DNA of 64,000 nucleotides. It comes from Shigella phage vB_SsoM_113. Both the position numbers and the translations under genes were made by a program. Shown here one piece after another: positions 1 to 64,000 of the stretch (within the stretch, counting starts at the first letter, position 1; every line of letters starts with the position of its first letter). The stretch is from sequence record LR746311. One strand, 5' to 3'. The notes under the pieces were generated by a model. It did no database searches. It saw only the letters and a program-made list of their open reading frames with translations, and had not been told where the DNA came from.

Positions 1-1
1 T

Positions 2-139
2 GAAGGAAATGGATTCATCCTTGAGTATGAATTTAGCCAATGGTGGTTATACGCTAATTACGGCGAATTGATTGAATATGTTGACCAGTTTGATTCACTA
101 GATGCAGCTCTTGAAGCGGCTAAGTTGATGAATGTATGA
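2..139 (+). CDS. hypothetical protein, 3' fragment (start outside window)
   Basis: open frame from window edge to TGA 137-139; ATGA overlap with next ORF. Confidence 0.3.
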   Translation, partial: EGNGFILEYEFSQWWLYANYGELIEYVDQFDSLDAALEAAKLMNV

Positions 140-405
140 AATTAATTAATATTTCTATTGCTATTGAAAATTTTGGTATTTTCTATGTTGACCAATACAT
201 GAAAATTTCATTTTTCCCAAATAAAACTGGTGTTGGATATTGGGAAAGCCATGTTTCTGAATTAAATGAAAGTAAATATTCTAATACCCATAAAAAGTTT
301 TTAGACTTTTTATATCGCGCTGATATTACTGAACATTATATAGATATTCATGAATTTAAAAAGATGATGGAGAAAGTGTTCCAAGCATACTGCTTACTTA
401 GATAA
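136..405 (+). CDS. hypothetical early protein (89 aa) upstream of gene 55
   Basis: ATG ORF, AT-rich phage codon usage, translationally coupled to upstream frame. Confidence 0.5.
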   Translation: MKLINISIAIENFGIFYVDQYMKISFFPNKTGVGYWESHVSELNESKYSNTHKKFLDFLYRADITEHYIDIHEFKKMMEKVFQAYCLLR

Positions 406-483
406 CTGATATCCTCTATGCTTTAAGATAGATCTTCAAATATTATGATATAATAGATCTATGAATTGAGCTAAGAGGTGAAA

Positions 484-1041
484 ATGTCAGAAACTAAGCC
501 TAAATATAATTACGTAAACAATAAAGAGCTTTTACAAGCTATTATTGATTGGAAAACAGAATTAGCAAATAATAAAGACCCAAATAAAGTAGTTCGTCAG
601 AATGATACTATCGGATTAGCCATTATGCTTATTGCAGAAGGCTTATCTAAACGTTTCAACTTTTCAGGATACACCCAATCCTGGAAACAAGAAATGATTG
701 CAGATGGTATAGAAGCTTCTATTAAGGGGCTTCATAATTTTGATGAAACGAAATATAAAAACCCACATGCATATATAACTCAAGCTTGTTTTAATGCATT
801 CGTCCAACGTATTAAAAAAGAACGTAAGGAAGTTGCAAAGAAATACAGTTACTTCGTTCACAATGTCTATGACAGTCGTGACGACGATATGGTTGCGTTA
901 GTAGATGAAACTTTTATTCAAGACATCTACGATAAAATGACGCATTACGAAGAATCAACCTATAGAACACCGGGGGCTGAAAAGAAAAGTGTTGTAGACG
1001 ATTCTCCTAGTTTGGATTTTTTATATGAGGCTAACGATTAA
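484..1041 (+). CDS. 55: late-transcription sigma factor gp55
   Basis: 185-aa product beginning [18 protein letters not shown], recognised as T4 gp55; GAGG RBS before ATG 484. Confidence 0.95.
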
Positions 1042-1243
1042 CCTCTCCGGATTCTTGGAAGAAATACCTGAAGTTGAAGCTATTCCCTATTTACTTAAAA
1101 TGTATCTCAGGGAAGTTTTAGCTCTTGACATTGATATTGATCCAGAAAATCCGTATGATACCGCTTTTAAATCTAACGGTGTAGAATTAAACTATCGGTA
1201 TCATTTAACAGATGATGATTTTTATTTTATATTAGAGAAATAA
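1025..1243 (+). CDS. hypothetical protein (72 aa)
   Basis: ORF overlapping end of gene 55; no strong RBS. Confidence 0.4.
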
Positions 1244-1244
1244 T

Positions 1245-1562
1245 ATGACTGATAAACCCGAAATTAATGATGAAGTGGAAAAGCTTATTTCTTCTATTGA
1301 AGAAAAGAACCGTCTTGAAGCAGAAAGAAAAGCAAATAAGTTATTGTCTAAAAACAAACGTGAACTGAACCGTCTTTATAAGTACGCTCAGATTGCAGCT
1401 GAAAACAATAATTTTGCTCAATACGAATACGCTATCAAGAAAAGTCGGGATATTCTAAAACAGCCATATAACGATGAACTCATTAGTATTCTTTGGAAGA
1501 CTACTAGATCGCAGATTGAGGATATGATTGATGCTTACACACGTAAAATTCAAGCGTCTTAA
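1245..1562 (+). CDS. hypothetical protein (105 aa), charged/helical
   Basis: ATG ORF directly after previous stop. Confidence 0.55.
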   Translation: MTDKPEINDEVEKLISSIEEKNRLEAERKANKLLSKNKRELNRLYKYAQIAAENNNFAQYEYAIKKSRDILKQPYNDELISILWKTTRSQIEDMIDAYTRKIQAS

Positions 1563-1734
1563 AATTAATGCAGGATTTACTGAATCTTTGAATGGTCATC
1601 TTTGTGTGAAAATTTCTGAAAAAGAATACCATGATAGTTCAATTAAAGAAGTTAATCCTCCTATTGTAAGAGCAGACCCTAATATGAAAGTGTGGGTTGA
1701 TTCTTATCAAGTTAAAAAATGGTGGCAACTGTGA
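1531..1734 (+). CDS. hypothetical protein (67 aa), start uncertain
   Basis: ORF overlapping 3' end of previous gene in another frame. Confidence 0.3.
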   Translation: MLTHVKFKRLKINAGFTESLNGHLCVKISEKEYHDSSIKEVNPPIVRADPNMKVWVDSYQVKKWWQL

Positions 1735-1737
1735 AAG

Positions 1738-1911
1738 ATGAACGCCCAGACTTGTGAAATAGATTATAATAAAATTCGTTCCTCTAAAGTAGAAATGATG
1801 AGGCGCTTTAAAGAGTCTCATGATAAAGCTAAAGCAGAAGGAACTATAACACATAAACGTATAAAATTTAGAAGCTCTAACGAGCCTCTGTATGGTGTAT
1901 TATGCGGATAG
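1738..1911 (+). CDS. hypothetical protein (57 aa)
   Basis: ATG ORF not in supplied track (under 60 aa); ends at hairpin 1908-1927. Confidence 0.3.
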   Translation: MNAQTCEIDYNKIRSSKVEMMRRFKESHDKAKAEGTITHKRIKFRSSNEPLYGVLCG

Positions 1912-1927
1912 GAGCTTCGGCTCCTAT
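1908..1927 (+). terminator. stem-loop with UUCG tetraloop (ataggagc-ttcg-gctcctat)
   Basis: 8-bp perfect stem read from sequence; weak U tract, so may be an RNA-stability hairpin. Confidence 0.4.
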
Positions 1928-1929
1928 AT

Positions 1930-1953
1930 TGCTTTATAAATTTTTGGTAAAAT
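1930..1953 (+). promoter_or_regulatory. putative MotA-dependent middle promoter upstream of agt
   Basis: TGCTTTA box 1930-1936, 11-nt spacer, TAAAAT 1948-1953. Confidence 0.45.
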
Positions 1954-1977
1954 AAACCAAAACAATGAGGATATTAA

Positions 1978-3180
1978 ATGAAAGTATGCATTTTTATGGC
2001 TCGAGGTCTTGAAGGTTGTGGCGTAACTAAATTTTCTCTTGAGCAGCGTGATTGGTTTATTAAAAATGGTCATGAAGTAACTTTGGTTTATGCTAAAGAT
2101 AAATCATTTACCCGTAATTGCGCGCATGATTATAAATCATTTTCAATTCCGGTTTTATTGGCAAAAGAATACGATAAAACACTTAAGCTGGTAAATGATT
2201 GTGATATTCTAATTATCAATTCAGTTCCTGCTACTTCAGTAGAAGAAGACACTATTAATAACTATAAAAAAATTATTGATAACATTAAACCTTCGGTTCG
2301 TGTTGTAGTTTATCAACATGACCATTCTTCTCTTTCTTTGCGCCGAAATTTGGGATTAGAAGAAACTGTTCGTCGAGCTGATGTTATTTTTAGTCATTCT
2401 GATAATGGTGATTTTAATAAAGTTCTGATGAAAGAATGGTATCCAGAAACAGTTTCTCTGTTTGATGATATTGAAGAAGCACCGACTGTATACAACTTTC
2501 AGCCTCCTATGGATATTGCGAAGGTTCGATCAACCTACTGGAAAGATGTTTCTGAAATTAACATGAATGTCAACCGTTGGATTGGTCGTACGACTACATG
2601 GAAAGGTTTTTATCAGATGTTTGATTTTCACGAAAAACATCTTAAACCTGCAGGACTAAGTACTATTATGGAAGGTCTGGAACGTTCTCCAGCGTTCATT
2701 CCTATTAAAGAAAAAGGAATTCCATACGAGTATTATCGTCTTCATCAAGTAGACCAAATTAAAATTGCTCCTAATTTGCCGACGCAAATTCTCGACCGTT
2801 ATGTAAATAGCGAAATGCTTGAACGCATGAGTAAATCCGGATTTGGTTATCAGTTGAGTAAGTTGGACAAAAAATATCTACAACGTTCTTTAGAATATAC
2901 TCATCTCGAGCTTGGTGCATGTGGAACAATTCCAGTATTTTGGAAATCTACTGGCGAAAATTTAAAATTCCGTGTTGATAATACTCCGTTAATTTCTCAT
3001 GATAGCGGTATCGTTTGGTTTGATGAAAATGACATGGAATCAACATTTGAACGTATTAAAGAACTGTCATCTGACCGAGCTCTTTATGACCGTGAACGCG
3101 AAAAAGCTTATGAATTTTTGTATCAGCATCAAGATTCAAGCTTCTGCTTTAAAGAACAGTTTGACATTATTACAAAATAA
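1978..3180 (+). CDS. agt: DNA alpha-glucosyltransferase
   Basis: 400-aa product MKVCIFMARGLEGCGVTKFSLEQRDWF, recognised as T4 alpha-gt; GAGGA RBS. Confidence 0.93.
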   Translation: MKVCIFMARGLEGCGVTKFSLEQRDWFIKNGHEVTLVYAKDKSFTRNCAHDYKSFSIPVLLAKEYDKTLKLVNDCDILIINSVPATSVEEDTINNYKKIIDNIKPSVRVVVYQHDHSSLSLRRNLGLEETVRRADVIFSHSDNGDFNKVLMKEWYPETVSLFDDIEEAPTVYNFQPPMDIAKVRSTYWKDVSEINMNVNRWIGRTTTWKGFYQMFDFHEKHLKPAGLSTIMEGLERSPAFIPIKEKGIPYEYYRLHQVDQIKIAPNLPTQILDRYVNSEMLERMSKSGFGYQLSKLDKKYLQRSLEYTHLELGACGTIPVFWKSTGENLKFRVDNTPLISHDSGIVWFDENDMESTFERIKELSSDRALYDREREKAYEFLYQHQDSSFCFKEQFDIITK

Positions 3181-3197
3181 AGGGCTTCGGCCCTTTA
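3181..3197 (+). terminator. UUCG-tetraloop hairpin (agggcttcggccct) after agt
   Basis: GC stem with TTCG loop immediately after agt stop; short U tract. Confidence 0.45.
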
Positions 3198-3221
3198 GCT
3201 TTATACGGAGTTTGATATAAT
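3197..3221 (+). promoter_or_regulatory. middle-promoter-like element (AGCTTTA box, 12 nt, TATAAT)
   Basis: AGCTTTA 3197-3203, TATAAT 3216-3221; same architecture recurs at 32800-32824. Confidence 0.35.
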
Positions 3222-3360
3222 GATATTTCTTGGATATGTGATACTTTTTCTCGCATTTTATCTATTCACTAGAGCATGTTGGATTGGGTTCTTTAGCACT
3301 CCGGACGGATTTATTTCAATAATTTTATTTTGCATTTCAATGACGGTTCTTGATATATGA
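3220..3360 (+). CDS. small hydrophobic protein (46 aa)
   Basis: GGAG RBS, ATG 3220; MIFLGYVILFLAFYLF; stop overlaps next ATG (ATGA). Confidence 0.35.
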   Translation: MIFLGYVILFLAFYLFTRACWIGFFSTPDGFISIILFCISMTVLDI

Positions 3361-3980
3361 AAAAATATATAACTTATTTAACAATATATAGTGGAGATAA
3401 ACTTCCTCCTTTTTATATTGGATCTACGTCTTTAGATAGGCATTTAGCTGGATATCATGGTTCAGTTTTATCTAAAAAGTATAAGAAAATTTATAATAAA
3501 GAGCTTTCAGATAATCCTCACTTATTTGATTCATGCATTTTAGCTGAATTTGATACGCGTGAAGAAGCTATTAAATGCGAGTTATATTATCAACGATTGC
3601 ATGATGCAGTTAAAAATCCATTATTCTTTAATATGTCATATGCTGCTCCAAAAGGTTCATTTGGAAGAGATAATAAAGGACAAAATCATCCATTATATGG
3701 TTCTCATAATTGTAAAGGAAATATACATTCACATGATCCATTAACAGGAAAATCTGCCTTTTTGCCTTATATTCCAGAAGGTTATGTAAAAGGAAGGTCA
3801 AATAAATTTAAAGCTTCATCACATAATAAAGGTAAAAAATGGTATAATAACGGAGTTAAGCAAATGTTGTGTCATGAACCTCCTGGTCCTGAATGGACAA
3901 AAGGAAAAATTAAAGAACTGGTTTCAAAAGCAGCTAAATTAGGATGGAAAAGACACCATGAAAATACTAAACTTGGGTGA
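3357..3980 (+). CDS. GIY-YIG family homing endonuclease-like protein (Seg-like)
   Basis: N-terminal IY-x8-YIGST motif; C-terminal basic region with KKWYNNG; 23-nt overlap with gene 47. Confidence 0.7.
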   Translation: MKKYITYLTIYSGDKLPPFYIGSTSLDRHLAGYHGSVLSKKYKKIYNKELSDNPHLFDSCILAEFDTREEAIKCELYYQRLHDAVKNPLFFNMSYAAPKGSFGRDNKGQNHPLYGSHNCKGNIHSHDPLTGKSAFLPYIPEGYVKGRSNKFKASSHNKGKKWYNNGVKQMLCHEPPGPEWTKGKIKELVSKAAKLGWKRHHENTKLG

Positions 3981-4977
3981 TTGGCATTTAGGCGTTAAAG
4001 CTGATGATGAGTGGATTCGCGGTATTCAAATTGATGGAATTAAGCAAGCGATAGAATATTCTAAGAAAAATGGAATTACTGTATGGATTCAATATGGTGA
4101 TATTTTTGATGTGCGAAAAGCAATCACACATAAAACTATGGAGTTTGCCCGTGAAATAGTTCAAATGCTTGATGGTGCTGGAATCACATTACATACTATT
4201 GTAGGAAATCACGATCTCCACTACAAAAATGTAATGCATCCAAATGCTTCTACTGAGCTTTTGGCTAAATATCCTAATGTTAAAGTATATGATAAGCCTA
4301 CTACAGTAGATTTTGACGGATGTTTGATTGATTTAATTCCTTGGATGTGCGAAGAAAATACTGGTGAAATTCTTGAACACATCAAAACTTCATCTGCTTC
4401 TTTTTGTGTTGGTCACTGGGAACTGAATGGATTTTATTTTTATAAAGGAATGAAATCTCACGGTCTTGAACCTGATTTCCTTAAGACTTATAAAGAGGTG
4501 TGGTCTGGTCACTTCCATACTATCTCTGAGGCTGCTAACGTCAGATATATTGGGACACCATGGACACTAACTGCGGGTGACGAGAATGACCCTCGTGGGT
4601 TCTGGATGTTTGATACAGAAACAGAACGAATGGAATTTATTCCAAACAACACCACCTGGCATCGTCGAATTCAATATCCATTTAAGGGGAAAATTGACTA
4701 TAAAGATTTTACAAATCTATCAGTACGTGTTATAGTAACTGAAGTAGACAAAAATCTAACGAAGTTCGAATCTGAACTAGAAAAAGTTGTGCATTCATTA
4801 CGAGTTGTGTCAAAGATTGATAACTCTGTCGAGTCAGATGATAGTGAAGAAGTTGAAGTTCAATCTCTTCAGACATTGATGGAAGAATACATTAATGCAA
4901 TTCCAGACATCACTGATTCTGACCGTGAAGCACTTATTCAATATGCAAATCAGTTATATGTAGAGGCAACACAATGA
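3958..4977 (+). CDS. 47: recombination nuclease subunit gp47 (Mre11-like)
   Basis: 339-aa product MKILNLGDWHLG with phosphoesterase motifs, recognised as T4 gp47. Confidence 0.93.
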   Translation: MKILNLGDWHLGVKADDEWIRGIQIDGIKQAIEYSKKNGITVWIQYGDIFDVRKAITHKTMEFAREIVQMLDGAGITLHTIVGNHDLHYKNVMHPNASTELLAKYPNVKVYDKPTTVDFDGCLIDLIPWMCEENTGEILEHIKTSSASFCVGHWELNGFYFYKGMKSHGLEPDFLKTYKEVWSGHFHTISEAANVRYIGTPWTLTAGDENDPRGFWMFDTETERMEFIPNNTTWHRRIQYPFKGKIDYKDFTNLSVRVIVTEVDKNLTKFESELEKVVHSLRVVSKIDNSVESDDSEEVEVQSLQTLMEEYINAIPDITDSDREALIQYANQLYVEATQ

Positions 4978-5237
4978 CTTTTGATGAATTTAAAAATGTT
5001 ATGATGAGTCAGCATTTTGAATGCGAAGTAAAAGATGATATTGGGCATAAAGAAATTATTGAATATTGGTTTGAACCGCTAGAGGTTGAAGATAATTGTA
5101 TTAAAAAGGTTACGGTCTGCACTGACTGGGCTGTATCTTTTAACTTCAACATTTTAGATAATGACACACCTAAATCATTACAAGATATGGCTGTATCTTG
5201 TATTAAGGATGCATACTGTGAAGTTTTTGACATTTGA
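4974..5237 (+). CDS. hypothetical protein (87 aa)
   Basis: ATGA-coupled to gene 47; position of T4 46.x ORFs. Confidence 0.5.
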   Translation: MTFDEFKNVMMSQHFECEVKDDIGHKEIIEYWFEPLEVEDNCIKKVTVCTDWAVSFNFNILDNDTPKSLQDMAVSCIKDAYCEVFDI

Positions 5238-5424
5238 CCTTAACGATGAATTCATAGCAAATATTGATTACACTGAAGAAGATTCTAGATATGTTGGAAT
5301 AATTTATATCACATCAAAAGCAGCACAAGGTGTTGTTTGCATGGCTGAATTTGATGAATACTTTTTAGATTATGATGATATGATAGAATGGTCTAAAAGA
5401 TACATTAAAAGGAATCTTTTGTGA
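5209..5424 (+). CDS. hypothetical protein (about 71 aa), start uncertain
   Basis: ORF overlapping previous gene; first ATG at 5209. Confidence 0.4.
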   Translation: MHTVKFLTFDLNDEFIANIDYTEEDSRYVGIIYITSKAAQGVVCMAEFDEYFLDYDDMIEWSKRYIKRNLL

Positions 5425-7103
5425 AGAATTTTAAATTAAACCGAGTTAGGTATCAAAATATAATGTCAGTAGGTGGAAATCCTATTGACATTCAACTAGA
5501 TAAGTTTCAAAAAACTCTTATTACTGGACGAAATGGCGGTGGTAAGTCTACTATGTTAGAAGCCATCACATTTGGGCTTTTTGGCAAGCCATTTCGTGAT
5601 GTAAAGAAAGGTCAATTAATAAACAGCACAAATAAGAAAGAACTTTTAGTTGAACTGTGGATGGAATATGATGAAAAAAAGTACTATATCAAAAGAGGAC
5701 AAAAACCGAATGTTTTCGAAATCACCGTTAACGATACACGTCTTAATGAATCTGCCAGCAGTAAAGATTTCCAAGCAGAATTTGAACAGCTTATCGGAAT
5801 GTCATACGCCAGTTTCAAACAGATCGTCGTACTCGGCACGGCTGGATATACCCCTTTTATGGGCTTATCCACTCCTGCAAGAAGAAAACTCGTCGAAGAC
5901 CTGCTCGAAGTAGGAACATTAGCTGAAATGGATAAGCTCAATAAAGCACTAATACGTGAATTAAATTCACAAAACCAAGTGCTTGATGTTAAAAAAGATA
6001 GTATTATCCAACAAATTAAAATATATAATGATAACGTTGAACGCCAGAAAAAATTAACTGGTGATAACCTTACTCGTCTACAGAATATGTATGATGATTT
6101 GGCAAAAGAAGCCAGAACGCTAAAATCGGAAATAGAAGAAGCTAATGAAAGATTAGTTAATATTGTTTTGGATGAAGACCCGACTGATGCATTTAATAAA
6201 ATCGGTCAAGAAGCATTTTTAATTAAATCAAAAATTGACTCGTATAATAAAGTCATTAATATGTATCACGAAGGTGGATTATGTCCAACCTGTTTGTCAC
6301 AATTAAGTTCCGGTGATAAAGTTGTTTCTAAAATTAAAGATAAAGTTTCTGAATGCACACATTCGTTTGAACAGCTTTCAACACATCGTGATAATTTAAA
6401 AGTTCTCGTTGATGAATACCGAGATAATATTAAAACCCAGCAGACGTTGGCGAATGATATTCGCAATAAAAAGCAATCTCTAATCACGACGGTAGATAAA
6501 GCTAAAAAAGTTAAAGCAGCTATAGAAAAAGCATCATCCGAGTTTATTGACCATGCTGATGAAATAGCACTGCTTCAAGAAGAACTTGATAAAATTGTTA
6601 AGACAAAAACTAATTTAGTAATGGAAAAATACCACAGAGGAATTTTGACTGATATGCTCAAAGATTCTGGTATTAAAGGTGCTATTATTAAAAAGTACAT
6701 TCCATTATTTAATAAGCAAATTAACCATTATCTTAAAATAATGGAAGCGGATTATGTGTTTACATTAGATGAAGAATTTAATGAGACAATTAAATCCCGT
6801 GGTCGCGAAGATTTTAGTTATGCTTCATTTAGTGAAGGTGAAAAAGCACGAATCGATATTGCTCTTTTATTTACTTGGCGTGATATTGCTTCTATCGTAT
6901 CTGGTGTTAGTATTAGTACATTAATTCTTGATGAAGTGTTTGATGGGTCATTTGATGCCGAAGGTATTAAAGGTGTAGCTAATATTATAAATTCAATGAA
7001 AAATACTAATGTTTTTATAATTTCGCATAAAGACCATGACCCGCAAGAATATGGTCAGCATCTTCAAATGAAGAAAGTTGGTCGATTTACTGTAATGGTT
7101 TAA
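5421..7103 (+). CDS. 46: recombination ATPase subunit gp46 (Rad50/SbcC-like)
   Basis: 560 aa, GTG start, Walker A GRNGGGKST, coiled-coil middle, zinc hook CPTC. Confidence 0.93.
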   Translation: MKNFKLNRVRYQNIMSVGGNPIDIQLDKFQKTLITGRNGGGKSTMLEAITFGLFGKPFRDVKKGQLINSTNKKELLVELWMEYDEKKYYIKRGQKPNVFEITVNDTRLNESASSKDFQAEFEQLIGMSYASFKQIVVLGTAGYTPFMGLSTPARRKLVEDLLEVGTLAEMDKLNKALIRELNSQNQVLDVKKDSIIQQIKIYNDNVERQKKLTGDNLTRLQNMYDDLAKEARTLKSEIEEANERLVNIVLDEDPTDAFNKIGQEAFLIKSKIDSYNKVINMYHEGGLCPTCLSQLSSGDKVVSKIKDKVSECTHSFEQLSTHRDNLKVLVDEYRDNIKTQQTLANDIRNKKQSLITTVDKAKKVKAAIEKASSEFIDHADEIALLQEELDKIVKTKTNLVMEKYHRGILTDMLKDSGIKGAIIKKYIPLFNKQINHYLKIMEADYVFTLDEEFNETIKSRGREDFSYASFSEGEKARIDIALLFTWRDIASIVSGVSISTLILDEVFDGSFDAEGIKGVANIINSMKNTNVFIISHKDHDPQEYGQHLQMKKVGRFTVMV

Positions 7104-7158
7104 TTTATAAGAGATTATGCTTTAATTTATTAGAGTATAATCTCTATGGAGGAAAAAC

Positions 7159-7347
7159 ATGGAATATTCAACTGGACAGCATCTATTAACTATTCCTGAA
7201 ATAAAACGATATATTCTGAGAAATAATTTTTCTAATGAAGAGCATATAGTTACTGAATCTATGCTTAAGAATGCATTTAAAGCAGAATATACGAAAATAA
7301 TGTCCAACAGAAATGAAGCTTGGACTGTTACTGATTATTATGACTAA
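7159..7347 (+). CDS. hypothetical protein (62 aa; position of T4 45.2)
   Basis: GGAGG RBS, ATG 7159. Confidence 0.55.
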   Translation: MEYSTGQHLLTIPEIKRYILRNNFSNEEHIVTESMLKNAFKAEYTKIMSNRNEAWTVTDYYD

Positions 7348-7356
7348 AGGTGTATT

Positions 7357-7746
7357 ATGACTAAAATTACTGTGAATTATACTGTTGATGTAAAAGATAT
7401 TCAGCCAAAACACGTGCGTTCTGATTCAAATCCACAAAACCAAAATAAAATTCGTCGAGCATGGGTTTTGTCTCTTTCTGATAACGCGATGGAAGTTATT
7501 CAGAACAAAATTAAATCTGCACCTGCTCGTCATGCGTATTATGAAGCTATCGATCGTGAAGTAAGTAATAAATGGATTGAACTAATGCGCAAACATACGA
7601 CAGAATCTTTAAATGCTGGTGCTAAATTTATTATGACTTCATGTGGTGAGCGCCTTGAAGATGATTATTGTGGTAATGCAGATGAACGTCTAATTGTTGC
7701 TGCTCAAATTGTTGCGGAAACAATTGCTGCCGATTTTAATCGTTAA
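7357..7746 (+). CDS. rpbA: RNA polymerase-binding protein RpbA
   Basis: 129-aa ORF directly upstream of gene 45, as in T4. Confidence 0.75.
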
Positions 7747-7747
7747 T

Positions 7748-7772
7748 TGCTTTATTAAATTAGTTATAAAAT
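7748..7772 (+). promoter_or_regulatory. MotA-dependent middle promoter of gene 45
   Basis: TGCTTTA 7748-7754, 12-nt spacer, TAAAAT 7767-7772, about 30 nt before gene 45 ATG. Confidence 0.6.
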
Positions 7773-7801
7773 TAAATCTCATTTGAATTGAAGGAAATTA
7801 C

Positions 7802-8488
7802 ATGAAACTGTCTAAAGATACTACTGCTCTGCTTAAAAATTTCGCTACTATTAACTCTGGTATTATGCTTAAATCTGGTCAATTTATTATGACTCGCGCA
7901 GTTAATGGTACAACTTATGCGGAAGCAAATATTTCTGACACTATTGATTTTGATGTAGCAATTTACGATTTGAACGGTTTTCTCGGTATTCTGTCCCTAG
8001 TTAATGACGATGCAGAAATTTCCCAGTCAGAAGATGGAAATATTAAAATTGCTGATGCTCGTTCAACAATTTTTTGGCCAGCAGCTGATCCGAGCACAGT
8101 AGTGGCTCCTAATAAACCAATTCCATTCCCGGTAGCATCTGTTGTTACTGAAATTAAAGCTGAAGACCTTCAACAACTGTTGCGTGTATCTCGTGGTCTG
8201 CAGATTGATACAATTGCTATCACAGTAAAAGAAGGTAAAATCGTAATTAACGGTTTTAATAAAGTAGAAGATTCTGCTTTGACCCGTGTTAAATATTCTT
8301 TGACTCTTGGTGATTATGATGGTGAAAATACATTTAATTTCATTATCAATATGGCAAATATGAAAATGCAACCAGGAAATTATAAACTTCTGCTCTGGGC
8401 AAAAGGTAAACAAGGTGCTGCTAAATTTGAAGGTGAACACGCGAATTATGTAGTAGCTCTTGAAGCTGATTCTACCCACGATTTTTAA
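7802..8488 (+). CDS. 45: sliding clamp gp45
   Basis: 228-aa product MKLSKDTTALLKNFATINSGIML, recognised as T4 gp45. Confidence 0.95.
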   Translation: MKLSKDTTALLKNFATINSGIMLKSGQFIMTRAVNGTTYAEANISDTIDFDVAIYDLNGFLGILSLVNDDAEISQSEDGNIKIADARSTIFWPAADPSTVVAPNKPIPFPVASVVTEIKAEDLQQLLRVSRGLQIDTIAITVKEGKIVINGFNKVEDSALTRVKYSLTLGDYDGENTFNFIINMANMKMQPGNYKLLLWAKGKQGAAKFEGEHANYVVALEADSTHDF

Positions 8489-8490
8489 TA

Positions 8491-8506
8491 AAGGGCTTCG
8501 GCCCTT
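8491..8506 (+). terminator. UUCG-tetraloop hairpin (aagggcttcggccctt) after gene 45
   Basis: perfect stem with TTCG loop, 2 nt after stop. Confidence 0.45.
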
Positions 8507-8537
8507 AAATTTACACTAAAACTTGAATGAGGAAATT

Positions 8538-9497
8538 ATGATTACTGTAAATGAAAAAGAACACATTCTTGAACAGAAATATCGTCCATCTACTATCGAT
8601 GAATGTATTCTTCCCGCCTTTGATAAAGAAACCTTTAAATCTATTACAAGTAAAGGTAAAATTCCACATATTATTCTTCATTCTCCTTCTCCAGGAACAG
8701 GTAAAACAACTGTAGCAAAAGCATTGTGTCATGATGTAAATGCTGATATGATGTTTGTGAATGGATCAGACTGTAAAATTGATTTCGTTCGTGGTCCTTT
8801 GACTAATTTTGCTAGTGCAGCTTCATTTGATGGTCGTCAAAAAGTAATCGTTATTGATGAATTTGACCGTTCAGGGCTAGCAGAGTCTCAACGACATCTT
8901 CGTTCCTTTATGGAAGCTTATAGTTCAAACTGTAGTATTATTATTACTGCTAACAATATTGATGGTATTATTAAACCGCTTCAGTCACGCTGCCGAGTTA
9001 TTACGTTCGGTCAACCGACTGATGAAGATAAAATTGAAATGATGAAGCAGATGATTCGTCGATTGACTGAAATCTGTAAGCATGAAGGAATTGCTATAGC
9101 TGATATGAAAGTTGTAGCAGCTTTGGTTAAAAAGAATTTTCCTGATTTTCGTAAAACTATTGGTGAGCTCGATAGTTATTCATCTAAAGGTGTTTTGGAT
9201 GCTGGTATTTTATCACTGGTTACTAACGATCGTGGTACTATTGATGATGTTCTTGAATCTCTCAAAAATAAAGATGTTAAACAGCTCAGAGCTTTAGCGC
9301 CAAAATATGCAGCTGATTATTCGTGGTTCGTAGGTAAACTTGCCGAAGAAATCTATACACGTGTAACTCCGCAAAGTATTATTCGTATGTATGAAATTGT
9401 TGGTGAAAATAACCAGTATCATGGAATTGCGGCTAATACGGAATTACATTTAGCATATCTTTTCATTCAATTAGCATGCGAAATGCAGTGGAAGTGA
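8538..9497 (+). CDS. 44: clamp loader large subunit gp44
   Basis: 319 aa from ATG 8538 (MITVNEKEH), AAA+ Walker A GTGKTT; GAGGAA RBS. Confidence 0.95.
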
Positions 9498-9498
9498 T

Positions 9499-10062
9499 AT
9501 GAGCTTATTTGAAGATGATATTCAATTAAACGAGCATCAAGTTGCTTGGTATTCAAAAGATTGGACAGCTGTCCAATCTGCTGCTGATTCTTTCAAGGAA
9601 AAAGCTGAAAATGAATTTTTTGAAATAATTGGAGCTATTAATAATAAAACTAAATGCTCTATTGCTCAAAAAGATTATTCAAAATACATGGTTGAGAATG
9701 CATTATCACAATTTCCTGAATGCATGCCAGCTGTATATGCTATGAATTTAATTGGATCAGGTTTAAGCGATGAAGCCCATTTTAATTATCTGATGGCTGC
9801 CGTTCCTCGGGGTAAAAGATATGGTAAATGGGCAAAACTGGTCGAAGATTCTACCGAAGTATTGATTATTAAGTTACTTGCTAAGCGGTATCAAGTTAAT
9901 ACAAATGATGCAATTAACTATAAATCAATTCTTACTAAAAATGGAAAACTTCCTTTAGTATTAAAAGAACTAAAAGGTTTAGTCACGGATGATTTTTTGA
10001 AAGAAGTGACTAAGAACGTAAAAGAACAGAAACAACTCAAAAAACTAGCATTGGAATGGTAA
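9499..10062 (+). CDS. 62: clamp loader small subunit gp62
   Basis: 187-aa ORF coupled to gene 44, T4 order 44-62-regA. Confidence 0.92.
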
Positions 10063-10063
10063 A

Positions 10064-10432
10064 ATGATTGAAATTACTCTTAAAAAACCTGAAGATTTTC
10101 TGAAAGTAAAAGAAACTTTGACTCGTATGGGAATTGCTAATAATAAAGATAAAGTTTTGTATCAGTCCTGCCACATTCTTCAGAAAAAAGGACTATACTA
10201 TATCGTCCATTTTAAAGAAATGCTTCGTATGGATGGTCGCCAGGTTGAAATGACAGAAGAAGATGAAGTTCGCCGTGATTCGATTGCGTGGCTGTTAGAA
10301 GATTGGGGACTGATTGAAATCGTTCCTGGTCAAAGAACTTTTATGAAAGATTTAACCAATAACTTCCGAGTTATTTCTTTTAAACAAAAACATGAATGGA
10401 AACTCGTTCCAAAATATACGATTGGTAATTAA
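10064..10432 (+). CDS. regA: translational repressor RegA
   Basis: 122-aa ORF between 62 and 43. Confidence 0.92.
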   Translation: MIEITLKKPEDFLKVKETLTRMGIANNKDKVLYQSCHILQKKGLYYIVHFKEMLRMDGRQVEMTEEDEVRRDSIAWLLEDWGLIEIVPGQRTFMKDLTNNFRVISFKQKHEWKLVPKYTIGN

Positions 10433-10434
10433 GC

Positions 10435-10452
10435 AAGGGGCTTCGGCCCCTT
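10435..10452 (+). terminator. UUCG-tetraloop hairpin (aaggggcttcggcccctt) after regA
   Basis: perfect GC stem, TTCG loop. Confidence 0.45.
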
Positions 10453-10510
10453 ATTTGGAGTATAATATATTAAGAGCCTAATAACTCGGGCTATAAACTA
10501 AGGAATATCT

Positions 10511-13207
10511 ATGAAAGAATTTTATATCTCTATCGAAACAGTCGGAAATAACATTGTTGAGCGCTATATTGATGAAAACGGAAAGGAACGTACTCGTGAA
10601 GTAGAATATCTTCCGACTATGTTTAGGCATTGTAAGGAAGAGTCAAAATACAAAGACATTTATGGTAAAAATTGTGCTCCTCAAAAATTTCCATCAATGA
10701 AAGATGCACGAGACTGGATGAAGCGGATGGAAGACATCGGTCTCGAAGCTCTCGGTATGAACGATTTTAAACTCGCTTATATCAGTGATACATATGGTTC
10801 AGAAATTGTTTATGACCGAAAATTTGTTCGTGTAGCTAACTGTGACATTGAGGTTACTGGTGATAAATTTCCTGACCCAATGAAAGCAGAATATGAAATT
10901 GATGCTATCACTCATTATGATTCAATTGATGATCGTTTTTACGTCTTTGATTTGTTGAATTCAATGTACGGTTCAGTATCAAAATGGGATGCAAAGTTAG
11001 CTGCTAAGCTTGACTGTGAAGGTGGTGATGAAGTTCCTCAAGAAATTCTTGACCGAGTAATTTATATGCCATTTGATAATGAGCGCGATATGCTCATGGA
11101 ATATATTAATCTCTGGGAACAGAAACGACCTGCTATTTTTACTGGTTGGAATATTGAGGGATTTGACGTTCCGTATATCATGAATCGTGTTAAAATGGTT
11201 CTCGGTGAACGTAGTATGAAACGCTTCTCTCCAATCGGTCGAGTAAAATCTAAACTAATTCAAAATATGTACGGTAGTAAAGAAATTTATTCTATTGATG
11301 GCGTATCTATTCTTGATTATTTAGATTTGTACAAGAAATTCGCATTTACTAATTTGCCATCGTTCTCTTTGGAATCAGTTGCTCAACATGAAACCAAAAA
11401 AGGTAAATTGCCGTACGATGGTCCTATTAATAAACTTCGTGAGACTAATCATCAACGATACATTAGTTATAACATCATTGACGTAGAATCAGTTCAAGCA
11501 ATTGATAAAATTCGTGGGTTTATCGATCTAGTTTTAAGTATGTCTTATTACGCTAAAATGCCTTTTTCTGGTGTAATGAGTCCTATTAAAACTTGGGATG
11601 CTATTATTTTTAACTCGCTGAAAGGTGAACATAAGGTTATTCCTCAACAAGGTTCGCACGTTAAACAGAGTTTTCCGGGTGCATTTGTATTTGAACCTAA
11701 ACCGATTGCTCGTCGATACATTATGAGTTTTGACTTGACGTCTCTATATCCTAGCATTATTCGTCAGGTTAACATTAGTCCTGAGACTATTCGTGGGCAG
11801 TTTAAAGTTCATCCAATTCATGAATATATCGCAGGAACAGCTCCTAAGCCAAGTGATGAATATTCTTGCTCTCCGAATGGATGGATGTATGATAAGCACC
11901 AAGAAGGTATCATTCCAAAGGAAATCGCTAAAGTATTTTTCCAGCGTAAAGATTGGAAAAAGAAAATGTTCGCGGAAGAAATGAATGCCGAAGCTATTAA
12001 AAAGATTATTATGAAAGGCGCAGGGTCTTGCTCAACTAAACCAGAAGTTGAACGATATGTTAAGTTCAGTGATGATTTCTTAAACGAATTATCGAATTAC
12101 ACCGAATCTGTTCTTAATAGTCTGATTGAAGAATGTGAAAAAGCTGCTACACTTGCTAACACAAATCAGCTGAACCGTAAAATTCTTATTAACAGTCTTT
12201 ATGGTGCTCTTGGTAATATTCATTTCCGTTACTATGATTTGCGAAATGCTACTGCTATCACAATTTTCGGTCAAGTCGGTATTCAGTGGATTGCTCGCAA
12301 AATTAATGAATATCTGAATAAAGTATGTGGAACTAATGGTGAAGATTTCATCGCAGCAGGTGATACTGATTCAGTATATGTTTGTGTAGATAAAGTTATT
12401 GAAAAAGTAGGTCTTGATCGCTTTAAAGAACAAAATGATTTAGTTGAATTCATGAATCAGTTTGGTAAGAAAAAGATGGAACCTATGATTGATGTTGCAT
12501 ATCGTGAGTTATGTGATTATATGAATAACCGCGAGCATCTGATGCATATGGACCGTGAAGCTATTTCTTGCCCTCCGCTTGGTTCAAAGGGTGTTGGTGG
12601 ATTTTGGAAAGCGAAAAAACGTTATGCTCTGAACGTTTATGATATGGAAGATAAGCGATTTGCCGAACCGCATCTAAAAATCATGGGTATGGAAACTCAA
12701 CAAAGTTCAACACCAAAAGCAGTACAAGAAGCTCTCGAAGAAAGTATTCGTCGTATTCTTCAGGAAGGTGAAGAGTCTGTTCAAGAATACTACAAGAACT
12801 TTGAGAAAGAATATCGTCAACTTGATTATAAAGTTATTGCTGAAGTAAAAACTGCGAATGATATAGCGAAATATGACGATAAAGGTTGGCCAGGATTTAA
12901 ATGCCCGTTCCATATTCGTGGCGTACTAACTTATCGTCGAGCTGTTAACGGTTTAGGCGTAGCTCCAATTTTGGATGGAAATAAGGTAATGGTTCTTCCA
13001 TTACGTGAAGGAAATCCATTTGGTGATAAGTGCATTGCTTGGCCATCGGGCACAGAACTTCCAAAAGAAATTCGTTCTGACGTACTGTCTTGGATTGACT
13101 ACTCAACTTTGTTCCAAAAATCGTTTGTTAAACCACTTGCTGGTATGTGTGAATCGGCAGGTATGGACTATGAGGAAAAAGCTTCGTTAGACTTCCTGTT
13201 TGGCTGA
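10511..13207 (+). CDS. 43: DNA polymerase gp43 (family B)
   Basis: 898 aa; exo motifs and polymerase motifs YGDTDS, DxxSLYPS. Confidence 0.97.
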   Translation: MKEFYISIETVGNNIVERYIDENGKERTREVEYLPTMFRHCKEESKYKDIYGKNCAPQKFPSMKDARDWMKRMEDIGLEALGMNDFKLAYISDTYGSEIVYDRKFVRVANCDIEVTGDKFPDPMKAEYEIDAITHYDSIDDRFYVFDLLNSMYGSVSKWDAKLAAKLDCEGGDEVPQEILDRVIYMPFDNERDMLMEYINLWEQKRPAIFTGWNIEGFDVPYIMNRVKMVLGERSMKRFSPIGRVKSKLIQNMYGSKEIYSIDGVSILDYLDLYKKFAFTNLPSFSLESVAQHETKKGKLPYDGPINKLRETNHQRYISYNIIDVESVQAIDKIRGFIDLVLSMSYYAKMPFSGVMSPIKTWDAIIFNSLKGEHKVIPQQGSHVKQSFPGAFVFEPKPIARRYIMSFDLTSLYPSIIRQVNISPETIRGQFKVHPIHEYIAGTAPKPSDEYSCSPNGWMYDKHQEGIIPKEIAKVFFQRKDWKKKMFAEEMNAEAIKKIIMKGAGSCSTKPEVERYVKFSDDFLNELSNYTESVLNSLIEECEKAATLANTNQLNRKILINSLYGALGNIHFRYYDLRNATAITIFGQVGIQWIARKINEYLNKVCGTNGEDFIAAGDTDSVYVCVDKVIEKVGLDRFKEQNDLVEFMNQFGKKKMEPMIDVAYRELCDYMNNREHLMHMDREAISCPPLGSKGVGGFWKAKKRYALNVYDMEDKRFAEPHLKIMGMETQQSSTPKAVQEALEESIRRILQEGEESVQEYYKNFEKEYRQLDYKVIAEVKTANDIAKYDDKGWPGFKCPFHIRGVLTYRRAVNGLGVAPILDGNKVMVLPLREGNPFGDKCIAWPSGTELPKEIRSDVLSWIDYSTLFQKSFVKPLAGMCESAGMDYEEKASLDFLFG

Positions 13208-13220
13208 TAGAATAAATCTA

Positions 13221-13241
13221 GGGACCTCCGGGTCCCTTTTT
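13221..13241 (+). terminator. rho-independent terminator after gene 43
   Basis: gggacc-tccg-ggtccc hairpin followed by TTTTT. Confidence 0.6.
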
Positions 13242-13323
13242 CATACAAGTAATATAAATCTATACTTAAGAAAAATAGATGATTCTAGGTCCTGTAAATT
13301 CATTAAAAATTTTTCACAAAACT

Positions 13324-13353
13324 GTTTACAAGACTGTTCCTCTGTGGTACTAT
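13324..13353 (+). promoter_or_regulatory. T4-type early promoter
   Basis: GTTTAC -35 at 13324, A-rich upstream, -10 region ggTACTATacaact. Confidence 0.55.
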
Positions 13354-13387
13354 ACAACTATCAACCAATACAAATTTGGAGAATGAA

Positions 13388-13768
13388 ATGAAAATTGCTA
13401 TTTTGGTTATTGCATTAGGTCTTACTGGTTGTGTAGCTCAAGGACCGGTAGTAAATCAGTCTGATGCAGGAAAAATTGTAAACTGTTCAAGCAAATTTTA
13501 TAATCCTAACGTCAAGTGTTATAAAGAGGCTCCAAAACAGACAGTAGAACAAATGCAGGCGAATTTTGACGAAGCTATTCGTCCAGACGAATCTGCTCAA
13601 GCATATCGTAATTCGGATGTAATTACACGCGAAGAAAAAATTGAAAACTACTGCGCCGAACTTTGGGCTAATTGGGCTAATAATTACCAATGGCGTACTG
13701 GTAAAAACGCTCCGATGGAGTATGTAGTGAATTCTTATAATTCATGCGTAAAAAATTTGACTAAGTGA
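13388..13768 (+). CDS. putative lipoprotein (126 aa)
   Basis: signal peptide with lipobox LTGC; GGAG RBS; lies between 43 and imm. Confidence 0.6.
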   Translation: MKIAILVIALGLTGCVAQGPVVNQSDAGKIVNCSSKFYNPNVKCYKEAPKQTVEQMQANFDEAIRPDESAQAYRNSDVITREEKIENYCAELWANWANNYQWRTGKNAPMEYVVNSYNSCVKNLTK

Positions 13769-13775
13769 GGAAAAG

Positions 13776-14027
13776 ATGGAAACTTTAGTAGCAGGTTCAA
13801 TTTTTATGGTTTTAGTTTCAGGCGTGTTGGCTATTATTATATACATGCTTCCGTGGTTCATCGCCTTGATGCGTGGGTCAAAATCGACAGTAGGAATCTT
13901 TTTCACGTCTTTACTGTTTAATTGGTCAATTATTGGTTGGTTTATTACATTTATTTGGTCAATTGCGGGTGAAACTAAAAAATCCGCACAACCAAATCAA
14001 GTAATTATCATCAGAGAGAAGGAATGA
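13776..14027 (+). CDS. imm: superinfection immunity protein Imm
   Basis: 83-aa two-TM protein at T4 imm position; GAGGAAA RBS. Confidence 0.85.
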   Translation: METLVAGSIFMVLVSGVLAIIIYMLPWFIALMRGSKSTVGIFFTSLLFNWSIIGWFITFIWSIAGETKKSAQPNQVIIIREKE

Positions 14028-14173
14028 AAAGCAAAATTTTAGCAGTATTGCTTTTAATCTTGATGATTATAATAAGTATATACTATAGCGTAACGGTTCC
14101 TTGTATGATTCCGACACTTATTATAGGTTGGGGTTTATTACTGTTACAAGTTAAATATGAATGCATCAATTGA
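14024..14173 (+). CDS. small hydrophobic protein (49 aa)
   Basis: ATGA-coupled to imm; not in track (under 60 aa). Confidence 0.4.
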   Translation: MKSKILAVLLLILMIIISIYYSVTVPCMIPTLIIGWGLLLLQVKYECIN

Positions 14174-14180
14174 GGTTTAA

Positions 14181-14921
14181 ATGATTAACGATTATATGAC
14201 AGTTGAAGAAATCCGTCTTGATTTGGGTCTTGCATTAAAGGAAAAAGATTTCGTAATTGATAAAACTGGTGTTAAAACTATTGAAATTATTGGTGCATCA
14301 TTTGTAGCAGATGAACCTTTTATTTTTGGCGCTCTTAATGATGAATACATTCAGCGTGAACTTGAATGGTATAAGTCTCAAAGTCTGTTTGTTAAAGATA
14401 TTCCAGGTGAAACACCGAAGATTTGGCAACAGGTAGCATCTTCTAAAGGCGAAATTAACTCAAATTATGGTTGGGCCATCTGGTCAGAAGATAACTATGC
14501 CCAGTATGATATGTGTTTAGCTGAACTTGGTCAAAATCCTGATTCTCGACGTGGTATCATGATTTATACTCGTCCATCTATGCAGTTTGACTACAATAAA
14601 GATGGTATGTCAGATTTCATGTGTACGAATACCGTACAGTATCTGATTCGTGACAAGAAAGTCAATGCAGTTGTTAATATGAGAAGCAATGACTGCTGGG
14701 CAGGCTATCGTAATGATTATGCATGGCAAAAATACGTACTAGATAAATTAGTATCTGATTTGAATGCAGGCGACCCATCGCGGCAATATAAAGCAGGTTC
14801 TATTATATGGAACGTTGGAAGTCTTCATGTGTACGAAAATCAGTTTTATTTAGTTGACCATTGGTGGAACACTGGTGAAACTCATATTGCTAAAAAGGAT
14901 TATACTGGAAAATGGAAGTAA
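14181..14921 (+). CDS. 42: dCMP hydroxymethylase gp42
   Basis: 246-aa product MINDYMTVEEIRLDLGLALKEKDF, recognised as T4 gp42. Confidence 0.95.
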   Translation: MINDYMTVEEIRLDLGLALKEKDFVIDKTGVKTIEIIGASFVADEPFIFGALNDEYIQRELEWYKSQSLFVKDIPGETPKIWQQVASSKGEINSNYGWAIWSEDNYAQYDMCLAELGQNPDSRRGIMIYTRPSMQFDYNKDGMSDFMCTNTVQYLIRDKKVNAVVNMRSNDCWAGYRNDYAWQKYVLDKLVSDLNAGDPSRQYKAGSIIWNVGSLHVYENQFYLVDHWWNTGETHIAKKDYTGKWK

Positions 14922-15553
14922 ATGTGCCACATGTTTATAAGTATAAACATCCTAAAACTAAAAAGTGGTATATAGGAAGTCATGATGGTCACAACCCAAA
15001 TTATGATGGTTCGGGTGTAGTTTGGCAACATGCTAAAAAGAAATATGGAATAAAATCCTTTAATAAAGAAATATTATATGAAGGACCAATGTTTAGACAG
15101 GTTGAAGAAATTATTTTAACTTGTTTAGATGCTGCTAATTGTCCGGATTCATATAATTTAAAGAATGAAGCATGGGGAGGAAGTTTTCCAGGCAAATTAA
15201 ATGGAATGTACGGTAAAAAACTATCTCCAGAAGAAAGATATAAGTGCGGAAATGCCTTTCGTGGAATCAAGCGTCCTGATCATTCTAAAAGAATGAAAGG
15301 CGAAGGTAATCCAATGTATGGTAAAAATGAGCAGGCATATGGAATTATAAATCGAGCAAAGGAAAATTCTGGTAAAACTTATGAAGAAATTTTTGGCGCA
15401 GAAAAAGCTAAAATAATTAAAGAAACGATGTCTAAAAATCGTAAAGGAAAACCTCATAATTTGATAGAAAAAATATGTCCGCATTGCGGACTAAAAGGAC
15501 GTGGGCCAAATATGACAAGATACCATTTTGACAAATGTAAGGCACTTAAATGA
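14912..15553 (+). CDS. GIY-YIG homing endonuclease-like protein with NUMOD-like repeats and C-terminal zinc finger
   Basis: VY-x10-YIGS motif; repeats MYGKKLSPEERYK / NPMYGKN; CPHCG...C at C-terminus. Confidence 0.7.
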   Translation: MEVNVPHVYKYKHPKTKKWYIGSHDGHNPNYDGSGVVWQHAKKKYGIKSFNKEILYEGPMFRQVEEIILTCLDAANCPDSYNLKNEAWGGSFPGKLNGMYGKKLSPEERYKCGNAFRGIKRPDHSKRMKGEGNPMYGKNEQAYGIINRAKENSGKTYEEIFGAEKAKIIKETMSKNRKGKPHNLIEKICPHCGLKGRGPNMTRYHFDKCKALK

Positions 15554-16392
15554 TTCAATTCGTAATTCCAAGCTATCAACGCGTAGGGGCAGTTTCTGCC
15601 CTTGATATGTTTCCATCTGATTATGAACCACATATTGTAGTACGTAAACATGAAGAAAAAGCTTATTATGATGCTTACGGGTCTAGAGCCAAAATTATAA
15701 CTATTCCTGATGATGTCAATGGAATTGCTGGTACTCGTAAAGCAATTACTGATATGTATGCAGGTCAACGAATTTGGATGATTGATGATGATACTACTAT
15801 TCGTATGAGTTCAATGCGAAAAAGAGATGATCGTCGCTGCGTAGATAAAATTAATCAGTTAACTCGTGAACAGTTCTATGAATTGATTCAATACGTCGAA
15901 GATGCCATGGATTGTGGGTATTATCACGGTCATGCTCGTCTACCTATTTTTAAAATTACTTCATCTTGGGGTAATTATCGTGAAAATTCATATGGATTCA
16001 CGAATACTTGGTATGACCTCGGGAAACTTACAACAGAACAAATTGGATATGGAAAAATTGATTTATGCGAAGATATGTATGCATTTCTCAATTTAATTAA
16101 TCAAGGTTATCCGCATTTGGCCTTGTTCAAATATCTGGTTGTATCTGGAAAAGCGCAAGCTCCAGGCGGATGTAGTTCAATTCGTAGTAATTCAAAACAT
16201 AATAGAGCTCTTGAGCAAATCAATAGAGAGTTTCCAGAGCAAGCTCGTTGGAAAACATCGAATATTGAAAAGAGAAAATCGTTGGGTGAAGAAGACGAGC
16301 CATTAAAGGTTCTTCGCATGTGTGTTTCGCGCAAAGAAAAATCAGAAGCGTTTCATAAGTTTAATGCTATTCATCCAATAGCAGTTGATTAA
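15550..16392 (+). CDS. GT-A fold glycosyltransferase (probable DNA glucosyl-HMC modifying enzyme)
   Basis: N-terminal FVIPSYQR and DDD (DxD) motifs typical of GT-A; sits where T4 has beta-gt. Confidence 0.7.
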   Translation: MIQFVIPSYQRVGAVSALDMFPSDYEPHIVVRKHEEKAYYDAYGSRAKIITIPDDVNGIAGTRKAITDMYAGQRIWMIDDDTTIRMSSMRKRDDRRCVDKINQLTREQFYELIQYVEDAMDCGYYHGHARLPIFKITSSWGNYRENSYGFTNTWYDLGKLTTEQIGYGKIDLCEDMYAFLNLINQGYPHLALFKYLVVSGKAQAPGGCSSIRSNSKHNRALEQINREFPEQARWKTSNIEKRKSLGEEDEPLKVLRMCVSRKEKSEAFHKFNAIHPIAVD

Positions 16393-16469
16393 TGCCTAAA
16401 TTTATTGTGTTATAATTACTTTATCTTTAACCAGTGAGGAAAATATAATGATGCCTATGGAAAAAATGA

Positions 16470-17651
16470 ATGTCTATTGCAGATTTAAAATCCCGTTTGA
16501 TTAAAGCTTCCACTTCTAAAATGACTGCTGAACTGACTACATCTAAATTCTTTAATGAAAAGGATGTAATCCGTACAAAAATCCCAATGCTTAATATCGC
16601 TATTTCTGGTGCAATTGATGGTGGTATGCAGTCTGGTTTAACCATTTTTGCAGGTCCTTCTAAACACTTTAAATCAAATATGTCTTTGACTATGGTTGCG
16701 GCGTATTTGAACAAATATCCTGACGCGGTATGTCTATTCTATGATAGCGAATTTGGTATTACTCCAGCTTATTTGCGATCCATGGGAGTTGACCCGGAAC
16801 GAGTAATTCATACACCAATTCAGTCAGTTGAACAGCTGAAAATTGATATGGTGAATCAGCTTGAAGCTATTGAGCGTGGTGAAAAAGTTATTGTATTCAT
16901 CGACTCAATTGGTAATATGGCTTCTAAGAAAGAAACGGAAGATGCCTTGAATGAAAAATCTGTGGCAGATATGACTCGTGCTAAATCACTGAAGTCATTA
17001 TTCCGTATTGTTACTCCTTATTTTAGTATTAAAAACATTCCGTGTGTTGCGGTTAACCATACAATTGAAACAATTGAAATGTTTAGTAAAACCGTGATGA
17101 CAGGTGGTACAGGCGTAATGTATTCGGCTGATACTGTGTTCATTATCGGTAAGCGCCAGATTAAAGATGGTTCTGATCTTCAGGGGTATCAATTTGTTCT
17201 AAATGTAGAAAAATCTCGTACCGTTAAAGAAAAAAGTAAATTCTTTATTGATGTTAAATTTGACGGTGGCATCGATCCTTATTCTGGATTGTTAGATATG
17301 GCTCTTGAATTAGGATTTGTGGTAAAACCTAAAAATGGCTGGTATGCTCGTGAATTTCTTGACGAAGAAACCGGTGAGATGATTCGCGAAGAAAAATCTT
17401 GGCGTGCAAAAGATACCAATTGCACTACATTCTGGGGTCCTTTATTTAAGCATCAGCCATTCCGAGATGCTATTAAACGCGCTTATCAGTTAGGTGCTAT
17501 TGATAGTAATGAAATTGTTGAAGCTGAAGTTGATGAATTGATTAACTCAAAGGTTGAAAAATTTAAATCTCCAGAAAGTAAAAGTAAATCAGCAGCTGAT
17601 TTAGAAACTGACCTAGATCAGTTAAGTGATATGGAAGAATTTAATGAATAA
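16470..17651 (+). CDS. uvsX: recombinase UvsX (RecA-like)
   Basis: 393-aa product, Walker A GPSKHFKS, recognised as T4 UvsX. Confidence 0.95.
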   Translation: MSIADLKSRLIKASTSKMTAELTTSKFFNEKDVIRTKIPMLNIAISGAIDGGMQSGLTIFAGPSKHFKSNMSLTMVAAYLNKYPDAVCLFYDSEFGITPAYLRSMGVDPERVIHTPIQSVEQLKIDMVNQLEAIERGEKVIVFIDSIGNMASKKETEDALNEKSVADMTRAKSLKSLFRIVTPYFSIKNIPCVAVNHTIETIEMFSKTVMTGGTGVMYSADTVFIIGKRQIKDGSDLQGYQFVLNVEKSRTVKEKSKFFIDVKFDGGIDPYSGLLDMALELGFVVKPKNGWYAREFLDEETGEMIREEKSWRAKDTNCTTFWGPLFKHQPFRDAIKRAYQLGAIDSNEIVEAEVDELINSKVEKFKSPESKSKSAADLETDLDQLSDMEEFNE

Positions 17652-17988
17652 AGATGATTTAGATTTAGATCTAGAAATTATTGATGAATCCCCCTCTTCG
17701 GAGGGGGAAGAAGAAAGAAAAGAACGTCTTTTTAATGAATCTCTTAAGATAATTAAATCTGCCATGGAAAATGTTATCCAGGAGATTGTCATTAAACTAG
17801 AAGATGGTTCTACACACATTGTGTATGTGACAAAATTAGATTGGGTTGATGGAAAAGTCGTAATGGACTTTGCTGTTCTTGACCAAGAAAGAAAAGCTGA
17901 GTTAGCTCCTCATGTAGAAAAATGTATTACAATGCAACTACAAGATGCATTTAATAAAAGGTCAAAGAAAAAATTTAAATTCTTTTAA
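17644..17988 (+). CDS. 40: gp40 head vertex assembly protein (start uncertain, alternative GTG 17626)
   Basis: ORF between uvsX and 41 as in T4; GGAAG RBS before ATG 17644. Confidence 0.65.
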   Translation: MNKDDLDLDLEIIDESPSSEGEEERKERLFNESLKIIKSAMENVIQEIVIKLEDGSTHIVYVTKLDWVDGKVVMDFAVLDQERKAELAPHVEKCITMQLQDAFNKRSKKKFKFF

Positions 17989-17997
17989 GGAGTAAGT

Positions 17998-19425
17998 GTG
18001 GTAGAAATTATTCTTTCCCATCTCATATTTGATCAAGCTTATTTTTCAAAAGTTTGGCCATATATGGATTCAGAATATTTTGAAAGTGGTCCAGCTAAAA
18101 ATACATTCAAATTAATTAAATCTCATGTTAATGAATACCATAGCGTTCCATCTATTAATGCGTTAAATGTTGCATTAGAAAATAGTTCATTTACTGAAAC
18201 AGAATATTCTGGTGTAAAAACACTTATTTCAAAACTGGCCGATTCGCCAGAAGACCACAACTGGTTAGTAAAAGAAACAGAAAAATATGTTCAGCAAAGG
18301 GCGATGTTTAATGCTACGTCTAAAATAATTGAAATTCAAACTAATGCTGAGCTTCCTCCAGAAAAACGAAATAAGAAAATGCCAGATGTAGGTGCTATTC
18401 CTGACATCATGCGCCAAGCATTATCAATTTCATTTGATAGTTACGTTGGTCATGATTGGATGGATGACTACGAAGCACGTTGGCTATCTTATATGAATAA
18501 AGCTCGTAAGGTTCCATTTAGACTCAAAATTCTAAATAAAATTACTAAAGGTGGAGCTGAAACTGGAACACTGAACGTTTTAATGGCTGGTGTTAACGTC
18601 GGTAAGTCATTAGGTCTGTGTTCATTGGCAGCAGATTATTTGCAGCTCGGACATAATGTTCTTTACATTTCCATGGAAATGGCAGAAGAAGTCTGTGCTA
18701 AGCGTATTGATGCTAATATGCTTGATGTTTCTCTTGATGACATTGATGATGGGCATATTTCTTACGCTGAGTATAAAGGAAAAATGGAAAAATGGCGTGA
18801 GAAATCTACTCTTGGACGTTTAATCGTTAAACAGTATCCTACTGGTGGAGCAGACGCTAATACATTCAGGTCTCTCTTGAATGAATTGAAGCTCAAGAAG
18901 AATTTTGTTCCAACAATCATTATTGTTGACTATCTGGGTATTTGTAAATCTTGCCGCATCAGAGTTTATTCAGAAAATAGTTACACAACTGTTAAAGCTA
19001 TCGCAGAGGAATTGCGTGCTCTGGCTGTTGAAACCGAAACTGTTCTTTGGACCGCAGCACAGGTTGGTAAACAAGCTTGGGACTCTTCTGATGTTAACAT
19101 GAGCGATATTGCAGAATCTGCCGGCCTTCCAGCAACAGCCGATTTTATGCTTGCGGTCATTGAAACCGAGGAGCTAGCAGCTGCTGAACAACAACTCATT
19201 AAGCAAATCAAATCACGATATGGTGATAAGAATAAATGGAATAAGTTTTTGATGGGTGTTCAAAAAGGAAATCAAAAATGGGTAGAAATTGAGCAAGATT
19301 CTACTCCAACCGAAGTGAACGAAGTAGCAGGTTCACAGCAGATTCAGGCTGAACAGAATCGCTATCAAAGAAACGAATCCGCTCGAGCTCAGTTAGATGC
19401 TTTGGCAAATGAATTAAAATTTTAG
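17998..19425 (+). CDS. 41: replicative DNA helicase gp41 (DnaB-like)
   Basis: 475 aa, GTG start after GGAG RBS, Walker A GVNVGKS. Confidence 0.95.
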   Translation: MVEIILSHLIFDQAYFSKVWPYMDSEYFESGPAKNTFKLIKSHVNEYHSVPSINALNVALENSSFTETEYSGVKTLISKLADSPEDHNWLVKETEKYVQQRAMFNATSKIIEIQTNAELPPEKRNKKMPDVGAIPDIMRQALSISFDSYVGHDWMDDYEARWLSYMNKARKVPFRLKILNKITKGGAETGTLNVLMAGVNVGKSLGLCSLAADYLQLGHNVLYISMEMAEEVCAKRIDANMLDVSLDDIDDGHISYAEYKGKMEKWREKSTLGRLIVKQYPTGGADANTFRSLLNELKLKKNFVPTIIIVDYLGICKSCRIRVYSENSYTTVKAIAEELRALAVETETVLWTAAQVGKQAWDSSDVNMSDIAESAGLPATADFMLAVIETEELAAAEQQLIKQIKSRYGDKNKWNKFLMGVQKGNQKWVEIEQDSTPTEVNEVAGSQQIQAEQNRYQRNESARAQLDALANELKF

Positions 19426-19454
19426 TTTACAAGCCGACAAGACTATGGTATAGT
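19425..19454 (+). promoter_or_regulatory. T4-type early promoter (dmd)
   Basis: GTTTAC 19425-19430, 18-nt spacer, TATAGT 19449-19454; spacer carries 9-bp inverted repeat. Confidence 0.55.
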
Positions 19455-19483
19455 AGTCTTGTTGGTTAAATGAGGAGATTGTT

Positions 19484-19666
19484 ATGGAATTGGTAAAGGT
19501 AGTTTTTATGGGGTGGTTTAAGAACGAAAGCATGTTTACTAAAGAGATCACAATGATGAAAGATGACGTTCAATGGGCTACTACTCAATATGCTGAAGTT
19601 AATAAAGCGCTAGTTAAAGCTTTCATTGATGACAAGAAGGTATGTGAAGTGGATTGCCGAGGATAA
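19484..19666 (+). CDS. dmd: Dmd antitoxin (inhibitor of RnlA/LsoA)
   Basis: 60-aa product MELVKVVFMGWFKNESMFTKEI directly after gene 41, recognised as T4 Dmd. Confidence 0.85.
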   Translation: MELVKVVFMGWFKNESMFTKEITMMKDDVQWATTQYAEVNKALVKAFIDDKKVCEVDCRG

Positions 19667-19667
19667 T

Positions 19668-19925
19668 ATGCATATCGTTTTATTTAAACCTACTCCGTAT
19701 AATGTCAGGAAAAATACTCAATTCAAAGCACTTATTGCAGATACGTGGGAATTAGTATTAGATATTCCGGCAGAAGAAAGCCCTCCATTTGGTCGAGTGG
19801 AATTTATTAAGTTTGTTGTGCGCCCTACAAAGCGACAGATTCGTCAATGCAAAAGATACTTTCGTAAAATCGCCAAGTTAGAGAAACAGTTTGTAACATG
19901 TGATTATGCAGAAGTTTTAAAATAA
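19668..19925 (+). CDS. small basic protein (85 aa; position of T4 61.4)
   Basis: GAGGA RBS, ATG 19668; C-terminus rich in K/R (RPTKRQIRQCKRYFRK). Confidence 0.5.
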   Translation: MHIVLFKPTPYNVRKNTQFKALIADTWELVLDIPAEESPPFGRVEFIKFVVRPTKRQIRQCKRYFRKIAKLEKQFVTCDYAEVLK

Positions 19926-19926
19926 C

Positions 19927-19956
19927 TGTTTACTTTTATTGGAAATTGAGATACTA
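19927..19956 (+). promoter_or_regulatory. T4-type early promoter (sp)
   Basis: GTTTAC 19927-19932, 18-nt spacer, TACTAT 19951-19956. Confidence 0.5.
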
Positions 19957-19985
19957 TATAAACATAAACTACTGAGGAGATTATC

Positions 19986-20279
19986 ATGAAAAAATTTATC
20001 TTTGCTGCAATTTTTGCTTTATCTTCTTGCGCTGCTCAGCCTGCTATGGCGGGTTATGACAAAGATTTGTGCGAATGGTCTATGACTGCAGATCAGACTG
20101 AAGTTGAAATTCAAATTGAAGCGGATATTATGAATATCGTTGAACGTGATCGTCCTGAAATGAAAGCTGAAGTGCAAAAACAACTTAAATCTGGTGGTGT
20201 AATGCAGTATAATTATGTTCTGTATTGCGATAAAAACTTTAATAATAAAAATATCATCGCTGAAGTGGTAGGTGAGTAA
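19986..20279 (+). CDS. sp: Spackle periplasmic protein (superinfection exclusion)
   Basis: 97 aa with cleavable signal peptide, at T4 61.3 position. Confidence 0.8.
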   Translation: MKKFIFAAIFALSSCAAQPAMAGYDKDLCEWSMTADQTEVEIQIEADIMNIVERDRPEMKAEVQKQLKSGGVMQYNYVLYCDKNFNNKNIIAEVVGE

Positions 20280-20291
20280 TTAGAGGTTAGT

Positions 20292-20648
20292 ATGTATAGT
20301 TCTGAATTTTCATATTTAAAAATGGAAAAAATTTCATACGATTTTATAGATGAAAAGGTTTATTACAGCTTCCATGAACCACGTTTTAATAGTGAGGTTG
20401 GGTTTATTATAGTAAAAGACAATTTCATTTTAAAAATATATTCGGCATTAAAGGATTTTCACTACGAAAATATTAACCTAAAATTTGATAAAGAAAACGT
20501 TCGTAATTGCGCAGTAACAATTACAGGAAATAAAGGTACATGCGTTATGCTATCTGATGAAATTAATGATTTGTTAAATGATGTAGAAAAAGTTGCTATT
20601 CCATCGATTGATGACCAAATTTTTAATGCTTTTATGAATAGAGGTTAA
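20292..20648 (+). CDS. hypothetical protein (118 aa; position of T4 61.2)
   Basis: ATG ORF with AGAGG RBS. Confidence 0.6.
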   Translation: MYSSEFSYLKMEKISYDFIDEKVYYSFHEPRFNSEVGFIIVKDNFILKIYSALKDFHYENINLKFDKENVRNCAVTITGNKGTCVMLSDEINDLLNDVEKVAIPSIDDQIFNAFMNRG

Positions 20649-20649
20649 T

Positions 20650-20814
20650 ATGAAAACATATAAAGAATTTATTAAAGAAGATATGGTAGCTGGAGATTCA
20701 GGTGGTAATCCTGAAAATATCTCCACTGGAACAACGTCAGGTGCTGTAGTAAATAAAGGTCCTGAACAGATTCCTAAAAAGAAAAAAGAGGAATCTAAAG
20801 AAAAAGAAGAGTAA
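20650..20814 (+). CDS. hypothetical protein (54 aa, Lys/Glu-rich tail)
   Basis: GAGG RBS, ATG 20650; not in track. Confidence 0.45.
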   Translation: MKTYKEFIKEDMVAGDSGGNPENISTGTTSGAVVNKGPEQIPKKKKEESKEKEE

Positions 20815-20816
20815 AA

Positions 20817-21845
20817 ATGTCATCAATACCTTGGATTGATAATGAGTTTGCATACCGTGCATTGGCTCATTTACCTAAATTCGCACAAGTAAATAATAGT
20901 TCAACTTTTAAATTACGGTTTAGATGTCCTGTTTGTGGAGATTCAAAAACCGACCAAAATAAAGCCCGTGGATGGTATTATGGTGATAATAATGAAGGAA
21001 ATATTCACTGTTATAACTGTAACTATCATGCACCAATCGGAATATATTTAAAGGAGTTTGAACCTGATTTATATCGTGAGTATATCTTTGAAATAAGAAA
21101 AGAAAAAGGTAAAAGTCGTCCAGTAGAAAAACCTAAAGAACTTCCTAAACAACCTGAGAAGAAAATAATTAAATCTCTTCCGTCATGCATTAGATTAGAT
21201 AAACTGGCGGAAGACCATCCAATTATAAAATATGTAAAAGCTCGTTGTATTCCAAAGGATAAATGGAAATATCTTTGGTTTACAACCGAATGGCCTAAAT
21301 TAGTTAATAGTATAGCGCCAGGAACATATAAAAAGGAAATACCTGAGCCTCGTCTTGTTATTCCAATTTATAATGCTAACGGAAAAGCTGAGTCTTTTCA
21401 AGGACGTGCATTAAAGAAAGATGCTCCTCAAAAATATATCACCATCAAAGCTTATCCTGAGGCAACAAAAATTTATGGAGTCGAACGAGTCAAAGATGGT
21501 GATGTATATGTTCTAGAAGGACCTATAGATTCACTTTTTATTGAAAATGGTATAGCTATTACGGGTGGTCAATTAGACCTAGAAATTGTTCCATTTAAAG
21601 ATAGACGTGTGTGGGTTTTAGATAATGAACCTCGTCACCCTGACACTATTAAACGAATGACTAAATTGGTTGATGCAGGAGAAAGGGTTATGTTTTGGGA
21701 TAAATCTCCCTGGAAATCAAAAGATGTTAATGATATGATTAGAAAGGAAGGTGCAACCCCTAAACAAATTATGGAATATATGAAAAATAATATTGCCCAA
21801 GGGTTGATGGCTAAAATGCGGCTATCTAAATATGCTAAGATTTAA
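20817..21845 (+). CDS. 61: DNA primase gp61
   Basis: 342 aa, zinc-binding CPVCGDS, Toprim region, recognised as T4 gp61. Confidence 0.95.
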   Translation: MSSIPWIDNEFAYRALAHLPKFAQVNNSSTFKLRFRCPVCGDSKTDQNKARGWYYGDNNEGNIHCYNCNYHAPIGIYLKEFEPDLYREYIFEIRKEKGKSRPVEKPKELPKQPEKKIIKSLPSCIRLDKLAEDHPIIKYVKARCIPKDKWKYLWFTTEWPKLVNSIAPGTYKKEIPEPRLVIPIYNANGKAESFQGRALKKDAPQKYITIKAYPEATKIYGVERVKDGDVYVLEGPIDSLFIENGIAITGGQLDLEIVPFKDRRVWVLDNEPRHPDTIKRMTKLVDAGERVMFWDKSPWKSKDVNDMIRKEGATPKQIMEYMKNNIAQGLMAKMRLSKYAKI

Positions 21846-22042
21846 ATTAACCCAACTAAAGCAAATGCTAAATCTACGAATGTATCAAGAGTAATTACTG
21901 GAATATTAACGCCATGAGCAATAGCAATTGGCGATAAAACAAAATTCCAGAGTAAAATTCCTACCATAGCAGAAATAGTAAAAGCTATACGTTTTTTATT
22001 ACCTTTTATGGCATTAACAAGTGCCATTAATTTTTGTACCAT
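21842..22042 (-). CDS. small membrane protein (66 aa), antisense to the early operon
   Basis: AAGGAGG RBS 5 nt before ATG; two hydrophobic segments; late-promoter-like AATAAATA upstream; stop overlaps gene 61 stop. Confidence 0.5.
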   Translation of the reverse strand: MVQKLMALVNAIKGNKKRIAFTISAMVGILLWNFVLSPIAIAHGVNIPVITLDTFVDLAFALVGLI

Positions 22043-22055
22043 ATGTCCTCCTTAT

Positions 22056-22079
22056 TGCTTTATATATTTATTGTATAAT
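22056..22079 (+). promoter_or_regulatory. MotA-dependent middle promoter of gene 56
   Basis: TGCTTTA 22056-22062, 11-nt spacer, TATAAT 22074-22079. Confidence 0.55.
22065..22072 (-). promoter_or_regulatory. late-promoter-like element AATAAATA (one mismatch to TATAAATA)
   Basis: about 22 nt before the ATG of the minus-strand ORF. Confidence 0.35.
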
Positions 22080-22113
22080 TAATCTACTAACCCATGAATT
22101 GAAAGGAAAAATA

Positions 22114-22632
22114 ATGGCTTACTTTAATGAATGTAGTCAACTGATTGAAGGCGCTGATAAAGCTCAAAATGAATACTGGGATATTCTCGGCGATGAAAAA
22201 GACCCGCTGCAGGTTATGCTTGATATGCAGAAATCTCTGCAGGTTCGTTTAGCTAAAGATAAACCTGAATATAACCGTCATCCTGATGATTTGGCTACTG
22301 CAGGTGAAGTTGTTGATTGGCTGCGTAATCAGAAAGATTATATTGATGATGAATTCCGCGAACTTCTGACTTCTCTTGGTGGTATGAGCAATGGCGAAAA
22401 AGATGCATCTGCTGTATGGAAGCCTTGGAAGTCGCAACACGGTGAACGTCGTGAAACTCTGATTACTGATTTGTCTCCACAAGACCAGTTGGAAATTAAA
22501 TTCGAAATGATTGATATTCTTCATTTCGTTCTGAACATGTTCCAAGGCCTCGGTCTTACGGCTGAAGAAATCTTTAAACTTTATTATCTGAAAAATGCTG
22601 AAAACTTCGCTCGTCAAGACCGAGGTTATTAA
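22114..22632 (+). CDS. 56: dCTPase/dUTPase gp56
   Basis: 172 aa from ATG 22114 (MAYFNECSQLIEGADKAQNEYWDILGDEKDPLQVM), recognised as T4 gp56. Confidence 0.93.
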   Translation: MAYFNECSQLIEGADKAQNEYWDILGDEKDPLQVMLDMQKSLQVRLAKDKPEYNRHPDDLATAGEVVDWLRNQKDYIDDEFRELLTSLGGMSNGEKDASAVWKPWKSQHGERRETLITDLSPQDQLEIKFEMIDILHFVLNMFQGLGLTAEEIFKLYYLKNAENFARQDRGY

Positions 22633-22856
22633 TGGCTCGTTTAAATAAACGCCAGCTTAAGAAAGCCCACAAGAAACGTATTGACCAGCTATTTAAAAAT
22701 TATGACAAGGAGCTCACATACGAGCTCTTATCTAATCAGCTTCGTGCAGTTGATTGGGGTGTAGAAGAAGGTCTTGATGAAATTTTTGTCAGTAAAGAAG
22801 CCTTAAAATTAATTATAGAGCATTCAAATGAAAATATCCAAAGAAGAATTTATTAG
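22632..22856 (+). CDS. hypothetical protein (74 aa)
   Basis: TAATG coupling to gene 56. Confidence 0.5.
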   Translation: MARLNKRQLKKAHKKRIDQLFKNYDKELTYELLSNQLRAVDWGVEEGLDEIFVSKEALKLIIEHSNENIQRRIY

Positions 22857-23001
22857 ACGACAAAAAGCTTTAATTAATTTATACGAGTGGTATGCCTATC
22901 AACTTAAAGTAGATAGCTCTAATATAAATGCTGTAATGGCTTTATATAAACAAATTCAAGATGAACACGAATTCCTGGCACAAGTTTTCATTGAAGACTG
23001 A
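22828..23001 (+). CDS. possible small ORF (57 aa)
   Basis: ATG ORF overlapping previous gene; weak RBS. Confidence 0.25.
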   Translation: MKISKEEFIRRQKALINLYEWYAYQLKVDSSNINAVMALYKQIQDEHEFLAQVFIED

Positions 23002-23002
23002 T

Positions 23003-23010
23003 ATAAATAC
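23003..23010 (+). promoter_or_regulatory. late promoter TATAAATA (soc)
   Basis: exact TATAAATA 31 nt before soc ATG, followed by AAAGGAG RBS. Confidence 0.7.
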
Positions 23011-23040
23011 ACCTGTAATTAAACAATAAAGGAGTTTATT

Positions 23041-23277
23041 ATGGGTGGTTTCGTTAACATCAAGACCTTTACTCATCCAGCGGGTGAAGGCAAAGAAGTT
23101 AAAGGTATGGAAGTTTCTGTTCCGTTTGAAATTTATTCTAACGAGCATCGTATCGCAGATTCTCATTATCAAATCTTTCCGTCAGAAAAAGCAGCTTATT
23201 CTGATGTAGTTTCCGATGCAGCAACTTGGAAAACTAAGAATACTGCAATGTTTACGCCTACAGAAATAGGTGGTTAA
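23041..23277 (+). CDS. soc: small outer capsid protein Soc
   Basis: 78 aa with VNIKTF ... HYQ.FPSEKAAYS resembling T4 Soc; late promoter and strong terminator. Confidence 0.8.
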   Translation: MGGFVNIKTFTHPAGEGKEVKGMEVSVPFEIYSNEHRIADSHYQIFPSEKAAYSDVVSDAATWKTKNTAMFTPTEIGG

Positions 23278-23282
23278 AATTC

Positions 23283-23308
23283 AAGGACTCCTTCGGGAGT
23301 CCTTTTTT
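23283..23308 (+). terminator. rho-independent terminator after soc
   Basis: 9-bp stem aaggactcc/ggagtcctt, TTCG loop, T6 tract. Confidence 0.75.
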
Positions 23309-23318
23309 CATTTTACCT

Positions 23319-23348
23319 GTTTACTTTCCAAAATGAGTATGGTATAAT
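23319..23348 (+). promoter_or_regulatory. T4-type early promoter
   Basis: GTTTAC 23319-23324, 18-nt spacer, TATAAT 23343-23348. Confidence 0.55.
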
Positions 23349-23374
23349 AGAATTATCTTACAGAGGAGAGCACT

Positions 23375-23581
23375 ATGTTAAATCGCTGGATTAAACCAAA
23401 TGAAGATTTAGATATTATCATTTCACGGCATGTAATGAAGAAATATGAACTACAGCCATGGTCTACAGAAGTTGTTGTGCATTCATTTATGATGTACGCA
23501 GATGGTTCTGTCGAATTTAATGCAGAGATTCGATATGATTATGGCGAGAAGCAAGTTGAATTCAAAAGAGGCTTTTTGTAA
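23375..23581 (+). CDS. hypothetical protein (68 aa)
   Basis: GAGGAGAG RBS, ATG 23375. Confidence 0.5.
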   Translation: MLNRWIKPNEDLDIIISRHVMKKYELQPWSTEVVVHSFMMYADGSVEFNAEIRYDYGEKQVEFKRGFL

Positions 23582-23919
23582 TGTTTATCTTTAATTGGTT
23601 TAAAAGTTTCTTTACGGATTTTTTCTCTACGACTCCCGGAGAAGGTGTAGTTCCTATTTCAAATGACTACCTTCCTTTAACTGTAGTTGAATATGTTTAT
23701 ATGGGAGATGGAACAGTAGAAGCAGTTACTATGACTTATGAAGAAGCCCAGGAATATTATAAAAATCCTTGGCGTTGGTCAACACCTACATCATCTAATA
23801 CGCAGAATACACAGTCTAGTTCTGATTCATATGATACTAATGTTCCTGTTCATGTGTGGACGGGCGATTCATGTGGAAGTTCTTGTGATTCTAGTTGTTC
23901 ATCTACATCTTGTGATTGA
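23581..23919 (+). CDS. hypothetical protein (112 aa) with Cys/Ser-rich C-terminal tail
   Basis: TAATG-coupled; C-terminus [18 protein letters not shown]. Confidence 0.5.
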
Positions 23920-23927
23920 GGAAAATT

Positions 23928-24413
23928 ATGGAAGCAATTTTGTTTGAAATGTATATTAGCAGTGATAGCATGGCGTTTGCTAAAGATATTCCAATTACAG
24001 TAGCAGTAATAATTGATAAAAGATATGATAATAACATGTATCTAGTAGAAGATTTTATTTCAATGCCAGTTCCAGAAGATGTTGAAATAAAACTTAAAAA
24101 GATCGGAATTATTGAAACTGTACGAAATTCTCCATTTATGTCAATTCAAGCATTTACTAAATCTAACTATATTGATGTTGCTGAATCATATTATAACAAT
24201 AAACCATTGCCATTATATTCATATGATTCAGTATATGACTGGAAAATAGATAAAGGAAATAAATTTATAATTACGGAAGAAAATGCGCTGTCATATTTTA
24301 TTACCTCTTTATGGAATAGTTTAAATCCAAATTTGCTAAAAATTCATAAATTTGACGATGCTCCTACTATTGTTTTAGGTAAAACAAATGAAAGTTCTGA
24401 AGAAGATGCTTGA
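23928..24413 (+). CDS. hypothetical protein (161 aa)
   Basis: GAGGAAA RBS, ATG 23928. Confidence 0.55.
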
Positions 24414-24591
24414 ATGGTTCAATAGACCAAACTCAATGTATATTGATGATGGTTGGGTTGAACAAGCAAATAAAGAAATGCAGAACGAATCGGAAGAATG
24501 GATGAAATCAATGATTAGTGCTGAGAAAGAAAAGAAATTAGAACGCTCAGCGCTTAAATTGATGAGAGACATCTATGGGGATAAATCATGA
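24406..24591 (+). CDS. hypothetical protein (about 61 aa), start uncertain (alternative 24388)
   Basis: ORF overlapping previous stop. Confidence 0.4.
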
Positions 24592-24752
24592 ACAGAGATA
24601 TGACATTAGAAGAGGCTAAAGCTAAAGCAAATGAAGCAATGGATTTGCTTCTTAAAATTGGCAGTAAAATGATGGAAGAAAATGAGAAATATATCCAGGA
24701 AAACAAAATTCCTGACGGTCCATTAGTAGGCAAAAGGAAATCACATGATTGA
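24588..24752 (+). CDS. hypothetical protein (54 aa)
   Basis: ATGA-coupled at both ends; not in track. Confidence 0.35.
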
Positions 24753-25215
24753 AGTAGCAAAACATTATTCAATAGAATTTATGTCTAAAGAAGGTAAATC
24801 AGTAAATGCACTTGATAAAAAATGCTCATTAATTATTCCTTTAGTAGAAAATCCGGATCTTTTAATTAAAGATATAAAAGAAAGAAAATATCCAGAAAAT
24901 GTTATTCTAATTATAAAGCATACTGAAGATATTTTACAGAATACTGATTCACCGTTTTCTTCTTCTGAAGCTTTAACTATTAAAGGCTATAAAAGAGCCC
25001 ATGAATATGGTCTTTTTGACCTGTTTGAAGACGATAAAGTTAAATTAGCGAGTCAACCTTCTAAAAGTAAAACATTCATTATTGAAGATATTAAAGATAT
25101 AAATGCATTTGTTAAGATGGTCTGGGCTCATTTTGACGTTGGACTACGCTGGAGAATATCCGAAGAAGAAAGAAAGATTATTGAAGCTAATCGTTATTTT
25201 GGTTTTTATCGCTAG
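24745..25215 (+). CDS. hypothetical protein (156 aa)
   Basis: ATG ORF coupled to upstream ORF. Confidence 0.55.
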
Positions 25216-25223
25216 GAATTAGT

Positions 25224-25406
25224 ATGGATTTATTTGAGATGTTAGAAGATAATCATTCTACGAATATCCAGAATGATTCTAGTGATTATAAGAAAGAGTA
25301 CCGTATAGTATTACAGAATTATGGAATTGAAGCCCCAGATGCTCTTCTAGAAGAACTAGCTTCATACCATCTTGACCCTCCGCCTTGGGCTCCCTGGGCA
25401 AAATAA
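25224..25406 (+). CDS. hypothetical protein (60 aa)
   Basis: AGGA RBS, ATG 25224. Confidence 0.45.
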   Translation: MDLFEMLEDNHSTNIQNDSSDYKKEYRIVLQNYGIEAPDALLEELASYHLDPPPWAPWAK

Positions 25407-25417
25407 TTCAAAAAGTT

Positions 25418-25447
25418 GTTTACTTTCCTTCCTAACAATGATATGAT
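25418..25447 (+). promoter_or_regulatory. T4-type early promoter (modB)
   Basis: GTTTAC 25418-25423, 18-nt spacer, TATGAT 25442-25447. Confidence 0.5.
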
Positions 25448-25473
25448 AGCTTCTGAAGTATATGGAGGCTATC

Positions 25474-26097
25474 ATGATTATTAATCTCGCAGATGTTGAA
25501 CAGTTATCTATAAAAGCTGAAAGTGTTGATTTTCAATATGATATGTACAAAATGGTCTGTGAAAAATTTACTGACTTTGAACAGTCAGTTCTTTGGCAGT
25601 GTATGGAAGCCAAAAAGAATGAAGCTCTTCATCGGCAGTTGAATAAAATCGTTAAAAAGCATTTAACTAAATCGCCTTATCAGCTATATCGTGGTATATC
25701 AAAATCGACAAAAGAACTCATTAAAGATTTACAAGTTGGAGAAGTGTTTTCAACGAACAGAGTAGATTCATTTACTACTAGTTTGCACACAGCATGTGGT
25801 TTTTCTTATGTTGAATATTCCACTGAAATAATATTTCGCTTAAAAACTGACAAAGCTTTTAATTATTCTGACCATATCAGCGATATTATACTTTCTTCTC
25901 CTAATACTGAGTTTAAGTATACATATGAAGATACTGATGGATTAGATTCAGAACGTACTGATAACTTAATGATGATTGTACGTGAACAAGAATGGATGAT
26001 TCCAATTGGAAAGTATAAAATAACTTCTATTTCAAAAGAAAAATTACACGATTCATTTGGAACATTTAAAGTGTATGATATTGAGGTAGTTGAATGA
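25474..26097 (+). CDS. modB: ADP-ribosyltransferase ModB
   Basis: 207 aa from ATG 25474; ART R-S-E signature (YRG, STS-like, EQEWM). Confidence 0.85.
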   Translation: MIINLADVEQLSIKAESVDFQYDMYKMVCEKFTDFEQSVLWQCMEAKKNEALHRQLNKIVKKHLTKSPYQLYRGISKSTKELIKDLQVGEVFSTNRVDSFTTSLHTACGFSYVEYSTEIIFRLKTDKAFNYSDHISDIILSSPNTEFKYTYEDTDGLDSERTDNLMMIVREQEWMIPIGKYKITSISKEKLHDSFGTFKVYDIEVVE

Positions 26098-26696
26098 AAT
26101 ATTCAGCAATGCAATTAAAAGATTTTAAAATAAAATCAATGGATGCATCGGTGCGTGCTTCTATTCGTGAAGAATTACTTTCTGAAGGATTTAATTTATC
26201 CGAAATTGAACTTTTAATTCATTGTATTACTAATAAGCCAGACGATCATTCTTGGTTAAATGAAATAATCAAATCTCGTTTGGTTCCAAACGATAAACCT
26301 CTTTGGAGAGGTGTTCCAGTTGAGACTAAGAAGGTGTTAAATCAAGGAATTGATATTATTACATTTGATAAAGTAGTATCAGCTTCATATGATAAAAATA
26401 TAGCTCTACATTTTGCTTCTGGATTAGAATACAACACACAAGTTATTTTTGAATTCAAAGCTCCTATGGTGTTTAATTTCCAGGAGTATGCTATAAAAGC
26501 TTTACGTTGTAAAGAATATAGCCCGAGTTTTAAATTTCCGGATAGCCATCGTTATCGTAATATGGAATTAGTTTCAGATGAACAAGAAGTAATGATACCA
26601 GCTGGAAGTGTATTTAGAATTGCGGATAGATACGAGTATAAAAAGTATTCAACATACACTATCTATACTCTTGATTTTGAAGGATTTAATCTATAA
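26094..26696 (+). CDS. modA: ADP-ribosyltransferase ModA
   Basis: 200-aa paralogue of ModB (WRG ... EQEVMIP), ATGA-coupled. Confidence 0.85.
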   Translation: MKYSAMQLKDFKIKSMDASVRASIREELLSEGFNLSEIELLIHCITNKPDDHSWLNEIIKSRLVPNDKPLWRGVPVETKKVLNQGIDIITFDKVVSASYDKNIALHFASGLEYNTQVIFEFKAPMVFNFQEYAIKALRCKEYSPSFKFPDSHRYRNMELVSDEQEVMIPAGSVFRIADRYEYKKYSTYTIYTLDFEGFNL

Positions 26697-26751
26697 TGGA
26701 AGGACTTAGATTCATTATACCATGAAAGTTTTAAAGCATTTTCATAAAGTT

Positions 26752-26781
26752 GTTTACAAGTTGAAGTAAAAATGTTATAGT
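26752..26781 (+). promoter_or_regulatory. T4-type early promoter (srd)
   Basis: GTTTAC 26752-26757, 18-nt spacer, TATAGT 26776-26781. Confidence 0.5.
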
Positions 26782-26810
26782 ATAAGTAGTTAACCGTCCG
26801 TGAGAAAAAT

Positions 26811-27557
26811 ATGAAACTGTCTAAAAATCAAATTCGTAAAATTACACGTCGTCTAGAGCATACCCAGGCATCTGCTAAAAGACGTTCTAAAGATTTTAAC
26901 TTAGACTTCAATTACATTAAGAACATTTTAGATCAGAAAGTTTGCGCTTACTCGGGAGAACCTTTTGATAATCGTATTGAAGGAGAGAAATTATCATTAG
27001 AACGTTTTGATAATAACGTTGGATACATTAAAGGGAATGTTATTGCAGTAAAGAAAAAGTACAATACATTTCGTTCTGATTATACTTTAGAAGAGTTGAT
27101 TGAAAAGCGTGATTTATTTGCTTTGCGAATTGGTCGTTCATCTGCGAAAAAAGTTCATAAACTAAATTTAGATGAAAAGAAATGGGCTAAAATCAAAAAG
27201 ACTTATAATCAAATTAAAGCTATACAGAAAAAACGTGAAAACCGAATTGAGCACATTTCTCAGCTTTCTAAATCAAAACAGACCTCTGACGTTAAGCTAA
27301 CGATTGTAGCACTCAAAGCTCGTATTGATGGTTCTCGTATAGCAGAAGGTGCTGAAGTTGTTAAATTGAACGTTCTTCTTAAAGGCTCTGATTGGAAAAC
27401 TGTGAAAAAGTTGTCAGAAGCAGAAATGCAATATGATATGTGTGATAAAATTATTCAAGGTGTAGAGCGGTATCAAAACTTGTCTTTTATTGATAAACTT
27501 AAACTAAAAAGAGGATATCCGCTAAATTGTTCAATTTTTAAACTTATCCGAGGATAA
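26811..27557 (+). CDS. srd: Srd (sigma-factor-like early protein)
   Basis: 248-aa basic protein at T4 srd position between modA and dda.1. Confidence 0.75.
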   Translation: MKLSKNQIRKITRRLEHTQASAKRRSKDFNLDFNYIKNILDQKVCAYSGEPFDNRIEGEKLSLERFDNNVGYIKGNVIAVKKKYNTFRSDYTLEELIEKRDLFALRIGRSSAKKVHKLNLDEKKWAKIKKTYNQIKAIQKKRENRIEHISQLSKSKQTSDVKLTIVALKARIDGSRIAEGAEVVKLNVLLKGSDWKTVKKLSEAEMQYDMCDKIIQGVERYQNLSFIDKLKLKRGYPLNCSIFKLIRG

Positions 27558-27558
27558 T

Positions 27559-27870
27559 ATGTTTTATGTATATGCGATAGTGTATAGAGACAAAGATGGA
27601 TTTGCAGTGCCTGTTCCTCTTGATGAACACCGCCCTGCTGTATTTTTTGAAAGGGAGATTGCTGATAAAGTATTTACCACTCTTAAAGAGCAGTATCGAC
27701 TAGCTTTGGGTATGGGAATTCCGAGATTAGTTGAGACTCCACGTAAGTTTTGGTTTAATAAAATAGAAGTTAAACATGTTAAGCCTGATGTAGACACGCA
27801 AAGATTATATCGGCGAATTTTAGATACTGGGCGTATTGTTAGTATACCAATTGCAGGGAATTTACGATGA
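27559..27870 (+). CDS. hypothetical protein (103 aa; position of T4 dda.1)
   Basis: GAGGA RBS; coupled to dda. Confidence 0.6.
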   Translation: MFYVYAIVYRDKDGFAVPVPLDEHRPAVFFEREIADKVFTTLKEQYRLALGMGIPRLVETPRKFWFNKIEVKHVKPDVDTQRLYRRILDTGRIVSIPIAGNLR

Positions 27871-29186
27871 CATTTGATGATTTGACCGAAGGCCAGAAAA
27901 ATGCCTTTAACATCGTTATGAGGGCTATTAAAGAAAAGAAACATCATGTAACTATTAATGGACCTGCTGGTACTGGTAAGACTACTCTTACTAAGTTCAT
28001 CATTGAAGCTTTAATATCTACAGGCGAAACTGGCATTATTTTAGCAGCTCCTACTCATGCAGCTAAAAAGATTCTTTCAAAACTATCAGGGAAAGAAGCG
28101 AGTACTATTCACAGTATTCTCAAAATTAACCCGGTAACATATGAAGAAAACGTTCTTTTTGAACAAAAAGAAGTACCGGATTTAGCTAAATGTAGAGTAT
28201 TAATCTGCGACGAAGTGTCAATGTATGATAGAAAGCTATTTAAAATTCTGCTTTCAACTATCCCGCCGTGGTGTACTATAATTGGAATAGGCGATAATAA
28301 GCAAATTAGACCTGTTGACCCAGGAGAAAACACTGCTTATATCAGTCCATTCTTTACACACAAAGATTTTTATCAGTGTGAACTCACTGAAGTTAAACGC
28401 AGTAATGCTCCTATTATTGATGTAGCTACTGATGTTCGCAACGGTAAGTGGATTTATGATAAAGTTGTTGACGGGCATGGAGTACGTGGATTTACTGGTG
28501 ATACCGCTTTACGCGATTTTATGGTAAATTATTTTTCAATCGTAAAATCACTAGATGATTTGTTTGAAAATCGCGTAATGGCATTTACGAATAAATCTGT
28601 CGACAAGTTAAATAGCATTATTCGCAAAAAGATTTTTGAAACTGATAAAGATTTTATTGTCGGTGAAATTATTGTAATGCAGGAACCATTAATTAAAACA
28701 TATAAAATTGATGGAAAGCCTGTGTCAGAAATTATTTTTAATAACGGACAATTAGTTCGTATTATAGAAGCAGAGTATACATCAACATTTGTTAAAGCTC
28801 GTGGTGTTCCTGGAGAATATCTAATTCGTCATTGGGATTTAACAGTAGAAACTTACGGCGATGATGAATATTATCGTGAAAAGATTAAAATAATTTCATC
28901 TGATGAAGAGCTGTATAAGTTTAACTTATTTTTAGGTAAAACGGCAGAAACTTATAAAAATTGGAATAAAGGTGGAAAAGCTTCATGGAGTGATTTTTGG
29001 GATGCTAAATCACAGTTTAGTAAAGTGAAAGCACTTCCTGCATCAACATTCCACAAAGCTCAGGGCATGTCTGTAGACCGTGCTTTCATCTATACACCTT
29101 GTATTCATTATGCAGATGCTGAATTGGCTCAGCAGCTTCTTTATGTTGGTGTCACTCGTGGTCGTTATGATGTGTTTTATGTGTGA
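27867..29186 (+). CDS. dda: Dda DNA helicase (SF1)
   Basis: 439 aa, Walker A GPAGTGKT, recognised as T4 Dda. Confidence 0.95.
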   Translation: MTFDDLTEGQKNAFNIVMRAIKEKKHHVTINGPAGTGKTTLTKFIIEALISTGETGIILAAPTHAAKKILSKLSGKEASTIHSILKINPVTYEENVLFEQKEVPDLAKCRVLICDEVSMYDRKLFKILLSTIPPWCTIIGIGDNKQIRPVDPGENTAYISPFFTHKDFYQCELTEVKRSNAPIIDVATDVRNGKWIYDKVVDGHGVRGFTGDTALRDFMVNYFSIVKSLDDLFENRVMAFTNKSVDKLNSIIRKKIFETDKDFIVGEIIVMQEPLIKTYKIDGKPVSEIIFNNGQLVRIIEAEYTSTFVKARGVPGEYLIRHWDLTVETYGDDEYYREKIKIISSDEELYKFNLFLGKTAETYKNWNKGGKASWSDFWDAKSQFSKVKALPASTFHKAQGMSVDRAFIYTPCIHYADAELAQQLLYVGVTRGRYDVFYV

Positions 29187-29192
29187 GGATAT

Positions 29193-29453
29193 ATGATTAA
29201 CATCAATTCAAAATATTTAAATCGTCTAATAGATGGTATAAAGAAGCATACTGATAAGCAAGATAACCTCAGTGTTATGATAACAGGAGCTGAGCTCCTT
29301 TATAAGCTTAATCTTATAAGTGATACTATACTAGCAATTAAACGAATTGAAAAACAATCATATCATAGTAATACAGACACGGTAATTACGCTAGATGAAA
29401 GTGTCTGTAAGCTGCTGATTAAATTTGAGGAAGCTATTCGTGGAAATAACTAA
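29193..29453 (+). CDS. hypothetical protein (86 aa)
   Basis: GTGAGGA RBS, ATG 29193. Confidence 0.5.
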   Translation: MININSKYLNRLIDGIKKHTDKQDNLSVMITGAELLYKLNLISDTILAIKRIEKQSYHSNTDTVITLDESVCKLLIKFEEAIRGNN

Positions 29454-29685
29454 AGATCAGTTTTATCTTCTTCAAGATAAAGTAAGCGAAATTTATGAAA
29501 TATCTTATAGTAAAAATTATGAAACTGTAAAAATTGAGTCTAGTAAGTTAATGCTTCAATTGGAAGAAATTGAACGAGATTTGACTGCGTTAGAATTCTT
29601 TTGCGGTAGAGTGAAAACTGTCACAATCAGTGATTATATTTTAGGTGAAATTAGCCATCTTTATAAGGCGATTATTAATGTTTGA
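29440..29685 (+). CDS. hypothetical protein (about 81 aa), start uncertain (GTG 29440 or TTG 29425)
   Basis: GAGGAAG RBS 6 nt before GTG. Confidence 0.4.
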   Translation: MEITKDQFYLLQDKVSEIYEISYSKNYETVKIESSKLMLQLEEIERDLTALEFFCGRVKTVTISDYILGEISHLYKAIINV

Positions 29686-30361
29686 TTTTATTATAGATTT
29701 TGAAACAATGGGAAGCGGTGAAAAGGCAGCTGTTATTGATTTGGCTGTTATTGCCTTTGACCCTAATCCAGAAGTAGTTGAAACATTTGATGAATTAGTT
29801 TCACGTGGCATTAAAATCAAATTTGATTTAAAAAGCCAAAAAGGACATCGTCTTTTTACTAAAAGCACTATCGAATGGTGGAAAAATCAGTCTCCTGAAG
29901 CTCGAAAAAATATTGCACCATCAGATGAAGATGTAAGCACCATCGATGGTATTGTAAAATTTAATGATTATATCAATGCACATAACATCGATCCTTGGAA
30001 ATCTCAGGGCTGGTGCCGTGGAATGTCGTTTGATTTTCCAATTTTAGTCGATCTCATTCGCGATATTCAACGTCTTAACGGCGTTTCCGAGAATGAGCTT
30101 GACACATTTAAGTTAGAACCTTGTAAATTCTGGAATCAGCGTGATATTCGTACCAGAATTGAAGCACTTCTGCTTGTTCGTGATATGACCACATGTCCTC
30201 TTCCAAAGGGAACTTTAGATGGATTCGTTGCACATGATTCTATTCATGACTGTGCGAAAGACATCCTGATGATGAAGTATGCTTTGCGGTATGCTATGGG
30301 TCTTGAAGATGCTCCGTCAGAGGAAGAGTGCGATCCTCTGTCTCTTCCAACAAAACGATAA
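29678..30361 (+). CDS. dexA: exonuclease A (DexA)
   Basis: 227 aa from ATG 29678 (MFDFIIDFETMGSG), DEDD-type exonuclease motif. Confidence 0.9.
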   Translation: MFDFIIDFETMGSGEKAAVIDLAVIAFDPNPEVVETFDELVSRGIKIKFDLKSQKGHRLFTKSTIEWWKNQSPEARKNIAPSDEDVSTIDGIVKFNDYINAHNIDPWKSQGWCRGMSFDFPILVDLIRDIQRLNGVSENELDTFKLEPCKFWNQRDIRTRIEALLLVRDMTTCPLPKGTLDGFVAHDSIHDCAKDILMMKYALRYAMGLEDAPSEEECDPLSLPTKR

Positions 30362-30384
30362 AAAGTAGCTATTTTGAATTAATA

Positions 30385-30414
30385 GTTTACAAACTCTTGG
30401 GACCAGAGTATAAT
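30385..30414 (+). promoter_or_regulatory. T4-type early promoter with the -10 hexamer inside a hairpin loop
   Basis: GTTTAC 30385-30390, TATAAT 30409-30414 flanked by gggacc/ggtccc inverted repeat. Confidence 0.55.
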
Positions 30415-30458
30415 GGTCCCGTGGAGTATAAAATCTTTTTAACAAGTGAGAGATAACT

Positions 30459-30956
30459 ATGATTATTAATATTGGTGAAATTGCTCGTGTATCTGATAAA
30501 TCCCGTTCTAAAGCAACAGGAAAATTGGTTGAAATTGTAAGCATTCAGCTTAAACATGGTGTTAAAGATGAAGATTCTGAAGTAAAAGTGCGTATCATTC
30601 CTAAAGATGGAAAGTCTAAACCTCAGTTTGGCTATGTTCGTGCGAAATTTCTTGAATCTGCGTTTTTGAAAGCTGTTCCTGCTAAAGGAATTGAAACGAT
30701 TGATACTTCGCACGTAGGTGTAGACTTTAAGTGGAAACTCGGTCAAGCTATTAAGTTCGTTGCTCCTTATGAATTCGAATTTACTGAAGATGAGGAAGGG
30801 GTTGTTCAAAAACACCGTACTCGCGCTATGTGTGCATACATTACCGATCAGTGGGTAGAAGATGGCGTTAAGTTGTACAACGCGGTATTTTTAGGAACAT
30901 ACAAAGTCATTCCTGAAAGTTGGATTAAACACTATAGCAAAGCCCGCTATGCATAA
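30459..30956 (+). CDS. hypothetical basic protein (165 aa; possibly MotB-like by position)
   Basis: ATG ORF after early promoter. Confidence 0.5.
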   Translation: MIINIGEIARVSDKSRSKATGKLVEIVSIQLKHGVKDEDSEVKVRIIPKDGKSKPQFGYVRAKFLESAFLKAVPAKGIETIDTSHVGVDFKWKLGQAIKFVAPYEFEFTEDEEGVVQKHRTRAMCAYITDQWVEDGVKLYNAVFLGTYKVIPESWIKHYSKARYA

Positions 30957-31053
30957 AGTTTAAAATTTTTTCATAAAACTATATACATCGGTAGTTGATT
31001 ATGGTACTATATCAATATCAACTACTGATACAGAAAACAACTTGGAGAATAAA

Positions 31054-31323
31054 ATGGAAAATTTAATTATCATCGAACAATCTTTCAACGATTATGGTAT
31101 GGCTTACGGTTATCGTGCGATAATGGAAGATTCTCGTGGATGTGTTATCGATATTGCAGAATGCAAAGATTTACTGCAGCTTTTGAAGATTGTTCGCAAA
31201 AATTGGGATTGTGAAAACATTAAAGCTCGTGTTGTAACGGAAGAAGAAACTGTTTTTCATGATGTAAAATTCGCCAAAGGTGCTGCTACTCTTCTGAAAC
31301 GCATCGCTCCACTGTTCAATTAA
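31054..31323 (+). CDS. hypothetical protein (89 aa)
   Basis: GGAG RBS, ATG 31054. Confidence 0.5.
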   Translation: MENLIIIEQSFNDYGMAYGYRAIMEDSRGCVIDIAECKDLLQLLKIVRKNWDCENIKARVVTEEETVFHDVKFAKGAATLLKRIAPLFN

Positions 31324-31336
31324 TGAGGAAATTGTA

Positions 31337-31552
31337 ATGAAACGTAAAACTGTTCAGAAATGCACTAATGACGAATTTGAAGATGTATTATTCGATCCAG
31401 ATTTGGTAGTAGTTCAAAAGGAACACACTGCTAAGTTTACTCACTTGACTTCGGTTTATGTGTATGAAAAGGTTGGTGATAAACACCCTATTTACGGTGT
31501 ATTCCGTGAAATTACTGAAGATGGCACAACTTACTGGAAGGAAATTTATTAA
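31337..31552 (+). CDS. hypothetical protein (71 aa)
   Basis: GAGGAA RBS. Confidence 0.5.
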
Positions 31553-31965
31553 TGGCTATTAAATTTGAAGTTAATAAATGGTATCAATTTAAAAATAAAC
31601 AAGCTCAAGAAGCTTTTATTGAAGACCATGCTGAGAATAAAATTTATGCAAAACGTTTAGGTATGCAACCTTTTAAAATCTTGGATGTTGATTCTCTTCA
31701 AACTCCAACTAAAATTATGACATCTAACGAAACACTATTTTTATATAGAGATACTTGCGATGAAAATTATATTTGTCTTTTAGCGGACGATGCAGAGTTC
31801 TTTGATGAAGTGGAAAATCCATATCAGGCAGCTGAAGAGCAAGAGCAGGAAGAGCAAGAACAAATAGAAGATTTCACAGAATTTCCTGTCATGAAAGTTA
31901 CTATTGAAAATAATGAACAGGCATGGTCCTTGTATCAGATGTTGAAAGCACACTTTAAGGAATAA
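31552..31965 (+). CDS. hypothetical protein (137 aa) with acidic EQEQEEQEQ tract
   Basis: TAATG-coupled ORF. Confidence 0.5.
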
Positions 31966-31967
31966 TT

Positions 31968-32111
31968 ATGCCAATGTATGATTATAAATGCCAATCCGAA
32001 GATTGCGGGCATGAATATGAAAAAATTAAAAAGATTTCTGAACGAGAAAATGATGTTTGCCCAAATGTCATCGTCTGTCTACTCGTCGGCCTTCTGCTCC
32101 TAAGCATGTGA
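31968..32111 (+). CDS. small Cys-containing protein (47 aa), zinc-ribbon-like N-terminus plus hydrophobic tail
   Basis: AAGGA RBS; MPMYDYKCQSEDCGHEYE ... VCPNVIVC; not in track. Confidence 0.3.
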   Translation: MPMYDYKCQSEDCGHEYEKIKKISERENDVCPNVIVCLLVGLLLLSM

Positions 32112-32145
32112 ATGGTGGATTTTACGACTTACTTAAAGGGTGATT

Positions 32146-32517
32146 ATGTTTAAAATCGGTAAGAAATATCGCATTCGCGAAGGTGAAGAAAAGAAATATC
32201 TATTTTCTGCTATTTATAGGAATGGTTCTATTAGTAATGTAATATCTACAAGCGAATTTATCGTTGAAGATATGAAAGGTAATAATGTTACAATGATTAG
32301 TACAGCATCTGGAAATGACGGAAAAATTCTTCACAGTTTTCAGAGTAATGTTCTAATATATGATGAAGAATTTGACCTATTCGAAGAAGTCCCCGAAGGT
32401 TTTGATTTTGAATGCACTATTACTATGAAATCCGGCGATCCTCTTTCTTTTACAGTTAAAGATGAAAGAAGTCGCTTGAGAATTATTAGTCTTCTTCAAG
32501 CCATTAAATTTGAGTGA
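32146..32517 (+). CDS. hypothetical protein (123 aa)
   Basis: AGGGTGA RBS before ATG 32146. Confidence 0.5.
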   Translation: MFKIGKKYRIREGEEKKYLFSAIYRNGSISNVISTSEFIVEDMKGNNVTMISTASGNDGKILHSFQSNVLIYDEEFDLFEEVPEGFDFECTITMKSGDPLSFTVKDERSRLRIISLLQAIKFE

Positions 32518-32521
32518 AATT

Positions 32522-32782
32522 ATGAAATATATTAATCGTTCTATCGCAGCATTAGTATTAGCAGTGTCTTTAGCAGGATGTACTGATGCTGATAATGCAA
32601 CCAAAGTTTTGTCTTCAAGCGGTTTTACTAATATTGAAATCACTGGATACAATTGGTTCGGTTGCTCTGAAAATGATTTCCAACATACTGGATTTCGTGC
32701 TATTGGACCTACTGGGCAGAAAGTAGAAGGAACCGTATGTTCTGGTCTATTCTTCAAGGATTCGACTATCCGTTTTAAATAA
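32522..32782 (+). CDS. putative lipoprotein (86 aa)
   Basis: signal peptide with lipobox LAGC. Confidence 0.5.
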   Translation: MKYINRSIAALVLAVSLAGCTDADNATKVLSSSGFTNIEITGYNWFGCSENDFQHTGFRAIGPTGQKVEGTVCSGLFFKDSTIRFK

Positions 32783-32798
32783 AAGGCCTTCGGGCCTT
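32783..32798 (+). terminator. UUCG-tetraloop hairpin (aaggccttcgggcctt)
   Basis: perfect stem 1 nt after stop. Confidence 0.45.
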
Positions 32799-32799
32799 T

Positions 32800-32824
32800 A
32801 GCTTTATGATTACCGGAGTATAAT
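32800..32824 (+). promoter_or_regulatory. middle-promoter-like element upstream of gene 39
   Basis: AGCTTTA 32800-32806, 12-nt spacer, TATAAT 32819-32824. Confidence 0.4.
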
Positions 32825-32851
32825 ATTCCCGAAACCAAACGAGGATAAGTG

Positions 32852-34669
32852 ATGATTAAGAATGAAATTAAAATTCTGAGCGATATTGAACATATCAAAA
32901 AGCGTAGCGGCATGTATATTGGCTCTTCTGCTAATGAAATGCATGAGCGCTTTCTGTTTGGTAAATGGGAAAGTGTTCAGTATGTACCTGGTCTTGTTAA
33001 GCTTATTGATGAAATTATCGATAACTCAGTAGATGAAGGTATTCGTACTAAGTTTAAATTCGCGAATAAAATTAATGTTACTATCAAAAACAGCCAAGTA
33101 ACAGTTGAAGATAACGGTCGTGGTATTCCACAGGCAATGGTTAAAACACCTACCGGTGAAGAAATTCCTGGTCCTGTTGCTGCCTGGACTATTCCAAAAG
33201 CAGGTGGTAACTTTGGTGATGATAAAGAACGCGTCACTGGCGGTATGAACGGCGTTGGTTCTAGTTTAACTAACATTTTTTCTGTTATGTTTGTCGGTGA
33301 AACTGGCGACGGTCAAAATAATATTGTAGTTCGTTGTTCAAATGGCATGGAAAATAAATCATGGGAAGATATTCCTGGAAAATGGAAAGGAACTCGTGTT
33401 ACTTTCATTCCCGATTTTATGTCATTTGAAACTAATGAGCTATCTCAAGTTTATCTTGACATTACACTGGATCGTCTCCAGACACTTGCAGTAGTTTATC
33501 CTGATATTCAATTTACCTTTAATGGTAAAAAGGTTCAAGGTAATTTTAAGAAATATGCACGCCAATATGATGAGCATGCTATTGTTCAAGAACAAGAAAA
33601 TTGTTCTATTGCTGTTGGTCGTTCACCTGATGGTTTTCGTCAATTAACATACGTCAATAACATTCATACTAAGAATGGTGGCCATCATATTGACTGCGTT
33701 ATGGATGATATTTGTGAAGACCTTATTCCACAAATCAAACGTAAGTTCAAAATTGATGTAACTAAAGCACGTGTTAAAGAATGTTTGACTATCGTCATGT
33801 TTGTTCGTGATATGAAAAACATGCGATTTGATTCTCAAACTAAAGAGCGTTTGACTTCTCCATTTGGTGAAATTCGCAGTCATATTCAGCTTGATGCTAA
33901 AAAGATTTCACGTGCTATTTTAAATAATGAAGCAATTTTAATGCCAATTATTGAAGCTGCTTTGGCTCGTAAATTGGCGGCAGAAAAGGCAGCAGAAACT
34001 AAAGCAGCTAAAAAGGCTTCTAAAGCTAAGGTTCATAAACATATTAAAGCGAATCTTTGTGGTAAAGATGCTGATACTACTCTTTTCTTGACTGAGGGCG
34101 ATTCTGCTATCGGATATCTTATTGATGTTCGTGATAAAGAACTTCATGGTGGTTATCCATTGCGTGGTAAAGTTCTCAACAGTTGGGGTATGTCATATGC
34201 TGATATGCTTAAAAACAAAGAACTGTTTGATATTTGCGCAATCACTGGATTAGTTCTTGGTGAAAAGGCTGAAAACTTGAATTATCATAATATTGCTATT
34301 ATGACCGATGCTGATCACGATGGTCTAGGAAGCATTTATCCTTCTCTGCTCGGATTTTTTAGTAATTGGCCAGAACTGTTTGAACAAGGAAGAATTCGCT
34401 TCGTCAAAACTCCCGTAATCATCGCTCAGGTCGGTAAAAAACAAGAATGGTTTTATACAGTCGCTGAATATGAGAGTGCCAAAGATGCTCTACCTAAACA
34501 TAGCATCCGTTATATTAAGGGACTTGGCTCTTTGGAAAAATCTGAATATCGTGAGATGATTCAAAATCCGGTATATGATGTTGTTAAACTTCCTGAGAAC
34601 TGGAAAGAGCTTTTTGAAATGCTCATGGGGGATAATGCTGACCTTCGTAAAGAATGGATGAGCCAGTAG
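32852..34669 (+). CDS. 39: DNA topoisomerase II ATPase subunit gp39, uninterrupted (includes the region T4 encodes separately as gp60)
   Basis: 605 aa; GHKL ATPase and Toprim motifs; C-terminal 120 aa match gp60. Confidence 0.93.
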   Translation: MIKNEIKILSDIEHIKKRSGMYIGSSANEMHERFLFGKWESVQYVPGLVKLIDEIIDNSVDEGIRTKFKFANKINVTIKNSQVTVEDNGRGIPQAMVKTPTGEEIPGPVAAWTIPKAGGNFGDDKERVTGGMNGVGSSLTNIFSVMFVGETGDGQNNIVVRCSNGMENKSWEDIPGKWKGTRVTFIPDFMSFETNELSQVYLDITLDRLQTLAVVYPDIQFTFNGKKVQGNFKKYARQYDEHAIVQEQENCSIAVGRSPDGFRQLTYVNNIHTKNGGHHIDCVMDDICEDLIPQIKRKFKIDVTKARVKECLTIVMFVRDMKNMRFDSQTKERLTSPFGEIRSHIQLDAKKISRAILNNEAILMPIIEAALARKLAAEKAAETKAAKKASKAKVHKHIKANLCGKDADTTLFLTEGDSAIGYLIDVRDKELHGGYPLRGKVLNSWGMSYADMLKNKELFDICAITGLVLGEKAENLNYHNIAIMTDADHDGLGSIYPSLLGFFSNWPELFEQGRIRFVKTPVIIAQVGKKQEWFYTVAEYESAKDALPKHSIRYIKGLGSLEKSEYREMIQNPVYDVVKLPENWKELFEMLMGDNADLRKEWMSQ

Positions 34670-34698
34670 TTTACTTTACCACAAGGATGTGGTATAAT
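34669..34698 (+). promoter_or_regulatory. T4-type early promoter
   Basis: GTTTAC 34669-34674, 18-nt spacer, TATAAT 34693-34698. Confidence 0.55.
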
Positions 34699-34723
34699 TA
34701 ATTGGGCAAATGAGGATATTGAA

Positions 34724-34927
34724 ATGAAATCATATAGAGTAAATTTAGAACTTTTTGATAAAGCAGTTCATCGAGAATATAGAATCATTCAACGCTTTTT
34801 CGATATGGGAGAAGCCGAAGAGTTTAAAAACCGCTTTAAGGATATTAGAGATAAAATTCAATCCGACACTGCAACTAAAGATGAACTACTAGAAGTTGCT
34901 GAAGTTATTAAACGTAATATGAATTAA
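34724..34927 (+). CDS. hypothetical protein (67 aa) upstream of rIIA
   Basis: GAGGA RBS. Confidence 0.6.
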
Positions 34928-34937
34928 TGAGGAAATT

Positions 34938-37115
34938 ATGATTATCACCACTGAAAAAGAAACAATTCTTGGTAATGGTTCTAAATCAAAAGCATTTAGC
35001 ATCACAGCATCTCCTAAAGTATTTAAAATTCTGTCATCTGATTTGTATACAAACAAGATTCGCGCAGTAGTCCGTGAATTGATTACCAACATGATTGATG
35101 CCCATGCTCTCAATGGAAATCCTGAAAAATTTATCATTCAAGTTCCAGGACGATTAGATCCGCGATTTGTTTGTCGAGATTTTGGTCCGGGTATGAGCGA
35201 TTTTGATATTCAAGGTGATGATAATTCTCCTGGGTTGTATAATTCATACTTTAGTTCATCTAAGGCTGAATCTAACGATTTCATTGGCGGATTTGGTTTA
35301 GGTTCTAAATCTCCGTTTAGTTATACTGATACATTTAGTATTACTTCATATCATAAAGGCGAAATTCGTGGTTATGTAGCTTACATGGATGGTGATGGTC
35401 CGCAGATTAAACCTACATTCGTAAAAGAAATGGGTCCAGATGATAAAACTGGTATTGAAATCGTAGTTCCAGTTGAAGAAAAAGACTTTAGAAACTTTGC
35501 TTATGAAGTTTCTTATATCATGCGACCATTCAAAGATTTAGCTATCATTAATGGTCTTGACCGCGAAATTGATTATTTTCCAGATTTTGATGACTATTAC
35601 GGCGTAAATCCAGAAAGATACTGGCCAGATCGTGGTGGATTGTATGCTATCTATGGTGGTATTGTTTATCCTATCGATGGTGTTATTAGAGACCGTAACT
35701 GGTTAAGCATCCGCAATGAAGTGAATTACATTAAGTTTCCAATGGGTTCACTTGATATTGCTCCATCACGCGAAGCTCTTTCATTGGATGATCGTACTCG
35801 TAAAAATATTATTGAGCGTGTTAAAGAGCTTAGTGAGAAGGCATTCAATGAAGATGTAAAACGATTTAAAGAATCTACATCTCCTCGTCATACATACCGT
35901 GAATTGATGAAGATGGGATATTCTGCTCGAGATTATATGATTAGTAATTCAGTCAAATTTACGACTAAAAATCTGTCATATAAGAAGATGCAAAGCATGT
36001 TTGAACCCGACAGTAAGTTATGCAATGCAGGAGTTGTGTATGAAGTAAATCTTGACCCTCGACTGAAACGCATTAAGCAAAGTCATGAAACTTCGGCCGT
36101 TGCATCAAGTTATCGTCTATTTGGTATTAATACAACAAAAATTAATATTGTTATTGATAATATTAAAAATCGTGTTAATATTGTCCGTGGATTAGCACAT
36201 GCATTAGATGATAGTGAATTTAATAACACTTTGAATATTCATCACAATGAGCGTCTTCTGTTTATTAATCCGGAAGTAGAATCGCAGATTGATTTACTCC
36301 CTGATATTATGGCAATGTTTGAAAGTGATGAAGTTAACATTCATTATTTGTCAGAAATTGAAGCTTTAGTTAAAAGTTATATTCCGAAGGTAGTTAAAAG
36401 TAAAGCTCCTCGTCCTAAAGCTGCTACTGCATTTAAGTTTGAAATTAAAGACGGACGCTGGGAAAAAGAGGAACTGTTTACACTCACATCAGAAGCAGAT
36501 GAAATTACTGGTTATGTAGCATATATGCATCGTTCTGATATTTTCTCTATGGATGGTACTACATCGCTTTGTCATCCATCTACGAGTATTTTGACTCGTA
36601 TGGCTAATCTTATTGGCATTAATGAATTTTATGTTATTCGTCCGCTTTTGCAGAAAAAGGTAAAAGAACTTGGTCAGTGCCAATGTATTTTTGAAACTCT
36701 GCGTGATTTATATGTAGATGCTTTTGATGATGTAGATTATGATAAGTATGTAGGTTATTCAAGTTCAGCTCAGCGATATATTGATAAAATTATTAAGTAT
36801 CCTGAACTCGATTTTATGATGAAATATTTTAGTACAGATGAAGTTTCCGAAGAATATACACGACTCGGTAATATGGTTAGTTCATTGCGGGGGATATATT
36901 TCAACGGTGGAAAAGATACCATCGGTCATGACATCTGGACAGTAACTAATCTTTTTGATGTATTATCAAATAATGCTTCAAAAAACAGTGATAAAATGGT
37001 TGCTGAGTTTACCAAGAAATTCCGTATTGTTTCCGACTTCATCGGTTATCGCAACTCTTTAAGTGATGATGAAGTTTCCCAAATCGCTAAAACTATGAAG
37101 GCCCTTGCGGCCTAA
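34938..37115 (+). CDS. rIIA: rIIA protein
   Basis: 725-aa product [32 protein letters not shown], recognised as T4 rIIA. Confidence 0.95.
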
Positions 37116-37126
37116 TAAGGAAAATT

Positions 37127-38065
37127 ATGTACAATATTAAATGCCTGACCAAAAACGAACAAGCTGAAATCGTCAAACTGTATTCAAGCGGTAATTATAC
37201 CCAGCAGGAATTGGCTGATTGGCAAGGTGTATCGGTTGACACAATCCGTCGTGTTTTGAAAAATGCTGAAGAAGCTGAGCGCTCCAAAGTTATTATTAGC
37301 GGTGATATTACAGTTAAAGTTAATAGCGATGCAGTTATTGCTCCAGTTGCTAAATCTGACATTATTTGGAATGCATCTAAAAAATTCATTTCAATTACTG
37401 TTGACGGTGTAACTTATAACGCAACTCCTAATACTCATTCAAACTTCCAGGAAATTCTTAATCTGCTTGTTGCAGATAAATTGGAAGAAGCGGCGCAAAA
37501 AATTAACGTTCGTCGCGCTGTTGAAAAATATATTTCCGGTGATGTTCGAATTGAAGGTGGAAGCTTGTTCTATCAAAATATTGAATTGCGATCTGGTCTG
37601 GTTGATCGTATTCTCTATTCGATGGAAAAAGGCGAAAACTTTGAATTTTATTTTCCGTTCTTGGAAAATCTGTTGGAAAACCCGAGCCAAAAAGCGGTAT
37701 CTCGACTCTTTGATTTCTTGGTAGCAAACGATATTGAAATTACAGAAGATGGCTACTTCTATGCTTGGAAAGTAGTTCGCAGCAATTACTTTGACTGTCA
37801 TTCAAATACTTTTGATAACAGTCCTGGTAAAGTAGTTAAAATGCCACGTACTCGTGTGAATGACGATGATACACAAACTTGTTCTCGTGGTCTGCATGTG
37901 TGTTCTAAATCTTATATTCGTCACTTTGGTAGTTCAACCAGTCGAGTTGTAAAAGTTAAAGTGCATCCGCGTGATGTAGTATCAATTCCGATTGATTACA
38001 ACGATGCTAAAATGCGTACCTGCCAATACGAAGTAGTTGAAGACGTTACTGAACAATTTAAATAA
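37127..38065 (+). CDS. rIIB: rIIB protein
   Basis: 312-aa product MYNIKCLTKNEQAEIVKLYSSGNYTQQELADWQGVSVDT, recognised as T4 rIIB. Confidence 0.95.
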   Translation: MYNIKCLTKNEQAEIVKLYSSGNYTQQELADWQGVSVDTIRRVLKNAEEAERSKVIISGDITVKVNSDAVIAPVAKSDIIWNASKKFISITVDGVTYNATPNTHSNFQEILNLLVADKLEEAAQKINVRRAVEKYISGDVRIEGGSLFYQNIELRSGLVDRILYSMEKGENFEFYFPFLENLLENPSQKAVSRLFDFLVANDIEITEDGYFYAWKVVRSNYFDCHSNTFDNSPGKVVKMPRTRVNDDDTQTCSRGLHVCSKSYIRHFGSSTSRVVKVKVHPRDVVSIPIDYNDAKMRTCQYEVVEDVTEQFK

Positions 38066-38066
38066 G

Positions 38067-38082
38067 GGCTTCGGCCCTTAAC
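38067..38082 (+). terminator. UUCG-tetraloop hairpin (agggcttcggccctt) after rIIB
   Basis: perfect stem with TTCG loop. Confidence 0.45.
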
Positions 38083-38093
38083 TAAGGAAAATT

Positions 38094-38288
38094 ATGTTAG
38101 GTTATCAAGCACGAGTAAAAGAAGAATACGATCAATTAATGCTCAAAATTAATGCACTGAGCAAATTTTTAGAAAGTACAAAGTTTCTAACGATTAATGA
38201 AGTTGAGCAAGAATTACTGCTTTCACAGTTCATCTCAATGAAATCTTACGCAGATTGTTTAGAAAAAAGAATTGCACAATTCAAATAA
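38094..38288 (+). CDS. hypothetical protein (64 aa)
   Basis: AAGGAAA RBS. Confidence 0.5.
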   Translation: MLGYQARVKEEYDQLMLKINALSKFLESTKFLTINEVEQELLLSQFISMKSYADCLEKRIAQFK

Positions 38289-38291
38289 AAT

Positions 38292-38315
38292 AAGGGGCTT
38301 CGGCCCTTTTGTTTT
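38292..38315 (+). terminator. UUCG hairpin followed by U-rich tract
   Basis: ggggcttcggccc stem-loop then TTTTGTTTT. Confidence 0.5.
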
Positions 38316-38326
38316 AAGGAAAAATT

Positions 38327-38656
38327 ATGATTTATTGTATGAATATCGGTGATTCCGACACAAAAGAGATTAAACTGCATGGAAATCATCATGCTAATAT
38401 TGTGTACTGTAATAAATTTGAGTTTGGCCATGAAAAACTTGGGTTTCTTTACTGCAATGATGTTATAGTCATGGATAAAAAGGAACTCGATGAACTCGAC
38501 CATAAGTCTTTAGATGAAAATGATCGAATTTATTATGGCACTCTTAAAGTATATAACGCTTATCTCAGCGGTAAAAAGGAAAGTCTAAATGCAGAAAACG
38601 AATCCGGGTTTACAGAGACTATTTCAGATTCCGACATTTACCCTATCGAACAGTGA
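38327..38656 (+). CDS. hypothetical protein (109 aa)
   Basis: AAGGAAAAA RBS; overlaps denB start by 68 nt. Confidence 0.5.
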   Translation: MIYCMNIGDSDTKEIKLHGNHHANIVYCNKFEFGHEKLGFLYCNDVIVMDKKELDELDHKSLDENDRIYYGTLKVYNAYLSGKKESLNAENESGFTETISDSDIYPIEQ

Positions 38657-39146
38657 CTTGACTAGTGAAATGAAGGTCAAAATTGCTGATACAGCAAGAT
38701 ACTCTTTAAAACAAGACCCGAACCAGGATAAAGCAGAAGTTATCGAAAGATGCCGTATCGCGGTGTACGCAGAGTTTTTTGTAGCAGATTGGCTGAGCGG
38801 GTATGTTAACAAAGGCCAAGAGGATGTTAATGACCCGTATACATACGCATGGGATGTATTGGCGCATCCAAGATACTGTGGGCTTCGTGTAGAAGTTAAG
38901 ACACACCAAACTGACTCACGTTGGATTTCGGTAACAACAGGATGCAGCGGGGAGTATCCATACGGTTCTGGAATAAATCTAGGGCCCATTCTGAATCACC
39001 AAGTCGCTGATTGTATAATTATATTCAACACTAAAGAAATTCATCCAGGTGTCATCCAGTACACTCCGAAGTTCATCGGTGACAGAGAAGACCTTCGTAA
39101 GGTTGTAAGAAAAAGCAACTACAATGGATGGTATCTTTCCATTTAA
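38589..39146 (+). CDS. denB: endonuclease IV (DenB)
   Basis: 185-aa product MQKTNPGLQRLFQIPTFTLSNSDLTSEMKVKIADTARYSL, recognised as T4 DenB. Confidence 0.9.
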   Translation: MQKTNPGLQRLFQIPTFTLSNSDLTSEMKVKIADTARYSLKQDPNQDKAEVIERCRIAVYAEFFVADWLSGYVNKGQEDVNDPYTYAWDVLAHPRYCGLRVEVKTHQTDSRWISVTTGCSGEYPYGSGINLGPILNHQVADCIIIFNTKEIHPGVIQYTPKFIGDREDLRKVVRKSNYNGWYLSI

Positions 39147-39162
39147 AAATTTTCACAAAACG

Positions 39163-39192
39163 GTTTACATACCACAAGGACTGTGGTACTAT
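39163..39192 (+). promoter_or_regulatory. T4-type early promoter (copy of the 60571 cassette)
   Basis: GTTTAC 39163-39168, spacer ataccacaaggactgtgg, -10 TACTATacaact. Confidence 0.55.
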
Positions 39193-39226
39193 ACAACTAT
39201 CAACTGATACGGATTTGGAGAATAAA

Positions 39227-39433
39227 ATGTTTACTACGGCTGAATTAAAACGAGCAAAAGCTAAGAAAGGGCAAGGAAAATATAAAGCTGAATTAGTTAA
39301 AGAACTTCAGTTTGCTGAGGCTGAATTGAATTCGATGATTATTCAAAATGTTCCAGAAACTGAAATTGCTCTTAAACGTATTGCGAATAAATGTCTTCGT
39401 GATACAATCGTCGATCTTTTAGCGGATTATTGA
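39227..39433 (+). CDS. hypothetical protein (68 aa)
   Basis: GGAGAATAAA RBS, ATG 39227. Confidence 0.5.
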   Translation: MFTTAELKRAKAKKGQGKYKAELVKELQFAEAELNSMIIQNVPETEIALKRIANKCLRDTIVDLLADY

Positions 39434-39438
39434 GTAAA

Positions 39439-39702
39439 ATGAAATTTAAATTTTATTACGCTAAACATAAAATAACTGATGAGTTTGTGTCAGTTGAATA
39501 TTCTAGCGATGATGAAGGTATGATTTATACTCGTTTGGGATTATCACACTGGGAGTCTGATACGCCTTATTTTTCAACTCCCGAAGAAATTATACGCTTA
39601 GTTAATGGTCATATGAATGACCACTGGGATGTAATTCTTTCAGATAGTCTTAAAGCGGCTATTAATAGTAATGAAATGAAAATCGCTGAGATTGAACTAT
39701 GA
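39439..39702 (+). CDS. hypothetical protein (87 aa)
   Basis: ATG ORF. Confidence 0.45.
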   Translation: MKFKFYYAKHKITDEFVSVEYSSDDEGMIYTRLGLSHWESDTPYFSTPEEIIRLVNGHMNDHWDVILSDSLKAAINSNEMKIAEIEL

Positions 39703-39785
39703 GTTCATTATGGTGGTGTTTTGTTTGGTTAATTAGTATTCCATTGATTTGTTTAGTATTTACTTTTGTGATGAGGTTATTATGA
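39699..39785 (+). CDS. tiny hydrophobic ORF (28 aa)
   Basis: ATGA-coupled; MSSLWWCFVWLISIPLICLVF. Confidence 0.25.
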   Translation: MSSLWWCFVWLISIPLICLVFTFVMRLL

Positions 39786-39880
39786 AAATTTTGAATTCTG
39801 TACTTATTGCTTGTGCGTGGTGGATTGCGCAAGTTTCAGCGGTAGTGATTGGTATTCACATTTATTACGAATATTTTTAA
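39782..39880 (+). CDS. tiny hydrophobic ORF (32 aa)
   Basis: ATGA-coupled; GAGG RBS; MKILNSVLIACAWWIAQVSAVVIG. Confidence 0.3.
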   Translation: MKILNSVLIACAWWIAQVSAVVIGIHIYYEYF

Positions 39881-39887
39881 AAAAGTT

Positions 39888-39917
39888 GTTTACAAGACTG
39901 TTCCTCTGTGGTACTAT
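39888..39917 (+). promoter_or_regulatory. T4-type early promoter (copy of the 13324 cassette)
   Basis: GTTTACaagactgttcctctgtggTACTAT, identical to 13324-13353. Confidence 0.55.
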
Positions 39918-39945
39918 ACAACTATCAACTACGGAGGAACAGAAA

Positions 39946-40059
39946 ATGAAAAAGATTGTTAAAGCTATATGGAATGTAGTTATAATACTAGTAGTTTTGA
40001 GTATATTCCCAATCGTTTTAATGATTGATGTATTAAACGCTTACTTTGGATTTATGTGA
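39946..40059 (+). CDS. tiny membrane protein (37 aa)
   Basis: GGAGG RBS; single TM segment. Confidence 0.35.
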   Translation: MKKIVKAIWNVVIILVVLSIFPIVLMIDVLNAYFGFM

Positions 40060-40066
40060 GGAAAAT

Positions 40067-40264
40067 ATGAAGCGTAAACGCAGTGCTTTTATATTTGTTG
40101 AATGGTTTTTTGATAATATTTTTCCGGCTTTATTCATTTTCATGCTGATTTTCGCCTTAGGTTCAGTTGTAGTTGGAATTTATTTGATGGCAGTTGTCGG
40201 AATGGATATTCACCAAAATGGCTTAAAATCTGTTGTTGAAACAATTTGGAATGGTGTAAAATGA
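40067..40264 (+). CDS. small membrane protein (65 aa)
   Basis: GAGGAAA RBS; TM segment. Confidence 0.4.
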   Translation: MKRKRSAFIFVEWFFDNIFPALFIFMLIFALGSVVVGIYLMAVVGMDIHQNGLKSVVETIWNGVK

Positions 40265-40371
40265 TGAATTTATTGAGTGGTTGGTTTTATATTCTCATGT
40301 TTTACGTCGGTGCAAATTTTCCGTATTGGATGGGATGGTCAACAACTGCATTTGGATTTTATACTCCCTGA
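40261..40371 (+). CDS. tiny hydrophobic ORF (36 aa)
   Basis: ATGA-coupled; aromatic-rich hydrophobic peptide. Confidence 0.3.
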   Translation: MMNLLSGWFYILMFYVGANFPYWMGWSTTAFGFYTP

Positions 40372-40379
40372 GGTGAATT

Positions 40380-40595
40380 ATGAAAATTTTTAAAGATGTA
40401 AAAGTTGGCGAAATTTTTTGCTTAGATAGTGGTGATCAGTTAATTCGTATTTCACCTCTTAAGAGCACTAGCGAGAAAATGACAGTTAATGCTACTTTAG
40501 CAAACAACAGTAATGAACGTTTCTGTATTGAAAATGATACTGAAACTTATACCGTAGAAGAGTTCTGGGAATTGAGCGTCGACTGCGACGATTAA
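40380..40595 (+). CDS. hypothetical protein (71 aa)
   Basis: GAGGTGA RBS. Confidence 0.5.
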   Translation: MKIFKDVKVGEIFCLDSGDQLIRISPLKSTSEKMTVNATLANNSNERFCIENDTETYTVEEFWELSVDCDD

Positions 40596-40654
40596 TTTAT
40601 CGGCCGTGTGTATTCATGCGGCCTTGGAGTAGAAAATAATTAGAGGAAATTAAT

Positions 40655-41107
40655 ATGAAATACATGACTGTTACTGATCTGAATAATGCAGGTGCTACTG
40701 TTATTGGTACAATCAAGGGCGGTGAATGGTTTTTGGGAACTCCGCACAAAGATATTTTATCTAAACCTGGATTTTACTTTTTAATAAGTGAATTCGATGG
40801 TTCATATGGTTCATGCGTATCTGCACGATTTTATGTAGGTAATCAGCGTTCTAAGCAAGGGTTTAGTGCAGTTCTAAGTCATATTCGTCAACGTCGGTCT
40901 CAGCTCGCGCGCACTATTGCAAATAATAATGTTCCATACGCAGTATTTTATTTGCCTGCTTCTAAGATGAAACCTTTGACGACAGGATTTGGAAAAGGTC
41001 AGTTAGCTTTAGCGTTTACTCGTAATCATCATTCTGAGTATCAAACACTTGAAGAAATGAACCGTATGTTGGCTGATAACTTTAAATTTGTTTTGCAGGT
41101 ATACTAA
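40655..41107 (+). CDS. ndd: nucleoid disruption protein Ndd
   Basis: 150-aa product [42 protein letters not shown], recognised as T4 Ndd. Confidence 0.9.
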
Positions 41108-41187
41108 TGAGTAATTTCCATAACGAACATGTGATGCAGTTCTATCGTAACAATCTTAAAACTAAAGGCGTCTTCGGACGCCAGTGA
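41107..41187 (+). CDS. stp: Stp peptide (activator of host PrrC anticodon nuclease)
   Basis: 26-codon [29 protein letters not shown] right after ndd (TAATG). Confidence 0.8.
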
Positions 41188-41194
41188 GGAAAAT

Positions 41195-41350
41195 ATGAAA
41201 TTTGTTCACGGTATAACCTTTTTCTGTTGGTTCTTTTTATGCATCGGAACAGTAATAACTGGAGAAACTTCAGTATTTTTGCAAGCATCAGCTCAGGGCG
41301 TATTAGCGATTTTATCATTATTCGCGTACATTGGTTCTAAAAATAGTTGA
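41195..41350 (+). CDS. ac: small membrane protein (51 aa) at the position of T4 ac
   Basis: GAGGAAA RBS; hydrophobic 51-aa ORF between stp and 52. Confidence 0.6.
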   Translation: MKFVHGITFFCWFFLCIGTVITGETSVFLQASAQGVLAILSLFAYIGSKNS

Positions 41351-41360
41351 GGAGAATATT

Positions 41361-41519
41361 ATGAATATCGCAAAATTATTAGGAGTTATTTCATTTATTT
41401 GTTGGATAGTAGCATGTGTTTTAACTATCTGTATCGATGCTAGCAGTGTGTTTTCACAAGCTTTAGCCCAGGGTATGTGTGCATATTTAACATTTGTGTT
41501 GTTATCTACTAATGATTAA
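41361..41519 (+). CDS. small membrane protein (52 aa)
   Basis: GGAGAA RBS; TM segment. Confidence 0.4.
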   Translation: MNIAKLLGVISFICWIVACVLTICIDASSVFSQALAQGMCAYLTFVLLSTND

Positions 41520-41656
41520 GAAAATCTTGGGCTATTCATTAGCCCTTGCTACTTTATTGGTAGCACTATATTATGGAGTAATGTTCGGATTAATTCAAGT
41601 CGTGCTTTTCATTTCTGATGTTATTATGGCACTACATTCACTAGTATGGTAAATTT

Positions 41657-42985
41657 ATGCAACTGAATAATCGCGATTTAAAAAGTATCATTGATAATGA
41701 AGCATTGGCTTATGCTATGTACACGGTTGAAAATCGTGCTATCCCAAATATGATTGACGGATTTAAGCCAGTTCAACGATTTGTTATTGCTCGAGCTCTT
41801 GATTTAGCACGAGGAAATAAAGATAAGTTTCACAAACTCGCTTCTATTGCAGGTGGTGTAGCAGACCTTGGATATCATCATGGTGAAATCTCTGCACAAG
41901 ACGCAGGTGCTTTGATGGCTAACACTTGGAATAATAACTTTCCTTTGTTAGATGGTCAAGGAAACTTTGGTTCTCGTACCGTTCAAAAAGCAGCGGCAAG
42001 TCGTTATATTTTTGCTCGTGTAAGTAAAAATTTCTATAACGTATATAAAGATACTGAATATGCTCCGGTACATCAAGATAAAGAACACATTCCGCCTGCT
42101 TTCTATTTGCCTATTATTCCTACTGTTCTTCTTAATGGTGTTTCCGGTATTGCAACTGGTTATGCAACTTACATTCTTCCTCATAGTGTTTCTTCTGTCA
42201 AGAAAGCTGTATTGCAAGCTCTTCAAGGAAAGAAAGTAACTAAACCTAAGGTAGAATTCCCAGAATTTCGTGGTGAAGTCGTTGAAATTGACGGTCAATA
42301 TGAAATTCGTGGAACGTACAAGTTTACTTCACGAACTCAAATGCATATCACTGAGATTCCGTATAAGTATGATCGTGAAACTTATGTGAGTAAAATCTTA
42401 GACCCGCTTGAAGATAAAGGCTTCATTACATGGGATGATGCTTGTGGTGAGCATGGTTTTGGCTTCAAAGTTAAATTCCGTAAAGAATATTCCTTGAGCG
42501 ATAACGAAGAAGAACGCCATGCAAAAATTATGAAAGACTTCGGGTTGATTGAGCGTCGTTCCCAGAATATTACCGTTATTAATGAGAAAGGAAAACTACA
42601 AGTTTACGATAACGTAGTTGATTTAATCAAAGACTTCGTTGAAGTTCGTAAAACTTATGTCCAAAAACGAATTGATAACAAAATCAAAGAAACTGAATCA
42701 GCATTTCGTTTAGCCTTTGCCAAGGCACATTTCATTAAGAAAGTAATTTCAGGTGAAATTGTTGTACAAGGTAAAACTCGTAAAGAACTGACCGAAGAAC
42801 TTTCTAAAATTGATATGTATTCTTCTTATGTTGATAAACTAGTTGGAATGAACATTTTTCATATGACTTCCGACGAAGCAAAGAAACTTGCTGAAGAAGC
42901 TAAAGCTAAAAAAGAAGAAAACGAATATTGGAAAACTACTGATGTAGTTACCGAATACACTAAAGATTTAGAGGAAATCAAATGA
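41657..42985 (+). CDS. 52: DNA topoisomerase II subunit gp52 (GyrA-like)
   Basis: 442-aa product MQLNNRDLKSIIDNEALAYAMYTVENRAIPNMIDGFKPVQR. Confidence 0.95.
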   Translation: MQLNNRDLKSIIDNEALAYAMYTVENRAIPNMIDGFKPVQRFVIARALDLARGNKDKFHKLASIAGGVADLGYHHGEISAQDAGALMANTWNNNFPLLDGQGNFGSRTVQKAAASRYIFARVSKNFYNVYKDTEYAPVHQDKEHIPPAFYLPIIPTVLLNGVSGIATGYATYILPHSVSSVKKAVLQALQGKKVTKPKVEFPEFRGEVVEIDGQYEIRGTYKFTSRTQMHITEIPYKYDRETYVSKILDPLEDKGFITWDDACGEHGFGFKVKFRKEYSLSDNEEERHAKIMKDFGLIERRSQNITVINEKGKLQVYDNVVDLIKDFVEVRKTYVQKRIDNKIKETESAFRLAFAKAHFIKKVISGEIVVQGKTRKELTEELSKIDMYSSYVDKLVGMNIFHMTSDEAKKLAEEAKAKKEENEYWKTTDVVTEYTKDLEEIK

Positions 42986-43131
42986 GTCCATTCATTGGTA
43001 TTACAAGCGCTGCGTTAGTATCCGGTGGCATTTTACTGGCGGGTTTAGGTGTTGTTCCTGCTGTAGCAGGAGGTCTTCTTGCGTTCGGAATTCAACGTGT
43101 TATCATGACAGTTATCACAGTCATGCAGTAA
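42982..43131 (+). CDS. small hydrophobic protein (49 aa)
   Basis: ATGA-coupled to gene 52; Gly/Ala/Val-rich TM peptide; not in track. Confidence 0.4.
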   Translation: MSPFIGITSAALVSGGILLAGLGVVPAVAGGLLAFGIQRVIMTVITVMQ

Positions 43132-43136
43132 TTTTA

Positions 43137-43163
43137 GGGAGAGCCGAGGCTCTCCCTTTTTTT
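43137..43163 (+). terminator. rho-independent terminator
   Basis: gggagagcc-gag-ggctctccc hairpin then T7 tract. Confidence 0.75.
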
Positions 43164-43188
43164 ATTTCAAAAATTTTTTCACAAAACG

Positions 43189-43218
43189 GTTTACAAGCAT
43201 AAAGCCTTATGGTACTAT
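43189..43218 (+). promoter_or_regulatory. T4-type early promoter
   Basis: GTTTAC 43189-43194, 18-nt spacer, TACTATacaact. Confidence 0.55.
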
Positions 43219-43266
43219 ACAACTATCAAATAAATGAACTGAAACAAACAACCCGGAGATACAAAA

Positions 43267-43494
43267 ATGAAATTTAAAATCGAAAACGAAATCGTTAAAG
43301 CTAAAAATGCTCTGACTGCTAACAAACTGGTTGTAGATGGTATTGAATATGATATCTGTGGAGTTCGTGAAGAAAAACCCGGTGTTCTGACTTTCTTCAC
43401 AATGATTTTTAAATTTAAAGGTGACACAGAATTCAAACAGTTTGATTTTGCCCATGAAGACGAAATCGAAGTTCGTAATCTGAACATTAAGTAA
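43267..43494 (+). CDS. hypothetical protein (75 aa)
   Basis: GGAGA RBS, ATG 43267. Confidence 0.55.
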   Translation: MKFKIENEIVKAKNALTANKLVVDGIEYDICGVREEKPGVLTFFTMIFKFKGDTEFKQFDFAHEDEIEVRNLNIK

Positions 43495-43533
43495 GTACTT
43501 TATTAGAGCTCTTGAAAAAGAGTGCAAAAAAGT

Positions 43534-43562
43534 GTTTACTTCTGCTTTAAACATGATACTAT
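43534..43562 (+). promoter_or_regulatory. T4-type early promoter of motA
   Basis: GTTTAC 43534-43539, 17-nt spacer, TACTAT 43557-43562. Confidence 0.55.
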
Positions 43563-43599
43563 AGACCTATCAAATAAATGAACTGAAACGGAGATTAAA

Positions 43600-44235
43600 A
43601 TGTCTAAAGTAACTTACATCATCAAAGCTTCTAACGATGTTCTGAATGAAAAAACTGCTGCGATTTTAATTACCATTGCTAAGAAAGATTTCATTACAGC
43701 CGCAGAAGTTCGTGAGGTGCATCCAGATTTAGGTAACGCAGTAGTTAATAGTAATATTGGGGTATTGATTAAAAAAGGCCTGGTGGAGAAATCTGGTGAT
43801 GGATTAATCATTACAGGCGAAGCTCAGGATATTATTTCAAATGCAGCAACTTTATACGCGCAGGAAAATGCTCCTGAACTACTGAAAAAACGAGCAACTC
43901 GTAAAGCTCGCGAGATTACTTCCGATATGGAAGAAGATAAAGACTTCATGTTAAAACTTTTAGATGAAAATGGATTTGTTCTTAAAAAGGTTGAAACTTA
44001 CCGCAGTAACTATCTTGCTATTTTAGAAAAACGCACTCACGGAATTCGTAATTTTGAAATTAATAACAATGGAAATATGCGAATTTTTGGATACAAAATG
44101 ATGGAACACCATATTCAGAAATTTACTGATATTGGAATGTCATGTAAAATCGCTAAAAACGGCAATGTGTATCTTGACATTAAACGCTCGGCAGAAAACA
44201 TTGAAGCAGTAATCACCGTAGCATCTGAACTGTGA
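43600..44235 (+). CDS. motA: middle-transcription activator MotA
   Basis: 211-aa product MSKVTYIIKASNDVLNEKTAAILITIAKKDFITAAEVREV, recognised as T4 MotA. Confidence 0.93.
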   Translation: MSKVTYIIKASNDVLNEKTAAILITIAKKDFITAAEVREVHPDLGNAVVNSNIGVLIKKGLVEKSGDGLIITGEAQDIISNAATLYAQENAPELLKKRATRKAREITSDMEEDKDFMLKLLDENGFVLKKVETYRSNYLAILEKRTHGIRNFEINNNGNMRIFGYKMMEHHIQKFTDIGMSCKIAKNGNVYLDIKRSAENIEAVITVASEL

Positions 44236-44245
44236 GGAATAAATA

Positions 44246-44590
44246 ATGAACAAGTTAGAAATTGTTAATGAACTTCGTCGTTGTGCAGAACCCACTCAAG
44301 AGGGGTGGGACATCTGGTACCATGGAGCTTATCTTGGAACTATTGTTAAAGTTAGAACTGGGCTATATTTAATTATTCGTGAAAATTCTGAATTACCCAA
44401 CGGAGTAGCTCCTGGCGGTGTACGTAAAAACTTCATGGCAGCGATTAGTACCTTTGTTCAATCGGCTTACGAAATTTACCTTGCTGATTATAAAGAATTC
44501 CAGGAATCTCAACCAGTTATTCGCTCAATTGGTGTTAACAAAGCTCGACAGAAAACTTTGTGGCAGCGTATTAAAGGATGGTTTAAATGA
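44246..44590 (+). CDS. hypothetical protein (114 aa)
   Basis: GAGGAA RBS. Confidence 0.55.
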
Positions 44591-45048
44591 ACCCATTTAT
44601 TAATCGTTTAAAAATGCTGAGTGTTCCTTTATCTCGCGAAACTCCAGAAAGTCTTGTTGAAAAATTTAAAGCGCATGGTTATAAATGCACAGAAGAAGAT
44701 ATTCTGAAAGAAGTTCCTGAAATCTGTTGGCAGTCTGCATATTGGGACGAAAATCAAAAATATCAACGACGAATTGTTTGCGCAGCCAACCGTTTTAAAT
44801 TAAAAGATGGACGAACTCTTGTTATTCCAGGTGCTCGTCATTATTCTAAAGATATGGCAGAAGTTTTAGATGTAGTTAAACCCCAATTAGTTACTCAGCA
44901 AGTTTGTGATGATGACCAAGGGTTTATTGATCAGTATAGTAATTATTGGACACGTGAAGAAGCAATGATTATTGCAACTTACGCAGGACAAGTACGTATT
45001 GAACGCGGTGGTAGTGAAAAAGAACTTTACTCTGAGGACCTTTACTAA
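44587..45048 (+). CDS. hypothetical protein (153 aa)
   Basis: ATGA-coupled ORF. Confidence 0.55.
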
Positions 45049-45344
45049 TGAATATTAAAAAGTTTCAAATTGATGGAATTAAGAATCAAATCCAGGCGTT
45101 GGAATATGCCAATAAAATGATGTCATCTAATTGGGGAATTTATGCCAATGAACCGGCATTTCAGTTCTGTGATATGGAATTCACCAAAAAGCTCGTAGGA
45201 AAAGATTATGTATGTCCATTTAGTTCTATAATAAATGACATGTTAAAACCTGCTTTACGCGATCTTTATATTGCGATGAACGAAGAAATGATAAAAGAAC
45301 TAAAACGTCAACTGAAGGTGATTCAATTTGGCCAGGGAAATTAA
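45048..45344 (+). CDS. hypothetical protein (98 aa)
   Basis: TAATG-coupled ORF. Confidence 0.5.
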   Translation: MNIKKFQIDGIKNQIQALEYANKMMSSNWGIYANEPAFQFCDMEFTKKLVGKDYVCPFSSIINDMLKPALRDLYIAMNEEMIKELKRQLKVIQFGQGN

Positions 45345-45629
45345 TTCAAAATCCGATTATTTTAATTCTCTCAATGATAAAGATAAAAATCTAATACGGC
45401 ATTTTATCGTTGAGATGGGATATACTGATACACGTGATTTAAGAGAACATATATTTGAATGTGGTGTAGCTAAAAAGTTTTCATTCACGTGCAATTGTTT
45501 AAGAGAGGTAATTCAGCACTATGAACAATTTAGTCGCAAAACATAATTTTAATAAAGCTTCTGTCCATAAGGATAAGAAGAAAGCGTTTAAAGAATCTAA
45601 TCGCAAACAGAAACATAAGGGGAAGGTCT

Positions 45630-45908
45630 ATGATTATTGATTCTCAGTCTGTGGTTCAATACACAATCAAAATTGATATTCTAGAAAAGCTATACAAGTT
45701 TCTACCAAATTTATACCACTCAATTGTTAATGAATTAGTTGAAGAACTACATCTTGGGAATAATGATTTCTTGATTGGAACTTATAAAGATAACTCAAAG
45801 GCGGGATATTTTTACGTAATTCCAGCTCCAGGAAAAAGTATTGATGATGTATTAAAAACTATAATGATTTATGTCCTTGATTATGAAATTGAAGATTATT
45901 TCGAATGA
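45630..45908 (+). CDS. hypothetical acidic protein (92 aa; size and position compatible with an Arn-like anti-restriction protein)
   Basis: AAGGGGAAGG RBS; acidic 92-aa ORF upstream of asiA. Confidence 0.45.
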   Translation: MIIDSQSVVQYTIKIDILEKLYKFLPNLYHSIVNELVEELHLGNNDFLIGTYKDNSKAGYFYVIPAPGKSIDDVLKTIMIYVLDYEIEDYFE

Positions 45909-46057
45909 GTCATAATCTTGAAAAAGTAATCGAGCATAATGTAGCTCAGGAACGTAAGTCGTTCAAGGAATTCGTAGAAAAAATTTTTGAAGAAAATACC
46001 ACAGACCAGTTTACAAATCAAGCGTCTGATGATATTATAACAAAGTCAACTAATTGA
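45905..46057 (+). CDS. hypothetical protein (50 aa)
   Basis: ATGA-coupled; not in track. Confidence 0.35.
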   Translation: MSHNLEKVIEHNVAQERKSFKEFVEKIFEENTTDQFTNQASDDIITKSTN

Positions 46058-46069
46058 GTGGTATAGTTA

Positions 46070-46342
46070 ATGAATAAAAATATTGATACAGTTCGTGAAA
46101 TTATTACTGTTGCGTCTATTTTGATTAAATTTTCCAGAGAAGATATTGTTGAGAATCGCGCTAATTTTATTGCATTTCTGAATGAGATTGGAGTAACGCA
46201 TGAAGGTAGAAAGTTAAATCAGAATTCATTCCGTAAAATTGTTTCTGAATTAACTCAAGAAGATAAGAAAACCCTCATCGACGAATTCAACGAGGGTTTT
46301 GAGGGTGTATATCGATATCTAGAGATGTATACGAACAAATAA
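46070..46342 (+). CDS. asiA: anti-sigma70 factor AsiA
   Basis: 90-aa product MNKNIDTVREIITVASILIKFSREDIVENRANFIAFLNEIG, recognised as T4 AsiA. Confidence 0.93.
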   Translation: MNKNIDTVREIITVASILIKFSREDIVENRANFIAFLNEIGVTHEGRKLNQNSFRKIVSELTQEDKKTLIDEFNEGFEGVYRYLEMYTNK

Positions 46343-46999
46343 TTATTTAGCCCTTCCTAATATTCTGGCCGCCTGAGCACATATTGATTCAAGGCGGTCA
46401 TTACTTATATGATCATTTCTATACCAGTACATGGTTATTGTTCCAGCATAGATATTATCCAAATTAAAATATGGACAACTGTACATGTAATTTATTTCGG
46501 GAGTAGGCTTTTTAGTTGGTAAAAAAGCAAATTTTGAGTTTGAATAATAATGACGTCCATTTAAATGAACTGCATATTCATCCATAGTTTTATCAACAGG
46601 ATATCCTCCAAGTGATTTTTCACTTATTGTTGAAGGTAGTTTTCCTTCGTATGCTATAATATCAACAAAATAGTTTAAGTTTTTAGGGCGGAAAGAATAC
46701 ACCGCACTAAAGTCTGCCTCAGATGATATATGAACTATCTGGAGTTGTTCCAGGGCGACAGATTCAAAGCGTGCATTTCTTTCCTTTTCAATAATTTCAC
46801 TGTATGTTTCATACTTTGATTGCTTATAGTACTCAAAGAAACTATCTCCCCTATACCAAACAATCGCCATTATAAACAAAAGAATTACGACAGCTACCCG
46901 GGAAGCAAGAACTTTCCCGGTAGCATTATCTTTGAACAAGCGATCTAGAACACCAAACAGAATATCAGAGGGCGAAAATGATATTCTAGGTGCTGCCAT
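46343..46999 (-). CDS. t: holin (gene t)
   Basis: 218 aa, single N-terminal TM segment plus large periplasmic domain; AAGGAGGG RBS. Confidence 0.93.
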   Translation of the reverse strand: MAAPRISFSPSDILFGVLDRLFKDNATGKVLASRVAVVILLFIMAIVWYRGDSFFEYYKQSKYETYSEIIEKERNARFESVALEQLQIVHISSEADFSAVYSFRPKNLNYFVDIIAYEGKLPSTISEKSLGGYPVDKTMDEYAVHLNGRHYYSNSKFAFLPTKKPTPEINYMYSCPYFNLDNIYAGTITMYWYRNDHISNDRLESICAQAARILGRAK

Positions 47000-47029
47000 A
47001 GACCCTCCTTTTAAGGGTATTTATTTAAA

Positions 47030-47812
47030 TTATACTCTTGGACCATATATTGCTCCAACGTTTTGCCATGTCGGTGTAGACCCTATGACGGCATAACCAG
47101 CAGCTCCGCCATCGTATTCATATCCTTGACCACGAATATTACATCTACCTCCTGCGGAGCCAACTTCACCACCAGACCCGCCGTTGTAGATACCGTTCAC
47201 AGACCCTGCGCCTGGCGCAGAAATAGTACCAGCAGTTGCTCCTGATTGCATATCAATAGATCCGCCCGGTGCGCCAAACGGACGACCGCCGCCACCGCCA
47301 AAGGTCAATCTCATTTGTGAAAAAGGAGAATAATACCCGCCGCCACCGCCGCCACCGCCGCCAGCAATAGCTCCACCATTATTAATTCTTAGTCTCCCAC
47401 CAATATCATTTTGAATACAATGACCCCCAGCTGAGCCAGGACTATTGCTACCGCCATTCCCGCCACGGCCATACATCGTTACACCATGTATGTTCAACTG
47501 AACATATTCATTCGGTGTATCTCCGTACATGAAGAATAAAGGAACATCTTTAGAATATGATACTAAATCTCCAGTGATATTAAACACTATAGGTGCACTA
47601 CCTGCCTCAAAACATCTATCTCGGAACCATTGACCATTGAAGTTATGGTCTGCTCCAAGTGTATGAATAATTTCTCTTGAGCGACCTGCAAATTGACTCA
47701 TCCAGCAAGGAACACCCAATCTTAATTGACCAGCTGCTTGACTCATCCAGCGCTGACCCGTTTCATTTACGGCTGAACTTCCAATCCAACCAGGAACACC
47801 AACTACTGCCAT
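47030..47812 (-). CDS. 38: gp38 tail-fibre tip adhesin with glycine-rich motifs (T2 type)
   Basis: 260 aa; conserved N-terminus [13 protein letters not shown]; repeated poly-Gly blocks (GGGGGGGGG, GGGGG). Confidence 0.9.
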
Positions 47813-47824
47813 AATTTATCTCCA

Positions 47825-47841
47825 AAGGGGCAATGCCCCTT
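47825..47841 (-). other. intergenic stem-loop between genes 37 and 38 (aaggggc-aat-gcccctt)
   Basis: 7-bp perfect stem, no U tract; probable mRNA structural element. Confidence 0.4.
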
Positions 47842-47845
47842 GTTA

Positions 47846-50800
47846 TTAGAATTTAAAGTATTTACCAATTTTGCGAGCAATTTTAGTGAAGAAAGGCGTT
47901 TTCAATTCTTTAATTTCTTCACTCATTTCCTGAATGGCCTTAATTAAAAGAGCATTCACAGCAGAGTTAGAAATTGTTAAAATTTCTTCTGGGTTATCCT
48001 GAGATCCGACACTAGAAGTGCTAACAGCTTCCGGTAATACTTCTTGCAAATCCTGTGCGATAATACCAATCTCATGGCCGATAACTTCGCGGTCAGAAAG
48101 AGATTTAACTTTATCATAGGTTTTAACTTTGAGTTTATTTACCTTATCCACCGCATTCTCTTCGTAGTCTTCAACATTAATTTTCAGACGACGGTCAGAA
48201 CGAATATAAACGTCGTTACAATATACAGCAGCACCAGCAGTAAAATCACCGTTAAATGAAAATCCAAAATCATTCCCACCCACATGCAATACAACATAAG
48301 GATTACCACCTCCAGCATGAGCACCCATCGCCGCAATGTGCTGTTCGCCCCAATGAGTAGCTTTCCAAATGTTATATGCTTGATTTCGTGAGTCCTGACA
48401 GTCTACTAACAATCCAGCCGGACGATCTCGCCAGTCTACCCATGCACCACCGGAAATATTACCACGGATAAGAGCGTATTCACCATTATATGGAACACGC
48501 TCTCCCGCTTTAATCATTGCACCCTGGAAGTGATGACTAAATGAACCCCCATGATTATTGCGAATATGTAAAATACCCTCATCTGTAGCCCAGATAACAG
48601 CCTTTTCCGTATCGCTATCATCTCTAAACCAGATATGGCGTGCGCCAGAGGTTTTGACGGTTATTCCGTTAGGTCCATGCACGGTCAAAGCACCAGATAC
48701 ATCAAATAAAACGGTGTCATCTGTCCTACGTTCAGTATAGAAGTGATAACCTTTGGAATCACCGACTTCCATCACTGCCGCGCGACCAACTTCTGAATTT
48801 CCCCAATTATTGATATGGAATCGTTCAGAGCTATTATTCATCTGATTTAGGTATAATGTACCATCAGTGAATGTTTCGCCAAAGAAACGAGTTTTAATTG
48901 CACCAGTCGCTAAAGTACGTTCAGTAGAAAAATGAACTCCTTTGCTGTCTTCTAACTGAATAATGTTATCACGCGCATTATTACTATCACCCCAATGGTT
49001 AAATTTAAAATAATCTCGTGATCCTAAACGTCCAGCGTCAAAAGTCATCAAGCCTTTTATATTAATATCACCACCAAAAAATGCGGTGAGAGAATCACGT
49101 TTTAATTTTAAAACGTTAGCACCACTAGTACCACCTAAAGTAACATCACCAGTTCTCAATTCATAACGGAAAGGTCTATTTGTATTAAAGTTTCCATCTT
49201 GATCATCTTCGTCGGTGGAAAGAATATAAAGACTCTCTCCATCATTACGGAAAATTGCGCCAAACTTACCGCCGTACATTTTAAATGCATTCAATGAGCG
49301 GAATTTAACTTCTGTTTTAAAAGTGGTAGTGTTATTAAGGTTAACAGTAGAGTTAAAATTGGTAGGAGCACCGAAGTTAACTGCGCCATTAAAATCTTGC
49401 TGCGCTGTCCATTTGTGGCGACCATCTTCAAGAACAACACGACGAACTGTGCAAGTTCTATTTCCTGAATTACCGAATACACGAACGACAAAATAACGGT
49501 AGTTTGTCTGGGATACAGTACCACGCCAAACCTGAACAGTACGCCCTGTGCTAGTATGTTCGCTAGGACCGACGGAAAACATAACCAAGTTTCCATCAAT
49601 CGTCCCCCAATTCATATTTGCTGGCATGTTCTTTATTTTGTTCAAAGGAACGCTAAACATACTACCAGGGACAAAATCAAAGGTTTGCCAATCTAACTCC
49701 GCTAATTGAGCTTTAATACCACCCATACCCAAAGTAATTGGCAGAGAATAAGATGTATATACTTCGTTCCATGTACCCCAAACACCATTAGTGTATGCAC
49801 GCTCAAAAATACGTCCGCGAGTAGTTGTACCTGTTCCGGCAGTAGTAAATTTTTGGAAAATAGCACCACCAGAAGCACGCTGTTTAACTTCTAGCAAACC
49901 AATAATAACGGCTGGTAAACCTTCACCTGTAGGGCAGTTAATAACGGCATCAGTGCCTAAAATATTATATAACCCAGGAGTTTTAAAATCATTCAGGTTT
50001 CCATCATAGAAAGTCGCTGGTGTGACATTACCGACTTGTTGCCACGGTCCCCATTTAGGAGCAGTAGCATTCCACGCGGCAGTAAGACAGCGAGTATAAA
50101 CAACACCAAACATGGTTGTATATCTTTGCGTACGAGAATAGCTTCCCCCTTCATATACTTCCAAAAGACCTTTAGCTGACGATCCCTCTTCTGGGAAATT
50201 TCTGTCAAAGGTGGCAATGGAATTTGAACTATTCCTCCACAAGCCAAAGTGTTCAGCACCTCCTAGATCATTAAGATCAATTGTTGTTGACAGTGGACGA
50301 GTACCGGATTGAATATTTCGCCACACACTCCACGGACCATTTACTCCGTTCCATGTAGCAGTCAAGGAACGAATATAAACATTTCCGTATCTGGTTGTAT
50401 ATCTCTGAGTACCAGCAAATTGACCGGCCACAAATACTTCTAGCACACCTACAGCATTTTCTTCTGGAAATTTATTTGCTGGTTGAGCGTTGGTTGAAGT
50501 TGCTTTCGACCAAACTCCAAGATATTCTTCAACAGGCCCATACTCATCTAAATTAGCATCAACCGGTAATTCGCCGTTATTTTTTATAAACGTTGTGCTA
50601 TTGACATTTATGTCAGATGGAGTTAGCGTGATATCTTTTGACCCATCAAAGGATATACCATTAATTTTTCGTGCTGTTTTTAATTTCGTTGCAGTTGCAG
50701 CGTTACCTGTTAAATTTCCAACTATACTTCCATTAACAGTTAAAGAACCATCAATTGTTCCTCCATATTTTAAACCTAATTCTATAACACTGCCTGAGTC

Positions 50801-50926
50801 ATCTTTTGTGAAAATTGTTTTATCTTTTAAATTAATAGCCAATTCACCTTCGGCTAATACTGAAGCAGCAGGACGTTGACCTGCAGTTTTGCTTCTTTTA
50901 AATTGTATTTGTTTTAAAGTAGCCAT
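47846..50926 (-). CDS. 37: long tail fibre distal subunit gp37 with C-terminal intramolecular chaperone-like domain
   Basis: 1026 aa; N-terminus [22 protein letters not shown]; C-terminus YIRSDRRLK ... resembles self-cleaving chaperone domains. Confidence 0.95.
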
Positions 50927-50934
50927 AAGTCCTC

Positions 50935-51585
50935 TTAATAATAGCCGAAATCTTGAACAGAATCCTTAATCACGATTTGGTCAAATCGTGGAACATGTGA
51001 GGGTTGAGATGCAGGATTCTGCGAGAAAAAGTTTGGCGCTGTTAAATTACCTGTCATGGTGTCACCTTTACGCAAAACTCTAGAATTCGCATTTGCCGTA
51101 ACAGTATTTATTGCTCCATCGACATAATCTTTACGAGTAACATCAGACGCTGCTGAAGGAGTAGATGTAACAGTTACAGATGGAGCCGTTACAGCCCTAG
51201 TAAATGTTGTCAAACCTTCTGGCGTAATAGTAATTTGTCCAGTAGTGATTTCACTACCTGCAGGTCTAAAACTAATACCACCAGAAGAGCCACCAACTAC
51301 AAGAGTATTACCGGTACCGCCACCAGAACGAATTCGAATGGGGGTTTCATTATTACTTAATTGAAGATAACTATTTACCCCGTAATTAATAGTAATTGGA
51401 CCGGTGTAAGTACCACCATTAGCTTTAGAAACGAAATCGTTATCAGCTGCCTGTGGTTTGTTATATTCTGAATATATTTTAAATGATTTGTAGAGTACAT
51501 CGTCACCGGCTGAATTCAATGGAAAATTTCCTTGATGCCAAATGACAGATCCACCCACAGTTGAACCTACTTTTAAATCAGCCAT
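50935..51585 (-). CDS. 36: long tail fibre distal connector gp36
   Basis: 216-aa product [24 protein letters not shown]. Confidence 0.9.
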
Positions 51586-51608
51586 TATATGCCCCTTTAT
51601 TTTAATAT

Positions 51609-51616
51609 TATTTATA
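51609..51616 (-). promoter_or_regulatory. late promoter TATAAATA (gene 36)
   Basis: exact TATAAATA on minus strand about 24 nt before gene 36 ATG. Confidence 0.7.
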
Positions 51617-51642
51617 AAGAAAAAGGGAACCCGAAGGCTCCC
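51616..51642 (-). terminator. rho-independent terminator after gene 35
   Basis: minus-strand hairpin gggagcc-uucg-gguuccc followed by UUUUUCUUU. Confidence 0.65.
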
Positions 51643-51647
51643 TCAGT

Positions 51648-52763
51648 TTAAACTTCTCTAAATTCTTGCCCAAACACTTTGCCAGTTTTAGAAGAGGATT
51701 GTGTAGGAAGTACCATTATATCTGGAGGTGAAGCCGATTCACAGACATAATTAACGCGAATACCGTTGACGCCAAATTCGGCAGGTTTTGAAATGCCGCC
51801 ATTTCTTGATACTTCAGAAAAGCTTAAATTCCTCAGTCCGCCTTGACCAGCTTGAGCAGTTCTCTGCGCATATATAGTAAATCCGACTGCATTTTCAGGA
51901 ACAACTACATAATCTTCCTTTAATTCCCATGACCCAGCTTGCCCAGTAAACTCAGATTGGGTCGAGGAAATATATCCATTTGATTCATTATAAAAACGGA
52001 TAGATATATTTGTAGTTCCAAGATCAAGTAAATCAGCATCAGCATATAACTGTGCTTTAAGATAAAGAACATCACCAGGAATTAAATTATAATCAGATAG
52101 TTTACTTATAGCAGCTGAAGTTGGCAATCGCGCAATTTCGTTATTAGTTCCACCAACCGCTGACATAAATTGCTCGGCACTTTCATATGTTCTTTTAGGA
52201 AATCCCGTAGCTCCGACGTCTTCTAAACTATCAAATACAACATCTAAAATAGTTTGATAATCATCTGTGCTTTTTCTATTACTTAGTTTAACATGCTCTA
52301 ATGCAATAGCTCTTTTAGAAGAAGTATAAAAAGCAGCATATGATACGTCAAATCTTGACAATACTGAATCTGATGGAAAAACTGAAGTTCCTGCTTTCCT
52401 TAGCCAAGATACCACTTCAGGAGGAAAATTAACCTTTCCGCTAGTCAATATAGCAGCAAGTCTATTGTTTGACAAAGAATTCATGAAACTAACAAAAGCA
52501 GCTGATGTAGTATTATTTGAAGTAGAAAAAGCATATGACTTACTATCAACTAATGCTCCCGTAGAAGGATCAAAAACTCTTAAATGAAGACCTGCACTAA
52601 ATGTTTGATTTCCAACGGGGTTATCCTGAAATTTAACATACGGTCCTGCTGTGGAAAGCGGGCAAGAACCCGCTATACTTATTTTGTATCTTACTGAATT
52701 ACTTTCCGATAAAAATGGCGTTTGGACATATCCTTGTCCAAACTCTGCCATAAATTTTTCCAT
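51648..52763 (-). CDS. 35: long tail fibre hinge gp35
   Basis: 371 aa directly downstream of gene 34. Confidence 0.9.
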   Translation of the reverse strand: MEKFMAEFGQGYVQTPFLSESNSVRYKISIAGSCPLSTAGPYVKFQDNPVGNQTFSAGLHLRVFDPSTGALVDSKSYAFSTSNNTTSAAFVSFMNSLSNNRLAAILTSGKVNFPPEVVSWLRKAGTSVFPSDSVLSRFDVSYAAFYTSSKRAIALEHVKLSNRKSTDDYQTILDVVFDSLEDVGATGFPKRTYESAEQFMSAVGGTNNEIARLPTSAAISKLSDYNLIPGDVLYLKAQLYADADLLDLGTTNISIRFYNESNGYISSTQSEFTGQAGSWELKEDYVVVPENAVGFTIYAQRTAQAGQGGLRNLSFSEVSRNGGISKPAEFGVNGIRVNYVCESASPPDIMVLPTQSSSKTGKVFGQEFREV

Positions 52764-52771
52764 AATACCTC

Positions 52772-55700
52772 TTATTCAATCCACTCAAATTTAACAGTTT
52801 TATTCACTGGGTCAGGAATAATGCGAACATTACCAATTCGTAAGAAATCGCGAATAGTAAGATTACCTATTATTCCGTTATCAGATGGGATCGCTCCTAT
52901 ATCTGAAGGTTGAGGAGGGTTACCTCCGTCAAATACCTGAACAAAACTTGACCAAGAGTTTTTGGTTTTCTGCCATGTACGTGTCCAGCGAGTGGTACGT
53001 GCTTCTGGAGTCGTTGGATAAGTAATCCAATCTTGGTAAAGTGAATCAAGTGTGTTACCAAACTGAGTCAATGTACCAGGAGATTTAACTTCTTCGCCAC
53101 GTTCTAAGTATGGAAGTCCAGTCACTTCATTAGTTTTTTCAACCATTTTAAAATAACCCGGGAACTGGTTATAAGTGGCTGAATCATTAATATCGATTGA
53201 CCAGAATCCTACAGTATCAGATGTTGGCGCACGGGTATATAAATCAGGTGTTTTAACACCTTGAGAACGAATTCTCGAGTTAACAGTTAAACCACCTGAA
53301 TTTATAGTAGCACCTTTAGCAATGATCAAGCTTTCACCAATCGTTACTTGACCGGACTGATTATTAATTGATAATGGACGTAATGCATTAAATCCACCAG
53401 TTTGGTCACCGGCTGCAGTGAGCATAAAATAGGTGTCATTACCAGCGTTACGAATAATGAAACCATAATTTCCATTAATAGCACGGAAAGCATTTGCGCT
53501 TCGAGAAATAATTTCACCAGTTGCAGTGACTGAATTACCAAATGTTGCAACACCATTCGCATTCAATGTTCCTGAAGCATTCACATTTATCGGTGTTACT
53601 GTACCGTTGATATTAAATGTTATATTACCAGCTTTATTACGCTGAGAATAAAAATGACTAGAAGTTTCATCACTAACTTCAAATACAGTAGAACGTGTTG
53701 TGTCTGACTCCCCACTAAATTGATTTCCCCACACTTTTACAGTCATTGTTTGAGTCGGGTTTGTTCCAGTTTGAGGTCCTTTCTCAAAAATTAATTGAGT
53801 TGCCATTCCAGTATTAGAAATAGTTAGTGTACTATTTGCTGAAACTGATCCACCAAACGTAGCAGTACTAGATGATACAAGAGGGGCACTCAGGTTCGTT
53901 TGTTTGGTTAAGGTTAGTGAACCATTAACTGTCTGGGCAATATCCCTACGAATGAACTGAGATGAATCTAGACCATCTAATAAATTTGCGTCAGCAGCTT
54001 TTGCTTTTAACGGCAAATAATTTGCTAATACACGGTTTAATTCATATGGTGATACTGCATAACTATTTTTCTCGTATAGCTCTAAGTCCTGCGTAGAACC
54101 AGCTGTATCATTACCAACGAATGTAATTGAACCGGATGAAGTTTTAACAAATCCTCTTATGGCTGGAGTGGCTGCCCAAGTAGGTTCACTCTGCACAATC
54201 CATTTTAAATTTTTTGGAGATACAGCAGTATTTGCTGACGTTCCAGTCACGGTTTCAGACTGAGTTGCAACTTTAATAACACCTTCTTGCGATTCGGTAG
54301 ATTTAGTACCTAAAAGCTTTTTAGGAGTTATTAAAACATTATCTAATTTTCCTGCAGCAGCTTCAACTTGTGTAGCTACACGAAGTGTACCACGTTGTGT
54401 CTCATTTGCTTCAAGAATATTAAGGGTATAATGGTCCCAGAGAGTTCCTGATTCAACTAATCCAGATAGAGCAACAACAGAAGTACGATCAGTACTATTA
54501 AATCTAGTTTTAATTTTTAATGGTGTAGAGATACGAGTATCGTCGACGCCTGCGTCGAATTCAACTTGCGTAGCAATTTCAGCTATACCACTTAAACTTT
54601 CAGTTGCTCTACGGTCATTTAAAGTTTTAGGAGTGACTGCACGAGTATAATCAGTTCCTGTATTAACTTCACTTTGCGTAGCAATTTCAATTAAACCAAT
54701 TCTTCCATCAGTTGATGTCTTTTTATGTAACGTTTCTGGTGTTACAACCGCATTTGCCCATCCTTCTTGGCTTTGTCCAGCAATTACTTCACTTTCAACT
54801 GCTAAAATTACTGCACCTTGTTGCGTTGGAGTAGCTTTATACTGATCCAAAGCTTTAGGCGAAACAACTAAATTATTAGTATTTTTATTATAAACATTTG
54901 TACCATTTAATTCACGACTAGAGGCTGGAGTAGCTCCTGCGGTAGATACAAAAGTTACAATACCCGATAATGTTTCAGAACCTTGACGAGCTTGAAGCTT
55001 TTTAGGAGTGATGATTGTAGTATCATCAGTACCTGTATTAGTTTCCTGCTGCGTAGCAATTTCAGCAACACCTCTGCGAGTTTCTGTAGCAGTTCTTTCA
55101 TTCAGCTTTTTAGGAGTGATGATAAGGTCATCAGCAAAAGAGAATGTAGTGTTCTGATTTACTTGAGCAGTAGTTGCTATTCTTGCGATACCTCTACGAG
55201 TTTCTGTAGCAGTACGGTTAGCTAATGTTTCTGGAGTAATTGCTAATTCTTTTTGTGGAGAATTTTCTAAATCGACGTTAGCTTGAGCTTGTGTAGCTAA
55301 AGCAATTACGCCTAATCTTGCTCTAGTAGAATTATTTAAAGAATCGACTCTTTCAACTGTTGGAACGTTTTGCTGTACAACCCAGTATTTTCCGTCAGAA
55401 TCTTCTATATAAGCAAGTTGTAAAACTGGAACATAATTAGTTTCACCGTTAAAAACTAATTCTTGAACAGTCACCCATTCAGCTTCAGGTGGATATTCTG
55501 AGCGTTTTGGGAATTGCAGCAATTGAACTGAAGAAGCAATTTTATCTTCACCGGCAGCTTTGATTTTAACTGTTTGTCCTTTTCTCATGTAATTCATGGA
55601 AATTTTAACAGTATCACCAACAGAAATATTGGTTGGAAGCTGAAGTTCAATCGTTTGAGTTGTTCCGTTATTTGCACCAAATACCATAACTTCTTCATTT

Positions 55701-56641
55701 GGACGAATGTTTGAATTAGTTGTTATGATACGTAAACGTGCTTTACTATCCCCGTCAAACAATCTCCATAATTTTTCACTATCATCAAACATCAAGAAAC
55801 CGTCAATCGATGTACGGCCTTCAATGGAATGAGTTCCAACTTCTTGTACTGAAGTTGTTTCATCATATGTCGTGACAATTGTATGATAAAGTGGATTTAA
55901 TTTATCTAAATCAACGAAATTAATAATATCGCCATGATTAGCAAATCTTGGAAGTTTAATATTAATCGGCGCTGCGGAAGTAAATCTACGCACGATAAAA
56001 TCATTAGATTGTGCTTGATATGCAGTCGATGGAGTAACAATTGCAGCTTCTCTGCTATAATCAGCAACATACATTTGCCACAAACGATTATTAAAAATGA
56101 ATATCATCTGTGACTTTGGATGAGTCATTAAAACTGAACGTACTTGTTCACCTCTAAAATTAACAATGCTCTGATTTGAAGAACTTATTTTAACCTGATT
56201 TATACCAGGTTTTCCACCGATATCTTGAATTATTACTGTTTCTCCATCGAGCGGAGAAGGTGGTAAAGTAAACTCAATGTCATTACCAACTGACGTATCT
56301 ACTGAAATTGCTTCTCCGGATTTTAATTGATACGGTCCAGATGATACGGTTGTATATACAGCATCAGTACGTAATGCTTTCCAACGAATTCTATTAAAAC
56401 TTCCAGCAGGTTTTGGAATATTATCCGTTGCTGCCCAAAAACGATTATTATAAATGATTACAAAATCTTTTAAATATCCACGAGTTGGATCATATTGTTG
56501 AACTGTGTTTTCTTGAATTAAGTAATCAACGTTAACACCGTCAGTTCCTACGGTACGATCAGCTAAAGCTACGTTGATTATTTTATCGCCACCTGCGTCC
56601 AGACCATCTTCTGCTCTGAACTTTCTTTTAATCTCGGCCAT
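52772..56641 (-). CDS. 34: long tail fibre proximal subunit gp34
   Basis: 1289-aa product MAEIKRKFRAEDGLDAGGDKIINVALADRTVGTDGVNVDYL. Confidence 0.95.
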   Translation of the reverse strand: MAEIKRKFRAEDGLDAGGDKIINVALADRTVGTDGVNVDYLIQENTVQQYDPTRGYLKDFVIIYNNRFWAATDNIPKPAGSFNRIRWKALRTDAVYTTVSSGPYQLKSGEAISVDTSVGNDIEFTLPPSPLDGETVIIQDIGGKPGINQVKISSSNQSIVNFRGEQVRSVLMTHPKSQMIFIFNNRLWQMYVADYSREAAIVTPSTAYQAQSNDFIVRRFTSAAPINIKLPRFANHGDIINFVDLDKLNPLYHTIVTTYDETTSVQEVGTHSIEGRTSIDGFLMFDDSEKLWRLFDGDSKARLRIITTNSNIRPNEEVMVFGANNGTTQTIELQLPTNISVGDTVKISMNYMRKGQTVKIKAAGEDKIASSVQLLQFPKRSEYPPEAEWVTVQELVFNGETNYVPVLQLAYIEDSDGKYWVVQQNVPTVERVDSLNNSTRARLGVIALATQAQANVDLENSPQKELAITPETLANRTATETRRGIARIATTAQVNQNTTFSFADDLIITPKKLNERTATETRRGVAEIATQQETNTGTDDTTIITPKKLQARQGSETLSGIVTFVSTAGATPASSRELNGTNVYNKNTNNLVVSPKALDQYKATPTQQGAVILAVESEVIAGQSQEGWANAVVTPETLHKKTSTDGRIGLIEIATQSEVNTGTDYTRAVTPKTLNDRRATESLSGIAEIATQVEFDAGVDDTRISTPLKIKTRFNSTDRTSVVALSGLVESGTLWDHYTLNILEANETQRGTLRVATQVEAAAGKLDNVLITPKKLLGTKSTESQEGVIKVATQSETVTGTSANTAVSPKNLKWIVQSEPTWAATPAIRGFVKTSSGSITFVGNDTAGSTQDLELYEKNSYAVSPYELNRVLANYLPLKAKAADANLLDGLDSSQFIRRDIAQTVNGSLTLTKQTNLSAPLVSSSTATFGGSVSANSTLTISNTGMATQLIFEKGPQTGTNPTQTMTVKVWGNQFSGESDTTRSTVFEVSDETSSHFYSQRNKAGNITFNINGTVTPINVNASGTLNANGVATFGNSVTATGEIISRSANAFRAINGNYGFIIRNAGNDTYFMLTAAGDQTGGFNALRPLSINNQSGQVTIGESLIIAKGATINSGGLTVNSRIRSQGVKTPDLYTRAPTSDTVGFWSIDINDSATYNQFPGYFKMVEKTNEVTGLPYLERGEEVKSPGTLTQFGNTLDSLYQDWITYPTTPEARTTRWTRTWQKTKNSWSSFVQVFDGGNPPQPSDIGAIPSDNGIIGNLTIRDFLRIGNVRIIPDPVNKTVKFEWIE

Positions 56642-56675
56642 TCTCCCGGGCTCCTATTGTGTTTTCAATAATAAG

Positions 56676-56683
56676 TATTTATA
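56676..56683 (-). promoter_or_regulatory. late promoter TATAAATA (gene 34)
   Basis: exact TATAAATA on minus strand about 35 nt before gene 34 ATG. Confidence 0.7.
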
Positions 56684-56686
56684 CTT

Positions 56687-56714
56687 GTTTACTTTAAGAT
56701 TTGGAGTATATAAT
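56687..56714 (+). promoter_or_regulatory. T4-type early promoter of rnh, divergent from the gene 34 late promoter
   Basis: GTTTAC 56687-56692, TATAAT 56709-56714. Confidence 0.5.
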
Positions 56715-56743
56715 AGAAATCTCACTAATTGAACGAGGTTCAT

Positions 56744-57661
56744 ATGGATTTAGAAATGATGCTGGATGAAGATTACAAAGAAGGAATTTGCTTAATTGAC
56801 TTTAGTCAGATTGCGCTTTCAACTGCTCTGGTAAACTTCCCAGATAAAGAAAAAATTAATTTATCAATGGTTCGTCATTTGATATTGAACTCAATTAAGT
56901 TTAATGTCAAAAAAGCAAAAACTCTTGGATACACTAAAATTGTGCTGTGTATTGATAACGCGAAATCTGGATACTGGCGCCGTGATTTCGCTTATTATTA
57001 TAAGAAAAACCGCGGAAAAGCACGAGAAGAATCTACTTGGGACTGGGAAGGTTATTTTGAATCCAGTCATAAAGTTATAGATGAATTGAAAGCTTATATG
57101 CCATACATCGTTATGGATATTGATAAGTATGAAGCAGATGACCATATTGCTGTTCTTGTTAAAAAGTTCTCTTTAGAAGGACATAAGATTTTAATCATTT
57201 CGTCGGATGGTGACTTTACTCAACTTCACAAATACCCAAATGTTAAGCAATGGTCACCGATGCACAAGAAATGGGTTAAAATTAAAAGCGGTTCTGCTGA
57301 AATTGACTGTATGACTAAAATCCTTAAAGGTGATAAAAAGGATAACGTTGCTTCAGTTAAAGTACGGTCTGACTTTTGGTTTACTAGAGTTGAAGGTGAA
57401 CGAACTCCTTCAATGAAAACCTCTATTGTTGAAGCTATTGCTAATGACCGTGAGCAAGCTAAGGTGCTTCTCACAGAATCTGAATATAATCGTTATAAAG
57501 AAAATTTAGTTCTAATTGATTTTGATTATATTCCTGATAATATTGCTTCAAACATTGTGAATTACTATAATTCATATAAATTACCACCGCGTGGCAAAAT
57601 TTATTCATATTTTGTAAAAGCGGGTCTTTCTAAATTAACTAATAGCATTAATGAATTTTGA
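56744..57661 (+). CDS. rnh: RNase H (5'-3' exonuclease, FEN-1 family)
   Basis: 305 aa from ATG 56744 (MDLEMMLDEDYKEGICLIDFSQIA), recognised as T4 RNase H. Confidence 0.95.
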   Translation: MDLEMMLDEDYKEGICLIDFSQIALSTALVNFPDKEKINLSMVRHLILNSIKFNVKKAKTLGYTKIVLCIDNAKSGYWRRDFAYYYKKNRGKAREESTWDWEGYFESSHKVIDELKAYMPYIVMDIDKYEADDHIAVLVKKFSLEGHKILIISSDGDFTQLHKYPNVKQWSPMHKKWVKIKSGSAEIDCMTKILKGDKKDNVASVKVRSDFWFTRVEGERTPSMKTSIVEAIANDREQAKVLLTESEYNRYKENLVLIDFDYIPDNIASNIVNYYNSYKLPPRGKIYSYFVKAGLSKLTNSINEF

Positions 57662-57669
57662 GGTGAATA

Positions 57670-57939
57670 ATGGCTAAAAAAGAAATGGTTGAATTTGATG
57701 AAGCTATCCATGGCGAAGACTTGGCTAAATTTATTAAAGAAGCATCTGATCATAAACTGAAAATTTCTGGTTATAATGAATTGATTAAAGATATTCGAAT
57801 TCGTGCCAAAGATGAACTTGGCGTTGATGGTAAGATGTTTAATCGTCTGTTAGCTTTGTATCATAAAGATAACCGTGATGTGTTTGAAGCTGAAACTGAA
57901 GAGGTAGTTGAACTTTATGACACAGTTTTCTCTAAATGA
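57670..57939 (+). CDS. dsbA: double-stranded DNA-binding protein DsbA
   Basis: 89-aa ORF between rnh and 33. Confidence 0.85.
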   Translation: MAKKEMVEFDEAIHGEDLAKFIKEASDHKLKISGYNELIKDIRIRAKDELGVDGKMFNRLLALYHKDNRDVFEAETEEVVELYDTVFSK

Positions 57940-58255
57940 TATTCGTCCGGTCGATGAGACCGGTCTTTCAGAAAAAGAACTTTCAATTAAGAAAGAAAAG
58001 GATGAAATTGCAAAGCTTCTTGACCGCCAAGAAAATGGATTTATTATTGAAAAAATGGTAGAAGAGTTTGGAATGAGTTATCTTGAAGCTACAACAGCAT
58101 TCTTAGAAGAAAATTCTATTCCTGAAACTCAATTTGCTAAATTTATTCCTTCGGGTATAATTGAAAAAATTCAGTCAGAAGCTATTGACGAAAATCTTTT
58201 ACGTCCTTCTGTTGTTCGTTGTGAAAAAACTAATACATTAGATTTTCTACTATGA
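57917..58255 (+). CDS. 33: late transcription co-activator gp33
   Basis: 112 aa from ATG 57917 (MTQFSLNDIRPVDETG). Confidence 0.9.
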   Translation: MTQFSLNDIRPVDETGLSEKELSIKKEKDEIAKLLDRQENGFIIEKMVEEFGMSYLEATTAFLEENSIPETQFAKFIPSGIIEKIQSEAIDENLLRPSVVRCEKTNTLDFLL

Positions 58256-58905
58256 TTAAACTCCGCATGCCTGCTGGTGGTGAAAGATACATTGATGGTA
58301 AATCAGTTTATAAATTATACTTAATGATAAAACAACATATGAATGGAAAGTATGATGTAATTAAGTATAATTGGTGCATGCGGGTGTCTGATGCCGCTTA
58401 TCAAAAGCGAAGGGATAAGTATTTTTTCCAGAAGTTATCAGAAAAATATAAATTAAAGGAACTTGCTTTAATCTTTATAAGCAATCTTGTTGCTAACCAA
58501 GATGCTTGGATTGGTGACATCTCTGACGCTGATGCACTTGTGTTTTATCGTGAATATATCGGACGCTTAAAGCAAATTAAATTTAAGTTTGAAGAAGATA
58601 TTCGCAACATTTATTATTTTAGTAAAAAAGTTGAAGTTTCTGCTTTTAAAGAAATCTTTGAGTATAATCCAAAAGTCCAATCAAGTTATATTTTTAAACT
58701 ACTTCAATCGAATATAATTTCGTTTGAGACGTTTATCTTGCTTGATTCGTTTTTAAATATAATCGATAAACATGATGAACAGACTGATAATTTAGTCTGG
58801 AATAATTATTCTATAAAGTTAAAGGCTTATAGAAAAATTTTAAATATTGATTCACAGAAAGCCAAAAGTGTTTTTATTGAAACTGTGAAATCTTGCAAGT
58901 ATTAA
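58252..58905 (+). CDS. 59: helicase loader gp59
   Basis: 217-aa product MIKLRMPAGGERYIDGKSVYKLYLMIKQHMNGKYD. Confidence 0.93.
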   Translation: MIKLRMPAGGERYIDGKSVYKLYLMIKQHMNGKYDVIKYNWCMRVSDAAYQKRRDKYFFQKLSEKYKLKELALIFISNLVANQDAWIGDISDADALVFYREYIGRLKQIKFKFEEDIRNIYYFSKKVEVSAFKEIFEYNPKVQSSYIFKLLQSNIISFETFILLDSFLNIIDKHDEQTDNLVWNNYSIKLKAYRKILNIDSQKAKSVFIETVKSCKY

Positions 58906-58906
58906 T

Positions 58907-59539
58907 ATGAATATAGTATATTGGTTTACATTTGAAGACCGTGTCAAAAATAAGACTCCGCCATACTACTATATCGGTAGTAAATTAAATTGCTCATTTG
59001 AGAACGGAATAATATATGACTCTTCCGGAAAGGAATACTGGAGCTCATGTAAACAAAAAAGATTTTTGAATGCGGTAATGCTTCAAAAACCGAGCGTTAA
59101 AATAATTCAAATTGATGATGACTTGGATGTTATTGAAGCAGAACGAAAATACCAACTTGAAGTAAATGCCAGAGATAATCCAGATTATTTCAATCTGGTA
59201 TATGCTGGTGGTGGATTTGGTGTGAGTGGTGAAACTCATCCAGCCAAAGACCCGGAAGTTAGAGAGCATATGAGATTGGCTAATTATATGAACCGTGACG
59301 ATTTTAGACCTTGGAAAACATCACGAGCTAATATAGAGTCTTGGAAATTATCTCATATTGCTTACGAGAATTATGTGTTATTATTATCCTCTAATCTTTA
59401 CGGTAAAACTCCTGGATGGCGAAGAGTTAAAGGTAATATAAATATAACTGATACAACTGCTAAATCGATGGTAAAGTATTTCAACTCAGGTTGGATACCT
59501 CTCGAAGACCCAGAGTATTGCGAATTATGCCAGCTATGA
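58907..59539 (+). CDS. GIY-YIG homing endonuclease-like protein (SegG-like by position, upstream of gene 32)
   Basis: N-terminal ...VY...YYYIGSK motif; paralogous to the 3357 ORF. Confidence 0.65.
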   Translation: MNIVYWFTFEDRVKNKTPPYYYIGSKLNCSFENGIIYDSSGKEYWSSCKQKRFLNAVMLQKPSVKIIQIDDDLDVIEAERKYQLEVNARDNPDYFNLVYAGGGFGVSGETHPAKDPEVREHMRLANYMNRDDFRPWKTSRANIESWKLSHIAYENYVLLLSSNLYGKTPGWRRVKGNINITDTTAKSMVKYFNSGWIPLEDPEYCELCQL

Positions 59540-59588
59540 GGTAAAGTGTCATAGCACCAACTGTTAATTAAATTAAAAAGGAAATAAA

Positions 59589-60497
59589 ATGTTTAAACGT
59601 AAATCTACTGCTGAACTTGCTGCACAAATGGCTAAACTGAATGGCAATAAAGGTGGTTTTTCTTCTGAAGATAAAGGCGAGTGGAAACTGAAACTCGATA
59701 ATGCGGGTAACGGTCAAGCAGTAATTCGTTTTCTTCCGTCTAAAAATGATGAACAAGCACCATTCGCAATTCTTGTAAATCACGGTTTCAAGAAAAATGG
59801 TAAATGGTATATTGAAACATGTTCATCTACCCACGGTGATTACGATTCTTGTCCAGTATGTCAGTACATCAGTAAAAATGATTTGTACAATACTGACAAT
59901 AAAGAGTACGGTCTTGTTAAACGTAAAACTTCTTACTGGGCTAACATTCTTGTAGTAAAAGACCCGGCTGCTCCAGAAAATGAAGGTAAAGTATTTAAAT
60001 ACCGCTTCGGTAAGAAAATCTGGGATAAAATCAATGCAATGATTGCAGTTGATGTTGAAATGGGTGAAACTCCGGTTGATGTAACTTGTCCGTGGGAAGG
60101 TGCTAACTTTGTACTGAAAGTTAAACAAGTTTCTGGTTTTAGTAACTACGACGAATCTAAATTCCTGAATCAATCTGCGATTCCAAACATTGATGATGAA
60201 TCTTTCCAGAAAGAACTGTTCGAACAAATGGTTGACCTTTCTGAAATGACTTCTAAAGATAAATTCAAATCGTTTGAAGAACTGAGCACTAAATTCAGTC
60301 AAGTTATGGGAACTGCTGCTATGGGTGGTGCCGCAGCGACTGCCGCTAAGAAAGCTGATAAAGTTGCTGATGATTTGGATGCATTCAATGTTGACGACTT
60401 CAATACAAAAACTGAAGATGATTTTATGAGCTCAAGCTCCGGTAGTTCATCTAGTGCTGATGACACGGACCTGGATGACCTTTTGAATGACCTTTAA
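59589..60497 (+). CDS. 32: single-stranded DNA-binding protein gp32
   Basis: 302 aa; zinc site and acidic C-terminal tail [17 protein letters not shown]. Confidence 0.95.
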
Positions 60498-60519
60498 TAG
60501 ATTATATTACTAATTAATT

Positions 60520-60545
60520 GGGGACCCTAGAGGTCCCCTTTTTTT
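60520..60545 (+). terminator. rho-independent terminator after gene 32
   Basis: ggggacc-ctaga-ggtcccc hairpin then T7 tract. Confidence 0.75.
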
Positions 60546-60570
60546 ATTTTAAAAATTTTTTCACAAAACA

Positions 60571-60600
60571 GTTTACATACCACAAGGACTGTGGTACTAT
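60571..60600 (+). promoter_or_regulatory. T4-type early promoter (copy of the 39163 cassette)
   Basis: GTTTACataccacaaggactgtggTACTATacaactatc. Confidence 0.55.
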
Positions 60601-60643
60601 ACAACTATCGGCAATACTGCTGATGATTAAAGAGGAAAATAAT

Positions 60644-60871
60644 ATGGCTAAAGTTGATATTGACATCGTTGATTTTGAATATATTGAAGAAATTATTCGT
60701 AATCGTTATCCTGGACTTAGTATCACAAGCGTACAAGATTCTAAGTTTTGGAGTATTCAAATCGTTATTGAAGGTCCTCTTGAAGACCTCACTCGTTTTA
60801 TGGCTAATGAATATTGTGATGGTATGGATTCTGAAGACGCAGAATTTTACATGGGACTGATTGAACAATAA
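60644..60871 (+). CDS. hypothetical protein (75 aa)
   Basis: GAGGAAA RBS, ATG 60644. Confidence 0.5.
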
Positions 60872-60915
60872 TTATCAAGGGGCTATAAAGCCCCTATTAA
60901 AATGAGGAAAACATA

Positions 60916-61296
60916 ATGTATATTGGCAAAAAGTATGAACTTGTTCCAAGACTTATTGATACATTTATTAATTATAGCCCACGATCCAACGCGTCAATAG
61001 TTAAAATTATTCGAGAAAATGGCGGGTGGTTTGAAGTTAAAGAAGTTTTCTTTGCTAATGGATTTAAAGCGGTAAAACACATTGAATGCGCTAATGGAAA
61101 GCATTTTTACCTTAAAGATAGACTTTTAGAAATTTGCGAAGATGAATTTCATTGTTTCCGTGAGTATAAAGAACCGACTTCTGAAGAAGATGAAATCGAA
61201 GACAAGGTTTCTGGCGTAACAAAAATTCACTGCATTGTTGACGAAAACAACGTAGACGAAATCATTGAACTTTTGCGAAAAACTTTTAAGGCCTAA
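60916..61296 (+). CDS. hypothetical protein (126 aa)
   Basis: GAGGAAA RBS. Confidence 0.55.
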   Translation: MYIGKKYELVPRLIDTFINYSPRSNASIVKIIRENGGWFEVKEVFFANGFKAVKHIECANGKHFYLKDRLLEICEDEFHCFREYKEPTSEEDEIEDKVSGVTKIHCIVDENNVDEIIELLRKTFKA

Positions 61297-61297
61297 T

Positions 61298-61558
61298 ATG
61301 ACTAAAGATGATTTCCTGGATGCGGTAGAAAAAGCTAGTGAGAAATTTGAAGTGATGGGTGTACGGGTCCATAAAGACAGAAATTACGGACTCGATATTC
61401 AAACGTATTCGTTATGGCTTGTGGGTGAACACAGTCTTGTAACCAGTTTAGTTATGGGTGTCGATACCTATCCTCTATTGGTTAAGTTCAGAAGTATGGA
61501 AAAGGCTACTAAAGAAATGATTAAGCTTGGTAAGTGGCTCGATAAAATTCAAAAATAA
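61298..61558 (+). CDS. hypothetical protein (86 aa)
   Basis: AAGG RBS, ATG 61298. Confidence 0.45.
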   Translation: MTKDDFLDAVEKASEKFEVMGVRVHKDRNYGLDIQTYSLWLVGEHSLVTSLVMGVDTYPLLVKFRSMEKATKEMIKLGKWLDKIQK

Positions 61559-61560
61559 TT

Positions 61561-61590
61561 GTTTACAACAGGCTATAGTAGTGATACTAT
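61561..61590 (+). promoter_or_regulatory. T4-type early promoter with 10-bp inverted repeat in the spacer
   Basis: GTTTAC 61561-61566; aggctatagt/actatagcct arms; TACTAT 61585-61590. Confidence 0.5.
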
Positions 61591-61615
61591 AGCCTTATTA
61601 ACTAAGGAGAATAAA

Positions 61616-61858
61616 ATGAGATTACAACGTCAGAGCATTAAAGATTCAGAAGTTAGAGGTAAATGGTATTTTAATATCATCGGTAAAGATTCTGAACTTG
61701 TTGAAAAAGCTGAACGTCTTTTGCGTGATATGGGATGGGAAGATGAATGTGATGGATGCTCTCTTTATGAGGATGGAGAAAGCGCAGGATTCTGGATTTA
61801 TCATTCTGATGTTGATCAGTTTAAAGCTGATTGGAAAATTGTGAAAAAGTCTGTTTGA
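61616..61858 (+). CDS. hypothetical protein (80 aa)
   Basis: AAGGAGAA RBS, ATG 61616. Confidence 0.5.
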   Translation: MRLQRQSIKDSEVRGKWYFNIIGKDSELVEKAERLLRDMGWEDECDGCSLYEDGESAGFWIYHSDVDQFKADWKIVKKSV

Positions 61859-61868
61859 GAAAAATATT

Positions 61869-62224
61869 ATGTCTAACATTCATATAACTGGAATTACCCA
61901 AGTAAAAATTCGTTGCCAACTTAAAACCGCGCCTGGGACGGCTTTTATTAATTTATCACACGACATAGATTCCCGTGAAAGCCAGTTAATGGGTGTAATT
62001 ACATTTTACGCTGGATTTGGCGGAAACGAATTTACTGTAGGCGAAATTGTCGGCCGTAAATTAAAAGTTCAGAAGAACGTATTAGAACTTTTTAATGACC
62101 TTTACGATGATAGTGACGAAGTTTTTGATGAAATCGCGCAAGCAGTTAACAGAGGAATGGTAACTTTAGTTAAAATGATTGACGCTAGCGGATATGCTCA
62201 TGACCCTTTTCAATGGGAGATAAT

Positions 62225-62228
<4 letters not shown>
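61869..62228 (+). CDS. hypothetical protein (119 aa)
   Basis: ATG ORF. Confidence 0.55.
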
Positions 62229-63256
<1,028 letters not shown>

Positions 63257-63257
<1 letters not shown>

Positions 63258-64000
63258 TGAAACAATACCAATTTTTAATTAAAGATATCCTGGAAAATGG
63301 CTATGAAACCGATGACCGAACAGGCACAGGAACAATTGCTCTGTTCGGTACTAAATTACGCTGGGATTTAACTAAAGGTTTTCCTGCAGTAACGACTAAG
63401 AAGCTCGCCTGGAAAGCTTGCATTGCTGAACTAATATGGTTTTTATCGGGAAGCACAAATGTCAATGATTTGCGATTAATTCAACATGATTCATTAATTC
63501 AAGGCAAAACCGTTTGGGATGAAAATTACGAAAATCAAGCAAAAGATTTAGGATACCATAGCGGTGAACTTGGTCCAATTTATGGAAAACAATGGCGCGA
63601 TTTTGGCGGTGTAGACCAAATTATAGAAGTTGTTGATCGTATTAAAAAACTGCCAAATGATAGACGTCAAATTGTTTCTGCATGGAATCCAGCTGAACTT
63701 AAATATATGTCATTACCACCTTGTCATATGTTTTATCAATTTAATGCGCGTAATGGCTATTTGGATTTGCAGTGGTATCAACGTTCAGTAGATGTTTTCC
63801 TCGGTCTTCCATTTAATATTGCGTCATATGCTGCGTTAGTTCATATTGTAGCTAAGATGTGTAATCTTATTCCGGGAGATTTGATATTTTCTGGCGGTAA
63901 TACTCATATCTATATGAATCACGTAGAACAATGTAAAGAAATTTTGCGTCGTGAACCTAAAGAGCTTTGTGAACTGGTAATAGGCGGATTGCCTTATAAA
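63257..64000 (+). CDS. td: thymidylate synthase (td), 5' 248 codons, truncated by window end; no intron within this span
   Basis: MKQYQFLIKDILENGYETDDRTGTGT ... PPCHMFYQF active-site region, uninterrupted open frame. Confidence 0.93.

Follow-up and report, generated by a model that had tools for sequence, protein, structure and literature searches.

A probable Seg-type free-standing GIY-YIG homing endonuclease gene between genes 47.1 and 47 of Shigella phage vB_SsoM_113

Introduction

What kind of gene occupies the junction between genes 47.1 and 47 of Shigella phage vB_SsoM_113, how it came to be there, and which neighbour it acts on are questions raised by a 207-aa ORF that T4 lacks: in T4, the 47.1 stop directly overlaps the gene 47 start (ATGA), and the endonuclease gene is absent. 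The ORF lies in a 64,000-nucleotide stretch of sequence record LR746311 (the window, numbered from its first nucleotide, one strand, 5' to 3'), which is a segment of a T4-like (Tequatrovirus) genome. An initial sequence-only reading had described the ORF as GIY-YIG homing-endonuclease-like and knew of no seg gene at this position in T4; it was right in this, since 47.1 and 47 overlap directly there.

Free-standing GIY-YIG seg genes belong to the known biology of T4 and move by intronless homing (PMC2988022 section 7), and they are unevenly spread among T4 relatives (PMC2993671 Table 5). T4 segA-F and seg-like genes, as here, lie between conserved genes and are patchy even among close relatives (PMC2993671, PMC2988022), but none of the T4 seg genes occupies the 47.1/47 position. 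Where free-standing endonucleases have been characterised, the cut usually lies hundreds to thousands of base pairs away from the endonuclease gene (PMC2988022).

Results

Layout of the locus

The gene order is 55, small a-gt.x ORFs, a-gt, the 46-aa ORF, the 207-aa ORF, 47, 46.2, 46.1 and 46. The features referred to below, with window coordinates, are:

1978..3180: a-gt
3178..3197, no strand assigned: G+C-rich hairpin AAAGGGCTTCGGCCCTTT 3' of a-gt, given as a rho-independent terminator in records OL960581 and LR215723
3198..3221, plus strand: T4 middle-promoter-like motif GCTTTA-N12-TATAAT, ending on the 47.1 ATG
3220..3360, plus strand: gene 47.1 homologue, encoding a 46-aa predicted membrane protein (phrog_6693), 100% identical to T4 gp47.1
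3357..3980, plus strand: free-standing GIY-YIG homing-endonuclease-like gene, 207 aa
3357..3656, plus strand: N-terminal GIY-YIG catalytic domain, about aa 1-100
3657..3941, plus strand: basic C-terminal region, about aa 101-195
3357..3363, plus strand: left 7-bp repeat ATGAAAA bounding the 601-bp insertion, from the T4 alignment and the UGKSEcP1 empty site
3958..3964, plus strand: right 7-bp repeat ATGAAAA, also the gene 47 start
3966..3975, plus strand: four substitutions at gene 47 nt 9, 10, 15 and 18 (window 3966, 3967, 3972 and 3975)
3958..4977, plus strand: gene 47, for an Mre11/SbcD-like subunit of the recombination nuclease; the neighbour that is conserved and probably the target
58907..59539, plus strand: segG, distant paralogue of the catalytic domain

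The start ATG of the 207-aa ORF overlaps the TGA stop of 47.1 (ATGA), and its 3' end overlaps gene 47 by 23 nt. The sequence-only reading had placed the ORF between agt and gene 47 with this overlap, and all of its coordinates hold; the 46-aa hydrophobic ORF that it saw in front is the homologue of T4 gp47.1.

In T4 (locus L001, 5886..6680), the HNH homing endonuclease gene mobB lies between a-gt.2 and a-gt. It is absent from the window (1900..1978), where the sequence preceding a-gt aligns with the part of T4 that follows directly on mobB, so the set of homing endonuclease genes differs from that of T4 within the same 3-kb stretch.

Fold, conserved residues and C-terminal region

The protein carries T9-I10-Y11, eight further residues, and Y20-I21-G22-S23-T24, on predicted strands E4-11 and E19-25, and its C-terminal half is rich in Lys and Arg, confirming the IY-x8-YIGST motif and the basic C-terminal region read from the letters alone. 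The Pfam GIY-YIG family (PF01541) scored 21.4 bits (E = 3e-4), just below the gathering cut-off of 22.6, and matched 14 of 42 relatives at E ≤ 0.01; this score is the near miss of a divergent subfamily, and it is structural evidence from a predicted model that carries the assignment. Residues 1-100 were modelled by AlphaFold2 at pLDDT above 95, their elements running strand-strand-helix-helix-strand-helix, and the predicted alpha/beta fold has a three-stranded antiparallel sheet, as in solved GIY-YIG domains. In a Foldseek search of the PDB, the I-TevI catalytic domain ranked first (probability 1.0, target-normalised TM-score 0.61) and the UvrC GIY-YIG domain fourth, and the best structural matches of the N-terminal domain were I-TevI, UvrC, Eco29kI and T4 EndoII; a PDB sequence search with the protein gave no relevant match. 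On the predicted model, the assignment of the N-terminal domain as a GIY-YIG fold with conserved Tyr, Glu and Asn positions is solid, and the original GIY-YIG call is thus supported by predicted structure, and weakly by Pfam.

In a 42-member alignment, Y33, G35, S39, L56, F57, A71, E75 and N92 were invariant, and Y7, T9, Y11, G13, Y20, I21, G22, S23, K40 and R68, among others, were at least 90% conserved. In I-TevI, we take the catalytic Glu to be E75, the downstream Asn to be N90, and the motif-B arginine to be R27. E75 and N92 of the present protein were matched to the I-TevI Glu and Asn by position (helix 3 and the following loop), not by superposed coordinates. At the motif-B position the present protein has R28, many relatives have K, N or Q, and SegG has Ser in the alignment; that the well-conserved R68 substitutes for it is speculation.

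The C-terminal half consists of a GxNHPxYG motif, followed by two modules of a beta-hairpin and P-E-G-aromatic-x-K-G-R/K, and gave a pLDDT of 73 when modelled alone. A structure search with the C-terminal region found no solved-structure match or known DNA-binding fold, and no zinc finger or helix-turn-helix was detected in the protein. This half is presumed to bind DNA, because of its charge and the family architecture. NUMOD3 (PF07460) was present in 19 of the 42 relatives and had no match in this protein at E ≤ 1, only the GxNHPxYG remnant at residues 108-115 being left, so that of the two families first proposed for a profile search, GIY-YIG was recovered (below threshold) and NUMOD was not.

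Relationship to SegG and other known systems

The ORF at 58907 is T4 SegG (209 of 210 residues identical), lying between genes 59 and 32. BLASTP of the 207-aa protein against it gave 27% identity over 109 aa, a hidden Markov model of the N-terminal domain matched only itself and SegG (E = 3e-7) among the 108 window ORFs of at least 80 aa, and hhalign of the family profile against T4 SegG gave a 95% probability (E = 3.6e-8, 32% identity over 93 columns). The two share PPxYIGS, the helix with the catalytic Glu, and NPxYFN..YA..G.FG..G..HP, and both are about 210 aa, free-standing, and followed directly by a conserved gene of replication or recombination. They differ in their C-terminal halves, which are unrelated, and in locus and neighbour (gene 32 for SegG, gene 47 here). 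The earlier description of the ORF as a paralogue of the one at 58907 is therefore right for the catalytic domain only, as a distant homology. SegG reportedly cuts T2 gene 32 about 330 bp from its own insertion site, which is said to have been shown experimentally by Liu et al. in 2003; here, in contrast, the only carrier-specific changes in the sample compared abut the insertion.

Against I-TevI, hhalign of the family profile matched only a short NUMOD3-like stretch (10% probability) and not the catalytic domain, so the link to I-TevI is a structural one; I-TevI is moreover encoded in the T4 td intron, whereas the window gene lies outside any intron. NUMOD3-bearing GIY-YIG proteins of Straboviridae have an N-terminal domain about 50% identical to that of the window protein, but they carry NUMOD3 repeats at the C-terminus and lie at other loci, whereas the window protein is without detectable NUMOD3; the relative in Klebsiella phage Mexia (about 53% N-domain identity, NUMOD3 C-terminus) lies in front of the topoisomerase II gene. 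Such a pattern suits a modular design, with one catalytic domain and exchangeable targeting domains.

Homologues and database labels

The protein is encoded at 90% or higher amino-acid identity in about 68 phage records (tblastn, phage collection). A large protein database held 170 homologues, with a tight group of about 205 aa that are 60-76% identical and many others that align over the first ~115 residues only and continue into NUMOD3 repeats; the ORF is not a chance ORF. At E ≤ 1e-3, tblastn matched 174 phage records, well below the total of T4-like records, which exceeds 500; judged from these counts, other seg genes of T4-like phages were evidently not matched. In carriers ESh36, ZCEC15 and KMB22 the protein match falls into two pieces, and some records differ by 1 nt in length across the region; these differences are either homopolymer sequencing errors or early pseudogenes of the endonuclease.

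In PHROGs, the protein falls in phrog_10820 (E = 1e-94), labelled "HNH endonuclease", with a weaker match to phrog_314, "homing endonuclease". GenBank labels vary from "putative homing endonuclease" and "hypothetical protein" to, wrongly, "HNH endonuclease", the last being the name of the homologous gene in RefSeq records NC_054916, NC_054933 and NC_054901.

Distribution of the insertion

Alignment with T4 showed that 601 bp are inserted here (3357..3957), with a copy of the 7-bp repeat ATGAAAA marking either boundary. In the phage collection, the empty T4-type junction was found as a nearly full-length 60-mer match in 444 records, and the occupied right-hand junction in 62. The junction alignment that the sequence-only reading had suggested as a check thus uncovered a presence/absence polymorphism, and universal presence of the ORF at this site in T-even phages, which would have spoken against a mobile insertion, was not found: about 12% of T4-like records carry the gene (about 88% are empty).

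Carriers form no clade in the flanking genes, and their nearest a-gt or gene 47 neighbours are often non-carriers; the carrier fPS-90 has a T4-type a-gt, about 10% diverged from that of other carriers, and gene 47 of carriers PhiZZ23 and NBG2 is closest to that of non-carriers. Among eight copies, chosen to include more divergent ones, pN/pS was 0.067 and pS was 0.093. By this sequence measure, the endonuclease protein is under strong purifying selection, and the substantial synonymous diversity argues against a recent single sweep.

In Escherichia phage UGKSEcP1 (OV877085; locus L033, 2501..2560), the insertion is precisely absent at the 7-bp repeat, the recoded gene 47 codons described below are kept, and gene 47 matches carriers over nt 1-44 and then switches haplotype; the endonuclease gene was probably lost here by deletion at the ATGAAAA repeat, with the altered site retained. 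KNP1 (KX452694), considered as a partly deleted copy, was rejected, the gap being a run of N in an unverified record. Citrobacter phage PhiZZ23 (NC_054901; locus L040, 5365..6219) has a further gene annotated as "homing endonuclease" (284 aa) between 46.1 and 46, which is absent from the window and from T4, marking another polymorphic endonuclease site about 1.4 kb downstream.

Association with gene 47

At least five other groups of phages encode a relative of the protein (49-80% identical) immediately before gene 47, including Salmonella phage SEA1 (Gelderlandvirus; 80% identical, with no a-gt nearby), Klebsiella phage SmallBear (69%), Dhakaviruses QL01 and IME540 (61%), and Aeromonas phage avDM2 (Biquartavirus; 49%), and in phage vB_EcoM_005 the homologue is about 200 bp upstream of gene 47. 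Overlap of the homologues with the gene 47 start is usual (17 or 23 nt where measured), and the nucleotides encoding the C-terminal "H/N-E-N" of the endonuclease also encode ATGAAAAT of gene 47 in these lineages. Since homologues keep the position upstream of 47 even where a-gt is missing from the locus, it is gene 47 that is the conserved partner; the suggestion of a mobile insertion directed at agt or 47 alleles is accordingly retained for gene 47, and a-gt was rejected as a target.

Changes at the 47.1/47 junction

Gene 47 begins ATG AAA ATT TTA AAT TTA GGT in every Tequatrovirus non-carrier examined, the set of non-carriers compared at this start consisting of T4, six IMG/VR loci, and the more distant loci L016, L018 and L019 (gp47 about 72% identical). 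In carriers it begins ATG AAA ATA CTA AAC TTG GGT, with four changes in codons 3-6 that are silent in 47 and alter the tail of the endonuclease (HENTKLG versus HENFKFR). A scan for fixed differences between eight carriers and seven non-carriers, covering about 5.6 kb (-2300 to +3300, counted from the gene 47 ATG), showed that a state shared by every carrier and by no non-carrier exists only at gene 47 nt 9, 10, 15 and 18; nt 1363 comes next, with a difference in only five of the seven non-carriers. The recoded codons were present in 61 of 62 occupied junctions in the phage collection. The sole carrier with T4-type codons, ERS-1 (PP337211), was discounted, because this UNVERIFIED_ORG record has 18 indels within 3.2 kb and its endonuclease ORF is broken by frameshifts. 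In a Dhakavirus-like group (locus L026), too, the differences that set a carrier apart from its closest non-carriers cluster at nt 9-18, and those between a pair of Klebsiella phages (loci L004 and L017) cluster at gene 47 nt 9-21.

These sequence comparisons make the 47.1/47 junction a tentative candidate for the recognition or cleavage site, at somewhat under even odds. The four changes lie no more than 18 nt from the insertion, so tight linkage or co-conversion from the donor explains them as well as immunity does; their effect on the final residues of the endonuclease is a further point against the junction reading; and the usual distance between characterised free-standing endonucleases and their cuts (PMC2988022) means that the junction may not be where cleavage occurs. 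A rather unlikely alternative, though one to be weighed, is therefore an active homing endonuclease that cuts at a distance, in 47, 46 or a-gt, as do SegG and SegF, with the silent changes being a scar of hitch-hiking co-conversion. In keeping with a distant cut, the first 77 nt of gene 47 are identical in a Gelderlandvirus carrier/non-carrier pair, and the ATACTAAAC variant is also found at the gene 47 start in a phage of another group (locus L025), which fits a foreign origin of the junction. Against it, the scan revealed no other position that separates carriers from non-carriers, so a sequence-based immunity site elsewhere between -2300 and +3300 is not visible.

Shortly after the insertion site, two sharply different haplotypes, ATTCGCGGTATTCAAATTGAT and GTTCAATCCATTCAGTTGGAT (IRGIQI to VQSIQL), exist for gene 47 nt 58-93 (window 4015..4050); they segregate among non-carriers as a local mosaic patch in Tequatrovirus loci.

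Expression

The motif GCTT-N13-15-TATAAT occurred 10 times in the window against 1.15 expected, with eight occurrences on the plus strand:

3198, 7119, 14050, 22057, 32801, 54408, 57466 and 58740, plus strand: GCTT-N13-15-TATAAT
26714 and 56997, minus strand: GCTT-N13-15-TATAAT

To judge from this enrichment, the 10 motifs are probably genuine MotA-dependent middle promoters; a sigma-70 promoter scan showed no enrichment (10 found, 12.2 expected). The motif at 3198..3221 is identical in T4 and is an annotated middle promoter in OL960581. Transcription from it would begin within 47.1, and the first complete cistron would be the endonuclease gene here and gene 47 in T4. The upstream sequence and ATGAAAA used by the endonuclease gene are exactly those of gene 47 in T4. 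Neither the endonuclease gene nor gene 47 showed an RNA hairpin masking its ribosome-binding site; the z-scores were positive, that is, the folding was weaker than in shuffled sequence.

Discussion

A stand-alone ORF between conserved neighbours, a presence/absence polymorphism with a precise empty site, and homology to SegG are the marks of a Seg-type gene, and we conclude, with a probability of roughly 75%, that the ORF is a Seg-type free-standing GIY-YIG homing endonuclease gene on a 601-bp insertion between 47.1 and 47. It is somewhat probable that the enzyme is active today. In a mixed infection, it would cut genomes without the gene, in or near the 47.1/gene 47 junction; the break would be repaired from the carrier genome, and the recipient would thereby acquire the gene with its flanking sequences (intronless homing, marker exclusion). 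Carriers would be protected by the insertion, which splits the site, and by the four silent changes in gene 47 codons 3-6. The endonuclease gene would have taken over the original translation start region of gene 47, and it would probably be expressed early or in the middle period along with 47 and 46, read-through adding to transcription from the motif at 3198..3221. In the literature searched, no cleavage or inheritance data for this protein or close relatives were found, nor any named or tested endonuclease upstream of gene 47, many subscription papers lying outside the search.

It is improbable that the protein is a former homing endonuclease that no longer spreads itself and serves another role, among which exclusion of competing phages, regulation or translational coupling of gene 47, and action as a DNA-binding repressor are possible. 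Strong purifying selection at a pS that speaks against a recent sweep would suit such a role, as would conservation, across the phage groups examined, of both the location and the overlap with the start of gene 47, and the occupation of gene 47's original translation start by the endonuclease gene. However, the conserved GIY-YIG residues are retained, and presence in about 12% of Tequatrovirus records with varied flanks is the pattern of a selfish element, not of a useful gene.

That the protein is an HNH endonuclease, as RefSeq and phrog_10820 have it, is almost certainly wrong and was rejected, since the backing comes from database labels, whereas the fold and motifs are GIY-YIG, no HNH family in Pfam matches at E ≤ 1, and other depositors label relatives "GIY-YIG homing endonuclease". 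The label is flagged here as an annotation error that is spreading via RefSeq and PHROG-based pipelines.

Beyond the Seg-type reading, we entertain as a conjecture, and a doubtful one, that the gene belongs to a Seg-type lineage that has kept to a single target in several phage groups, namely the beginning of the Mre11-like gene 47, recognising or cutting its own insertion junction over the start codon, protecting carriers by silent recoding of codons 3-6, and having taken over the translation start of 47. If true, this lineage would differ from other characterised free-standing endonucleases in acting at its own insertion junction, and its expression would be tied to that of the nuclease that resects its breaks.

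The gene is an uncharacterised addition to a well-known class of mobile phage genes, and understanding of the class is unchanged. The catalogue of T-even homing endonucleases gains an element with an easily testable candidate target, the 47.1/47 junction, for which natural alleles exist as susceptible-looking empty sites (T4, T2), recoded carriers, and one recoded empty site (UGKSEcP1). Such endonucleases bias the inheritance of markers near 46 and 47 in phage crosses and in phage engineering. The main interest of the element lies in its long association with gene 47 across phage groups, together with this ready set of natural alleles.

Follow-up and report, generated by a model that had tools for sequence, protein, structure and literature searches.

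The genome of Shigella phage vB_SsoM_113 (LR746311) carries an open reading frame (ORF) between gene 42, which encodes the dCMP hydroxymethylase, and a glycosyltransferase gene, and most of the relatives of this phage do not have it there. What this ORF encodes and how it came to occupy the gap between two neighboring genes of an operon is the question that we address here, using a window of 64,000 nucleotides (the whole stretch of DNA that was analyzed) and the corresponding loci of related phages. In our opinion the ORF is, with good probability, a T-even free-standing ("intronless") homing-endonuclease gene of the Seg type, whose lineage has specialized in the 3'-terminal part of gene 42. 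Its product would combine a GIY-YIG nuclease of the Seg subtype with NUMOD3-type minor-groove helices and one C2HC finger. The features of the locus are collected in Table 1.

Table 1. Features of the gene 42-glycosyltransferase locus in the window
Feature	Position	Strand	Basis
Gene 42, dCMP hydroxymethylase, upstream host gene	14181-14921	+	Pfam Thymidylat_synt 9.3e-15; T2/T4/RB14 annotation
Diverged 3' block of gene 42, 230 bp, gp42 residues 168-244	14682-14911	+	Co-inherited with the insert
Probable Seg-like free-standing homing-endonuclease gene	14912-15553	+	ORF list, PHROG 314, PADLOC HEase, 69 homologues, dN/dS
GIY-YIG nuclease domain of the Seg subtype (residues 1-94)	14912-15193	+	
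632-bp insert relative to ORF-less phages	14916-15547	+	Alignment with T2 and REP2
Linker and DNA-binding helices, two NUMOD3-type repeats	15194-15466	+	
C-terminal I-TevIII-type C2HC zinc finger, C189-x2-C192-x12-H205-x3-C209 (CPHCGLKGRGPNMTRYHFDKC)	15467-15541	+	
Beta-glucosyl-HMC-alpha-glucosyltransferase gene, downstream	15550-16392	+	PHROG 842 2.5e-88; Pfam TAGT; T2/RB14 annotation

The reading frame and its place in the operon

The coordinates of the ORF confirm the extent, the 213-aa product and the ATGA coupling to the downstream gene that had been given in the first-pass annotation: read on the plus strand from the ATG at 14912, the frame ends at 15553 in a TGA (15551-15553), which lies partly within the ATG (15550-15552) of the gene for the 280-aa glycosyltransferase. 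The 10-nt overlap with gene 42 that was claimed together with them holds for the ATG at 14912, the terminal AAG TAA of gene 42 lying at 14916-14921, and disappears if translation begins at an alternative in-frame GTG at 14924, which is located 3 nt past the gene 42 stop and 5 nt past a GGAAG. The 209-aa protein started from this GTG would have an N-terminus (MGYVYK...) that agrees with most homologues, and it is not certain that the ATG is the true start. The same annotation counted the gene as a second endonuclease gene; the first one implied by this is a SegG copy at 58907-59536.

The ORF did not arise by chance, as follows from its 69 homologues in the protein database, from dN/dS values of 0.16-0.45 in comparisons with homologues, from a match to PHROG 314 "homing endonuclease" (1.8e-31) and from the match to the I-TevI fold described below. 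The dN/dS values indicate that the ORF is under purifying selection. It is also matched by the HEase model of PADLOC (1.1e-09); a defence-system nuclease was rejected, since the PADLOC matches are to "HEase" models only. GenBank names the ORF "hypothetical protein" in almost every one of the 77 records that contain it. The CDD domain GIY-YIG_SegABCDEFG is noted in a single GenBank record.

The junctions of the insert are exact. At its 5' end the insert furnishes gene 42 with a new final codon and stop codon (AAG TAA), its 3' end directly precedes the original AAATGA junction, and start and stop again overlap as ATGA at the glycosyltransferase gene, an arrangement that leaves the operon undisturbed. 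Sigma-70-like sites are not in excess (17 found versus 15.3 expected), the TATAAATA late promoter does not occur within several kb, and a MotA-box look-alike at 14888 was discarded because its spacing, as judged by eye, is wrong. Folding of positions 14860-14970 gave a z-score of +1.08, i.e., no regulatory RNA structure at the start of the ORF. Having no promoter of its own, the insert is presumably expressed through read-through transcription and translational coupling.

Spread of the cassette and its association with gene 42

Of about 500 Tequatrovirus records, 77 (about one in six) contain the full locus. Gene 42 also occurs in about 420 further records, which do not contain the ORF; mostly, gene 42 is directly joined to the glycosyltransferase gene in them, and in a minority it is joined to another downstream gene. 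The identity of the ORF is at least 99% in 71 of the 77 records, and copies of the insert share more than 99% of their bases even where the flanks of the phages diverge by 3-8%, which points to a recent sweep across genomic backgrounds. In eight carriers the ORF and the gene 42 block are 98-100% identical, whereas both flanks are as diverse as those of a carrier and a non-carrier (92-97%), and conversion tracts extending beyond the cassette are barely detectable; the sample compared base by base is small, consisting of these eight carriers and of seven ORF-less phages with the block. Frameshifted copies of the ORF are found in REP2, REP3 and BCH953P2. The earlier suggestion that the gene homed into this locus gains support from the precise presence/absence pattern and from the near-identical insert in diverged genomes. 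Sequence comparison shows that an 872-bp cassette (14682-15553) has spread horizontally, and we infer from analogy with known Seg enzymes that homing was the mechanism of transfer.

The cassette is larger than the ORF, the insert being always accompanied by the diverged 3' block of gene 42, in which CWAGY...ENQ...IAKKDYTG replaces VVFGF...SRH...IVKKDYNG. The 39 fixed differences between the eight carriers and four T2-type phages are all located within 14682-14912, and the identity of the block is bimodal, with 84 records at 95% or more, 406 at 80-90% and 2 in between. Over the block, gene 42 of the window is 69.7% identical to that of the endonuclease-carrying Jiaodavirus KPN6, versus 60.7% for T2; outside the block it is not closer than T2 to the KPN6 gene. 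Seven ORF-less phages have a donor-type block whose switch points, at least three different ones, lie within 14858-14891, and it is possible that they represent partial conversions. T4_ev151 is ORF-less with a block of the donor type; T2 and RB14 are ORF-less and belong to the V/H class. Residues 173 and 220 of gp42 co-vary perfectly in about 100 sequences (W with Q or N; V or I with H), and hybrid alleles of gp42 may be unfit. The integrity of the block can thus be explained without an endonuclease, and two arguments were withdrawn on this account: that the never-eroded block is proof of a recognition site or of target immunity, and that the clustering of the switch points marks a recognition site. 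The W173/Q220 versus V/I173/H220 co-variation accounts for both observations.

Immediately behind gene 42, relatives of the ORF (58-70% identity) occur in Klebsiella phage KPN6 as well as in four environmental lineages, the gp42 proteins of which are only 49-72% identical. Independent empty sites are seen there (L097 versus L100, and L103 versus L100), as well as a truncated remnant consisting of the finger only (L148-L150). These positions demonstrate fidelity to the site across genera. Without exception, the gp42 alleles that precede 21 full-length copies and 3 remnants are of the x-W-(A/S)-G-Y type. It had been stressed in the first-pass annotation that the gene is wedged between two DNA-modification genes. 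The association with gene 42 is indeed conserved; the downstream partner is not, since in the other lineages relatives of the ORF are followed by different genes.

The same distribution could in principle result if the cassette does not home, or never did, in Tequatroviruses and, after a single entry from a distant T4-like phage, was passed on by ordinary recombination. The one left edge at 14682 that is identical in all carriers looks like the trace of a single founding event, co-adapted gp42 residues would keep the block whole with no need for a nuclease, extended co-conversion is almost absent from the flanks, and the ORF-less carriers of the block could be simple recombinants. We nevertheless consider this scenario unlikely: against it stand the purifying selection on an ORF that keeps all of its catalytic and zinc-binding residues, the retention of the ORF in 77 of 85 block-bearing records and the recent sweep implied by its near-identity against diverged flanks, and the occupation of the same site in several genera, each with its own empty sites, would be difficult to explain if no drive specific to the site existed.

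If the gene does home, events would proceed as for SegA-G. During mixed infection the endonuclease would break both strands of the gene 42 region in an ORF-less phage that infects the same cell, and the break would be repaired by phage recombination functions with the endonuclease-carrying genome as the template. Such repair would copy the 632-bp gene together with the adjoining 230 bp of gene 42. The target site probably lies in gene 42.

The nuclease domain and the DNA-binding region

Searches with the single protein sequence were uninformative or misleading: Pfam returned no GIY-YIG match, the score of TIGR01453 (NCBIfam) was under the cutoff, and the sole phmmer match in PDB, an ABC-transporter, is spurious. 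The assignment was settled by a family profile, which matches the catalytic domain of I-TevI, and by an AlphaFold model (pLDDT 88.6), in which the best structural match of the nuclease domain is again I-TevI and the alpha/beta fold of the I-TevI catalytic domain, a three-stranded sheet with flanking helices, is present. The VY-x10-YIGS motif noticed earlier is borne out by direct reading (V8-Y9, 10 residues, Y20-I21-G22-S23), and the domain also contains H24, Y31-x-G33-S-G35, E65 and N82. In an alignment of 48 family members, Y9 (95% conserved), Y20 (100%) and G22 (100%) correspond to Y6, Y17 and G19 of I-TevI, E65 (85%) to its metal-binding E75 and N82 (100%) to its N90. There is, therefore, no loss of catalytic residues of the kind expected from a pseudo-endonuclease, the five positions being 85-100% conserved, and their conservation suggests that the protein is an active nuclease. 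In SegB, cleavage is abolished by the Y17A/G19A substitutions in the YIG motif (PMC13096335).

The I-TevI helix with Arg27, a residue implicated in stabilization of the phosphoanion intermediate (PMC5009752), is missing, as the profile alignment reveals a deletion of ~9 residues over I-TevI residues 25-35. The identical deletion is present in T4 SegA-E, and the loss of this helix is thus a trait of the Seg subclass. Candidates for substitutes of Arg27 are H24 (83% conserved), K44 (89%) and R62 (79%).

This deletion could be taken as a sign that the protein is catalytically dead and has been domesticated as a DNA-binder, for example as a regulator of the gene 42/glycosyltransferase operon, and a precedent for regulation exists in I-TevI, which doubles as an autorepressor (PMC2988022). 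We regard such a role as improbable, given that T4 SegA-E with the same short linker are listed as active enzymes (PMC2988022), that Y20 and G22 are invariant in the family, and that a sporadic distribution with decayed copies is unlike that of a useful regulator.

The NUMOD-like repeats of the first-pass annotation can be read directly as NGMYGKK at residues 97-103 (N-G-M-Y-G-K, 97-102) and GNPMYGKN at residues 132-139 (N-P-M-Y-G-K, 133-138). The Pfam NUMOD3 model (PF07460) matches residues 125-138 with 18.1 bits, below its gathering cutoff of 20.4 bits; among the family members, 34 of 48 match it at an E-value of 0.01 or less, the best being 4.5e-10. Helices are predicted in the AlphaFold model at residues 106-112, 123-127, 140-152 and 157-177.

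The C-terminal CPHCG...C zinc finger is likewise present, with C189-P-H-C192 followed by H205 and C209. The four ligands are 89-93% conserved across the family, and the model predicts a beta-beta-alpha arrangement (strands 186-188 and 195-197, helix 199-208). The finger can be aligned to both fingers in the I-TevIII remnant of T4 and is of the I-TevIII and not of the I-TevI type. In I-TevIII, the CX2CX12-13HX3C motif binds zinc and is needed for DNA binding (PMC1865063); the finger of the ORF protein has the form CX2CX12HX3C, and its predicted ligands would be expected to bind zinc in the same way. The C2HC finger has no Pfam model, and the module recurs on both GIY-YIG and HNH proteins. A literature search, which had most subscription journals outside its scope and is weak evidence of absence, found neither this NMTRYHF finger nor a seg gene at gene 42 described.

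Comparison with characterized endonucleases

In BLASTP searches the ORF protein matches SegC (36% over 117 aa, E 3.6e-12), SegB (36%, 3.2e-10), SegD (31%, 2.1e-09), SegA (32%, 6e-08) and SegE (36%, 2e-06) of phage T4 and does not match SegG, so that a relationship to Seg proteins, which the first-pass annotation had left to comparison, does exist. The Pfam model SegE_GIY-YIG (PF19835) is matched by 17 of the 48 family members. With SegA-E, to which the identity is 31-36% over 88-167 residues, the protein shares the layout Y-x-Y...YIG-x-H...Y-x-GSG...KYG...E...YN-x-K-x-GG and the short linker in place of the Arg27 helix, and the genes have in common a free-standing position between conserved genes and a sporadic occurrence in relatives. 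However, no similarity extends past the nuclease domain, and a C2HC finger is absent from all T4 Segs. In T4 the gap between gene 42 and the glucosyltransferase gene is empty, while segA is located one gap on, between beta-gt and uvsX. Orthology to any of T4 SegA-G was rejected because the identity does not exceed 36% and is limited to the N-terminal part, and the locus differs. Seg enzymes are known to cut hundreds of bp from their own genes, inside a conserved neighbor, and to co-convert flanking markers (PMC2988022).

The gene for SegF, which lies between gene 56 and soc, likewise follows a nucleotide-metabolism gene directly. In the work of Belle et al. 2002, repair reportedly swaps the 3' part of the T2 gene for the T4 version, with the cut at ~210 bp from the gene. 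At the present locus it is the 230-bp 3' block of gene 42 that moves with the ORF; the similarity to SegF itself is marginal (33% over 55 aa, E 1e-3) and the C-terminal domains differ. The gene that precedes segF is listed as the cleavage target of SegF (PMC2988022).

Like I-TevI, the ORF protein is built in modules, a nuclease followed by a linker and a DNA-binding region, and td, the host gene of I-TevI, is a paralogue of gene 42. I-TevI differs in being intron-encoded (td), in having the Arg27 helix, a C4 finger that acts as a ruler and a helix-turn-helix domain, and BLASTP detects no pairwise similarity between the two proteins. As verified directly in the td codons, I-TevI has its CAACG cut motif within the Gln-Arg codons of RSxD; the ORF-linked blocks have their edges at the homologous Arg codon, that of RSND (ATGCGCTCAAATGATGTGG in gene 42), in two lineages. 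This coincidence is only a lead, for RSND is the most conserved stretch of gene 42 and blocks of heterology would end there regardless, and co-variation inside gp42 keeps the block together. It is a tentative proposal, which we think has some chance of being correct but is doubtful, that an endonuclease specialized on dCMP hydroxymethylase genes brought a foreign C-terminal third of gp42 of the W/Q class into a V/H-class Tequatrovirus, and that it may cut at or beside the RSND codons. The x-W-(A/S)-G-Y alleles ahead of the copies and remnants counted above, and the block edges at the Arg codon, are hints in this direction. If this were true, about one in six Tequatrovirus phages would have a chimeric essential gp42, and one catalytic motif of thymidylate synthases (TS) and dCMP hydroxymethylases (dCMP-HMases) would have become, by convergence, the target of two GIY-YIG lineages that are unrelated. 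The third enzyme to be compared, I-TevIII from the nrdB intron, has an identical finger motif, CX2CX12-13HX3C, and differs in that it is a dimer with an HNH nuclease and two fingers, whereas the ORF protein has a GIY-YIG nuclease and one finger.

Least probable of all, in our view, is that self-propagation is a by-product and that the main role of the gene is to exclude competitors or to amplify its neighbors: Seg cleavage does underlie marker exclusion of T2 (PMC2988022), amplification of segments with anti-defence loci has recently been traced to SegB (PMC13096335), and the adjacent genes make and decorate hydroxymethylcytosine, an anti-restriction trait, but there are no tandem repeats in the 20+ loci compared and about 85% of relatives lack the gene.

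Implications

The locus is an uncharacterized but ordinary kind of selfish DNA. The annotation of the ORF product can now be changed to Seg-like GIY-YIG homing endonuclease with one zinc finger of the I-TevIII type. The terminal 230 bp of gene 42 in these phages are a co-transferred foreign block and are unfit for naive use in phylogenetic trees, because they make gp42 look recombinant.

For enzyme engineering, an architecture that unites GIY-YIG, NUMOD3 and a C2HC finger is added to those available, and the C2HC finger is common, in almost unchanged form, to GIY-YIG and HNH enzymes. The full, frameshifted, truncated, empty and "converted-but-empty" alleles found at one locus constitute a natural system, which can be used for the investigation of intronless homing beside an essential gene that constrains viable conversion tracts.

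Locus and reading frame

The window is Tequatrovirus DNA of the T2/T6 type, in which the genes run 43, imm.1, imm, 42.1, 42, ORF, beta-glucosyl-HMC-alpha-glucosyltransferase (glycosyltransferase), uvsX, 40, 41. Gene 42 ends in AAG TAA (14916-14921) and the glycosyltransferase ATG at 15550 overlaps the TGA of the ORF, so the 213-aa frame described in the first-pass annotation, overlapping gene 42 by 10 nt and coupled to the glycosyltransferase, is as stated. An alternative in-frame start, GTG 14924, lies 3 nt beyond the gene 42 stop and 5 nt past GGAAG and fits the N-termini of most homologues in a 48-sequence alignment. No promoter excess was found at the ORF locus, no late promoter near the ORF and no significant RNA structure at its start; the ORF is most likely expressed by read-through from gene 42 with translational coupling on both sides. 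Inside the glycosyltransferase gene, within its first 55 nt, a stem-loop (GGGGCAG-nnn-CTGCCC) precedes a T-rich run; T2 and two further genera (L092, L093) keep it too, and it may reflect constraint on the coding sequence or act as a regulatory hairpin.

Features of the window and of compared related loci (L-numbers; other phages and environmental contigs)
Feature	Position	Strand	Remark
Gene 42 (dCMP hydroxymethylase, gp42)	14181-14921	+	
Block (diverged gene 42 3' part)	14682-14911		
ORF (predicted Seg-like GIY-YIG gene)	ATG 14912 to TGA 15553	+	213 aa
Insert relative to T2	14916-15547		632 bp, between TGG and AAATGA
I-TevIII-type finger	15467-15541		
Palindrome GTCCGC-ATT-GCGGAC	15477-15491		perfect
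Stem-loop and T-rich run	15584-15604	+	
Glycosyltransferase-uvsX gap	16393-16469		77 nt
SegG copy	58907-59536	+	210 aa
L173, second seg-like gene	3717-4382		annotated segB-like
L011, UvsX homologue	5725-7548		environmental T4-like contig
L169, uvsX region	3790-5212		phage RPN226
L109, seg-like ORF	636-1319		
L110, seg-like ORF	314-997		
L148-L150, remnant	~2489-2692		

Predicted product

Alone, the ORF protein matches only NUMOD3 in Pfam, below threshold, while PHROGs assigns it to homing endonucleases (1.8e-31) and PADLOC to HEase. A database search returned 69 homologues, 48 of which were aligned; NUMOD3 was matched in 34/48, SegE_GIY-YIG in 17/48 and GIY-YIG in 7/48, and 1LN0 and 1MK0, both of the I-TevI catalytic domain, were the best PDB matches of the family profile (E 0.008). 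Every motif listed at first pass was found in the ORF. The suggested comparison with the Seg proteins, taken from the T4 genome, revealed a sequence relationship by BLASTP (36% identity to SegC, SegB and SegE, 32% to SegA, 31% to SegD, marginal for SegF), in every case confined to the nuclease domain; SegG and I-TevI gave no match.

The catalytic residues are not lost: Y9, Y20, G22, E65 (I-TevI E75) and N82 (I-TevI N90) are 85-100% conserved in the family, and YIG residues are required for SegB activity (PMC13096335). The Arg27 helix of I-TevI is deleted in the profile alignment. Since T4 SegA-E, which are reported active (PMC2988022), share the same short linker in its place, this loss is a trait of the subclass and not decay. 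The dN/dS of the ORF against five homologues is 0.16-0.45.

The protein ends in a finger, C189-x2-C192-x12-H205-x3-C209, alignable to both fingers of T4 I-TevIII, a likeness known here from the sequence motif; the CX2CX12-13HX3C finger of I-TevIII was shown to bind zinc and DNA (PMC1865063). The finger is nearly invariant, CP(H/Y)C-x8-9-NMTRYHFD(N/K)C (loci L013-L084), and no Pfam model matches it. NMTRYHFD(N/K)C occurs with little change at the C-terminus of 51 distinct phage proteins whose N-termini are Seg-type GIY-YIG, canonical GIY-YIG or HNH. The palindrome inside the CPHCG codons has a terminator-like minus-strand score and is probably coincidental.

A transferred cassette

Of the 77 phage records that contain the ORF, 71 have it at >=99% identity; it is missing from about 420 other gene 42 records, most of which have gene 42 joined straight to the glycosyltransferase gene. 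Homing into this locus, suggested at first pass, is supported by the exact insert relative to T2, the sporadic presence of the ORF and its near-identity despite diverse flanks. The base-by-base comparison covered eight carriers together with six non-carriers, four of them T2-type and two odd. The 39 fixed differences common to carriers all fall within 14682-14912; outside the cassette (<14682, >15553) carriers resemble each other no more than they resemble non-carriers (92-97%). Block identity is bimodal in the population (>=95% in 84 records, 80-90% in 406, between in 2). The confinement of the differences to the block and this bimodality show that the transferable unit is a cassette of 872 bp, made up of the endonuclease gene and the final 230 bp of gene 42.

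The site is kept in distant relatives. In Klebsiella phage KPN6 (Jiaodavirus) and several environmental contigs, ORF relatives (58-70% identity) lie directly 3' of gene 42, with gp42 identity of 49-72% and different downstream genes; in L025-L028 gene 42 is followed by another, canonical-type GIY-YIG gene with an equal NUMOD3 and finger tail. Independent empty sites occur in L097, L098, L099 and L101 versus L100 and L102, and in L103 versus L100. In REP2 (L002), REP3 and BCH953P2 a 1-nt deletion in a six-A run (window 15215) splits the ORF, a sign of genuine decay or else a sequencing error in the homopolymer. In L148-L150 only the last ~50 residues (final helix and zinc finger) are left directly after gp42, a decayed remnant that parallels the truncated T4 I-TevIII. 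Weaker seg-like ORFs (~64 bits to the family profile) lie upstream, not downstream, of gene 42 in L109 and L110.

Candidate cleavage region

Free-standing Seg enzymes cut inside a conserved neighbour, at a distance of hundreds of bp from the gene that encodes them (review, PMC2988022). The Tequatrovirus block begins at base 1 of the Arg168 codon in the gp42 MRSND motif (AGA AGC in carriers versus CGC TCA in T2-type phages, with downstream VVFGF recoded to CWAGY), and in the independent L097/L100 pair the dense difference block ends at base 3 of the same Arg codon. In T4 td the homologous motif is QRSVD, and the I-TevI CAACG motif spans its Gln-Arg codons. The gp42 alleles upstream of full-length copies (21/21) and remnants (3/3) are of the x-W-(A/S)-G-Y type, and ORF-less alleles are mostly x-V-F-G-(F/Y). 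Seven ORF-less phages carry a donor-type block; at least three switch points occur among them, and all lie at 14858-14891. These patterns fit a break in gene 42, without proving one.

The block could also be held together by the protein itself. Residues 173 and 220 of gp42 (window 14682-14849) co-vary, Trp with Gln/Asn and Val/Ile with His, without exception in 19 motif combinations (~100 gp42 loci), therefore protein-level epistasis alone can keep the block whole. dCMP hydroxymethylase falls into two co-varying classes, and the pairing suggests that the two residues are in contact within the structure or that the active site has two alternative settings. No part of gene 42 is more conserved than RSND, where blocks of heterology would end anyway. 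For a break there are three candidate sites: the RSND region and the ENQ/SRH patch, ~230 and ~70 bp upstream respectively, and the empty junction.

Relation to known endonucleases

By analogy, the ORF protein would work like the T4 Seg enzymes; it belongs to their GIY-YIG nuclease subclass and differs in its zinc-finger tail. It is not an orthologue of any named T4 Seg, since similarity is confined to the nuclease domain; the tail is foreign to the Segs. T4 has no gene at the gene 42/glucosyltransferase junction; its segA lies one intergenic gap further on. The window lacks segA and segF. Its glycosyltransferase and uvsX genes are separated by a short gap only, and it carries a copy 99.5% identical to T4 SegG, presumably the first GIY-YIG endonuclease implied when the ORF was called the second.

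Nearby loci vary in relatives. Escherichia phage 215Ecol030PP (L173) has, besides the ORF, a segB-like gene where T4 has segA, in the interval that separates the glycosyltransferase gene from uvsX. In L011 the UvsX homologue continues into a Hint/intein-like stretch (GGCFEEGTLVRFADG...); an ORF for an HNH endonuclease comes next, and it has a related zinc finger. In RPN226 the annotated uvsX CDS is shortened to 930 nt and a separate CDS comes after it, so uvsX may be interrupted or frameshifted.

In GenBank the ORF is hypothetical in most records, part of it is called a homing endonuclease in two and a Seg CDD domain is noted in one; no publication on it was found in the literature searched. 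The evidence supports the first-pass interpretation, with the ORF as an uncharacterised additional member of a well-known kind of endonuclease.

Follow-up and report, generated by a model that had tools for sequence, protein, structure and literature searches.

The open reading frame (ORF) at 15550..16392 of the Shigella phage vB_SsoM_113 sequence very probably encodes the T2/T6-type beta-glucosyl-HMC-alpha-glucosyltransferase (ba-GT, also called ggt or TAGT), the enzyme that forms gentiobiosyl-hydroxymethylcytosine (gentiobiosyl-hmC). The window analyzed here is a stretch of 64,000 nucleotides from this phage (sequence record LR746311). The gene is already known: it is a routine copy of a characterized T2/T6 enzyme that occurs in hundreds of sequenced T4-like phages. 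The original biochemistry of the T2 and T6 enzymes is said to be that of Lehman and Pratt in 1960, Kornberg et al. in 1961 and Kuno and Lehman in 1962, and the genes were reportedly cloned by Winkler and Rueger in 1993.

Genomic setting

The window holds, on the + strand, a Tequatrovirus-like block of replication and recombination genes with the order 55, a-gt, 47, 46, rpbA, 45, 44, 62, regA and 43, followed by imm.1, imm, 42, a homing-endonuclease-like gene (HEG), ba-gt, uvsX, 40 and 41. The nucleotide identity of this block to many Escherichia, Shigella and Yersinia Tequatroviruses is 95-97%. The genes that matter for the argument are:

1978..3180, + strand: a-gt, DNA alpha-glucosyltransferase, 400 aa (PF11440 AGT, E=5e-236; PHROG 2888, E=8e-222)
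14181..14921, + strand: gene 42, dCMP hydroxymethylase, 246 aa (PHROG 160, thymidylate-synthase family, E=1e-65)
14912..15553, + strand: homing-endonuclease-like ORF, 213 aa (PHROG 314, E=2e-31)
15550..16392, + strand: ba-gt/ggt, beta-glucosyl-HMC-alpha-glucosyltransferase (TAGT family, GT-A fold), 280 aa, ATG start, intact
16470..17651: uvsX

An earlier reading of the sequence had placed a 280-aa ORF between gene 42 and uvsX. Its position, coordinates and length hold; gene 42, however, does not adjoin it, as the 213-aa ORF intervenes. The ORF is far beyond chance expectation. Gene 42 is syntenic with gene 42 of T4, T2 and T6, and the a-gt product is 90.75% identical to T4 alpha-gt over 400 aa (tblastn match at 1978..3177). 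The T2/T6 ba-gt/ggt gene (PHROG 842) likewise lies between gene 42 and uvsX and is partnered by alpha-gt and gene 42.

Upstream of gene 42, an imm.1-like gene of 130 aa (13376..13768, + strand; PHROG 1754) is followed by the superinfection immunity gene imm of 83 aa (13776..14027, + strand; PHROG 1039), the same gene order as in T4. UGKSEcP1 and T2 have an annotated gene of ~85 aa 5' of imm.1; at the matching position the window has at most a 63-aa ORF with a TTG start (13200..13391).

Identity of the 280-residue protein

Profile searches classify the protein as a glycosyltransferase, as had been proposed. It matches PHROG 842, "beta-glucosyl-HMC-alpha-glucosyltransferase", over its whole length (E=2.5e-88), and Pfam PF20691 (TAGT, TET-associated glycosyltransferase) at 37.8 bits against a gathering threshold of 27.5, the match spanning the model from position 2 to 205 of 205. 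Since the score against the Pfam model is only 37.8 bits, the T-even branch is divergent within PF20691. This branch is partnered by dCMP hydroxymethylase and alpha-GT and not by a TET/JBP dioxygenase. By megablast, 474 phage records match ba-gt over its full length at 90-98% nucleotide identity, many of them bearing the name beta-glucosyl-HMC-alpha-glucosyltransferase.

The closest evidence comes from the reference loci of T2 (AP018813) and T6 (AP018814), whose proteins are each 98% identical to the window protein over 280 columns; the T2 protein is also 280 aa long. S23 and K33 of the window protein are unique relative to T2, T6 and UGKSEcP1, while I101 differs from T2 and T6 and is shared with UGKSEcP1. 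Up to about seven further sites depart from T2 or T6, and the window protein is a mosaic of T2/T6 variant positions with S23 and K33 of its own. With this degree of identity, the same locus, and both a-gt and gene 42 present, the suggestion in the original prediction of a gentiobiosyl-forming enzyme of the T2/T6 type is supported.

Two other glycosyltransferases were considered and rejected. T4 beta-gt is ruled out both by the 98% identity to T2/T6 ba-gt and by a tblastn search of the whole window with the T4 protein, whose best match has E=0.13 with none at the ba-gt locus; the ORF is, as first stated, not the 351-aa T4 enzyme. An arabinosyltransferase is ruled out by the same identity, and the Mosigvirus arabinosyltransferases occupy other loci (PMC13390438).

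Public T6 records show that propagated stocks can acquire damage in this gene: both AP018814 and MH550421 carry ba-gt lesions. Such damage lends some color to the idea that the window ORF is an inactive pseudogene remnant kept only by recent descent, but the window copy has lost neither length nor any conserved residue, its protein identity to the orthologue is 98% with 98.2% nucleotide identity, and the gene is intact in hundreds of phages. A remnant is very improbable, and an intact T2/T6-type gene is retained. The two lesions differ. AP018814 (4138-4974) lacks one GAT of the DDD triplet and encodes 279 aa with 'IDDTT'. In MH550421 (2138-2983) codon 10 is a stop (SY*RV); its annotation begins at Met20, and a protein started there would be without the conserved IPSYQR strand. 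The activity of ba-GT may vary between laboratory stocks of T6; alternatively, a sequencing error may explain one of the lesions.

Fold and conserved motifs

The FVIPSYQR and DDD motifs named in the original prediction are both present. Together with a third motif they are located as follows:

15559..15582, + strand: FVIPSYQR, residues 4-11, N-terminal beta-strand-1 motif
15784..15792, + strand: DDD, D79-D81 (GAT GAT GAT), DxD motif
16069..16074, + strand: E174-D175 ('CEDMY'), ED motif

Of 1.84 billion cluster representatives searched with a profile, 2261 matched at E<=0.001. Conservation was read from an alignment of 91 of these relatives, at 17-64% identity to the query, all 91 of which match PF20691 and no further glycosyltransferase family. 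Five residues are invariant across the 91 homologues (R11, D80, D175, G186 and G207), and nine more are at least 90% conserved (I6, P7, R63, D79, D81, L180, G206, R212 and P229). The window protein thus shares with the PF20691 family the invariant R11, the DDD motif, D175 and the GG motif.

A PDB search found neither a chain with detectable sequence similarity to the 280-aa protein nor a solved structure for any TAGT family member. The best match of the family profile to PDB sequences is a weak one (E=0.17) to AvpGT (9jma), a GT-A enzyme, in which FVIPSYQR pairs with 'VIIPTYNRPE', so that IPSYxR falls on 'IPTYNR', and DDD pairs with 'LDDDD'; the pairing of 'CEDMY' with AvpGT 'VEEDWDF' is a weak alignment in domain 2 and is not significant. 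Because the DDD motif is both conserved in the family and aligned on the AvpGT 'DDDD', it is taken as a genuine DxD motif. An AlphaFold2 model built from an 11-sequence alignment (mean pLDDT 78, pTM 0.81) has a single Rossmann-like alpha/beta/alpha nucleotide-sugar domain that is structurally similar to solved GT-A enzymes. Its strands include residues 3-7 at FVIPSYQR and 74-78, a central strand ending at the conserved DxD, which would bind metal; the loops at residues 131-148 and 202-210 are of low confidence or disordered (pLDDT <50). FVIPSYQR would form part of the region of the GT-A fold that binds the nucleotide sugar.

The protein had been called a GT-A, GT2-like enzyme. The fold and motifs bear this out, whereas membership of GT2 at the sequence level does not follow: the protein has no match to Pfam Glycos_transf_2 (PF00535) at E<=1, so it is GT2-like only in fold and motifs. 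This agrees with the published placement of TAGT as a sister group to GT2 in the GT-A superfamily, in a study that also modeled the T6 TAGT with AlphaFold3 (PMC13216743). Its sequence identity to the GT2-type GT-A enzymes AvpGT (9jma), TarP (6h1j), SpsA (1h7l) and WrtF (9omh) is 7-17%. These enzymes act on lipid, polysaccharide or protein acceptors, while the acceptor of ba-GT is predicted to be a sugar on duplex DNA.

Proposed pathway and reaction

The window encodes both the alpha-glucosyltransferase and the dCMP hydroxymethylase that would make the acceptor. With a-gt, gene 42 and ba-gt present and beta-gt absent, the window holds the T2/T6-type set rather than the T4-type set. In the proposed pathway, gene 42 would make hm-dCMP and so give 5-hydroxymethylcytosine in phage DNA, after which the alpha-glucosyltransferase would put an alpha-linked glucose on hmC in duplex DNA. 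ba-GT would then take host UDP-glucose as donor and the 6-OH of the alpha-linked glucose on hmC as acceptor, and the predicted product is beta-1,6-linked gentiobiosyl-hmC in duplex DNA. An alpha-linked donor and a beta-linked product would imply an inverting mechanism. D79-D81 are the putative ligands of a divalent metal and, with it, of the UDP diphosphate, and the leading candidate for catalytic base in such an inverting GT-A enzyme is D175. The catalytic-base role of the ED motif is taken from GT2-type enzymes.

T4 beta-gt occupies the syntenic locus 3' of gene 42, and the two enzymes are probably alike in using UDP-glucose, in forming a beta linkage and in modifying hmC DNA. They are otherwise distinct: T4 beta-gt has a GT-B fold and ba-GT a GT-A fold, with no detectable sequence similarity, and T4 beta-gt glucosylates bare hmC while ba-GT would extend alpha-glucosyl-hmC.

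The T2/T6 enzyme has been named as PF20691/TAGT. Phages usually combine TAGT with an alpha-GT (or a beta-GT), the alpha and beta pair of T4 being a rare exception (PMC13216743). Genetic evidence for the function of the enzyme comes from the T6 orthologue only (PMC11078745, PMC13160076). T6 with ba-gt deleted contains only alpha-glucosyl-hmC, its DNA is degraded after treatment with Brig1, and the mutant is more sensitive to Brig1 immunity (PMC11078745, Nature 2024). BapA releases glucose from T6 delta-g-gt DNA and not from T6 DNA (PMC13160076).

Specificity does vary within the family, as solitary TAGT homologues occur in 288 of 753 phage genomes and TAGT is also paired with either alpha- or beta-GT (PMC13216743). 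It is nonetheless highly improbable that the window enzyme uses another sugar donor or glycosylates hmC directly: at 98% identity it is far closer to T2/T6 than to the diverged solitary TAGTs, alpha-gt co-occurs, and the few substitutions seen are unlikely to bring about such a change.

Extent of diglucosylation

How much gentiobiosyl-hmC the enzyme would make is a separate matter. Among near-identical Tequatroviruses the share is about 5% in T2, about 72% in T6, and about 40% or about 67% in the Durham phages (PMC13390438, PMC13160076). T2 and T6 have near-identical enzymes yet are about 14-fold apart, and the amount of product is therefore not predictable from the presence of the gene.

It is accordingly conceivable, though unlikely, that ba-gt contributes little in vB_SsoM_113, as in T2. 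In that case nearly all hmC in the DNA would be either alpha-monoglucosylated or bare. Lower expression could be the cause, with translational coupling to gene 42 swapped for coupling to the HEG, or else the substitutions E33K and T23S. The T2 enzyme, at 98% identity and with so little product beside that of T6, is a precedent, and the HEG insertion alters the sequence just 5' of the ba-gt ATG. Measured Tequatroviruses also split into two classes with hmC:glc:gent ratios of about 1:2:2 and about 1:0:2 (PMC13390438). Against a low contribution, the protein retains every family-invariant residue, the stop/start overlap of four bases (ATGA) with the upstream ORF is kept, and nucleoside measurements in ten Tequatroviruses with alpha-GT plus TAGT found substantial gentiobiosyl-mdC, about 40-67%, in 10/10, with no beta-glc-mdC (PMC13390438, AEM 2026).

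The preferred reading predicts for vB_SsoM_113 a mix of hmC, alpha-glucosyl-hmC and gentiobiosyl-hmC, with no beta-monoglucosyl-hmC. From this expected hypermodification follows a predicted behavior towards modification-dependent defenses. The Brig1 glycosylase and the BapA deglucosylase recognize mono-alpha-glucosyl-hmC, from which gentiobiosylation would shield the DNA, and the phage should be partly protected from both. It should stay visible to GmrSD/BrxU-type enzymes; GmrSD-type Type IV enzymes would still recognize gentiobiosylated DNA, as reported for gentiobiosyl-hmC (PMC13216743). The use of these predictions lies in the annotation of expected hypermodification and in host-range prediction for phage therapy. 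They open no new question, because the biology is standard for T-even phages and no arrangement is commoner in the genus than alpha-GT plus TAGT.

A homing-endonuclease insertion upstream of ba-gt

The 213-aa ORF upstream of ba-gt is 37% identical to T4 SegA over 111 aa, and its match to NUMOD3 is sub-threshold. The insertion is a 636-bp block placed exactly between the gene 42 stop and the ba-gt ATG, in such a way that the AAATGA stop/start overlap is recreated; it is missing from T2, T6 and UGKSEcP1. It is carried by 77 phage records at 98-100% identity, with flanking ba-gt at 90-98%. Since the insertion is more conserved than the flanking ba-gt, it fits a recently spreading mobile element. 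Placed before ba-gt, the homing-endonuclease ORF could alter ba-gt expression. A more speculative idea, which we regard as improbable, is that the replacement of the native upstream context by the 636-bp insertion, together with E33K and T23S, might tune the amount or activity of ba-GT and so help to set differences in the ratio of mono- to di-glucosyl-hmC. The Durham Collection phages (accessions from PMC13390438) are not among the matches listed for the 77 insertion carriers, and their genomes may lie outside the searched collection.

A promoter and terminator scan of 13900-16700 showed no excess of either kind of site: 13 promoter-like sites against 13.7 expected and two terminator-like sites against 1.2, the expectations being from shuffled sequence. 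The ba-gt coding sequence contains, at its 5' end, a hairpin with a 9-bp stem (15584..15604, + strand), TAGGGGCAG-TTT-CTGCCCTTG, followed by a T-rich stretch; its sequence is conserved in T2, T6 and UGKSEcP1. As terminator-like sites show no excess over shuffles, the hairpin may reflect chance or coding constraint.

Between alpha-gt and gene 47 there is another free-standing endonuclease ORF (3357..3980, + strand; 207 aa), which overlaps the start of gene 47 (3958) by 23 nt. It matches PHROG 10820 (E=1e-94) and reaches 21.4 bits against Pfam GIY-YIG, for which the threshold is 22.6. At this position T4 has the small 47.1 gene, and alpha-gt stands between that position and T4 mobB.

Follow-up and report, generated by a model that had tools for sequence, protein, structure and literature searches.

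The question raised by this locus is whether the small gene directly following dmd encodes a further phage factor directed against host toxins, and if so, which one. A sequence-only reading, relying on position and composition, had proposed an anti-toxin island after the helicase gene 41, made of Dmd and an adjacent small basic protein that was guessed to be an RNA-binding counter-defense factor, "TifA-like," i.e., an inhibitor of an endoribonuclease toxin. We have analyzed the locus within the window, by which we mean the whole 64-kb stretch of DNA (64,000 nucleotides). The ORF list contained dmd, the 85-aa ORF and spackle, all three at the positions given in that reading. Its span of 19484-19925 corresponds exactly to dmd plus the 85-aa gene, but leaves spackle outside. 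The genes of the region are the following:

16470-17651, plus strand: uvsX (ORF list)
17626-17988, plus strand: gene 40, 120 aa, GTG start at 17626 (ORF list)
17998-19425, plus strand: gene 41, helicase (ORF list)
19484-19666, plus strand: dmd (gene 61.5), 60 aa
19668-19925, plus strand: tifA (gene 61.4), 85 aa, ATG at 19668
19986-20279, plus strand: spackle, sp (61.3), 97 aa, Pfam T4_Spackle at 1.6e-44, 93 of 97 residues identical to T4 Sp
20292-20648, plus strand: gene in the 61.2 slot, 118 aa, short T2-type form
20650-20814, plus strand: 61.1 (ORF list)
20817-21845, plus strand: primase gene 61 (ORF list)

The order uvsX-40-41-dmd-61.4-sp-61.2-61.1-61 is the one found in the T4 reference (NC_000866). 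The source is a T4-like phage, a Tequatrovirus distinct from T4, and the best matches among public records had ca. 97% identity over positions 17000-23000 and 99.7% over 19400-20300. Spackle is a periplasmic protein with no anti-toxin role. The T4-annotated start of gene 40, which overlaps the end of uvsX, is an ATG located 18 nt downstream of the GTG at 17626, and the resulting 114-aa version is 100% identical to T4 gp40. Two minus-strand ORFs of 40-45 aa (19414-19551 and 19466-19588) were regarded as spurious, lying antisense to dmd.

The first gene of the pair presents no difficulty. All 60 residues of Dmd are identical to those of T4 Dmd, and the protein matched Pfam Dmd (PF17587; 1.6e-46, 156.9 bits), PHROG 2102 and, among solved structures, PDB chain 5hy3_B, "Antitoxin Dmd" (1.8e-37). 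The gene is preceded by a Shine-Dalgarno sequence, GAGGAG, at 19472-19477. Dmd is an antitoxin mimic that binds and inhibits the endoribonuclease toxins RnlA and LsoA.

The 85-aa protein, judged by its sequence, is the orthologue of T4 gp61.4, TifA (UniProt Y02A_BPT4), the ToxN inhibitory factor A of T-even phages. The homology search, which had been suggested as a check, retrieved the T4 protein with 82 of 85 identical residues (96.5%), the substitutions being A50V, V69A and I83V. Identity to T2 TifA was 96%. The protein also scored above the gathering score of Pfam DUF7279 (73.4 vs. 24.5 bits, 1.4e-20) and matched phrog_2375 at 2e-37. The guess of a TifA-like factor was thus, if anything, too cautious: at this level of identity to T4, and in the same operon position, the product is TifA itself, a named and characterized gene that was already known, so that the guess was right and there is no new discovery in it. 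At the nucleotide level tifA differs from T4 at 15 positions, which leave the amino acid unchanged in 11 codons and replace it in 3; the five codon changes in dmd are all synonymous. This large excess of synonymous over non-synonymous changes in both genes indicates purifying selection and is the pattern of protein-coding sequences.

Relatives of the 85-aa protein are encoded in 639 phage records, 623 of which span at least 80% of its length. Seven close relatives were found by a word-indexed protein search and nine matches at E ≤ 1e-3 by an exhaustive search of representatives clustered at 50% identity; at single-sequence sensitivity the family is therefore small. One of the matches of the exhaustive search, P0008, is a predicted protein of 2435 aa in which two stretches resemble TifA (E = 2e-22); this giant ORF, on a phage contig, is most likely a gene-calling error.

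The two genes are tightly packed. The junction reads TGC CGA GGA TAA T ATG CAT, with one base (T19667) between the dmd stop and the tifA ATG. The spacing is the same in T4, also 1 nt (dmd at 20371-20553 and 61.4 at 20112-20369 in NC_000866). The earlier description of the second gene as starting "2 nt later" was correct in placing it directly after dmd, but the gap itself is only this base, so that the ATG begins two positions past the last base of the stop. A Shine-Dalgarno sequence, GAGGA, is found at 19659-19663, 4 nt 5' of the ATG, and the arrangement fits translational coupling or co-transcription of dmd and tifA. Around the pair we located three further features:

19426-19454, plus strand: early-promoter-like site, TTTACA, 17-nt spacer and TG-extended TATAGT, 10 of 12 consensus matches
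19432-19467, plus strand: hairpin of 15 bp, an inverted repeat in the gene 41-dmd spacer (arms 19434-19445 and 19454-19465)
19942-19946, plus strand: GAAAT, a ToxN cleavage motif, 17 nt past the tifA stop

The site at 19426-19454, presumably the promoter of a dmd-tifA operon, differs from T4 by a single base and agrees with the published early promoter (PMC9391042). A search of 19300-20400, a range that takes in dmd, tifA and the spacer leading to sp, gave no terminator-like site. The hairpin, which overlaps the dmd promoter at its -10 hexamer and is not followed by a U-run, has a predicted RNA minimum free energy of -21.8 kcal/mol (z = -6.6 vs. shuffled sequences). It is kept in T4, T2 and Shinka, where all three variable positions pair through G-U and double compensatory changes are absent. 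Only transcripts that read through from gene 41 could form the hairpin, and it might act as a 3'-end stabilizer, a processing site or a modulator of the promoter; it has no place in the published TifA story. Direct repeats were absent from 19300-20100, i.e., there is no tandem amplification of dmd-tifA like that of toxIN-escape T4 mutants. Elsewhere in the window dmd-tifA gave only two isolated 14-mer matches, and the locus is single-copy.

The function of TifA has been worked out on near-identical alleles. Srikant et al. (2022, eLife, PMC9391042) showed that the protein inhibits ToxN, a type III toxin. In T4 the gene is co-transcribed with dmd from an early promoter upstream of dmd, and tifA alone, not dmd, restored plaquing and rescued cells from ToxN. 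ToxN co-precipitates with TifA, and T4 tifA knock-outs lost about 100-fold in plaquing efficiency on chromosomal toxIN. The TifA proteins of T2, T4, T6 and RB69 all inhibit ToxN, that of RB69 being the most potent (PMC9391042). The mechanism was addressed by Guegler et al. (2023, NAR, PMC10853763), who measured a KD of 0.36-2.3 uM for TifA and RNA. RNA is bound through the basic C-terminal helix, and ToxN becomes trapped in an inactive RNA-protein complex, a ribonucleoprotein of high molecular weight in which 16S rRNA is enriched. The variants P53A T54A and K55A R56A R59A no longer bind RNA, co-immunoprecipitate ToxN or rescue cells. Binding of toxI and of TifA to ToxN appear mutually exclusive, the ToxN substitutions K111N/R, Y115H and L118S escape TifA, and F41S or F41H in TifA produces stronger inhibition (PMC10853763). 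The specificity of the homologues is narrow. The T2, T4 and T6 proteins (>96% identical to T4 TifA) neutralized ToxN(Ec) as well as three ToxN proteins closely related to it, TenpN and distant ToxN homologues were not neutralized, and several TifA homologues neutralized none of the ToxN tested, so that membership of DUF7279 is by itself no guarantee of activity. The ToxN co-expression and RNA-binding assays that had been proposed as checks are therefore already published for near-identical alleles (PMC9391042, PMC10853763); these two papers report no tests of TifA against RnlA or LsoA.

The residues on which this activity depends are all found in the window protein. P53, T54, K55, R56 and R59 are invariant in the alignment of the window, T4, T2, RB69 and JS10 sequences, and the block PTKRQIRQxKRxFRK is unchanged from the window phage, T4 and T2 to RB69 (a Mosigvirus) and JS10 (a Dhakavirus). 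With a pI of 9.8 and a net charge of +8 the protein as a whole is basic, as had been noticed from composition. However, the "strongly basic C-terminus" of that description has to be moved inward, since the cluster is central to C-proximal (residues 52-72, with nine K/R and a net charge of +8) and the last 13 residues have a net charge of 0. This part of the protein is rather a basic helix with a short T-even-specific extension after it. An AlphaFold2 model gave strands at residues 3-7, 27-32 and 47-49 and a helix at 55-84, the same order of elements as in the published AlphaFold models of TifA, which have three strands and then a long C-terminal helix. Confidence in this model is low (mean pLDDT 49.2) because the alignment, built from the word-indexed search, was shallow (eight sequences), and support for the fold therefore comes only from the order of secondary-structure elements together with the published models. 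A PDB sequence search with TifA gave no match at E ≤ 10, and there is no solved structure of TifA.

Taken together, we consider it highly probable that the segment is a two-gene early operon, dmd-tifA, in which both genes provide counter-defense against the RNases of host toxin-antitoxin systems. Our own evidence lies in sequence identity, the order of the genes, the motifs that are conserved and the signs of purifying selection. That the protein neutralizes ToxN, co-immunoprecipitates with it, binds RNA and needs its basic helix is taken from work on near-identical alleles. In the mechanism published for TifA, extended here to the present allele, the shut-off of host transcription after infection would let the labile toxI RNA decay and set ToxN free. 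TifA would bind RNA by its basic C-terminal helix, with the P53-T54 cap and K55, R56 and R59, and the surface formed by its beta-sheet and loop, including residue 41, would contact the toxI-binding face of ToxN. The toxin would then be held in an inactive, high-molecular-weight RNA-protein complex enriched in 16S rRNA, and phage transcripts would not be cleaved.

The idea of an anti-toxin island agrees with what has been published, where the dmd/tifA region with adfA (61.2) was called a possible "anti-TA island" (PMC9391042). The 61.2 slot is nevertheless where the present phage departs from T4. The 118-aa protein is 93% identical to T2 gp61.2 and only 30-35% identical to RB69 and T4 AdfA (35% to T4). 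Like AdfA (T4 gp61.2, anti-DarT factor A) it occupies the same slot and carries the C-terminal SIDDQIFNAFMNRG motif common to both, and the Pfam AdfA model (PF23813) aligned weakly, with 33.4 bits over positions 113-211 of its 211. However, T4 AdfA has 208 aa and the window protein is without the entire N-terminal half; in the column of RB69 R164 and T4 H165 it has Asn. A full-length AdfA would have about 210 aa, including the N-terminal half, and would carry His at the equivalent of RB69 position 164; none of these is found in the 118-aa protein. About 290 phage records carry the short form at ≥90% identity. According to the literature (PMC11257639), T2, which bears this form, has by nature no homologue of adfA. 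The published three-member island is therefore reduced here to dmd and tifA, plus a short 61.2 variant.

Other readings of the locus have to be weighed against the protein operon. One could suppose that the RNA of the tifA region is itself the active agent, as a decoy substrate or as a toxI-like antitoxin RNA for ToxN, and a ToxN motif, GAAAT, is indeed found just past the ORF, at 19942, the sole copy in the dmd-tifA transcript region. The motif lies within a conserved promoter-like region upstream of sp (GTTTAC at 19928-19933 and TACTAT at 19952-19957). In T4, however, removal of the ATG inactivated a tifA construct, recoding of 55 of the 258 nt left the gene active and function was unaffected when a presumed ToxN site at its 3' end was ablated (PMC9391042), all of which identifies the protein as the active agent and already refutes the RNA reading for T4. 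If GAAAT at 19942-19946 corresponds to that ablated site, as we assume, it is probably irrelevant to inhibition. The whole 64-kb window gave no Rfam match at gathering thresholds, and the substitutions follow the protein-coding pattern; we give the RNA reading practically no credence. It could also be argued that the real product is longer, since the frame is open from a TTG at 19626 down to 19925 (99 aa, with the ATG at 19668 internal and giving 85 aa) and would overlap the 3' end of dmd. Four public gene calls (P0001, P0002, P0004 and P0006) do carry a 13-aa N-terminal extension (MTRK...AEGN before MHIV...). Yet GAGGA sits 4 nt upstream of the ATG, which is the annotated start in T4, T2 and Shinka; in the alignment the same Met opens the homologues of RB69 and JS10, and the published functional constructs correspond to the 85-aa ORF, whose function in T4 is abolished by deletion of the ATG (PMC9391042). 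The 99-aa product is thus very improbable, and the 13 upstream residues are probably an artifact of start-codon choice.

A further reading concerns specificity. The exact V50/A69/V83 combination was absent from the phage collection (best match 98.8%), and the allele of phage Shinka and many others differs from it by a single residue, A50V, located three residues before the PT helix cap. An allele tuned to a different toxin, be it another ToxN clade or another RNase, and ineffective against the studied E. coli ToxN, could be imagined from the differing specificity of TifA homologues (several neutralized none of the tested toxins), from single substitutions such as F41S/H that alter potency and from the closeness of A50V to the functional helix. 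Against this, every tested homologue with >96% identity to T4 TifA (T2, T4 and T6) neutralized ToxN(Ec), the three substitutions are conservative and two of them are common to many sequenced Tequatroviruses, and F41 and the PT/KR motif are unaltered, so that we regard such retuning as improbable. A more novel reading, in which the V50/A69/V83 allele is shifted in potency or toxin range and the short 61.2 protein, having replaced full-length AdfA, is at the same time an anti-toxin factor, for example against another DarT or TA toxin, appears improbable, and neither part has positive support. At residue 41 the window protein has Phe, like the less potent inhibitors of the T4/T2/T6 type. With F41 kept, the literature predicts weak inhibition, and by analogy the allele would behave like those of T4, T2 and T6, being enough against toxIN at chromosomal level and not against plasmid-borne toxIN.

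This Tequatrovirus therefore very probably carries the standard dmd-tifA counter-defense operon described in 2022-2023, to which our analysis adds little that is new, and its behavior on rnlAB/lsoAB and toxIN hosts should be predictable from T4 and T2. The value of the identification is mostly one of annotation, as tifA almost always appears as "hypothetical protein" among the T4-like phage records listed. The predicted weakness of the inhibition bears on host-range prediction for phage therapy candidates.

The two proteins can also be compared with known systems. Dmd and TifA are alike in being small phage proteins that stand in for a labile host antitoxin, and share no sequence similarity. 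Dmd is a protein antitoxin mimic that binds the toxin directly (the structure of a complex is deposited as PDB 5hy3), whereas TifA requires RNA binding and builds a ribonucleoprotein trap. RB69 TifA (gp61.4) has in common with the window protein the family, the PTKRQIRQxKRxFRK motif and the adjacency to dmd. However, it has only 70 aa, is 56% identical, has H41 in place of F41 and is without the 15-residue C-terminal extension, and RB69 has imm.1 and imm between tifA and sp. The closest known system is T4 TifA, which shares with the window allele the length of 85 aa, the dmd-tifA-sp position, the upstream promoter, F41, the PT cap, the basic helix and the C-terminal extension, and differs from it by three conservative substitutions (A/V, V/A and I/V).

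Follow-up and report, generated by a model that had tools for sequence, protein, structure and literature searches.

The 66-codon open reading frame (ORF) that lies on the minus strand between the primase gene 61 and the dCTPase gene 56 of Shigella phage vB_SsoM_113 (LR746311) is best explained as a conserved gene of the PHROG 2024 family that is probably expressed late, encodes a membrane protein, and is independent of dam; the probability of this reading is put at roughly 0.7. The conserved unit is a predicted gp55-type late promoter (NATAAATA), followed by a leader of about 11–17 nt with a near-perfect Shine-Dalgarno sequence, and by an ORF of 65–66 codons that runs head-on toward the 3' end of the primase gene. 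The ORF is already known, being annotated in hundreds of T4-like genomes and catalogued as PHROG 2024. The original prediction, which was made from the window alone (the whole stretch of 64,000 nucleotides analysed here), was accurate in what it observed; its interpretation was right in part, and was wrong on a link with dam and on the novelty of the gene.

The 61-56 junction and the conservation of the ORF

The window belongs to Tequatrovirus, with Shigella phage SHFML-26 as its closest relative, and it maps to SHFML-26 from approximately 103.8 kb down to approximately 39.9 kb. The stretch from gene 61 through the ORF to gene 56 showed 98.6% identity to SHFML-26, and 97–98% identity to dozens of other Tequatrovirus genomes. 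The junction contained the following features:

20817..21845, plus strand: primase gene 61, convergent with the 66-aa ORF
21842..22042, minus strand: coding sequence of the 66-aa protein (PHROG 2024, type A), MVQKLMALVNAIKGNKKRIAFTISAMVGILLWNFVLSPIAIAHGVNIPVITLDTFVDLAFALVGLI; from the ORF list, with an ATG start and 66 codons
22008..22037, plus strand: putative terminator-like hairpin with a T-run, inside the first codons of the 66-aa ORF
22047..22053, minus strand: Shine-Dalgarno sequence AAGGAGG, 4 nt ahead of the ATG (spacer ACAT)
22054..22079, plus strand: putative middle promoter of gene 56, with the MotA-box TGCTT at 22056-22060 and the -10 element TATAAT at 22074-22079
22065..22072, minus strand: late-promoter-like motif AATAAATA (gp55 type, variant with A at -13), 22 nt ahead of the ATG
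22114..22632, plus strand: dCTPase gene 56, divergent from the 66-aa ORF; nothing occupies the slot between the two in this window

The ORF list of the window bears out the claim that genes 61 and 56 have no separate ORF between them other than the 66-aa frame; a 203-aa ORF listed on the plus strand is gene 56 read from a GTG further upstream. The overlap that had been described between the stop of the ORF and that of gene 61 is also present: the two stops share a TTAA palindrome, which gives an overlap of 4 nt (21842-21845). The ribosome-binding site was correctly recognised as AAGGAGG, and only its distance from the start codon has to be amended, from 5 to 4 nt. A scan for terminator patterns returned three sites, compared with 0.3 expected in shuffled sequences, and the hairpin at 22008..22037, which has the same sequence in T4, is a possible terminator for gene 61 transcripts.

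The 66-aa protein matched phrog_2024 ("unknown function") with an E-value of 5.4e-31, residues 2–66 being aligned with profile positions 1–65 of 65, and proteins already annotated in SHFML-26 and ime09 showed 100% identity to it. The family comprises subtypes A and B, which share approximately 23% identity and which both match the profile (E of about 1e-27 to 1e-31, with Mosigvirus members at about 1e-27). Type A was found in Tequatrovirus, Mosigvirus, Gaprivervirus, and two metagenomic lineages, and type B (139 records) in Dhakavirus, Kanagawavirus, Moonvirus, Gelderlandvirus, Klebsiella phages, and Gaprivervirus; Gaprivervirus VR25 harbored both types in tandem. The antisense placement convergent with gene 61 occurred in all genera examined, at least eight within Tevenvirinae, and was seen in Tequatro-, Mosig-, Gapriver-, Dhaka-, Kanagawa-, Moon-, and Gelderlandvirus, as well as in a Klebsiella phage that is unclassified and in the two metagenomic lineages, with the 4-nt stop overlap as the usual arrangement across the lineages examined. 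At least one Karamvirus genome (EnA02) is without the gene at the primase locus, and some relatives can therefore do without it. A pair of ORFs that precede the primase gene in EnA02 were considered as displaced homologues and were rejected, their translations being unrelated.

The family is narrow and confined to this phage group, as indicated by an HMM search of 1.84 billion representative proteins that returned four clusters below 1e-10. Single-sequence scans of IMG/VR returned two and five loci. Scans of the 66-aa protein against Pfam, NCBIfam, and PADLOC gave no match, and neither a sequence-profile search of the PDB nor Foldseek against the PDB gave anything significant for it, while Foldseek against BFVD recovered the family itself and a 63-aa protein of Enterobacter phage CIP9 with 27% identity. 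Of the small membrane proteins of phages with which the original prediction proposed a comparison, neither holins nor superinfection exclusion proteins provided a match in PHROG or Pfam; the family is PHROG 2024. In the genome records of relatives, the product carries the label "hypothetical protein" or "putative membrane protein".

The ORF was intact in 686 of the 692 phage records recovered by tblastn at a coverage of at least 80%. Among ten Tequatrovirus sequences, pN/pS in the ORF frame was 0.19, the lowest of the six frames, and the replacements were conservative (e.g., V/I and A/T). Between genera, synonymous sites were saturated (pS 0.7–0.8) and pN was 0.25–0.39, with the length held at 65–66 codons throughout and the motifs kept. 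Furthermore, AAGGAGG, AGGAGG, or GGAGG was present at all 14 homologous starts compared. The ORF is under purifying selection, and its conservation is far beyond chance. These coding features indicate that the ORF is almost certainly a real gene, and the proposal of an antisense gene that has a strong ribosome-binding site and encodes a small membrane protein is supported, the ORF being intact in hundreds of records and under purifying selection.

Putative late promoter and expression signals

A late-promoter-like motif had been proposed upstream of the ORF, and the reading of AATAAATA at 22065-22072 as such a motif was strengthened by comparative evidence. When 14 homologous gene starts were aligned on the ATG, NATAAATA ended 16–22 nt ahead of the ATG in 11 of them. 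The form AATAAATA was shared by the window, Mosigvirus, and one metagenomic lineage; GATAAATA was located upstream of the ORF in T4 and T2, and CATAAATA in Gaprivervirus. A perfect TATAAATA was present in three lineages (Dhakavirus, Klebsiella phage HMGUkp2, and Kanagawavirus). The remaining three starts were not devoid of the motif; they had ATTAAATA, in Moon and CGG4-1, or TATTAATA, in one metagenomic lineage, or belonged to the second gene of the Gaprivervirus tandem pair, for which a promoter of its own is not needed. The first promoter base in type A genes was A, G, or C, and never T; this, together with the occurrence of only TATTAATA or ATTAAATA in three lineages, makes the strength of the promoter uncertain.

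The sequences upstream of the motif were non-homologous in T4 (the dam leader), T2 (the T2_032 leader), and the window (the gene-56 promoter), and the conserved block therefore begins at the motif. In the window, TGCTT and TATAAT are separated by 13 nt on the plus strand, and the putative middle promoter of gene 56 that they form overlaps the late-promoter motif of the ORF on the opposite strand, both being contained within the same 40 bp. These elements are homologous, by sequence match, to the MotA-dependent promoter P(M)16.53 annotated ahead of gene 56 in the T4 record X01416, which agrees with the MotA-box middle promoter predicted for gene 56 in this segment. In Mosigvirus, the late-promoter motif is located outside the interval between the MotA-box and the -10 element of the opposite-strand promoter, and that promoter thus does not account for the motif.

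The window contained nine copies of ATAAATA on both strands, compared with 37±6 in shuffled sequences, a four-fold depletion. Five of the nine are located 18–34 nt ahead of a start codon, namely those of the 66-aa ORF, soc, t, 36, and 34; the latter four are late genes, and t also has AATAAATA. Of 50 listed T4 late promoters, 32 match perfectly, whereas A occupies position -13 in nine (PMC2988020), and a survey of five T4-like genomes showed little conservation of T(-13), A and T both being common there (PMC1524935); A(-13) is the commonest natural variant of the T4 late promoter (PMC2988020, PMC1524935). The TATAAATA-like box near the gene, some 6 nt ahead of the RNA start, by which T4-type late genes are recognised is represented here by AATAAATA. 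Matches to sigma-70-like promoters upstream of the ORF were at chance level (five compared with 3.1 expected).

Gp55-dependent late expression of the ORF is well supported by the sequence, and the gene is probably expressed late. After the onset of replication, the late RNA polymerase (gp55/gp33/gp45) would start on the minus strand near position 22059, with a predicted leader of about 17 nt, and the resulting short late mRNA would be translated efficiently. A literature search returned no report of a transcript, ribosome footprint, or peptide for the ORF, nor any study of the 66-aa ORF or of unannotated T4 genes, and a T4 omics paper that was examined treats no unannotated or antisense features.

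On the minus strand, no intrinsic terminator was found from the stop of the ORF to position 19000, and the late transcript would thus probably run antisense into gene 61. Such read-through could mean that the RNA is the key product, a late transcript antisense to gene 61 that silences the primase late in infection, with the ORF being secondary. Most of the lineages examined retain the convergent overlap with gene 61, and at some sites in T4 the two strands are known to be transcribed at different times (PMC2988020), both of which are consistent with this explanation. However, an antisense RNA by itself leaves unexplained the purifying selection at the protein level, the residues that are invariant across approximately 25% identity, the conserved strong ribosome-binding site, and the ORF length that is kept despite saturated synonymous sites, and Gaprivervirus retains two tandem protein paralogs. 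A primary role of the RNA is therefore very unlikely, and an antisense effect on gene 61 could be an added consequence beside the protein.

The expression signals also bear on the possibility of an Imm/Sp-type protein, that is, an early product for immunity or superinfection exclusion that blocks incoming phage DNA or lysozyme. The ORF would encode a small envelope protein, and it is located in the same early-gene neighbourhood as spackle (sp, 19986..20279). In contrast, its strand is opposite to that of all early and middle transcription, the only conserved promoter-like signal ahead of it is the late motif, with sigma-70-like matches at the chance level given above, and no similarity to known exclusion proteins was found in PHROG or Pfam. 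An early exclusion function consequently appears improbable.

Predicted membrane topology and possible function of the product

The protein begins with a short amphipathic helix, and the net charge of its N-terminal 19 residues is +5. The product had been described as a hydrophobic protein of two segments, and this holds for the first of them: residues 19–42 represent a convincing transmembrane helix, with the best 19-residue stretch at 19–37 (summed insertion energy of +0.7 kcal/mol on the Hessa scale and a Kyte-Doolittle mean of 1.96). The C-terminal stretch, residues 47–66, is weakly hydrophobic (+4 to +6 kcal/mol) and contains two conserved Asp residues, so that a second membrane span was not borne out. 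An AF2 model with a mean pLDDT of 73 contained helices at residues 2–13, 16–42, and 52–63. In a 12-sequence alignment of both subtypes, W32, N33, P38, G44, and P48 were invariant, and these residues occupy the outer half of the transmembrane helix and the loop that follows it.

On these grounds, the 66-aa product is very likely a membrane protein. Hydropathy, charge, and the AF2 model suggest that it would be inserted in the inner membrane through a single transmembrane helix (19–42), that its basic N-terminus (+5) would remain on the cytoplasmic side, and that the short acidic C-terminal helix would be located at or in the periplasmic face. The W32-N33...P38...G44...P48 signature would be the working part of the protein, most likely for oligomerisation or for binding another membrane protein.

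Because no homology to proteins of known function was found (Pfam, NCBIfam, PADLOC, and PDB), a guess at the role of the protein can draw only on location and timing. Tentatively, an accessory role related to the envelope or to lysis at the end of infection may be suggested, for which lysis timing, lysis inhibition, and protection from secondary adsorption or superinfection would be the candidates as a guess, and not the function of a stand-alone holin. An extensive hunt for rapid-lysis mutants of T4, by Burch and colleagues in 2011, reportedly yielded only rI, rIII, sp, and t, which argues against a major role of the ORF in lysis inhibition. A wider proposal, which is rather doubtful, is that T4 and most of its enterobacterial relatives possess a fifth, unstudied late inner-membrane protein that takes part in envelope events at the end of infection (tuning T/RI/RIII, stabilising lysis inhibition, or protecting the cell or progeny), and whose transcript runs antisense into the primase gene.

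The features of the protein were also compared with those of holins and pinholins, small membrane proteins made late in infection that trigger lysis by making the inner membrane permeable. The small size and the membrane helix (at least one transmembrane domain being present) agree with a holin, the late-promoter variant is identical to that of the holin gene t, and the invariant Asn in the helix could drive oligomerisation. One family member, A0A482MZV5 of phage OE5505, is named "Holin"; however, this name is found on that single UniRef/BFVD entry, whereas the genome records examined say hypothetical or putative membrane protein. Furthermore, the protein lacks a charged hydrophilic C-terminal tail, since it ends in ...DLAFALVGLI and carries its charge at the N-terminus instead, and its gene is flanked by the primase and dCTPase genes, with no endolysin or spanin gene beside it. 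No holin family was matched in Pfam, PHROG, or NCBIfam, and the canonical T holin is present elsewhere in the window (46343..46999; Pfam Phage_holin_T, E=2e-117). T4 t-null mutants do not lyse, and to our knowledge T4 therefore has no second sufficient holin, which also counts against this function. The 66-aa protein was thus rejected as a canonical holin, with no charged C-terminal tail, no lysis cassette, and a T holin already present, and a holin or pinholin function in general is highly improbable.

The dam slot and comparison with known systems

The original prediction located the ORF in the interval where T4 carries dam. T4 does have dam between genes 61 and 56, but T4 and T2 carry the ORF there too, with 94–95% identity in tblastn. 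The T4 copy is located at NC_000866 17738..17938 (+), in an unannotated gap of 309 bp between dam and gene 61, and it is annotated neither in RefSeq NC_000866 nor in the 1984 record X01416. It has the same AAGGAGG and the same overlap with the stop of gene 61 as the window, and it differs in having GATAAATA where the window has AATAAATA. T4 also contains an insert of 879 bp (99 bp plus dam) between the ribosome-binding site of the ORF and the gene-56 promoter, whereas the window is without this insert. When the two sequences were placed side by side, the match extended through the ORF and its ribosome-binding site, was followed by the T4 insert, and continued with the shared MotA-box promoter of gene 56. 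The link that had been implied between the ORF and dam therefore fails, in that the ORF directly adjoins gene 61, whereas dam forms an insert of its own; the dam cassette fills the neighbouring 61-56 slot in T4 and T2, and its gene is unrelated to the ORF and located on the opposite strand.

The slot was empty in the window, and contained dam in T4, dam and a 181-aa ORF in T2, and a homing endonuclease in Dhakavirus ABTNLS3 and Kosakonia phage 305. T4-type Dam (at least 90% identity) was present in approximately 182 phage records, compared with approximately 502 Tequatrovirus-type records for the ORF (at least 80% identity), and dam was found in about a third of Tequatroviruses. It is an optional neighbour, and its absence is, from these sequence records, the commoner state among Tequatroviruses. 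The absence of dam from the window was correctly noted, as tblastn with T4 Dam at E<=10 gave only noise (best E=2.5), and no dam homologue was found elsewhere, there being no match at E<=1 in the window and the rest of SHFML-26. In the same sequences, the Dam motif [DNS]PP[YFW] was present only within ORF segments of 88 and 103 aa. Since dam-less Tequatroviruses are the majority, the absence of dam in the window is not in itself a finding.

The ORF was also considered as a substitute for dam, and this was rejected, because T4 and T2 carry both genes and dam is present in a minority of records. The synteny of the ORF is fixed, its promoter motif is conserved, and the gene is independent of dam. 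AT-rich DNA yields many short ORFs and inserts such as dam or homing endonucleases are frequent in the adjoining slot, but the probability of a chance ORF, or of mobile-cassette cargo substituting for dam, is negligible, as the ORF remains intact next to an empty slot and next to one with dam, with dam and another ORF, or with an endonuclease, T4 has both dam and the ORF, and conservation in 692 records together with a clear coding signature excludes a chance frame.

As a sequence feature, the ORF is ordinary, a catalogued conserved hypothetical gene. Its significance is that the T4 reference annotation omits, at 17738..17938, a conserved, probably late membrane-protein gene that is apparently well expressed, as judged from its signals, and annotation-based genome-wide T4 screens, proteomics, and transcriptomics would consequently miss it. 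The locus also shows how T-even genomes are built, from a fixed unit (the ORF with its ribosome-binding site and putative late promoter) that is locked onto the primase stop and a variable adjoining slot that is empty or holds dam, dam with another ORF, or a homing endonuclease. The coordinates of the T4 copy and the comparative evidence for the late promoter are useful by-products of the analysis.

Several known systems resemble the ORF in part. Similar to the ORF in the window, the T4 holin gene t has the AATAAATA variant, a leader of about 18–22 nt, and a strong Shine-Dalgarno sequence. The T holin is located in the inner membrane with its N-terminus inside, the arrangement that is also predicted for the ORF product. 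In contrast to the 66-aa protein, which is without a sizeable soluble domain, it consists of 218 aa with a large periplasmic domain, and the two have no sequence similarity. Class II holins and the pinholin S21-68 (approximately 68–71 aa, with two hydrophobic segments) are comparable to the ORF product in size, in having one strong and one weak segment, and in probable late expression. However, the weak segment of the ORF product is C-terminal, unlike the N-terminal SAR helix of S21-68, and, compared with class II holins, the ORF lacks a charged C-terminal tail, a lysis cassette, and an HMM match. Type I toxins are similar only in size and in the convergent overlap with gene 61, and tight repression of translation, as in those systems, is hard to reconcile with a ribosome-binding site that is exposed and very strong. 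The PHROG 2024 members YP_009279028.1 (SHFML-26), RB32ORF030w (RB51), and UCR75184.1 ("putative membrane protein", vB_EcoM_C2-3) have the same position and orientation as the ORF in the window, which shows no difference from this family and is a member of it.

The conserved 66-aa gene in reference genomes and its variants

The ORF encoding the 66-aa membrane protein is conserved and annotated in hundreds of relatives; the reference genome of T4, the RefSeq entry for T2 and JS10 all leave it unannotated. The T4 copy and its upstream motif were located as follows.

NC_000866 17738..17938 (L004, the T4 locus, 3239..3439), plus strand: T4 copy of the 66-aa ORF, unannotated in the T4 RefSeq
NC_000866 17709..17716: motif GATAAATA, upstream of the T4 copy

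In Gaprivervirus, subtypes A and B of the family occurred as tandem genes 8 nt apart (VR25, L005 1995-2192 and 2201-2401). The type B match of VR20 was broken into two pieces, and the match in TH54 and SP18 was limited to residues 28-66 (hits H225, H230 and H231 cover the Gaprivervirus cases). These partial matches suggest that one copy is decaying where the other is present. Among the natural protein variants, P0025 of phage vB_EcoM_OE5505 carried an in-frame 3-residue deletion within the transmembrane helix, which shortened it to 63 aa, and it is this variant that bears the name "Holin"; P0026 was a frameshifted variant of 73 aa with a different C-terminus.

Late-promoter cores across the window

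Both strands of the whole window contained nine copies of the late-promoter core ATAAATA, as compared with 37 ± 6 expected from dinucleotide-preserving shuffles. Late-promoter motifs at stray positions seem to be avoided in this genome. A start codon was located 18-34 nt downstream of five of the nine sites, namely those of the 66-aa ORF, soc, holin t, gene 36 and gene 34.

22065, 23003, 32211, 44239, 47018, 51105, 51609, 56676, 59438: ATAAATA sites, both strands scanned

The motif AATAAATA at 44238-44245 (plus strand) directly adjoined the ATG of a 114-aa ORF with zero leader space; it could have arisen by chance or reflect a leaderless arrangement.

A terminator-like hairpin within the antisense ORF

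22008-22037, plus strand: terminator-like hairpin ATGGCATTAACAAGTGCCAT with a T-run after it

The hairpin lies approximately 165 nt past the gene 61 stop and within codons 6-12 of the antisense 66-aa ORF; therefore, the same bases are coding on the minus strand and possibly double as a terminator on the plus strand. The T4 sequence was identical to that of the window at the hairpin and T-run.

Variable slots around the gene

The short slot that separates the start of the 66-aa ORF from gene 56 is an insertion hot spot.

Contents of this slot
Window, 22043-22113: empty
T4, L004 2347-3225: dam, 879 bp
T2, L015 72-1410: dam and a 181-aa ORF
Dhakavirus ABTNLS3, L023 2897-3445: homing endonuclease
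Kosakonia phage 305, L028 1023-1957: homing endonuclease and a 94-aa ORF

The interval between spackle and gene 61.1 constituted a second variable slot near the 66-aa ORF.

20292-20648, plus strand: 118-aa ORF between spackle and gene 61.1

T4 and SHFML-26 harbored the 208-aa gene 61.2 in place of this 118-aa ORF; vB_EcoM_C2-3 contained the same short version as the window.
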